24,000 nucleotides of DNA, taken from positions 462,851 to 486,850 of the forward strand of contig NC_006908.1 in NCBI RefSeq assembly GCF_000008365.1. The letters are read 5' to 3'. This document shows, in pieces, positions 1 to 24,000 of this stretch. How positions within the stretch are numbered: the stretch's first letter is position 1; each line of letters opens with the position of its first letter. Both the position numbers and the translations under genes were made by a program. The notes below the pieces were generated by a model that was not told the origin of the DNA, did not search any database, and worked only from the letters and a program-made list of their open reading frames with translations. The DNA comes from Mycoplasma mobile 163K (GTDB lineage Bacteria > Bacillota_I > Bacilli_A > Mycoplasmatales > Metamycoplasmataceae).

Positions 1-182
1 TTTCAAAATGGCATTTTTCTTGCTTGCTCTATTGAACCAACTACTATAGCTATTTTCTTATTTTTAGGGCGATTTTTTAACTCATAGAGTAAATTAGGAT
101 TTTCATGATGGATACTAATTCCAATTCCTGTTACTGTATCTGTTGAAACAATAAAAACATCTTTAAATTTATTCATATTCAT
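1..182 (-). CDS. tsaC: L-threonylcarbamoyladenylate synthase, TsaC/YwlC/Sua5 family (N-terminal ~60 codons; gene runs off the left edge)
   Basis: Minus-strand ATG at 182..180 (second ATG at 176). Translation MNMNKFKDVFIVSTDTVTGIGISIHHENPNLLYELKNRPKNKKIAIVVGSIEQ matches the family N-terminal pattern (PTDTVYGLG ... K.RP..KPL.v.v.s.eq). The part of track ORF 3..362 upstream of 182 is low-complexity and overlaps fpg, so I do not count it as coding. Confidence 0.6.
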
Positions 183-204
183 TATTATAAAGTAAAATTT
201 AATC

Positions 205-1029
205 ATGCCTGAATTACCAGAAGTAAAAACCGTTATTTTACATTTAAAAAAACTTATATTAGATAAAACAATTTCGAAAATTGAGATTTTTATCCCTAAA
301 ATGATAAAAGAAATTTCAAGTGAAGAGTTTAAAAAATATTTAGAAAATGAAACTATTTTCAATATTGAAAACGAAGGAAAATTTATTGTCTTTTTTTTAA
401 GTAATAATAAAATTATGTTGTCTCACCTTAGAATGGAAGGAGGATATAATTTTTATTCCAAAAAAAGACAAAAAGAAATTCATGATAGATTGATTTTTCA
501 TTTTACTGATGGATCTTCATTACATTATCACGATTCAAGAATGTTTGGTACATTTCATTTTAGAAATAGTGAAAATTATTTGAAAATTAAACCTTTATCC
601 TTAGTGGCTCCTGTTCCGTGAAAAATTGATTTAGATGAATTTTTTAAGCTTTTAAAAAGAAAAAAAACTGCAATCAAAAAAATTTTGTTAGATCAACAAA
701 TAATTGCAGGTTTAGGAAATATTTATGTTGATGAAACTTTATTTGCTTCTAAAGTTCATCCTGAATTTAAAGCAAATCAATTATCTTTAGAACAAGTAAA
801 GTTAATATTGAAAAATGCAACAAGAATTTTACAAGAATCAACTAAATTAGGTGGCTCTTCAATTAGAAGTTATACTTCTTTAAATGAAAAAGAAGGATCT
901 TTTCAAAATTTCTTGCAAGTTCATACAAAATTTAATAAGCCTTGCCCTAATTGTGGTGAATTGATCCAAAAAATAAAACTTGGTGGAAGAGGGACATATT
1001 TTTGTAAAAAATGTCAACAACTAAATTAG
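205..1029 (+). CDS. fpg: Formamidopyrimidine-DNA glycosylase (Fpg/MutM)
   Basis: Track ORFs 205..621 and 685..1029 share a frame and are joined through TGA (Trp) at 619..621. N-terminal catalytic MPELPEV; C-terminal zinc finger CPNCGELIQKIKLGGRGTYFCKKCQ; real stop TAG at 1027..1029. Confidence 0.93.
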
Positions 1030-3548
1030 TTATTGCTTAATTTGTCAATTGCAATAATAATACTTTCAAATGAGTTGAATTTATTTAAATGAGATTTTAT
1101 TAGCAAATTAGCTTGTTTGGATTTTGTTTTTAAAAATTTATAAATTATATTTTTAATTGTTTTTAAAATAATTAAATTTTTAGGAACACTTAAAATTTCA
1201 AAAATTTCAACTAACGCATTCAATAAAAGAGTTATCGAATTTTCAAAAGTTTCAAAATCATTATTTTCTTGACAATATTCATATAAAGAACTTGAAAAAG
1301 GTCTTGTTATTCTGAAAAGATATTTTCTAGATTTAAAAACATCAAAAGCATTTAAAGTATTTAATTCAGAATTAAATGTTCTTGTATTTAGTAAATATTT
1401 TTTAACAAAAGGATTTTTAGCTAAGTAATACATCAAGAACTTAACATCTTTAAAATCTTTTATAGATTCAGTGATAGCTGATAAATATTTAAAAAATAAT
1501 TTATAGTTTTGTTTTATGTATTTTTTTGCAATATTGGCTCGATTAAATTTACCATTTAAGGGGTATTTCAATTCCAAACTAACATAATCTAAAAATTTGA
1601 AAATTAATTCTTTTAAATGATTATTATTTATTAAAAACCATAAAGTAAAAAGCAAATTTTTTTCTTGAATTTTATATTTAAAATTGTTCAAAATTAATTG
1701 ATCAATTTCTAATTTTATTTTTTCAGTATTTAATAGTGAATCAAAAAGTTCGAATAAATCTATCAAAAATTGTTTTACATATTTTTCTGAAAAATTTGCT
1801 AAAAAATTTATGTAATTATCAATCTTACTAAACTCTAAATAATGATCAAAAAGAATAGAAGATAATTTTTTTAAAAATAAAACAAAAGAATTTGAACTTA
1901 CAATTAAATTATATAATGACTTTACTGTTTCAAAATCGGCTTTTGTAGAAAGGTTTTTTACATATGATTCAATAAATTTTTCATAAAAAATTTTTGTTAA
2001 ATTTTGATCATTCAATAAAATAAATGAAGTTTGCACAAAAGTATTTTTTATTAATGAATTATTATTTTTCAAAAAATCATCTTTATAAAAATAATTCAAA
2101 AATCTATAATAAGTTTCTTTATTAGAAAGATTTTTAATTATTATTTTTTTGAAGATTTTTAAATCTAAAAAATCTCCAATTTTTTTTGAAGAAAAAGGAT
2201 AGAAATCAATCGAATTTTGAATATTTTGAAAAATTTCTTCAATTAAATTGCTATCTAAAATTACTTTTGCTAATTTAATATAATTATTATTTTCTTCTAA
2301 AAAAAATTTTATTTTCATAGCTAAATTTTCATTTCATTTTTCTAAATATGAAACAAGCAATTGAAAATATTTGTATAAAAATTTTTCATTTACCAAAAAT
2401 AAAATTGTTAAAATTTTTTTTAAAACAATTTTTTGACTAAATGGTAATAGAATTTTTTCTTCTGAATTAAAAGATTCTAATTCTTCATCATTTGAATTTG
2501 TATAAAGATCTGTTAAGGGTTTTTTGTACTTTAAAATTTGTCTAAAATTTTTGTGATCACTTAAAAAATAATTAAATGAATAATTTTTCTTGTACATTTG
2601 TGCAATTTCAAAAGAAAAATTATCAGGAAAACTGAGTTTAAAGAAAATATCTTTTGCCATTTTTTTATAAGCAATTTGGGTTGGGTGATAATCAAAAGGT
2701 GAACGATTATAAATCTTAATATTTTTTTCAAAATTTAATTTGTCAAAAGTATTAATCAAATATATATCTTCGAATAAAGATATTGTTTTTTCTACTATTT
2801 TATTTATATTGTTATTAATAGAATTTAATAAATTCAGTTCTGTGTTTTTATAATTAACTTTTAATATGTTTTCAAGTCTAAAAAAGAAATTAGGAGGAAT
2901 GATGTAAACAATAGCTGCGTTTGGATTTTTTTCTCTTAAAGTTTTTAGCACTTCAAAAAGATCTACTTTAAAATCTTTTTGTTTTTTTATAAAGCTTTCT
3001 CAAAATAAATTAATATTATTTTTTTCTGAAACAAATACATTAAGTAGAATTTTTTCAAGAGGGAAATCTCAAAAAATATCATTAAAACCTAAAGTTATTG
3101 TGATTAGATTAGCAGATTGGATTAAAGAATTAAAATTTTCATATTTTACTTCTGATTCATTTGGATTAAACTTGATTTTAAAATCATCTTTGAAAACATT
3201 AGAAAGATCAGGATCCTGATCTTTAAGTAAATTTAATTTAATTATATTTTCTGAATTTAAAAAAGAATGGTCCTTTTTTTTAGAATTTAAAAAGTACAAT
3301 ACATCTTTAGCTCTTGCACCTAAAAACGAGTAATTTTCAAATCATTCTAGTTTAATTTCATCATTATTTTTTAAAAAAATATCAGCTAAATACGAAGGGA
3401 AATTAATTCCTAATTTTTTGCTATGCTCAGATTTAAAATAACCTGGGTATTGATTACTATAAAAAACTGAATAACCTAAAGAAAAATCATCTCCAATAGC
3501 AAGATATCTTATTTTTTCAGAAATACTTATAGCTTTTTTTCTATACAT
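1026..3548 (-). CDS. Large hypothetical protein: N-terminal SGNH/GDSL-hydrolase-like domain fused in frame to a ~430-aa Asn/Lys/Phe-rich helical domain of unknown function
   Basis: Track ORFs 3342..3548, 3069..3299, 2334..2951 and 1026..2318 all share one frame. The only codons separating them are TGA (3342, 3069, 3000, 2334), and I found no TAA/TAG when reading the junctions by hand. SGNH-like blocks: YLAIGDDFSLGY (block I), ITLGFNDIF (GxND), DYHPTQ (DxxH). ATG at 3548, stop TAA at 1026..1028. No TM segment or signal peptide is obvious. Confidence 0.65.
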
Positions 3549-3611
3549 ATTCTAATTTTATATTTTTTAAAAATATTTTTAGAAAAATGTTATTTGAATA
3601 TGGGGTAAAAA

Positions 3612-4334
3612 ATGAAAGAAATTATTATTTATTTTTCAATAAAATATCAAGGAGATTATTTTAAAATTAAAAATGCACTAATAAAAATGGAAAAAATTGA
3701 TATAGAAAAATTAATACAATGGAACAAAAAACTTGAAAATAATAAAATAAAAGTCTTGACAAAATTTGATCAAACTTATCCAAATTCTTTTAAAAATATT
3801 AAATATTCGCCCTATGCTATTTTTTACAAAGGAAATATAGATTTGCTAAATAGCGAGAAAATAATGCTTGTTGGAGATTCTTTTGAAAAAAGTTATGAGG
3901 ATATTGAAAATAGTTTGCATCCGATAATTTTGAAAAAGACACTATTGTCATTGGGTTTTAAAAACTTCGATGAAAAAATTTACAATTTATTTAAAAATAA
4001 TAATGGAAAAATTATTAGTTTTTCAGCAAATGGTTTAATCGATCAATATATGTTTAATGAAATTGATTTAAATTTAAATAATTTAATAATTAGTGAATAC
4101 CCTTTTAAAATAAATTTAAGTAAAAGAAAACTATTTAAAAGAAATTATTTATCAAGTATCCTTTCAGATTTTTTAATAATTTATAATTCAGAAAAAAATT
4201 CAAAGCTATTCAATTTAATAAATTTTTTCCTAAATAGTGGAAAGGAAATATTTTGCTTTCCTCCAAAAGGAGATGATGGAAATTTAATTCTTCTTAATGA
4301 TGGAGCTAATTTTGTTACAAAAATTGTTGTTTAA
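3612..4334 (+). CDS. dprA: DNA-processing protein DprA/Smf-like (short, divergent)
   Basis: 240-aa intact ORF. Pattern matches to DprA: TKFDQTYPNSFKNIKYSPYAIFYKGNIDLL (YP..L..i..pP..LfykGn..ll), IISEYPFKINLSKRKLFKRNYLSS (liSEyP......F..RNrlis), GKEIFCFPP...GNLILLNDGANFV (gr.vfa.Pg...N.Li..GA). End coordinate taken from the track. Confidence 0.6.
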   Translation: MKEIIIYFSIKYQGDYFKIKNALIKMEKIDIEKLIQWNKKLENNKIKVLTKFDQTYPNSFKNIKYSPYAIFYKGNIDLLNSEKIMLVGDSFEKSYEDIENSLHPIILKKTLLSLGFKNFDEKIYNLFKNNNGKIISFSANGLIDQYMFNEIDLNLNNLIISEYPFKINLSKRKLFKRNYLSSILSDFLIIYNSEKNSKLFNLINFFLNSGKEIFCFPPKGDDGNLILLNDGANFVTKIVV

Positions 4335-5428
4335 TTTTCTAAAGATTTGACTTTACTTTTGTATTTAGGTATTAATTTTTTTCCTACAAAAGTTTGATAA
4401 TATGCTGCATTAATAATTAAACCTGCATAAAGATAAAAAGATAATTGTAAAATTAAAATGACTAAAAACATAAAAGTTCCTATAGTCCCAAAATTACCAT
4501 AATTAATTAAATCTATTGATGATAACGAACCAAAAATAACAATAAATAAACTAGTCGGAATTGTTGTGACAATAGCTCCTGGACTAACATCTTTAAATTT
4601 CAATTTAAAGCTTGGGCTTAATTTAAATAACAATAAAAAAGCAACATATGAACTAAAAATAATTAGAATAAATGACAAAATATAAAAAATTGCAAAAAAA
4701 GTTGTTGGAGATTGAATAAGTAAATTTTCCTTTAAGATTTTTACAATCGGAATTACAACAAGTAAAACCAAAGACATAAATACACTTAATCCTAAAACAA
4801 TTAAAATTCCTTTAATTCTTAAAATTAAATTATTTTCAATGTTTTGAAAATTATATATAAGTGATTCACTCTTGATAAATTTTACAAAACCATTTGAAGA
4901 TAATCAAAACGAGGATGCAAGTAAAATTATTAGTGCAACTGTACCTACAGTGCTAGATTGGAAAAATTCTTGGATTGCAGGAATAGATGATTCGATTCCT
5001 GGAATTAATCTTCCTAATATATCTGTTCTTAAAATTTCTGTAAATTCAAGATTAAATGAAAAAACTGAAAAAACTATTGTCAATATCGGAATAAAAGCCA
5101 TAAACAAATACAATGCAAGACCTGCAGGGATAAAAGCAAATTCCTTACTTTGAATCTTTTTATATGTATTATCTACAAGTTCTTCATTAAGAGCTTTGTT
5201 TTTATTTCATTTAACTCTTGATGAAGTTATTCTAAGTCCAAAATTTAATATTGATTTGATTATTTTTTTTAATGTTTTATTTTCATAAACTGGGACAACC
5301 ATTTTTGAACTTACAAATGATTTTCTATTTATTTTATCTTTAGAAGAAAATTTGAAAATTTTAGAAATTTTCCTTGGTTTTTTCCTATTAAAATTTTCTC
5401 ATCCAATTCCTAAACTTTTTTTAAACAT
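4331..5428 (-). CDS. YihY/BrkB (ribonuclease BN-like) family integral membrane protein
   Basis: Track ORFs 4331..4777 and 4904..5113 are in frame and joined through TGA. The frame stays open up to ATG at 5428 (MFKKSLGIGWENFNRKK...). Multiple hydrophobic spans. FIPAGLALYLFMAFIPILTIV and ...GTVALIILLASSF resemble the YihY core. It starts 8 nt after the gatB stop, so it is probably co-transcribed. Confidence 0.6.
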
Positions 5429-5436
5429 ATTTATAA

Positions 5437-6864
5437 TTATACTTTTTTAAATTTTTCATCTAAATATTTTTTAGCAAGATTAAAAGATAATACAGGATTT
5501 GCTTGACCTTCTGTTTCTTTCATCACAAAACCAGTTAGATATTTCAAAACTTTTTCAGGTTTATTTGGATATTCTAAAATAATTTCATTTTTATCTTTAG
5601 ATGCTTTATTTATTAAATTAAAAATTAAATCCTCATCTGAAATCAATCTTAAATTATTTCTTGAAACAATATCTTCTACTTTTTCATTTTTAGTGAAAAT
5701 TTCATTAATTATAGTTTTTAAATGTTTTCCAGAAATTTCTCCATTATCCAAAAATTTTAATGCAATAACAAATTCTGAAAAATTGAACTTTAGATCTTTA
5801 ATGTGTACATTTTTTGAATTCGCTAGAGAAATTAATTCAGAAAAAAATACTTTAGAAAGCTTTTCACGATTAGGATAAATAATTGATTCAAATACTAAAA
5901 GCATTTGAAAATCGTTCAAAAATTGTTGTACAAATTCAGATGAAATATTTTGAGATAATAATTTTTTTTCAATGTTTCATGGAAGATTTTCAACTTTAAT
6001 TTTATCTATAAAATCTTTTGGAATTCTTATAAAAGGAATGTTGGGCTCTGGAATATACTTATAATCAATTGTTTTACTTTTAGTTCTCATAACAACTGTT
6101 TCATTTTTAGATTCATCAAATCTTTTTGTTTGGGATTCAATTTTTTCGTTGGATAAGATTTTTTTAATTTGTAAGTTTTTTTCAAATTCAATAGCTTTTT
6201 TAAGATTAGAAACAGAGTTTAAGTTTTTAATTTCAACTTTTTCTCCTAAAAACTTTTGTCCAAAAGGTCTTATAGAAATATTTACATCAGCTCTCAAAGA
6301 TCCCTCTGACATTTTTGCATCACTTATGTCTATAAATGAAACAATTTTTCTAATCATATCAACATAATTTGCAGCTTCTTCTGCATTTGAAATAATAGGT
6401 TTTGTGACAATTTCAATTAATGGAACTCCTGCTCTATTGTAATCGACCAAAGTCTTATCATTAAGGTGAATTTGCTTTGCAGTGTCTTCTTCTAAATGAA
6501 TTCTTTCAATTAAAATTTCTTTTTTCTTTCCATTTGATTCTATTGTTAATGTTCCGTTTTTTCCAATTGGAAAATTTTGTTGTGTTATTTGAAATGATTT
6601 TGGAAGATCAGGATAAAAATAATTTTTTCTATCAAAACGCAATAAGGTATCAATTTCCATATTTAAAGCTTTTGCAAGTTTTATTGCTTTGACAACTGCT
6701 TCTTTATTAAGTCTTGGTAGGGTCCCTGGATAAGCCACATCAATCGGATGCACCAAAGTGTTGGGTTTTTCATTAAATTTATTTGGTGCAGGAGAAAACA
6801 TTTTTGTTTTCGTATTCAACTCAATATGTATTTCAATACCAATTACTGTTTCGAAAGTATTCAT
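5437..6864 (-). CDS. gatB: Asp-tRNA(Asn)/Glu-tRNA(Gln) amidotransferase subunit B
   Basis: Track ORFs 5437..5919 and 5977..6864 are in frame and joined through TGA at 5977..5979. Gives 475 aa. N-terminus MNTFETVIGIEIHIELNTKTKMFS and C-terminal YqeY-like tail are typical GatB. Stop TAA at 5437..5439. Confidence 0.95.
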
Positions 6865-6865
6865 G

Positions 6866-8206
6866 TTATCTAATTCCTTTTTTGCTTAAAAATTCTTCTA
6901 AAAATAATGAATATGAAAACAATTTTTCATCATCGTAAATATTTGTCTCAATTGTGATATTTATAGGTAATTTTTCATTTTGACTTGTAATTCAAGGAAT
7001 AGAAATAGAAGGATTACCAACTAAATTAGATAAAGTTAAAATATATGGCATGTATCCATAATTATTTTTTTCATTAGAAGAAATAGAATCAATTTTAGGA
7101 GCAACTTCAGGAGAAGATGGCATCAATATCATATCAATTTTTAACTTATTAAAAAATGATAATATAGAATCCTTTAAAATTCTTCTAACTTTTTGAGCTC
7201 TTAAAAATAGATCTTCTTGATTTTCAACATCTAAAAAATATGCACCAAGAGTTAATCTTTTTTGAACCATATAGCCAAAATTTTCACTCCTTGTATTTAT
7301 CATGATTTCTTCCCAATTATTACCATGCTTTTTATTACCAAAAGCCATTCCATTTAAATTAGCTAAATTTGTAGAAGCTTCTGAATAAGAAATGATTCTA
7401 TAAACTACTTGAATTAGCAATAAGTATTCTTCTGGAATTTCTAAAACATTAATTTTTATTCCTTCGTTTTCCAAAATATTGATTAAATCATTAAATTTTT
7501 TTGATGTTTCTTCACCTAAAAATTTATAACAATTAAAAATTCCAATTGTTTTTGGTTTTTCAGCTTTAACTATATTCATTTTTACATCTAAACTTGTAAA
7601 ATCTTTTTCATCTTTACCATATAAAACTTTAGCAAGAATATTACTATCTTGAACATTATGAGTAAATCAACCTACTGTATCTAAACTTGAGGCAAAAGGA
7701 AATAAACCATACCTAGAAACAGATCCATAAGATGGTTTAAATCCAACTTTTCCAACAAAAGAAGCAGGTAACCTTACTGAATCTCCTGTGTCAGTACCAA
7801 TTGCAAAACTTAACTTTTCATTAAAAATTGCAGCAGAACCTGATGAAGAACCTCCTACAATTCTTGTTGAATCTAAAGGGTTTAAAATCACACCTTTTGA
7901 TGAAAATGTTCCTGTTGCACCTAAACCAAATTCATCCAAGTTAGTTTTACCAACTAAAGCTGCACCTTCTTTTTGTAATTTAGTAATAATTGTTGAATTA
8001 TAAAATGGTTTAAATCCTTTCAAAAAATCCGAAGAACCTTCAGAAGTAGAATTACTATGAGCAAAAACATCTTTCAAAACATAGGTTGTTTTTGAAAGAA
8101 GACCTTCTGAATTTTTAGCATCCAAAAAAACATGAGAAACTGCATTGTTTTTGTCGTTTTTTAAATGTTCTATAGCATTTTTAATATTTGTAGTAAATTT
8201 AAACAT
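6866..8206 (-). CDS. gatA: Glutamyl-tRNA(Gln) amidotransferase subunit A
   Basis: Track ORFs 6992..7579 and 7667..8206 are in frame and joined through TGAs (7667, 6992). Hand translation continues to TAA at 6866..6868. Amidase signature GGSSSGSAA and GTDTGDSVRLPASF present. Ends 1 nt before the gatB ATG. Confidence 0.92.
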
Positions 8207-8208
8207 AA

Positions 8209-8517
8209 TTATTTGACCACTTTTGAAACAACGACATAGTCTTGATAAAAATCTTTTGCATTTTCAAAAATTTGATCTTGAGTTAACAATTCGCTTGTAT
8301 CAGAATCATCTTCTCTTAAATAAAAAGTTTCATTTTCATTTATATGTGACAAAGCCTTGATATTTTTTATATCAACTTTTTTTAGTAAGACTAAAGTCTT
8401 TTCAATTGCATTAAATTCTCTTTCTAATGAATTTAGTACTTTTTCTGAAGGTATAAGTTTAATAGAAATCGCAATTTCTTTAAATTGATGTTTGTTCAAA
8501 GTAACTCCTCTCGACAA
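8209..8517 (-). CDS. gatC: Glutamyl-tRNA(Gln) amidotransferase subunit C
   Basis: About 100-aa ORF immediately upstream of gatA (stop 8209..8211, gatA ATG at 8206). GatC-like ...FKEIAISIKLIPSEK...YLREDD.... The start is a TTG at 8517; an internal TTG near 8499 is an equally plausible start. Confidence 0.8.
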   Translation of the reverse strand: MSRGVTLNKHQFKEIAISIKLIPSEKVLNSLEREFNAIEKTLVLLKKVDIKNIKALSHINENETFYLREDDSDTSELLTQDQIFENAKDFYQDYVVVSKVVK

Positions 8518-8536
8518 AATGTATTTTCTTTAGTTT

Positions 8537-8568
8537 CATTATATATAAAAAACAGCATTTTAATTCCA
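8537..8568 (-). promoter_or_regulatory. Candidate sigma-70-type promoter for gatCAB (minus strand)
   Basis: Minus-strand reading TTGGAA (8568..8563), then TATATA/TATAAT (8546..8537) with a 16-20 nt spacer, about 20 nt upstream of the gatC start. Sequence pattern only. Confidence 0.35.
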
Positions 8569-8621
8569 AAACCTAAAGTCTTTATGTTGAAAAAAATTCT
8601 CAAATAAAATTTAATAAAAAA

Positions 8622-8649
8622 GTGAAAAAAATTGTATTTACAGTATAAT
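8622..8649 (+). promoter_or_regulatory. Candidate promoter of the mraZ operon
   Basis: GTGAAA (8622..8627), 16-nt spacer, TATAAT (8644..8649). Lies directly upstream of the MraZ boxes. Pattern only. Confidence 0.4.
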
Positions 8650-8657
8650 AAAGGTAG

Positions 8658-8684
8658 ATAGTGGCAAAAAGTGGGAGAAAGTGG
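8658..8684 (+). promoter_or_regulatory. MraZ operator: three direct heptamer repeats with 10-bp periodicity
   Basis: ATAGTGG (8658..8664) caa AAAGTGG (8668..8674) gag AAAGTGG (8678..8684), followed by the mraZ ATG at 8686. Matches the mollicute MraZ site described as AAAGTG[G/T] repeats with 3-nt spacers, and the GTGG(G)-repeat operators of other bacteria. Confidence 0.7.
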
Positions 8685-8685
8685 A

Positions 8686-9126
8686 ATGTTTGGATCATAT
8701 GAAAAAACTTTAGATTCTAAAAATAGATTAGTTATTCCATCTAAATTCAGAGATGAACTTGGTGAAACATTTTACATTACACTTGGTTTTGAAAAATCAC
8801 TTGAATTTAGGAGTAAAAAATCTTTTGAAGAATTTAGTAATAAAATCAGTTCAAACAATTTACTTGATTCAAAAATGAGAGAATTAAGTCGTTATATTTT
8901 TGCAAACACTATTGAAGTCAGTTCAGATAAATTAGGTAGAGTTATTATTTTGGATAACTTATTAAAAAAAGCTGAAATTGAAAAGGATGCTGTTATTGTC
9001 GGTGTTGGTAATAAGGCTGAATTATGATCAAAAGAAAAATTTGAAAAAATTACAAATATATACGAAAATGAAGAGAACATTAAAAAATTAACACAAGAAT
9101 TATTTGAAAAAGGTGCAGTTTTATAA
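8686..9126 (+). CDS. mraZ: Transcriptional regulator MraZ
   Basis: MFGSYEKTLDSKNRLVIPSKFRDELG... with two DxxxR-type (SpoVT/AbrB-like) half domains (LDSKNRLVIP, SDKLGRVII). The track ORF stops at TGA 9025..9027; reading it as Trp extends to TAA 9124..9126. I prefer the ATG at 8686 over the GTG at 8671 because homologs begin MF.G. Confidence 0.92.
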
Positions 9127-10034
9127 TGGAATCAAATGTTCATATTCCTATACTGTTAAATGAAGTTTTGAGTGCTTTTAATTTGAAAGAAACAGATGTT
9201 GTTATTGATCTTACTTTAGGAAGAGCTGGCCATTCTCAAGAAATGCTAAAAAAAATTCCAAAAGGTTTATTAATTGGAATTGATAAAGATAAAAGTGCAA
9301 TCACATTTTCAAAAGAAAAATTAGAACAAATTGGAAGTAATTTCAAATTGTTTCATAGTGATTTTAGTAAAATTTCTGACTTATTAAAAGAATTGAAAAT
9401 TTCAAAAGTAAATGCAATTTTAATTGATTTAGGAATATCATCACCTCAAATTGACAATGCTAATAGGGGATTTAGTTATAACAAAGAATCAAGACTAGAC
9501 ATGAGAATGAATTTAGACCAAAAATTAGATGCACATTTTATTGTAAATAGTTATTCAGAAGAGCAATTAAAAAATCTTTTATATAGGAATGCAGAAATAA
9601 AAAATTCAAGACAAATAGCAAAAATTATTACTTCTAATAGGCCAATTGAAACGACTTTACAACTGAGTGTAATTCTAAAAAAATACTTGCCTGCTTTTAT
9701 TGTTAGAAAAAAAGACCCAAGTAAAGCAGTATTTCAAGCATTGAGAGTTGAAGTTAATGATGAGATAAATTCTTTAAATTTTCTTTTAAAAAATCTAGTT
9801 TCAATACTTGAAGAAAATGGAAAAGTTGCAATCATCACCTTTAACTCAATTGAAGATCGAATTGTTAAAAAATATTTTGGAAGTTTTATAAAAGATGATG
9901 TTCTAGCATTTTTACCAACTAAAAAAGAAAAAGAATTTGAAGTAAAAACTTACTTGCCTTCAAAAAAAGAATTAGAAGAAAATCCAAGATCAAAAAGCGC
10001 AAAAATGCGAGTATTAAAAAAGATAGAAAGGTAA
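9126..10034 (+). CDS. rsmH: 16S rRNA (cytosine1402-N4)-methyltransferase RsmH (MraW)
   Basis: Intact 302-aa ORF. HIPILLNEVL, DLTLGRAGHS (SAM motif), DLGISSPQID, RGFSY..., FNSIEDRIVK, SAKMRVLKK are classic RsmH blocks. The ATG overlaps the mraZ stop (TAATG). Confidence 0.95.
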   Translation: MESNVHIPILLNEVLSAFNLKETDVVIDLTLGRAGHSQEMLKKIPKGLLIGIDKDKSAITFSKEKLEQIGSNFKLFHSDFSKISDLLKELKISKVNAILIDLGISSPQIDNANRGFSYNKESRLDMRMNLDQKLDAHFIVNSYSEEQLKNLLYRNAEIKNSRQIAKIITSNRPIETTLQLSVILKKYLPAFIVRKKDPSKAVFQALRVEVNDEINSLNFLLKNLVSILEENGKVAIITFNSIEDRIVKKYFGSFIKDDVLAFLPTKKEKEFEVKTYLPSKKELEENPRSKSAKMRVLKKIER

Positions 10035-10038
10035 AAAA

Positions 10039-11229
10039 ATGACAAAAAAAATAAATGCAATAGTAATTCTTCAAGCAAACAAAATTGAACTAAGAATTAT
10101 GGAGACATTTGAAAAAAGAATTTTTCAAATATATTCATCTAGCTGTGATGAAGATTCAAAATATTCAAAATTTATCTCTGAATCTATTATGCAAGTTAAT
10201 AAAAAGTTTTCTTTGAATATTAAAGAAATTGTTTTTGTCATTTTAATTGCCAAAGGAATTAAATTAAACTTGGAAAAAAGATTTTCAACAATTGAAGTGA
10301 ATGGAAAAATCTCACTTGAACACATTGAAAAATCAATTAAAATTGAAAAAGATTCTTTAAAGCAAAATGACCAAGTAGCTATTCTATCAAGACCTTATAA
10401 ATATGAAGTTCTTTCTAAAAATGATCAAATCGCAACTTTCAATGAAGTACCTTTAGATATAGAGGCAAAAGAATTAAAAACCTATAGTGTTGTATCACAT
10501 ATTAGTTCAAGTATTTATAATTATATTATTAACCTTTGTGAAAATGCAAACATTACTTTAAAAACTATCGTTACAGATTCTCATTTAAACCAATATTTAT
10601 TAGACAACAATAGTTTTTTAATTGAAAATAAAGAAAAATCTCTTATAAACATTAATGAAGAAAGTGTAACAATCAACATTTATAATAACAATGTTTTAAT
10701 AGATTATCACATTTTATCTTTTGGGACAAAATATATTTATGAGAAAATTTTCAAAAATCATGATTCAATAACTTCTGAAGAGGCTAAGAAAATTTTTAGT
10801 ATTTACACTGATTTTAATAAGTTCAATAGTGAAAAGCAAGTTGCATTGAATTCTAATTTAACTTTAAAAAAATTGAATCAATATACGCTACTTTTTTTTG
10901 AAAAGATTTTTGAAGAATTTAATAAAAAATTTTCGCTTGTTTCAAGAGATACAATTTATTTAACAGGTGAAGGTTCTTCAATTTTAGATCTTGAAAAAAT
11001 TATTAATTCTAATTTTGAAAAAAATGGAATTGATACAAAATGCCATGTTAATAGTTTTATTACATACCAACTTCTAAATGAAGAAAAAAATTCCTACATG
11101 GCTACAAAATATATAAATAGTATGATAGATACTAAAATGGAAAATAATTTTCTAATTACAAAACCATTAAAAATATTGCAAACATATGAGTTTATTTCAA
11201 ATACTTCTGAAAATTACTTAATTTCTTAA
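10039..11229 (+). CDS. Divergent FtsA-like (actin/HSP70-fold) protein, third gene of the mollicute mraZ-rsmH cluster
   Basis: Intact 396-aa ORF, 4 nt after rsmH, with an AAAGG RBS. Weak similarity only: IYLTGEGSSILDLEKIINSNF resembles FtsA vvLTGGga.l.gl.el.e..f. The N-terminal INAIVILQANKIELRI sits where FtsA has the DIGTSK phosphate-1 motif. The position matches the unknown or ftsA-like gene that precedes ftsZ in other Mollicutes. Confidence 0.5.
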   Translation: MTKKINAIVILQANKIELRIMETFEKRIFQIYSSSCDEDSKYSKFISESIMQVNKKFSLNIKEIVFVILIAKGIKLNLEKRFSTIEVNGKISLEHIEKSIKIEKDSLKQNDQVAILSRPYKYEVLSKNDQIATFNEVPLDIEAKELKTYSVVSHISSSIYNYIINLCENANITLKTIVTDSHLNQYLLDNNSFLIENKEKSLININEESVTINIYNNNVLIDYHILSFGTKYIYEKIFKNHDSITSEEAKKIFSIYTDFNKFNSEKQVALNSNLTLKKLNQYTLLFFEKIFEEFNKKFSLVSRDTIYLTGEGSSILDLEKIINSNFEKNGIDTKCHVNSFITYQLLNEEKNSYMATKYINSMIDTKMENNFLITKPLKILQTYEFISNTSENYLIS

Positions 11230-11242
11230 AAAAATAAAAAAT

Positions 11243-11265
11243 GCAAGATTCATCTTGCTTTTTTT
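11243..11265. terminator. Rho-independent terminator between the ftsA-like gene and the convergent tRNA-Phe
   Basis: GCAAGATTCATCTTGC hairpin (11243..11258) followed by TTTTTTT and preceded by an A-run, so it could act in both directions. Confidence 0.65.
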
Positions 11266-11279
11266 GACCTTTATAGATA

Positions 11280-11355
11280 TGGTGGCTCCGGCAGGAATTG
11301 AACCAGCGACACACGGAGCTTCAATCCGTTGCTCTACCGACTGAGCTACAGAGCC
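11280..11355 (-). tRNA. tRNA-Phe (anticodon GAA)
   Basis: Reverse complement GGCTCTGTAGCTCAGTCGGTAGAGCAACGGATTGAAGCTCCGTGTGTCGCTGGTTCAATTCCTGCCGGAGCCACCA. Cloverleaf with anticodon loop TTGAAGC; CCA encoded; one U-U mismatch in the T stem. Confidence 0.9.
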
Positions 11356-11358
11356 AAA

Positions 11359-11435
11359 TGGCGGTCCAGACGGGGTTCGAACCCGCGATCTCCTCCGTGA
11401 CAGGGAGGCGTATTAAACCACTTTACCACTGAACC
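11359..11435 (-). tRNA. tRNA-Asp (anticodon GTC)
   Basis: Reverse complement GGTTCAGTGGTAAAGTGG...CCTCCCTGTCACGGAGG...GCGGGTTCGAACCCCGTCTGGACCGCCA. Anticodon loop CTGTCAC; 7-bp acceptor stem; CCA encoded. Confidence 0.9.
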
Positions 11436-11437
11436 AT

Positions 11438-11512
<75 letters not shown>

Positions 11513-11535
11513 ATATTATTTTTTTGTGTAAATTC

Positions 11536-11564
11536 ATTATAGCAAAAATAAAAATATTTGTAAA
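11536..11564 (-). promoter_or_regulatory. Internal promoter for the fMet-Asp-Phe tRNA unit
   Basis: Minus strand reads TTTACA (11564..11559), a 17-nt spacer, then TGcTATAAT (extended -10, hexamer 11541..11536), about 24 nt upstream of the tRNA-fMet 5' end. Confidence 0.55.
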
Positions 11565-11586
11565 TTTTTTTGAAATTTATTTAAAT

Positions 11587-11617
11587 AAAAAAATTCAACA
11601 AATATTGAATTTTTTAT
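11587..11617 (-). terminator. A/T-flanked hairpin downstream of tRNA-Ser (possible weak terminator)
   Basis: AAAAAAATTCAA-caaata-TTGAATTTTTT. Inverted repeat with an A-run on one side and a T-run on the other. The stem is almost entirely A/T, so it is weak. Confidence 0.35.
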
Positions 11618-11631
11618 GGTGATATAACAAA

Positions 11632-11722
11632 TGGCGGGCAATGAGGGATTCGAACCCCCGCGAGTTTTACCTCCTGACGGTTTTCAAGACCGTTCCCTTC
11701 AGCCAGACTTGGGTAATTGCCC
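11632..11722 (-). tRNA. tRNA-Ser (anticodon TGA)
   Basis: Reverse complement GGGCAATTACCCAAGTCTGGCTGAAGGGAACGGTCTTGAAAACCGTCAGGAGGTAAAACTCGCGGGGGTTCGAATCCCTCATTGCCCGCCA. Type II tRNA with long variable arm; anticodon loop CTTGAAA. Confidence 0.9.
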
Positions 11723-11726
11723 TTTT

Positions 11727-11803
11727 TGGTAGTCCTAGCTGGGATTGAACCAGCGACCTCACGATTATAAGTCGTGTGCTCTAACCGACTGAGCTATAGG
11801 ACC
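11727..11803 (-). tRNA. tRNA-Ile with UAU anticodon (genomic TAT)
   Basis: Reverse complement GGTCCTATAGCTCAGTCGGTTAGAGCACACGACTTATAATCGTGAGGTCGCTGGTTCAATCCCAGCTAGGACTACCA. Anticodon stem CACGA/TCGTG; 7-nt loop CTTATAA, so positions 34-36 = TAT (plus-strand 11767..11769). The body is Ile2-like. It lies in the Met-Ile-Ser slot of the conserved cluster. Confidence 0.85.
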
Positions 11804-11826
11804 ACAAAGACGGTGCCTTTAGTATA

Positions 11827-11903
11827 TGGTAGCTCCGAAGAGAGTCGAACTCTTGACCTTTCGGGTATGAACCGAATGCTCTAACCAGCTGAGCTACAGA
11901 GCC
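11827..11903 (-). tRNA. Elongator tRNA-Met (anticodon CAT)
   Basis: Reverse complement GGCTCTGTAGCTCAGCTGGTTAGAGCATTCGGTTCATACCCGAAAGGTCAAGAGTTCGACTCTCTTCGGAGCTACCA. Anticodon loop TTCATAC; position 1-72 is paired (G-U), so it is not an initiator. Confidence 0.8.
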
Positions 11904-11908
11904 ATATA

Positions 11909-11985
11909 TGGTGGAGAGGAAGGGATTCGAACCCTCTACCTCCTGCGTGCAAGGCAGGCGCTCTAGCCAAGTGAGCTACCCCCCC
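11909..11985 (-). tRNA. tRNA-Ala (anticodon TGC)
   Basis: Reverse complement GGGGGGGTAGCTCACTTGGCTAGAGCGCCTGCCTTGCACGCAGGAGGTAGAGGGTTCGAATCCCTTCCTCTCCACCA. Anticodon loop CTTGCAC; G3-U70 alanine identity pair present. Confidence 0.9.
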
Positions 11986-11986
11986 A

Positions 11987-12063
11987 TGGTGAAGAAGACA
12001 GGATTCGAACCTGCGACCACTTGGTCCCAAACCAAGTGCTCTACCAAGCTGAGCTACTTCTCC
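11987..12063 (-). tRNA. tRNA-Pro (anticodon TGG)
   Basis: Reverse complement GGAGAAGTAGCTCAGCTTGGTAGAGCACTTGGTTTGGGACCAAGTGGTCGCAGGTTCGAATCCTGTCTTCTTCACCA. Anticodon loop TTTGGGA; CCA encoded. Confidence 0.9.
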
Positions 12064-12092
12064 AAAAATGGTATATATTTTTTATGGTATCT

Positions 12093-12111
12093 ATTATACA
12101 TTGAAATTATA
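12093..12111 (-). promoter_or_regulatory. Candidate -10 elements for the Pro-Ala-Met-Ile-Ser tRNA unit
   Basis: Two minus-strand TATAAT hexamers (12098..12093 and 12111..12106), 30-45 nt upstream of the tRNA-Pro 5' end. No good -35 element. Confidence 0.35.
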
Positions 12112-12170
12112 AACAAAATATTTAAATTAATTTGAAAAAATTCAAAAAATAATTACTATATAATTTTTAT

Positions 12171-12515
12171 ATGAACAAGAGCTCTTTAAAAAAAACTTTT
12201 TTAATAATGTTTACCATTTTTTTTGGTTTTTTAGGATTTGATAAGTGATATTTAGGTTTTAAAAAAATGGCTTTAATAAAAGGATTGTTTTTGAGTGTTT
12301 TTGGAGTTTTTGGAATTTTCTTTTTGATTATATTTTCCTCAGTAAATTTTGGTGCTATAAACATTAACCTTTTATCTTTCCCTATAGGTTTGACTATTTT
12401 AGGTAGTATAATTATTGCAATTTACTTTTTAACCATTATGTGATATCTATATGACATATTAAGAGCTTTTTTAGGAAAAACTAAAGATAAAAATAAATTG
12501 AATGTTAGCAATTAA
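12171..12515 (+). CDS. TM2 domain-containing small membrane protein (114 aa), absent from the standard-code ORF track
   Basis: Table-4 hand translation: MNKSSLKKTFLIMFTIFFGFLGFDKWYLGFKKMALIKGLFLSVFGVFGIFFLIIFSSVNFGAININLLSFPIGLTILGSIIIAIYFLTIMWYLYDILRAFLGKTKDKNKLNVSN. Two in-frame TGAs. FLGFDKWYLG plus IMWYLYDILRAFLGKTKD fits the TM2 pattern (G.hrFYlG ... WW..D......l.D). Confidence 0.75.
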
Positions 12516-13240
12516 ATAATTTTTGTTCCTTTTCCTAAAATATTTTCAAAATAAGAAGAATTTATTTTCTTTTTTAATTTATGTAGTATTTGATCTACAA
12601 CTCTTGAATTATCTGTATCATTTTCTATATCTCAAACATATCGAAAAATTCTATTTTTGTCAATTGAATCTGAATCACGATTATGAAGTAAAAAAGACAA
12701 AACTAGAAATTCTTTTTTTGTTAATTCTAAAATTTTATTGTTGTAAAAAAATTTATTTGAGACAAAATCTAAAAAAAGTGATCTATGTGAGATGAAATTA
12801 CCTGATTCAAACCCTTTGAAATAGTTTTTCAAATATGATAAATTAGAGATTTTAAAAATTTCGTAATTTTCATTATAGTACAAAATATCATTATTGATAT
12901 TTCTTAAAAAAAATGTGCTATTCTCATTATATTTGTTTAATAATCAAAAAATCTTACTATTAGGAAATAAAGTATTAATTAATTGATATTTATCTTCAGT
13001 TAAAATTTGCTCCTTATGAAAATTTTCCACAATTACAAAATTGTAATTTTGCAATGTTGCTGTAGTTAAATTGTCTAAAAAACAATAATAAACATCTACA
13101 AAAAAGTACCTTTCTAGATCTCTAAAGAAGATATTTAAATTTTCGTTATTATTATCATTTTTGAGTACAAGTAATTTAAGATTGGGATTGCTTTTCATAA
13201 AATTATTATATAGCAAATCAATAAAATGTAAAATATTCAT
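12512..13240 (-). CDS. OmpR/PhoB-type winged-helix transcriptional regulator with a degenerate (non-phosphorylatable-looking) receiver-like N-terminal domain
   Basis: Track ORFs 12944..13240 and 12632..12883 are in frame, joined through TGA (12944, 12632), and continue to TAA 12512..12514 (242 aa). C-terminus ILELTKKEFLVLSFLLHNRDSDSIDKNRIFRYVWDIENDTDNSRVVDQILHKLKKKINSSYFENILGKGTKI follows the OmpR DNA-binding pattern (LT.kEf.LL..L......sre.l...vW......d.r.vd.hI.rLRkKl......i.TvrG.GY). N-terminus LKLLVLKNDNN ... YNFVIVENF sits where receivers have iLiVDDD ... D-phosphoacceptor. An alternative start is the ATG at 13198 (MKSNPNLKLLVL). Confidence 0.72.
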
Positions 13241-13906
13241 ATGTCTCTAAAAAATATTGAATCAATTATAATAAAAAGTGAAAATTTCCAAGAATTTGAT
13301 GTAATTTTGAGTGTTATGGATTTTAATAAAATTTATCCAATAATTGCACTTGGAGTTAGAAAAATTAAAAGCAAAAATCGCAATGGAGTTTTACTAGGAT
13401 CATATAGCGAATTAGAATTTTTTGAAGCTAGATTAAATAACAAAACTTCAAAACTTAAAAAAGCACATTTAATTAAAAATTTTGACTTACTAAATTCAGA
13501 AAACTTACTTATTGTTCAAGAATTGTTTAAATATATTAATAAAGTAAATGTTAATACTCAAGCAGTTTTCAATTCTTATTTAGAATGTTTGGATGAATTT
13601 GGAAAAGGAAATAATTTTTTTATAAAAACTTACATTGTCAATAAAACTTTATTTTCACTAGGGTTAAATGTTAATTATTCTTTTTGTTATAAATGTGGGA
13701 CAAATCAAAAATTAGCCAACTTTTCTTTTTTTGAAGGAGGTTTTTCTTGTTTTAAGCATTCGAAAAATAAATTGAATGCAAAAATTCTTCAAAGTATTTA
13801 TAATTTAAATATAAGTTTTAAAAAATATGTTGAAACAACTTCGGCAGAAACAAATATTTTTATATTTAATATATTAAAAAATTACATTGATGAAAATACT
13901 TTTTAA
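13241..13906 (+). CDS. recO: DNA repair protein RecO
   Basis: Intact 221-aa ORF. N-terminal OB-fold-like MSLKNIESIIIKSENFQEFDVILSV...; C-terminal Cys-rich CYKCGTNQKLANFSFFEGGFSCFKH typical of RecO. Confidence 0.82.
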   Translation: MSLKNIESIIIKSENFQEFDVILSVMDFNKIYPIIALGVRKIKSKNRNGVLLGSYSELEFFEARLNNKTSKLKKAHLIKNFDLLNSENLLIVQELFKYINKVNVNTQAVFNSYLECLDEFGKGNNFFIKTYIVNKTLFSLGLNVNYSFCYKCGTNQKLANFSFFEGGFSCFKHSKNKLNAKILQSIYNLNISFKKYVETTSAETNIFIFNILKNYIDENTF

Positions 13907-13910
13907 AAAT

Positions 13911-14738
13911 TTAATTGGGATTAAGTACCTCATTGATTTTATCAAAAATAATATTTGAAGTTCCTTCTAGCAATAAAACATGTTTTGAATTTTCAATTTT
14001 TATAGTGTGAAAATTTTCATTAAAAAATTTAATTTTAGTTAATTTATTTTCTATTTTGTTTTGTTTTATTAAAATATCATCGCTTCCATAGAAAAAATAT
14101 ATAGGAGAATTTGATTTAGCTCTTTTTGCTATTTTTCAAAATGTTCTAATTGCATTTCATGATGCAATAATATTTCTTGTTTGAGATATTTGAGTATTTA
14201 CATCTAATTTTGTTAGCCTTTGCAACACTTTATTGTTACTAATTTTATGAAAATCTATTCTTGCTTGAAATTTGTAATTTATATTAAAAAAATAAGTAGC
14301 AATCGTTCTAAAATTAATTACAAATTTTTTCTTTTTAGAATCAAGAAAAATATTAGTTAATTTATCTGGTATAGAGCAAGCAAAAACTGCTTCAACAGCA
14401 TCTTTAAAATAATAACTAATCAAAGAACTAAAAGCAGCTCCCATACTTTCACCTAATAAAAATATTTTTTTAGACATTTTTTTATAATACAAAATAACAT
14501 CAAAAATATCTTTTAAATATTCTTTGAAATATCTAGAAGCTTTTAAATTTATGTTGTTTTCATGCCCTCTTTGTTTAACAACAATTGTAGTGTAATCTTT
14601 GATATGTTCAAAAATGAATTTGCTATCTTTTGCTGTTCCACCTAAACCATGAAAATAAATTAAAACTTTTTCAGTATCAATTTCATTTTTAATAATAGGA
14701 ATTGTTTTTGAATTGGTATTAATTATAGTCTCAATCAT
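13911..14738 (-). CDS. Alpha/beta-fold hydrolase (esterase/lysophospholipase-like)
   Basis: Track ORF 14157..14738 extended through TGAs (14157, 14136 region) to TAA 13911..13913 (275 aa). Oxyanion HGLGG, nucleophile elbow GESMG, then YGSDD and SKHVLL supply the Asp/His of a Ser-Asp-His triad. Confidence 0.85.
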
Positions 14739-14769
14739 ATTGTATTTATTATATACACTAAATCAAAAT

Positions 14770-16686
14770 TTAAACTATTTTAAAATTATCTTCAAGAGAA
14801 AATACAACATTTTTATTAATTCACTCTTTCCTTAATTCAATTTGATCTCCCATTAAAGTAGAAACTCTTCTTTCGGTAATTAAAGCATCTTCGATTTCAA
14901 CCTTAATTAGTGTTCTTGTTTCTGGATTCATCGCAGTTTCTCATAATTGATCTGGATTCATTTCTCCCAAACCTTTATATCTTTGAATTTCAAAATCATT
15001 TTCTTTTTTCATTAAATTGTTTAATTCATCTTCATCTAAAACATATTTAAATTTTTTTGTTTTTTTATTTGTTATTTTAAATAAAGGTGGAAGAGCAATA
15101 TAAACCATTCCTGCTTCTATTAAGGGTTTCATATATCTATATAAAAATGTTAAAAGTAATACTTGAATATGAGAACCATCAACATCAGCATCTGTCATAA
15201 TTACAACTTTATGATAATTAGCTTTTTTAAGATCAAAATCTGCACCAATTCCTGCACCAATTGTATTTATAATTGTTGAAATTTCTTCATTTTTTAAAAC
15301 ATCAATTAATTTTGTTTTTTCACAATTTATTACTTTACCTTTTAGGGGTAAAATTGCTTGAAATTGAGAATTTCTCCCTAATTTTGCACTTCCACCAGCA
15401 GAATCACCTTCGACTAAAAATAATTCCTTTTCAGATGCTTTTTTGCTTCTTGCTGGACTTAATTTTCCAGATAAAATTTTTTGTTCCTTTAAAGAATTTT
15501 TTGTTTCTCTCGATTCTTTTCTAGCGTTTTTTGCTGCAATTCTTGAATCTTGGGATTTTTTAATTTTATTTATAATTTTTAATGCATCTTCTTTATTTTC
15601 GTTTAGTCAAATTCATAATGAGTTTGATAAAATATCTTCTGTAATACTCTTTGCTTCTTGCGTTCCTAATTTATCTTTTGTTTGCCCAACAAATTCTAAA
15701 ATATTTTCAGGAATCCTTAAAGAAATTACAATTGTAATTCCTTCTCTAATATCATTACCTTCGAAAGAATTGTTTTTTCCTTTTAGTAAATTTTTATCTT
15801 TTACATATTCATTAAAAACTTTTGTAAGAGCTGTTTTTACTCCATTTTCATGACTTCCACCATCTCTAGTTTTGATATTATTTACAAAACTAACAATAGT
15901 TTCATTGTAAGAATCAGTATATTGAATTGCAATTTCAACATTGATATCTTTTTTTGTATCATTAATGTAAATAGTTTTTGAATTAATTGCATCTTTGCCG
16001 CTATTGATAAAGTCAACAAACTCTACAATTCCATTTTCGTATTTAAATGTTTCTTTTTGATTTGTATTTTCATCAACTAAAACAATCTCAAGATTTTGAA
16101 TTAAAAATGAAGATTCTCTTAATCTTTCAGAAATTATTTCATATGATAGTTTTGCCCTTTTAAAAATAATGTAATCTGGTCAAAATTCAATTTTAGTTCC
16201 TCTTTTTGTTGTTGAACCAATAATTTTTGTAGATTGAGAAATTTCGCCACCATTTTCAAAAATGGTTTCATAAATTTTTTTATCACGATAGACTGTTGCG
16301 ATTAATTTTATACTTAAAGCATTAACAACGCTTGAACCAACACCATGAAGACCTCCACTAGTTTTATATGCTCCATCTCCAAATTTACCACCAGTATGTA
16401 ATTCTGTAAAAACTGCTTCAACAGTTGTTTTTTGATCTGAAAATTTATCAACTGGAATTCCACGACCATTATCTTCAACAATTACACTTCCATCTTTAGT
16501 TAGAGTAACTTGGATTTTATTTGCAAAATTAGCAATTGCTTCATCAATTGAATTATCAACAATTTCTCACACTAAATGATGCAATCCTTTAGCATCAGTT
16601 GATCCAATATACATCCCAGGTCTTTTTTTAACAGCTTCTAAATCTTTATATGATTTTATGCTTTTTGAGTCATAATTTATATTCAT
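14770..16686 (-). CDS. parE: DNA topoisomerase IV subunit B (type IIA topoisomerase ATPase subunit, ParE-like)
   Basis: 638-aa table-4 ORF; only 14941..15198 appears in the track because the segments between TGAs lack start codons. [122 protein letters not shown] call ParE rather than GyrB from [12 protein letters not shown] (ParE LSGKLTPAQSK vs GyrB LPGKLADC), YKTSGG and IGAGIGADF. Confidence 0.8.
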
Positions 16687-17081
16687 ACAATCTATTTTAG
16701 TTTAAAAAAGTGTAACACGATAAATATTTTAATAAGTTGTTTAAAAAATGAGTATTATAAGATGAAAAAATATTAATAATTTTATTTTAAATTAATTTTA
16801 AAATTTAAACTCTTATATAGAATCATTAAAAAGATTTTTTGTAAATAATTATGTGAGTAATTTAAATTAAAAGACTAAAACTAAGAAATTTAGAGTAATT
16901 TGAATTTGACAATTTAATGAAAAAAACAAAATTGAAAATGTGTAATGAATTCTAAATTTTTATCATTAAATGTTTAAAAATATTAAATTAAATATGAATT
17001 AAAAGAATTAAAATTTTTTAGCTTACAAATAAGTTTAAAAACTTCTTTTAAAAATTCAAAAAAAATACCAAATTTAAATAA

Positions 17082-17108
17082 AAATAAATCACTTTGCATG
17101 ATTTATTT
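17082..17108 (-). terminator. Rho-independent terminator downstream of the ABC transporter operon
   Basis: Perfect 10-bp inverted repeat AAATAAATCA-ctttgca-TGATTTATTT, flanked by A-run and T-run, about 25 nt past the ATPase stop (17132). Confidence 0.6.
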
Positions 17109-17131
17109 TTTTATTGTAAATTTTATAAAAA

Positions 17132-18220
17132 TTAGTTAATTCTATTAGTACTTGCAGTGTCAAAAATATGTAGTTTATTTTTGTCAAAAGTAAAGGTATA
17201 ATTTTTTTCAACTTGAATATTAGCAGAAGAGTGTAGTGATGCAACAAAAGAATGCTTTCCATCAATTACAAAAAAAGCTTGTTTTTCTTTTCCTAAAATT
17301 TCTACAAACTCAGATTTTGCAATAATTTTATCTTCATTATTTTCCTTAGTTAAATAAATATCTTCTGAACGAACACATAAAGTTATTTTTTTTGAACCTT
17401 TTATTTGAATTTTTTCATTATCACTATCATTTAATTTAATTTTTAAAATTCCTGATTCACTAATAAAATAACCATTTTCATAACTACCTTCAAAAACATT
17501 AATTGTAGGATTTCCAATAAATTTAGCTACAAATAAATTTACTGGTTTATTGTATAAGTCTAATGGTTTTCCAATTTGCTGAATTTTAGAATTATTCATA
17601 ACAACAATTTTTGTACCCATAGTCATAGCTTCTAGTTGATCATGCGTTACATAAATAGTTGTAGATTCTAATAATCTATGAATTCTTACTAATTCAATTC
17701 TCATTGATTCACGTAATTTAGCATCAAGATTAGAAAGAGGCTCATCCATTAAAAATAACTTAGGTTTTCTAGCTATTGCTCTACCTAATGCAACTCTTTG
17801 ACGTTGACCTCCAGAGATATCTGAAGGTTTATTTGAAAGATACTCAGAAATTTGTAAAATTTTTGCAATGTCTTTAACTCTTCTATCAATTACATCTTTT
17901 CTTTCTTTTCTTACTTTAAGACCAAAAGCAATATTTTGATAAACAGTCATGTGTGGGTATAAAGCATAAGATTGAAATACCATAGCGATATCTCTATCTT
18001 TTGGACTTAGACCATTAACTCTTATTCCATCAAAAACTAAATCACCTTTTGTGATTGAATTTAGGCCTGCTATCATTCTTAAAAGTGTACTTTTACCACA
18101 TCCAGAAGGACCTAAAATGATTAAGAAGTCATTATCATCAATAGAGAGATTTATGTTCTCCAAAGTATAATTTTCTCTTCCTTCATATTTTTTTGCAATA
18201 TTTCTTAATTCTATTTTCAT
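17132..18220 (-). CDS. Sugar (CUT1-family) ABC transporter ATP-binding protein, MalK/MsmK/UgpC-like
   Basis: Intact 362-aa ORF. Walker A GPSGCGKST, Q-loop VFQSYALYPHMTV, signature ISGGQRQRVALGRA, Walker B LFLMDEPLSNLDAKLR, VTHDQLEAMT, FVAKFIGNPTINVF, plus a MalK-type C-terminal regulatory domain. AAGGAG RBS. Confidence 0.95.
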   Translation of the reverse strand: MKIELRNIAKKYEGRENYTLENINLSIDDNDFLIILGPSGCGKSTLLRMIAGLNSITKGDLVFDGIRVNGLSPKDRDIAMVFQSYALYPHMTVYQNIAFGLKVRKERKDVIDRRVKDIAKILQISEYLSNKPSDISGGQRQRVALGRAIARKPKLFLMDEPLSNLDAKLRESMRIELVRIHRLLESTTIYVTHDQLEAMTMGTKIVVMNNSKIQQIGKPLDLYNKPVNLFVAKFIGNPTINVFEGSYENGYFISESGILKIKLNDSDNEKIQIKGSKKITLCVRSEDIYLTKENNEDKIIAKSEFVEILGKEKQAFFVIDGKHSFVASLHSSANIQVEKNYTFTFDKNKLHIFDTASTNRIN

Positions 18221-18230
18221 AATATCTCCT

Positions 18231-19943
18231 TTATTTTACAGCCCCTGATGTTAATCCACCTACAATAAATCTTTGTGCAAAAACAAATAATAAAGTAATA
18301 GGAATGGAAGTGATGATTGCTCCTGCAAGATATTCATATTGGAATATAGGTGCTCCTGGAGAAGTTGAAATTACAAGTGTTCTTAAACCAGCAGCTATTG
18401 TTAATTGCTTAACTGATGCTAATGATCCATCAGATAATAGAATTGGCAAGATAATATCTCCAAATGGTCCTATGAAAGATCATAGTGCAACAATTGCAAT
18501 AATTGGTTTTGCTAATGGAACTAGTATACTTCTAAAAACTTTTAAATTAGATGAACCATCAATTTTTGCTGCTTCATCTAAATCTCTTGGTATTGAATCC
18601 ATATAACCTTTTATAACAAATGTATTCCCTGTGATTGCTCCACCACTATAAATTATAATCAAGAATATTAATAGAGGTAATTGGGTTAATTGAAATAAAA
18701 CTAAAAATGCAGTTAAAGATGCAACAGAAGGAACAAGTTGTAAAACTAAAATAATAATTAATGAACTACTTTTACCCTTAAATCTAAATCTTGAAAAAGC
18801 ATAAGCTAGAAATGTTGTAAAAAGCACTGTGATAATCATTGTTGAAATAGCAACTATGATTGAATTTCCTAATCATAAACCAAAATCTGTTTGTGTAAAT
18901 AATTTCTCATAGTGTATAAATGAAAAACCTCCTCCTATATTTTCATTATCTCCTAGAGTATTAACCCCTGATCCATCAAAAGATAATATTAAAATTTGGA
19001 AAATAGGAAACAAAATAATAATAGCTCAAATGATAATTGTTATGTAATTAAAAATTAATGAAATTACTCCAGAAGGTTTTAAAGGAGCTAAATCAGAAAG
19101 AGAAATTTTATCATCAGTTTCTGAAATATGTGTTTGAAATTCTGCATAATTATCAATGATTTTTTCTGAATAAAAGCCTACTTTTTCATACTTACTAGCA
19201 ACTTCTTTTGAAATTAAATCAAAAGATAAATTTTTAGCAAGTGAATCATTTTTTTCACTTTTGATGTAACTACTAATTTCATTGAACAATACTTGATATT
19301 GCGCTAAATATAAATATGCTTGTTCTAAATCATTTTGATTTTTGCCTGTTATTTTAAATACTTCATTTGAAATGATTTTTGATAAGTATTGAATTTTATT
19401 TCAAAATAAATTTCTAATCTTATCGATTTTTTTGTCAATTATTGTTTGACTTATTTTTGCATATTTTTCTAAATCAAAAAATAATGATTTAAGCTCTTTT
19501 GCAAATTCATCTGAATATTTATTTGCTAAATAAATAGCAAAATTCTCCAAATCTTTACTTACTAATTGCAATGATTTTCTCAATCCTCTAAATTGAATTG
19601 GGTATAGAGAAACAATTGAAGCTATTTTTATAGCACTTAAAAAATTAATAATTCTAGGATTACTTTTAGTTTTTTTGTTTTTAAAAATTTCTTGTGTAAA
19701 AATAGTTAAAAAATTTCTCGTATCAGATTTATTTAAAAGTTTTTTTATTTCACTCATCATTTTAAAATTTAACTTTTCTTTTTGTTTAAAAATAGTTAAT
19801 TCTGACTTTATGTTTTTTATTACATTATCACTTAAATCTAATCTAAAGGATTTAACTTTTGAAGTTTTAAAAGGATTTAACTTTGAAAACATTTTATTTA
19901 ATTCAAGATTTTGCATCTTGATTACATTTGCTTGTTTTAACAT
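18231..19943 (-). CDS. MalG-like ABC sugar permease with a ~290-aa hydrophilic N-terminal extension
   Basis: Track ORFs 19401..19943, 19026..19289, 18480..18839 and 18231..18449 are all in one frame, joined only through TGA (570 aa). Core: NSIIVAISTMIITVLF, EAA loop DSIPRDLDEAAKIDGSSNLKVFRSILVPLAKP, C-terminus AQRFIVGGLTSGAVK. The first TM (GVISLIFNYITIIIWAIIILFPIF) begins only near residue 290. AAGGAG RBS; the ATG overlaps the upstream stop (TAATG). Confidence 0.85.
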
Positions 19944-20398
19944 TATGCTCCTTTTTCTTTAAATGATTTACTACGTATAAATACAATAGATGAAATCACT
20001 ACAATAAATACTGATACTAATAGAGTAAATGCTGATGCTAAAGCAATTCTATTAGGGGCTGTTGTTGTTAATTTAAAAATTAATGAAATAATAATATCTG
20101 TTGCGCCAGGACTCCCAGCAAGTGATTGCCCAACTGCTGGTCCTCCACCATTAAATAGGAAAATTACTCCAAAGTTATTAAAGTTAAAAACAATTTGACC
20201 TATTAATAATGGTAATATTTGAACAAGAATTATAGGTGCAGTAATTTTAACAAATTGTTTTCATTTTGAAGCTCCATCAATAGATGCTGCTTCATAAAAA
20301 TCATTAGAAATACTTTTCTTTACTCCTGAAATTAATAGGAATATATAAGAATGTCCTAATCATATTTGAATTAAAATAACAGTTAATCTTGCCCAAAA
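19943..20398 (-). pseudogene. 3' third of the MalF-like permease gene, in frame with but separated from the upstream part by TAA; carries the conserved EAA loop
   Basis: Table-4 translation directly after the TAA at 20399..20401: FWARLTVILIQIWLGHSYIFLLISGVKKSISNDFYEAASIDGASKWKQFVKITAPIIL...FNFNNFGVIFLFNGGGP...IVFIRSKSFKEKGA, then TAA (19943..19945). No in-frame ATG/GTG/TTG until the last ~17 codons, so it does not look like an independent gene. Confidence 0.6.
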
Positions 20399-22612
20399 TT
20401 ATGAACCTTGGAAATCTATTGTTGTTCCAAAAATTTGATTATATATACCTGAAGTTCCATTCCCAAAAGCAATTGAGAAAAATAGAATTGTGGCAAATGC
20501 TGGAATAGCTCATGGCAATACATAAATTGTAGATCAAATAATTTTACCTTTAATTCTTTTATTATCAACAATAATTGCTAATAGTGTTCCGATAAATATA
20601 ACACCTAAAGAAACTGAAACAGTTCAAATTATAGTTCAACTTGTAACAAAGGCAATACTTGGACCAAAATCACCTGTAAATATTCTATCAAAATTACTAA
20701 AACCAACTCAGTTTAATGGATTGGTAATACCAGGTATTCCAATTCGAATTCCATAATCTGTAAAGGCAAGTAATATTGTTGCCATTAAAGGTAGAATAAC
20801 AATTAGTGCTATTAAAACAAAAGCAGGTGTTAAGATAATTAAAGGAGAACCATTATTCGCTAAATAATTTCTTAAGTGTCTACTATTTTTTGATCTTATT
20901 CCTTGAGATAACCATTTACCAGTGATATAAGCATCTCTCATAGTTGTTAAAATAATTACTAAACTTACAGATAAAGTCATAATAGCAATTATTCCTTCAA
21001 TTAATCTGAATCGAGCATCTAAAAATATATCACCTAGTATTATTCCTCCTACATTAGGAGAAAGAATCCCTAAACCAAAAACACCATCACCTTCTGAAGA
21101 TCCTATTCAACCAAATGTTAAAGGTATTAGAAAAGCTCACATAAAAACAGAAATTGCTAAAATAATTGCACCTTTTACATATTGTCTATTTAAAAGTTGT
21201 CCTAGACCTGGAAGTAAAAATGAAAAGAGCATAGCTATTCATTTTTGATATTTTGGCATTTTAGTAGGAATATTTTTCTGAGCATCATCAATTGTTGAGT
21301 TCATTATTTTGTATTCTTTTTCAATTTGTCTTTTTTTATCAATATATAAAAATTTCAATTTTTCACTTGCTATTAAATATTGATTAATTAAGCATGCTGA
21401 ATTTCTTTCGAATTTCAATTGCTTTTTAGCAGATATAATAGAATTCTTTTTAGATGATTTAGAAAATTTACCCATTGAATAATCTTTTTTAATTCTCATA
21501 ATTTCTTTTATGTAATTATTTTTTGCAATTATTTTTTGTTTTTGAATTTGCAAAACAATTTCAGGAGATTTTTTAGGAGTATTTGCTAATTCTTTTTTTG
21601 CATATTCAATTTGACTTTTATAATTTTCTAAAATTGACAAAACTTTAATTTCATGTTCTAGTTTCACTGAATATTCTAAAATCTTCAATTTTGAATTAAA
21701 ACTATTATCAGACATTTTTTGATAAACACTTAATTTTGCTTTGATATATTCAATTTTTGCTTTTTGTTCTTTAAAAGGTTCATTTTTAAATTTTTTTAAA
21801 AAGCTTCTTCTTGAAGAAATTTTTCTCAATTTTTTTACTTTGTTTTGAGAAATTTTTTCTTCAATTATTGGTTCAAAAAAAGCATTTAAATAAATTTTTT
21901 TCTTTAATAAGTTTTTTTGTGAAATTCTAGCTTCAGAAATTAAACAGTGTTTTTCTTTTCACAATTCAGCATATGTTTTTCTTTTAAGTCAAAAATTCTT
22001 AATTCTATATTTTACTAGTTTAGATAGAAAAATATTCCTTTCCAATTTTAGTTTCTTTTTTTGATAATTCAATTTACTTTTTAGTGTTGTTTTATTTTTT
22101 TGAATTTGACTTTTTAAATCATTTTCAAGAGAATAAATTTTTTTATCAATATCTACTTTGCTTTCGTATTTATTCAATTCTTCTCTTTTTTGTTTGTAGA
22201 TTTGTTCTAAATCATCAAGAGTTTGACTTAATTTCAATTTGTCATCTATTGAAAAATAGGCTAAACTTTTTTCTTGCTCTAATTTTTCATTTAAAACTTT
22301 AATTGAGTTTTTAATAAAAATAGATTTTTTTGAATCAAGCAAAATTTGCTTTTCTTTTAAGAAATTTCTTTTCAAAACATCAAATTCTATTTTACTGTTT
22401 TCTTTTAGTTTTATTAAAGCAAGTTTGGATTTAGTGTAACTAGATTTAATAGAATAGTAATCTTTTTTAACTAATTCTTTATTAGTTTTTTTAAAGATAT
22501 CTTTTTTAATTTTATTACCATTTAAAGAACTTTTAATATCAGCTTTAAGAGCAATTGCTTCATATTCATTTTTATCAGCATATTTTAAATTTAAATTTTT
22601 AATGAATTCCAT
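20399..22612 (-). CDS. MalF-like ABC sugar permease, 5' part (737 codons): ~460-aa Lys-rich N-terminal extension plus the first TM segments; ends at an in-frame TAA
   Basis: Track ORFs 21989..22612, 21239..21829 and 20708..20980 are in one frame, joined through TGAs, and continue by hand translation to TAA 20399..20401. GGAGG RBS 8 nt before the ATG at 22612; an in-frame TAG lies 9 codons upstream. Membrane part: WIAMLFSFLLPGLGQLLNRQYVKGAIILAISVFMW, SPLIILTPAFVLIALIVILPLMATILLAFTDY, WTVSVSLGVIFIGTLLAIIVDNKRIKGK, VLPWAIPAFATILFF. Confidence 0.78.
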
Positions 22613-22613
22613 T

Positions 22614-23045
22614 TTATTTAACCTCCCATATTTTTTCTACTTCCATACTTCATTTATCACAATTAGGGCAAAATAGATTTTCATTCATTTTTTGTACTAT
22701 TAAAGCCTGCGCATTTTCATATTCTCTTTTATATAATTTTCCATCAATTTTTAAAAATAACATGGGCAAATATTTGGTACTTTTTTCCACATAAAAAGTA
22801 TTAATGTAAAAAGAAGCAGATTCTAAAATATTATTTTTTAATAATTCAATTTCACCTTCAAATAAGTTATCGATTAATAATTTTTTTTGCTCATTACTTA
22901 ATTTTTTAAAAAAATCTTTTTCTTTAACAAGAAGATTTAAAACATCTTCGACTTTTTGAGTTTGATTAAGCTTACCGTGTATAAATTCAATTTTTGTTTC
23001 ACATTTAAAACACTTAGCATCTATTCTAAATGCCATTACTACCAT
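22614..23045 (-). CDS. Hypothetical 143-aa protein with CxxC pairs at both termini (possible split zinc ribbon)
   Basis: Track ORF 22650..23045 ends at TGA; reading through gives ...CPNCDKWSMEVEKIWEVK, then TAA at 22614..22616. CFKC at residues 12-15 and CPNC near the C-terminus. No TM segments and no family recognised. Confidence 0.55.
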
Positions 23046-23524
23046 CTTTCTTTATTTTTTAAATAAAAATTATTTTGGTGAAGTAAGACAAATAAATAAA
23101 ATAAAGCAATAATAGCACCAATTGAAATTAATGTTGCAAAAATGCTATATCATAATTCGTTTGTTAATAATCAAGAACTTAAAATATTTCCAATTCATAA
23201 GAAGGTTCAAAATATTACAAATACATAACCTACTTTTATCTTGCTATATCCAAAATAAGAATATATTCCGAAAAAAATTATAACTATTGAATTGACAAAA
23301 ATTTTGACTATACTTTCTAGTTTGAAGCGATCAAATGCTTCAGTCATGCTTAAATTCTCTAATTTTTTTTGTATTATAAAACTATTTAATTGATCAGTAG
23401 ATAGTAAAGAAACAAGACCTGAAATTACAATTAAAATCACTGAAATTAAAGAGATACTAAGAAAAGAATAAAACAAAATGTTATTTAAGTTAACTTTGCT
23501 TTGTGATTGTGTAAAAAAATTCAT
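23039..23524 (-). CDS. Hypothetical small integral membrane protein (161 aa, about 4 TM segments)
   Basis: Track ORF 23207..23524 extended through three TGAs to TAG 23039..23041. Hydrophobic spans ILFYSFLSISLISVILIVISGLVSLL, IVKIFVNSIVIIFFGIYSYF, YVFVIFWTFLWIGNILSSWLL, IFATLISIGAIIALFYLFVLL. Overlaps the next ORF's ATG by 7 nt (ATGGTAG). Confidence 0.55.
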
Positions 23525-23542
23525 TTTATTATTGTTGTTCTA

Positions 23543-24000
23543 CTATTCATTATTTGATCTATTAATATTTTGTTTAAAAACATTATAAAAAGCATCAGCT
23601 GTACTAAATGTTGCAGCAGAAAGTCCAAGTTCATCTCAAAATTGTCAATATCTTCCAAATTTAGCAATAGTTGGTAAAGGAACATTATTTTTACTTTGAT
23701 CTGATACTGATGATATAACACTTGTATAAAGTGCTGAAAGAGAATCAGCAAAACCTGTTGTAGATACTCAATCAGATAAATTAAGTTTGGAACCATTTGG
23801 ATTAGTTGGATCAGTTAATTGAATAGAATTAATTATATCGGCTGATAAGTTAACATTAGCTCCTTCAGTTGCGGAAATTCTACCTGTATTTAGAAATCAA
23901 TCAGTTGCTAAATCTTTAGAAGTAATGGCAGCTAAAATTCTTTTTGATAAGTCCAATTTTTTTTGTATTGCAGCAGTATTAGTTGCTCCTAATTTAGCTA
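23543..24000 (-). CDS. C-terminal part of a secreted/surface protein, probably the solute-binding (lipo)protein of the ABC transporter (gene continues past the right edge)
   Basis: Table-4 reading (frame fixed by codon 23998..23996): ...KDLATDWFLNTGRISATEGANVNLSADIINSIQLTDPTNPNGSKLNLSDWVSTTGFADSLSALYTSVISSVSDQSKNNVPLPTIAKFGRYWQFWDELGLSAATFSTADAFYNVFKQNINRSNNE, then TAG TAG (stop 23543..23545). The tail P..a.f..yW......l......t...a........i resembles the C-termini of MalE-type binding proteins. First gene of the operon. Track ORF 23521..23796 is a different frame of this region. Confidence 0.5.

Follow-up and report, generated by a model that had tools for sequence, protein, structure and literature searches.

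The gene at 11727..11803 on the minus strand of the window, by which we mean the whole stretch of 24,000 nucleotides of Mycoplasma mobile 163K DNA analysed here, is a genuine tRNA-Ile with a hard-wired UAU anticodon. Leaving the mutational route aside, we are nearly certain that it is the single AUA-decoding tRNA-Ile of M. mobile, located in the cluster slot of tRNAIle2 and carrying an anticodon arm of the tRNAIle1 type. The gene is already known, being the tRNAIle2(UAU) of M. mobile 163K described by Silva 2006 and Taniguchi 2013. The main interpretation of the initial annotation, which had placed a tRNA-Ile(UAU) under a heavy ATA load in the slot that holds a CAU gene in related mollicutes, was right and is supported by the analysis.

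The tRNA-Ile(UAU) gene and its cluster

ARAGORN, run as a check on the gene call, predicted a tRNA of 77 nt, including an encoded CCA, at 11727..11803 (-) with an intact cloverleaf and the anticodon tat, corresponding to T34 A35 T36 at 11769..11767 (-) (position 35 of the gene in the ARAGORN numbering), which reads AUA. The Rfam tRNA model RF00005 matched all 8 tRNAs of the cluster and gave its top score to the Ile gene (74.9 bits, E=5e-15, model positions 1-71 complete), and the minimum free energy fold of the 77-nt RNA was a cloverleaf with the anticodon stem CACGA/UCGUG and the loop CUUAUAA. The extent, stem and loop that had been read from the letters alone are correct. In the numbered sequence the tRNA shows G1.U72, A73, C4-G69, U12-A23 and C29-G41. 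The isoleucine identity set, reportedly defined by Nureki in 1994, is said to comprise A73, C4-G69, U12-A23, C29-G41, A35, U36, A37 and A38, and the window tRNA carries every one of these elements. When it was aligned with 6 other tRNA-Ile genes, standard pairs were found at 21 of 21 positions in all seven (147/147 cells), with changes on both sides at 10 of the 21 pairs; since all pairs are intact, the window gene is not a decaying pseudogene.

The gene is the fourth of eight tRNA genes that run along the minus strand from 12063 to 11280 in the order Pro(tgg), Ala(tgc), Met(cat), Ile(tat), Ser(tga), Met(cat), Asp(gtc), Phe(gaa), the same eight genes and order that had been proposed for the cluster. 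According to ARAGORN, tRNA-Pro(UGG) at 11987-12063 and tRNA-Ala(UGC) at 11909-11985 are the first and second genes, elongator tRNA-Met(CAU) at 11827..11903 lies directly upstream of the Ile gene and tRNA-Ser(UGA) at 11632..11722 begins 4 nt downstream of it, followed by the initiator tRNA-fMet with its C1xA72 mismatch (11438-11512), tRNA-Asp(GUC) (11359-11435) and tRNA-Phe(GAA) (11280-11355), all on the minus strand. The 3' CCA is genomically encoded in 8 of 8 cluster tRNAs (11280-12063). Only two CAT tRNAs are present in the window, the elongator Met with the loop TTCATAC and the initiator with C1xA72; both are of the Met type, and a CAU-type tRNA-Ile2 with the loop CTCATAA is absent from the window. 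The cluster holds 2 CAT genes in the window versus 3 in relatives.

Several further elements of the region were recorded. An AT-rich spacer of 119 nt (11513-11631) divides the cluster between Ser and fMet and contains a promoter-like site at 11536..11564 (-), consisting of TTTACA, 17 nt and TATAAT with a TG and matching the consensus at 11 of 12 positions; at the same place the spacer measures 72 nt in Mycoplasma iguanae and merely 6 nt in the uncultured contig L125. Past tRNA-Phe, a candidate terminator, the hairpin GCAAGAT/GAAT/CTTGC followed by a T-run, lies at 11243..11258 (-). For both elements a function is assigned here from the consensus match and is putative. Beyond the terminator, on the opposite strand, comes a 396-aa gene in the position of ftsA (10039-11229) with no Pfam match, preceded by mraZ (8671-9126) and rsmH (9126-10034; RsmH is AAT27866); the terminator and the tRNA cluster come directly after this gene, and ftsZ is missing at this place. 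The order mraZ-rsmH-ftsA-like-ftsZ was found in M. iguanae, M. molare and two uncultured relatives (contigs L121, L122, L123 and L124), and no tRNA cluster was found near it in the relatives examined. A Sua5/YrdC-family gene and rpiB lie at the left edge of the window and just past it (window 1-176 (-); contig L252, 340-1244). TsaC, a protein of t6A synthesis, belongs to the Sua5/YrdC family, and t6A37 is the sole reported anticodon-loop modification of tRNA-Ile(UAU).

Identity with the published tRNA and decoding of AUA

The window proteins AAT27866, AAT27867 and AAT27873 match M. mobile 163K entries exactly, and the window DNA showed 0 mismatches over 6,627 bp with the 7.7-kb Logan contig L252, which carries the DprA gene of the window. 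The tRNA itself was compared with the published molecule. tRNAIle2 purified from M. mobile 163K contains an unmodified U34, t6A37, partial m7G and Psi55, and its RNase T1 fragments were reported as 31-41, which holds the anticodon and whose parent ion was at m/z 1218.49, as well as 54-64 (PMC3575796). Cutting the window tRNA in silico after each G yielded the same fragments, 31-41 (ACUUAUAAUCG) and 54-64. For ACUUAU(t6A)AUCGp with a 3' phosphate at z=-3 we predicted m/z 1218.489, to be compared with the published 1218.49, while the alternative versions of the 31-41 fragment would give 1218.161 with C34 and 1260.859 with lysidine. The agreement in fragment positions and mass with PMC3575796 identifies the window gene as the molecule studied there, and the experimental precedent in M. 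mobile that the initial annotation had named is accordingly this very gene.

The published work also describes the setting in which this tRNA operates. The M. mobile genome is without a tRNAIle(CAT), tblastn at E<=1 with TilS of M. pulmonis as the query found nothing in it, and tilS is missing between pth and ftsH (Silva 2006, PMC1635315); among the scanned proteins of the window alone, we found none of the PF01171 type. The IleRS of M. mobile accepts UAU through Arg865, which occupies the position of Trp905 in E. coli, and E. coli IleRS acquires UAU acceptance with the substitution W905R (PMC3575796); the ileS gene lies outside the window. On M. mobile ribosomes the tRNA reads AUA and not AUG, whereas on E. 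coli ribosomes both are read (PMC3575796). Loss of TilS correlates with the change of anticodon (Grosjean 2014, PMC4014445).

The demand on this tRNA was estimated from codon counts in 20 CDSs of the window (7,054 codons). ATA occurs 198 times, or 28.1 per 1000, which makes it the ninth commonest codon; it accounts for 25% of the Ile codons and is twice as frequent as ATG, in line with the heavy ATA load that had been expected. Trp is encoded by 43 TGA and 6 TGG, and it takes a code with TGA as Trp to obtain long ORFs. In the same codons CGG is absent (0) and AGA occurs 147 times; the G+C content of the window is 20-31%. The use of TGA and the G+C content mark the source as a mollicute.

In the functional explanation that we hold to be nearly certain, tRNA-Ile(UAU) would be transcribed from the eight-tRNA cluster along with the tRNAs for Pro, Ala, Met and Ser. 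In the published experiments on M. mobile 163K it keeps U34 unmodified and receives t6A at position 37, and M. mobile IleRS charges it owing to Arg865, at a site where other bacterial IleRSs have a Trp stacking on the wobble base; on M. mobile ribosomes, unlike those of E. coli, it decodes AUA without AUG. The tRNA stands in for the lost system of TilS and tRNAIle2(CAU-to-lysidine), from the slot where related Metamycoplasmataceae keep the CAU gene, and its body, chiefly the anticodon arm, has been rebuilt to the tRNAIle1(GAU) type. No observation speaks against this functional assignment. That the gene might instead be a redundant or inactive copy, with AUA read by another tRNA, deserves practically no credence, and nothing was found in its favour: the gene scores highest of the cluster with Rfam, its cloverleaf is perfect and held by compensatory changes, ATA ranks ninth among the codons in use, the genome is without tRNAIle(CAT) (PMC1635315), and such a reading is refuted by the published data, in which the tRNA was purified from cells and aminoacylated in vitro (PMC3575796).

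Origin of the UAU anticodon

The slot was compared with those of relatives. A search with translated frames of the tRNA cluster gave 5 matches, among them L125 and a Firmicute-like contig, L127, and Obg-based synteny starting from L125 recovered the cluster in M. iguanae (CP102734, L249 15179-15917); the same synteny gave no cluster for M. molare, M. lagogenitalium and M. hyorhinis. L125 has 27% G+C, uses TGA as Trp and is Metamycoplasma-like by its Obg, which is 70% identical to that of Metamycoplasma hyosynoviae. M. iguanae presents Pro-Ala-Met-CAT-Ser-fMet-Asp-Phe and L125 the same order, and in both the fourth gene is a tRNAIle2 with the loop CTCATAA. In L127 the series Ala-Met-Ile2(CAT)-Ser-fMet-Asp-Phe is embedded in a larger array that also holds Ile(GAT). 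The TAT gene of the window fills the Met-X-Ser slot of these three clusters, and since the relatives have a tRNA with the CTCATAA loop at the fourth place, the M. mobile gene sits at the position of the lysidine tRNA. The M. iguanae and L125 clusters thus bear out the initial annotation as regards the slot. One side observation concerns the initiator tRNA of M. iguanae (L249 15684-15759), where A1 stands opposite A72 (AGCGGAG...CTCCGCAACCA), in contrast to the usual C1xA72 of M. mobile and L125.

Among the 8 tRNAs of this conserved cluster none is less conserved than the one in the slot, with 59/74 identities to its M. iguanae orthologue, while its 7 neighbours are 84-100% identical (Pro 74/74 or 100%, Ala 96%, Asp 73/74), and the elongator Met shares 93% with the same-slot Met of M. 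iguanae and 92% with its L125 counterpart. The 15 differences fall at positions 3, 17, 27, 28, 31, 34, 39, 42, 43, 44, 57, 59, 67, 70 and 72, that is, 14 beside position 34, and they include 3 of the 5 anticodon-stem pairs, swapped on both sides. The Ile2 arm ACCGG/CCGGT with C44 is identical across M. iguanae, L125 and L127, and this invariance makes the change of the arm in M. mobile exceptional. Against the Firmicute/mollicute Ile2 arm ACCGG-CTCATAA-CCGGT-C the window tRNA agrees at only 10 of 16 arm positions; its arm is instead that of tRNAIle1(GAU), GCA-CACGA-CTNATAA-TCGTG-AGGTC, with T34 in place of G34. A metagenome search with AGAGCACACGACT-N-ATAATCGTGAGGTC, leaving position 34 free, found at least 120 loci; in the 120 matches listed G34 was present in every case, ARAGORN called tRNA-Ile(gat) in each, and 110 adjoin a tRNA-Ala(tgc), which is the rRNA-spacer pair. 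A scan of viral contigs for this arm combined with A34, C34 or T34 found none.

Resolved by region, the window tRNA matches distant Ile1 genes, all taken from unrelated bacteria, at 16/16 positions of 27-43 (excluding 34), at 5/5 of 44-48 and at 60-62/73 in total. With the Ile2 of M. iguanae the corresponding values are 10/16, 4/5 and 59/73, along with 19/20 at 8-26 and 15/17 in the T arm, where the stem GCTGG/CCAGC is identical; the same-family Ile2 totals are 59/73 and 53/73. L127 has both types, and of these Ile(GAT) is the closer to the window tRNA, with 81.8% identity as against 70.9% for Ile2(CAT). We also scanned genome contigs for a permissive Ile2 pattern with Y34 and unconstrained stems, which gave at least 120 matches; those listed are non-mollicute, with no Mycoplasma, and among the 120 listed 117 have C34 and 3 have T34. 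An A31-U39 pair, suggested as an Ile2 hallmark by proteobacterial and Bacteroidota matches, was rejected, as mollicute and Firmicute Ile2 have G31-C39.

Two routes fit these sequence comparisons: C34 may have changed to T in place, with convergent remodelling after the TilS constraints had gone, or the arm or whole gene may have been replaced by, or converted from, a copy of tRNAIle1 and G34 then changed to T. The former was the proposal of the initial annotation and is also the model of Taniguchi 2013 and of Grosjean 2014. On this view the resident tRNAIle2(CAU) would have undergone C34-to-T and the rest would have drifted or adapted later. It accounts directly for the slot, which is that of the CAU gene in the conserved eight-tRNA cluster of M. 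iguanae and L125, and for the close match to M. iguanae Ile2 at 8-26 and in the T arm with its identical stem, and release from the constraints of TilS and of MetRS discrimination would account for faster change. What it explains less well is that the slot tRNA has diverged so much further than its neighbours, that an otherwise invariant Ile2 arm has had 3 of 5 pairs swapped on both sides and position 44 changed, and that the outcome is exactly an Ile1-type arm; the step from the Ile2 arm to the window arm takes 7 changes plus C34T, and that from a Firmicute Ile1 arm 2 plus G34T. We consider this route quite possible, if on balance somewhat doubtful. The slot orthology behind the proposed C34-to-T34 change holds, but a simple single change is not secured, given the 14 further differences and the Ile1-type arm.

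For the alternative raised by Silva 2006, that the tRNA or its arm came from tRNAIle1(GAU) by duplication-replacement or gene conversion before G34-to-T, we see an even chance. The complete identity at 27-43 (excluding 34) and 44-48 with the rRNA-spacer tRNAIle1(GAU) points to it, as do the search with N34 free, in which the matches listed were G34 in 120 of 120 and beside tRNA-Ala(UGC) in 110, the totals for distant Ile1 genes, which equal or exceed those for same-family Ile2, and the ranking of the two types in L127. Silva 2006 itself found the M. mobile tRNA more similar to tRNAIle(GAT) (PMC1635315), and the B. subtilis tilS suppressor, as cited in PMC3575796, is a GAT-to-TAT change in an Ile1 gene. 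Against this stand the genomic position, which is the Ile2 slot and not an Ile1 locus, the T stem and D arm, which also suit M. iguanae Ile2, and the origin of the compared Ile1 genes, which come from unrelated bacteria; convergence under selection by IleRS or the ribosome is possible as well. Horizontal acquisition of a TAT gene, for example from a phage tRNA array, with displacement of the resident gene, appears very improbable. The word 'acquisition' stands in the abstract of Silva 2006 (PMC1635315), and metagenomes do contain phage-like arrays with Ile(tat) beside Ile(gat) (L143, L162, L235). However, the bodies of those Ile(tat) genes are unrelated, the M. mobile gene lies precisely within a conserved cluster with conserved spacing, and the lack of viral contigs with this arm and A, C or T at 34 makes a phage source unlikely.

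The specific proposal that we put forward, tentatively and a little short of an even chance, is that the M. mobile tRNAIle(UAU) is no point mutant of the lysidine tRNA but a hybrid or replacement in which an Ile1(GAU) arm or whole gene was put into the Ile2 slot by gene conversion or replacement and the switch was G34-to-U. The likeness to Ile1 fits poorly with the C-to-U model that Taniguchi 2013 and Grosjean 2014 favour (PMC3575796, PMC4014445). If the hybrid or replacement proposal is true, TilS became dispensable by the route of the B. subtilis laboratory suppressor, Silva 2006 would be reconciled with synteny and the C-to-U model of the later papers would be corrected.

Comparison with known systems

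The window gene does not differ from the M. mobile 163K tRNAIle2(UAU) of PMC1635315 and PMC3575796, which is the same gene. A hard-wired UAU tRNA-Ile shows that there is a substitute for the essential TilS/lysidine system, provided IleRS and ribosome co-adapt, a point already made with this gene in 2006 and 2013 and to which we add nothing new. The disagreement between the slot, which says Ile2, and the anticodon arm, which says Ile1, bears on how an organism escapes from an essential tRNA-modifying enzyme.

Compared with the bacterial system of tRNAIle2(CAU-to-lysidine) and TilS, represented by M. iguanae and the L125 slot, the window tRNA has the same AUA-reading job and the same cluster position, and shares C4-G69, C5-G68, the D arm and the T stem. 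It differs in having T34 and not C34, so that lysidine is not needed, in 3 of the 5 anticodon-stem pairs and position 44, and in belonging to a genome without TilS (PMC1635315). With the canonical tRNAIle1(GAU) of rRNA-operon spacers it is identical at 26-48 bar position 34 (in 120 of the 120 matches listed) and has the same IleRS identity pairs; unlike that tRNA, it has UAU and reads AUA rather than AUU/AUC, and its gene lies outside an rRNA spacer and is not in the Ile-Ala orientation beside tRNA-Ala. The B. subtilis tilS-suppressor tRNAIle1(GAT-to-TAT) of Fabret 2011, as far as it is described where PMC3575796 and PMC3919564 cite it, resembles the window tRNA in combining an Ile1-type body with UAU and reading AUA without TilS; on the same accounts, it is a laboratory mutation in an Ile1 locus, whereas the window gene occurs naturally, is fixed and occupies the Ile2 slot.

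Some Ile(tat) genes from other sources were recorded during the searches. Three Patescibacteria/Parcubacteria metagenome-assembled genomes have a tRNA-Ile(tat) (L033 979-1053, L092 1996-2072 and L075 2982-3057) whose D and T arms are Ile2-like, the only T34 genes among the 120 genome matches listed, and in L075 two CAT tRNAs lie about 500 bp from it. Dense tRNA arrays in metagenomes (L143 815-1117, L235 861-1288 and L162 45-192), with Ile(tat)-Ile(gat)-Met(cat)-Leu and others, are mostly without encoded CCA and resemble phage tRNA arrays; there the Ile(gat) has the anticodon arm of the window tRNA and the Ile(tat) does not.

A hard-wired UAU is also found in the tRNA-Ile(UAU) of hemoplasmas, Bifidobacterium, Neorickettsia and Patescibacteria, with tilS present or absent (PMC3575796). 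These are independent lineages with different tRNA bodies, and their IleRS solutions differ from that of M. mobile: the Trp site holds Lys or Leu, or the IleRS is of the eukaryote type.
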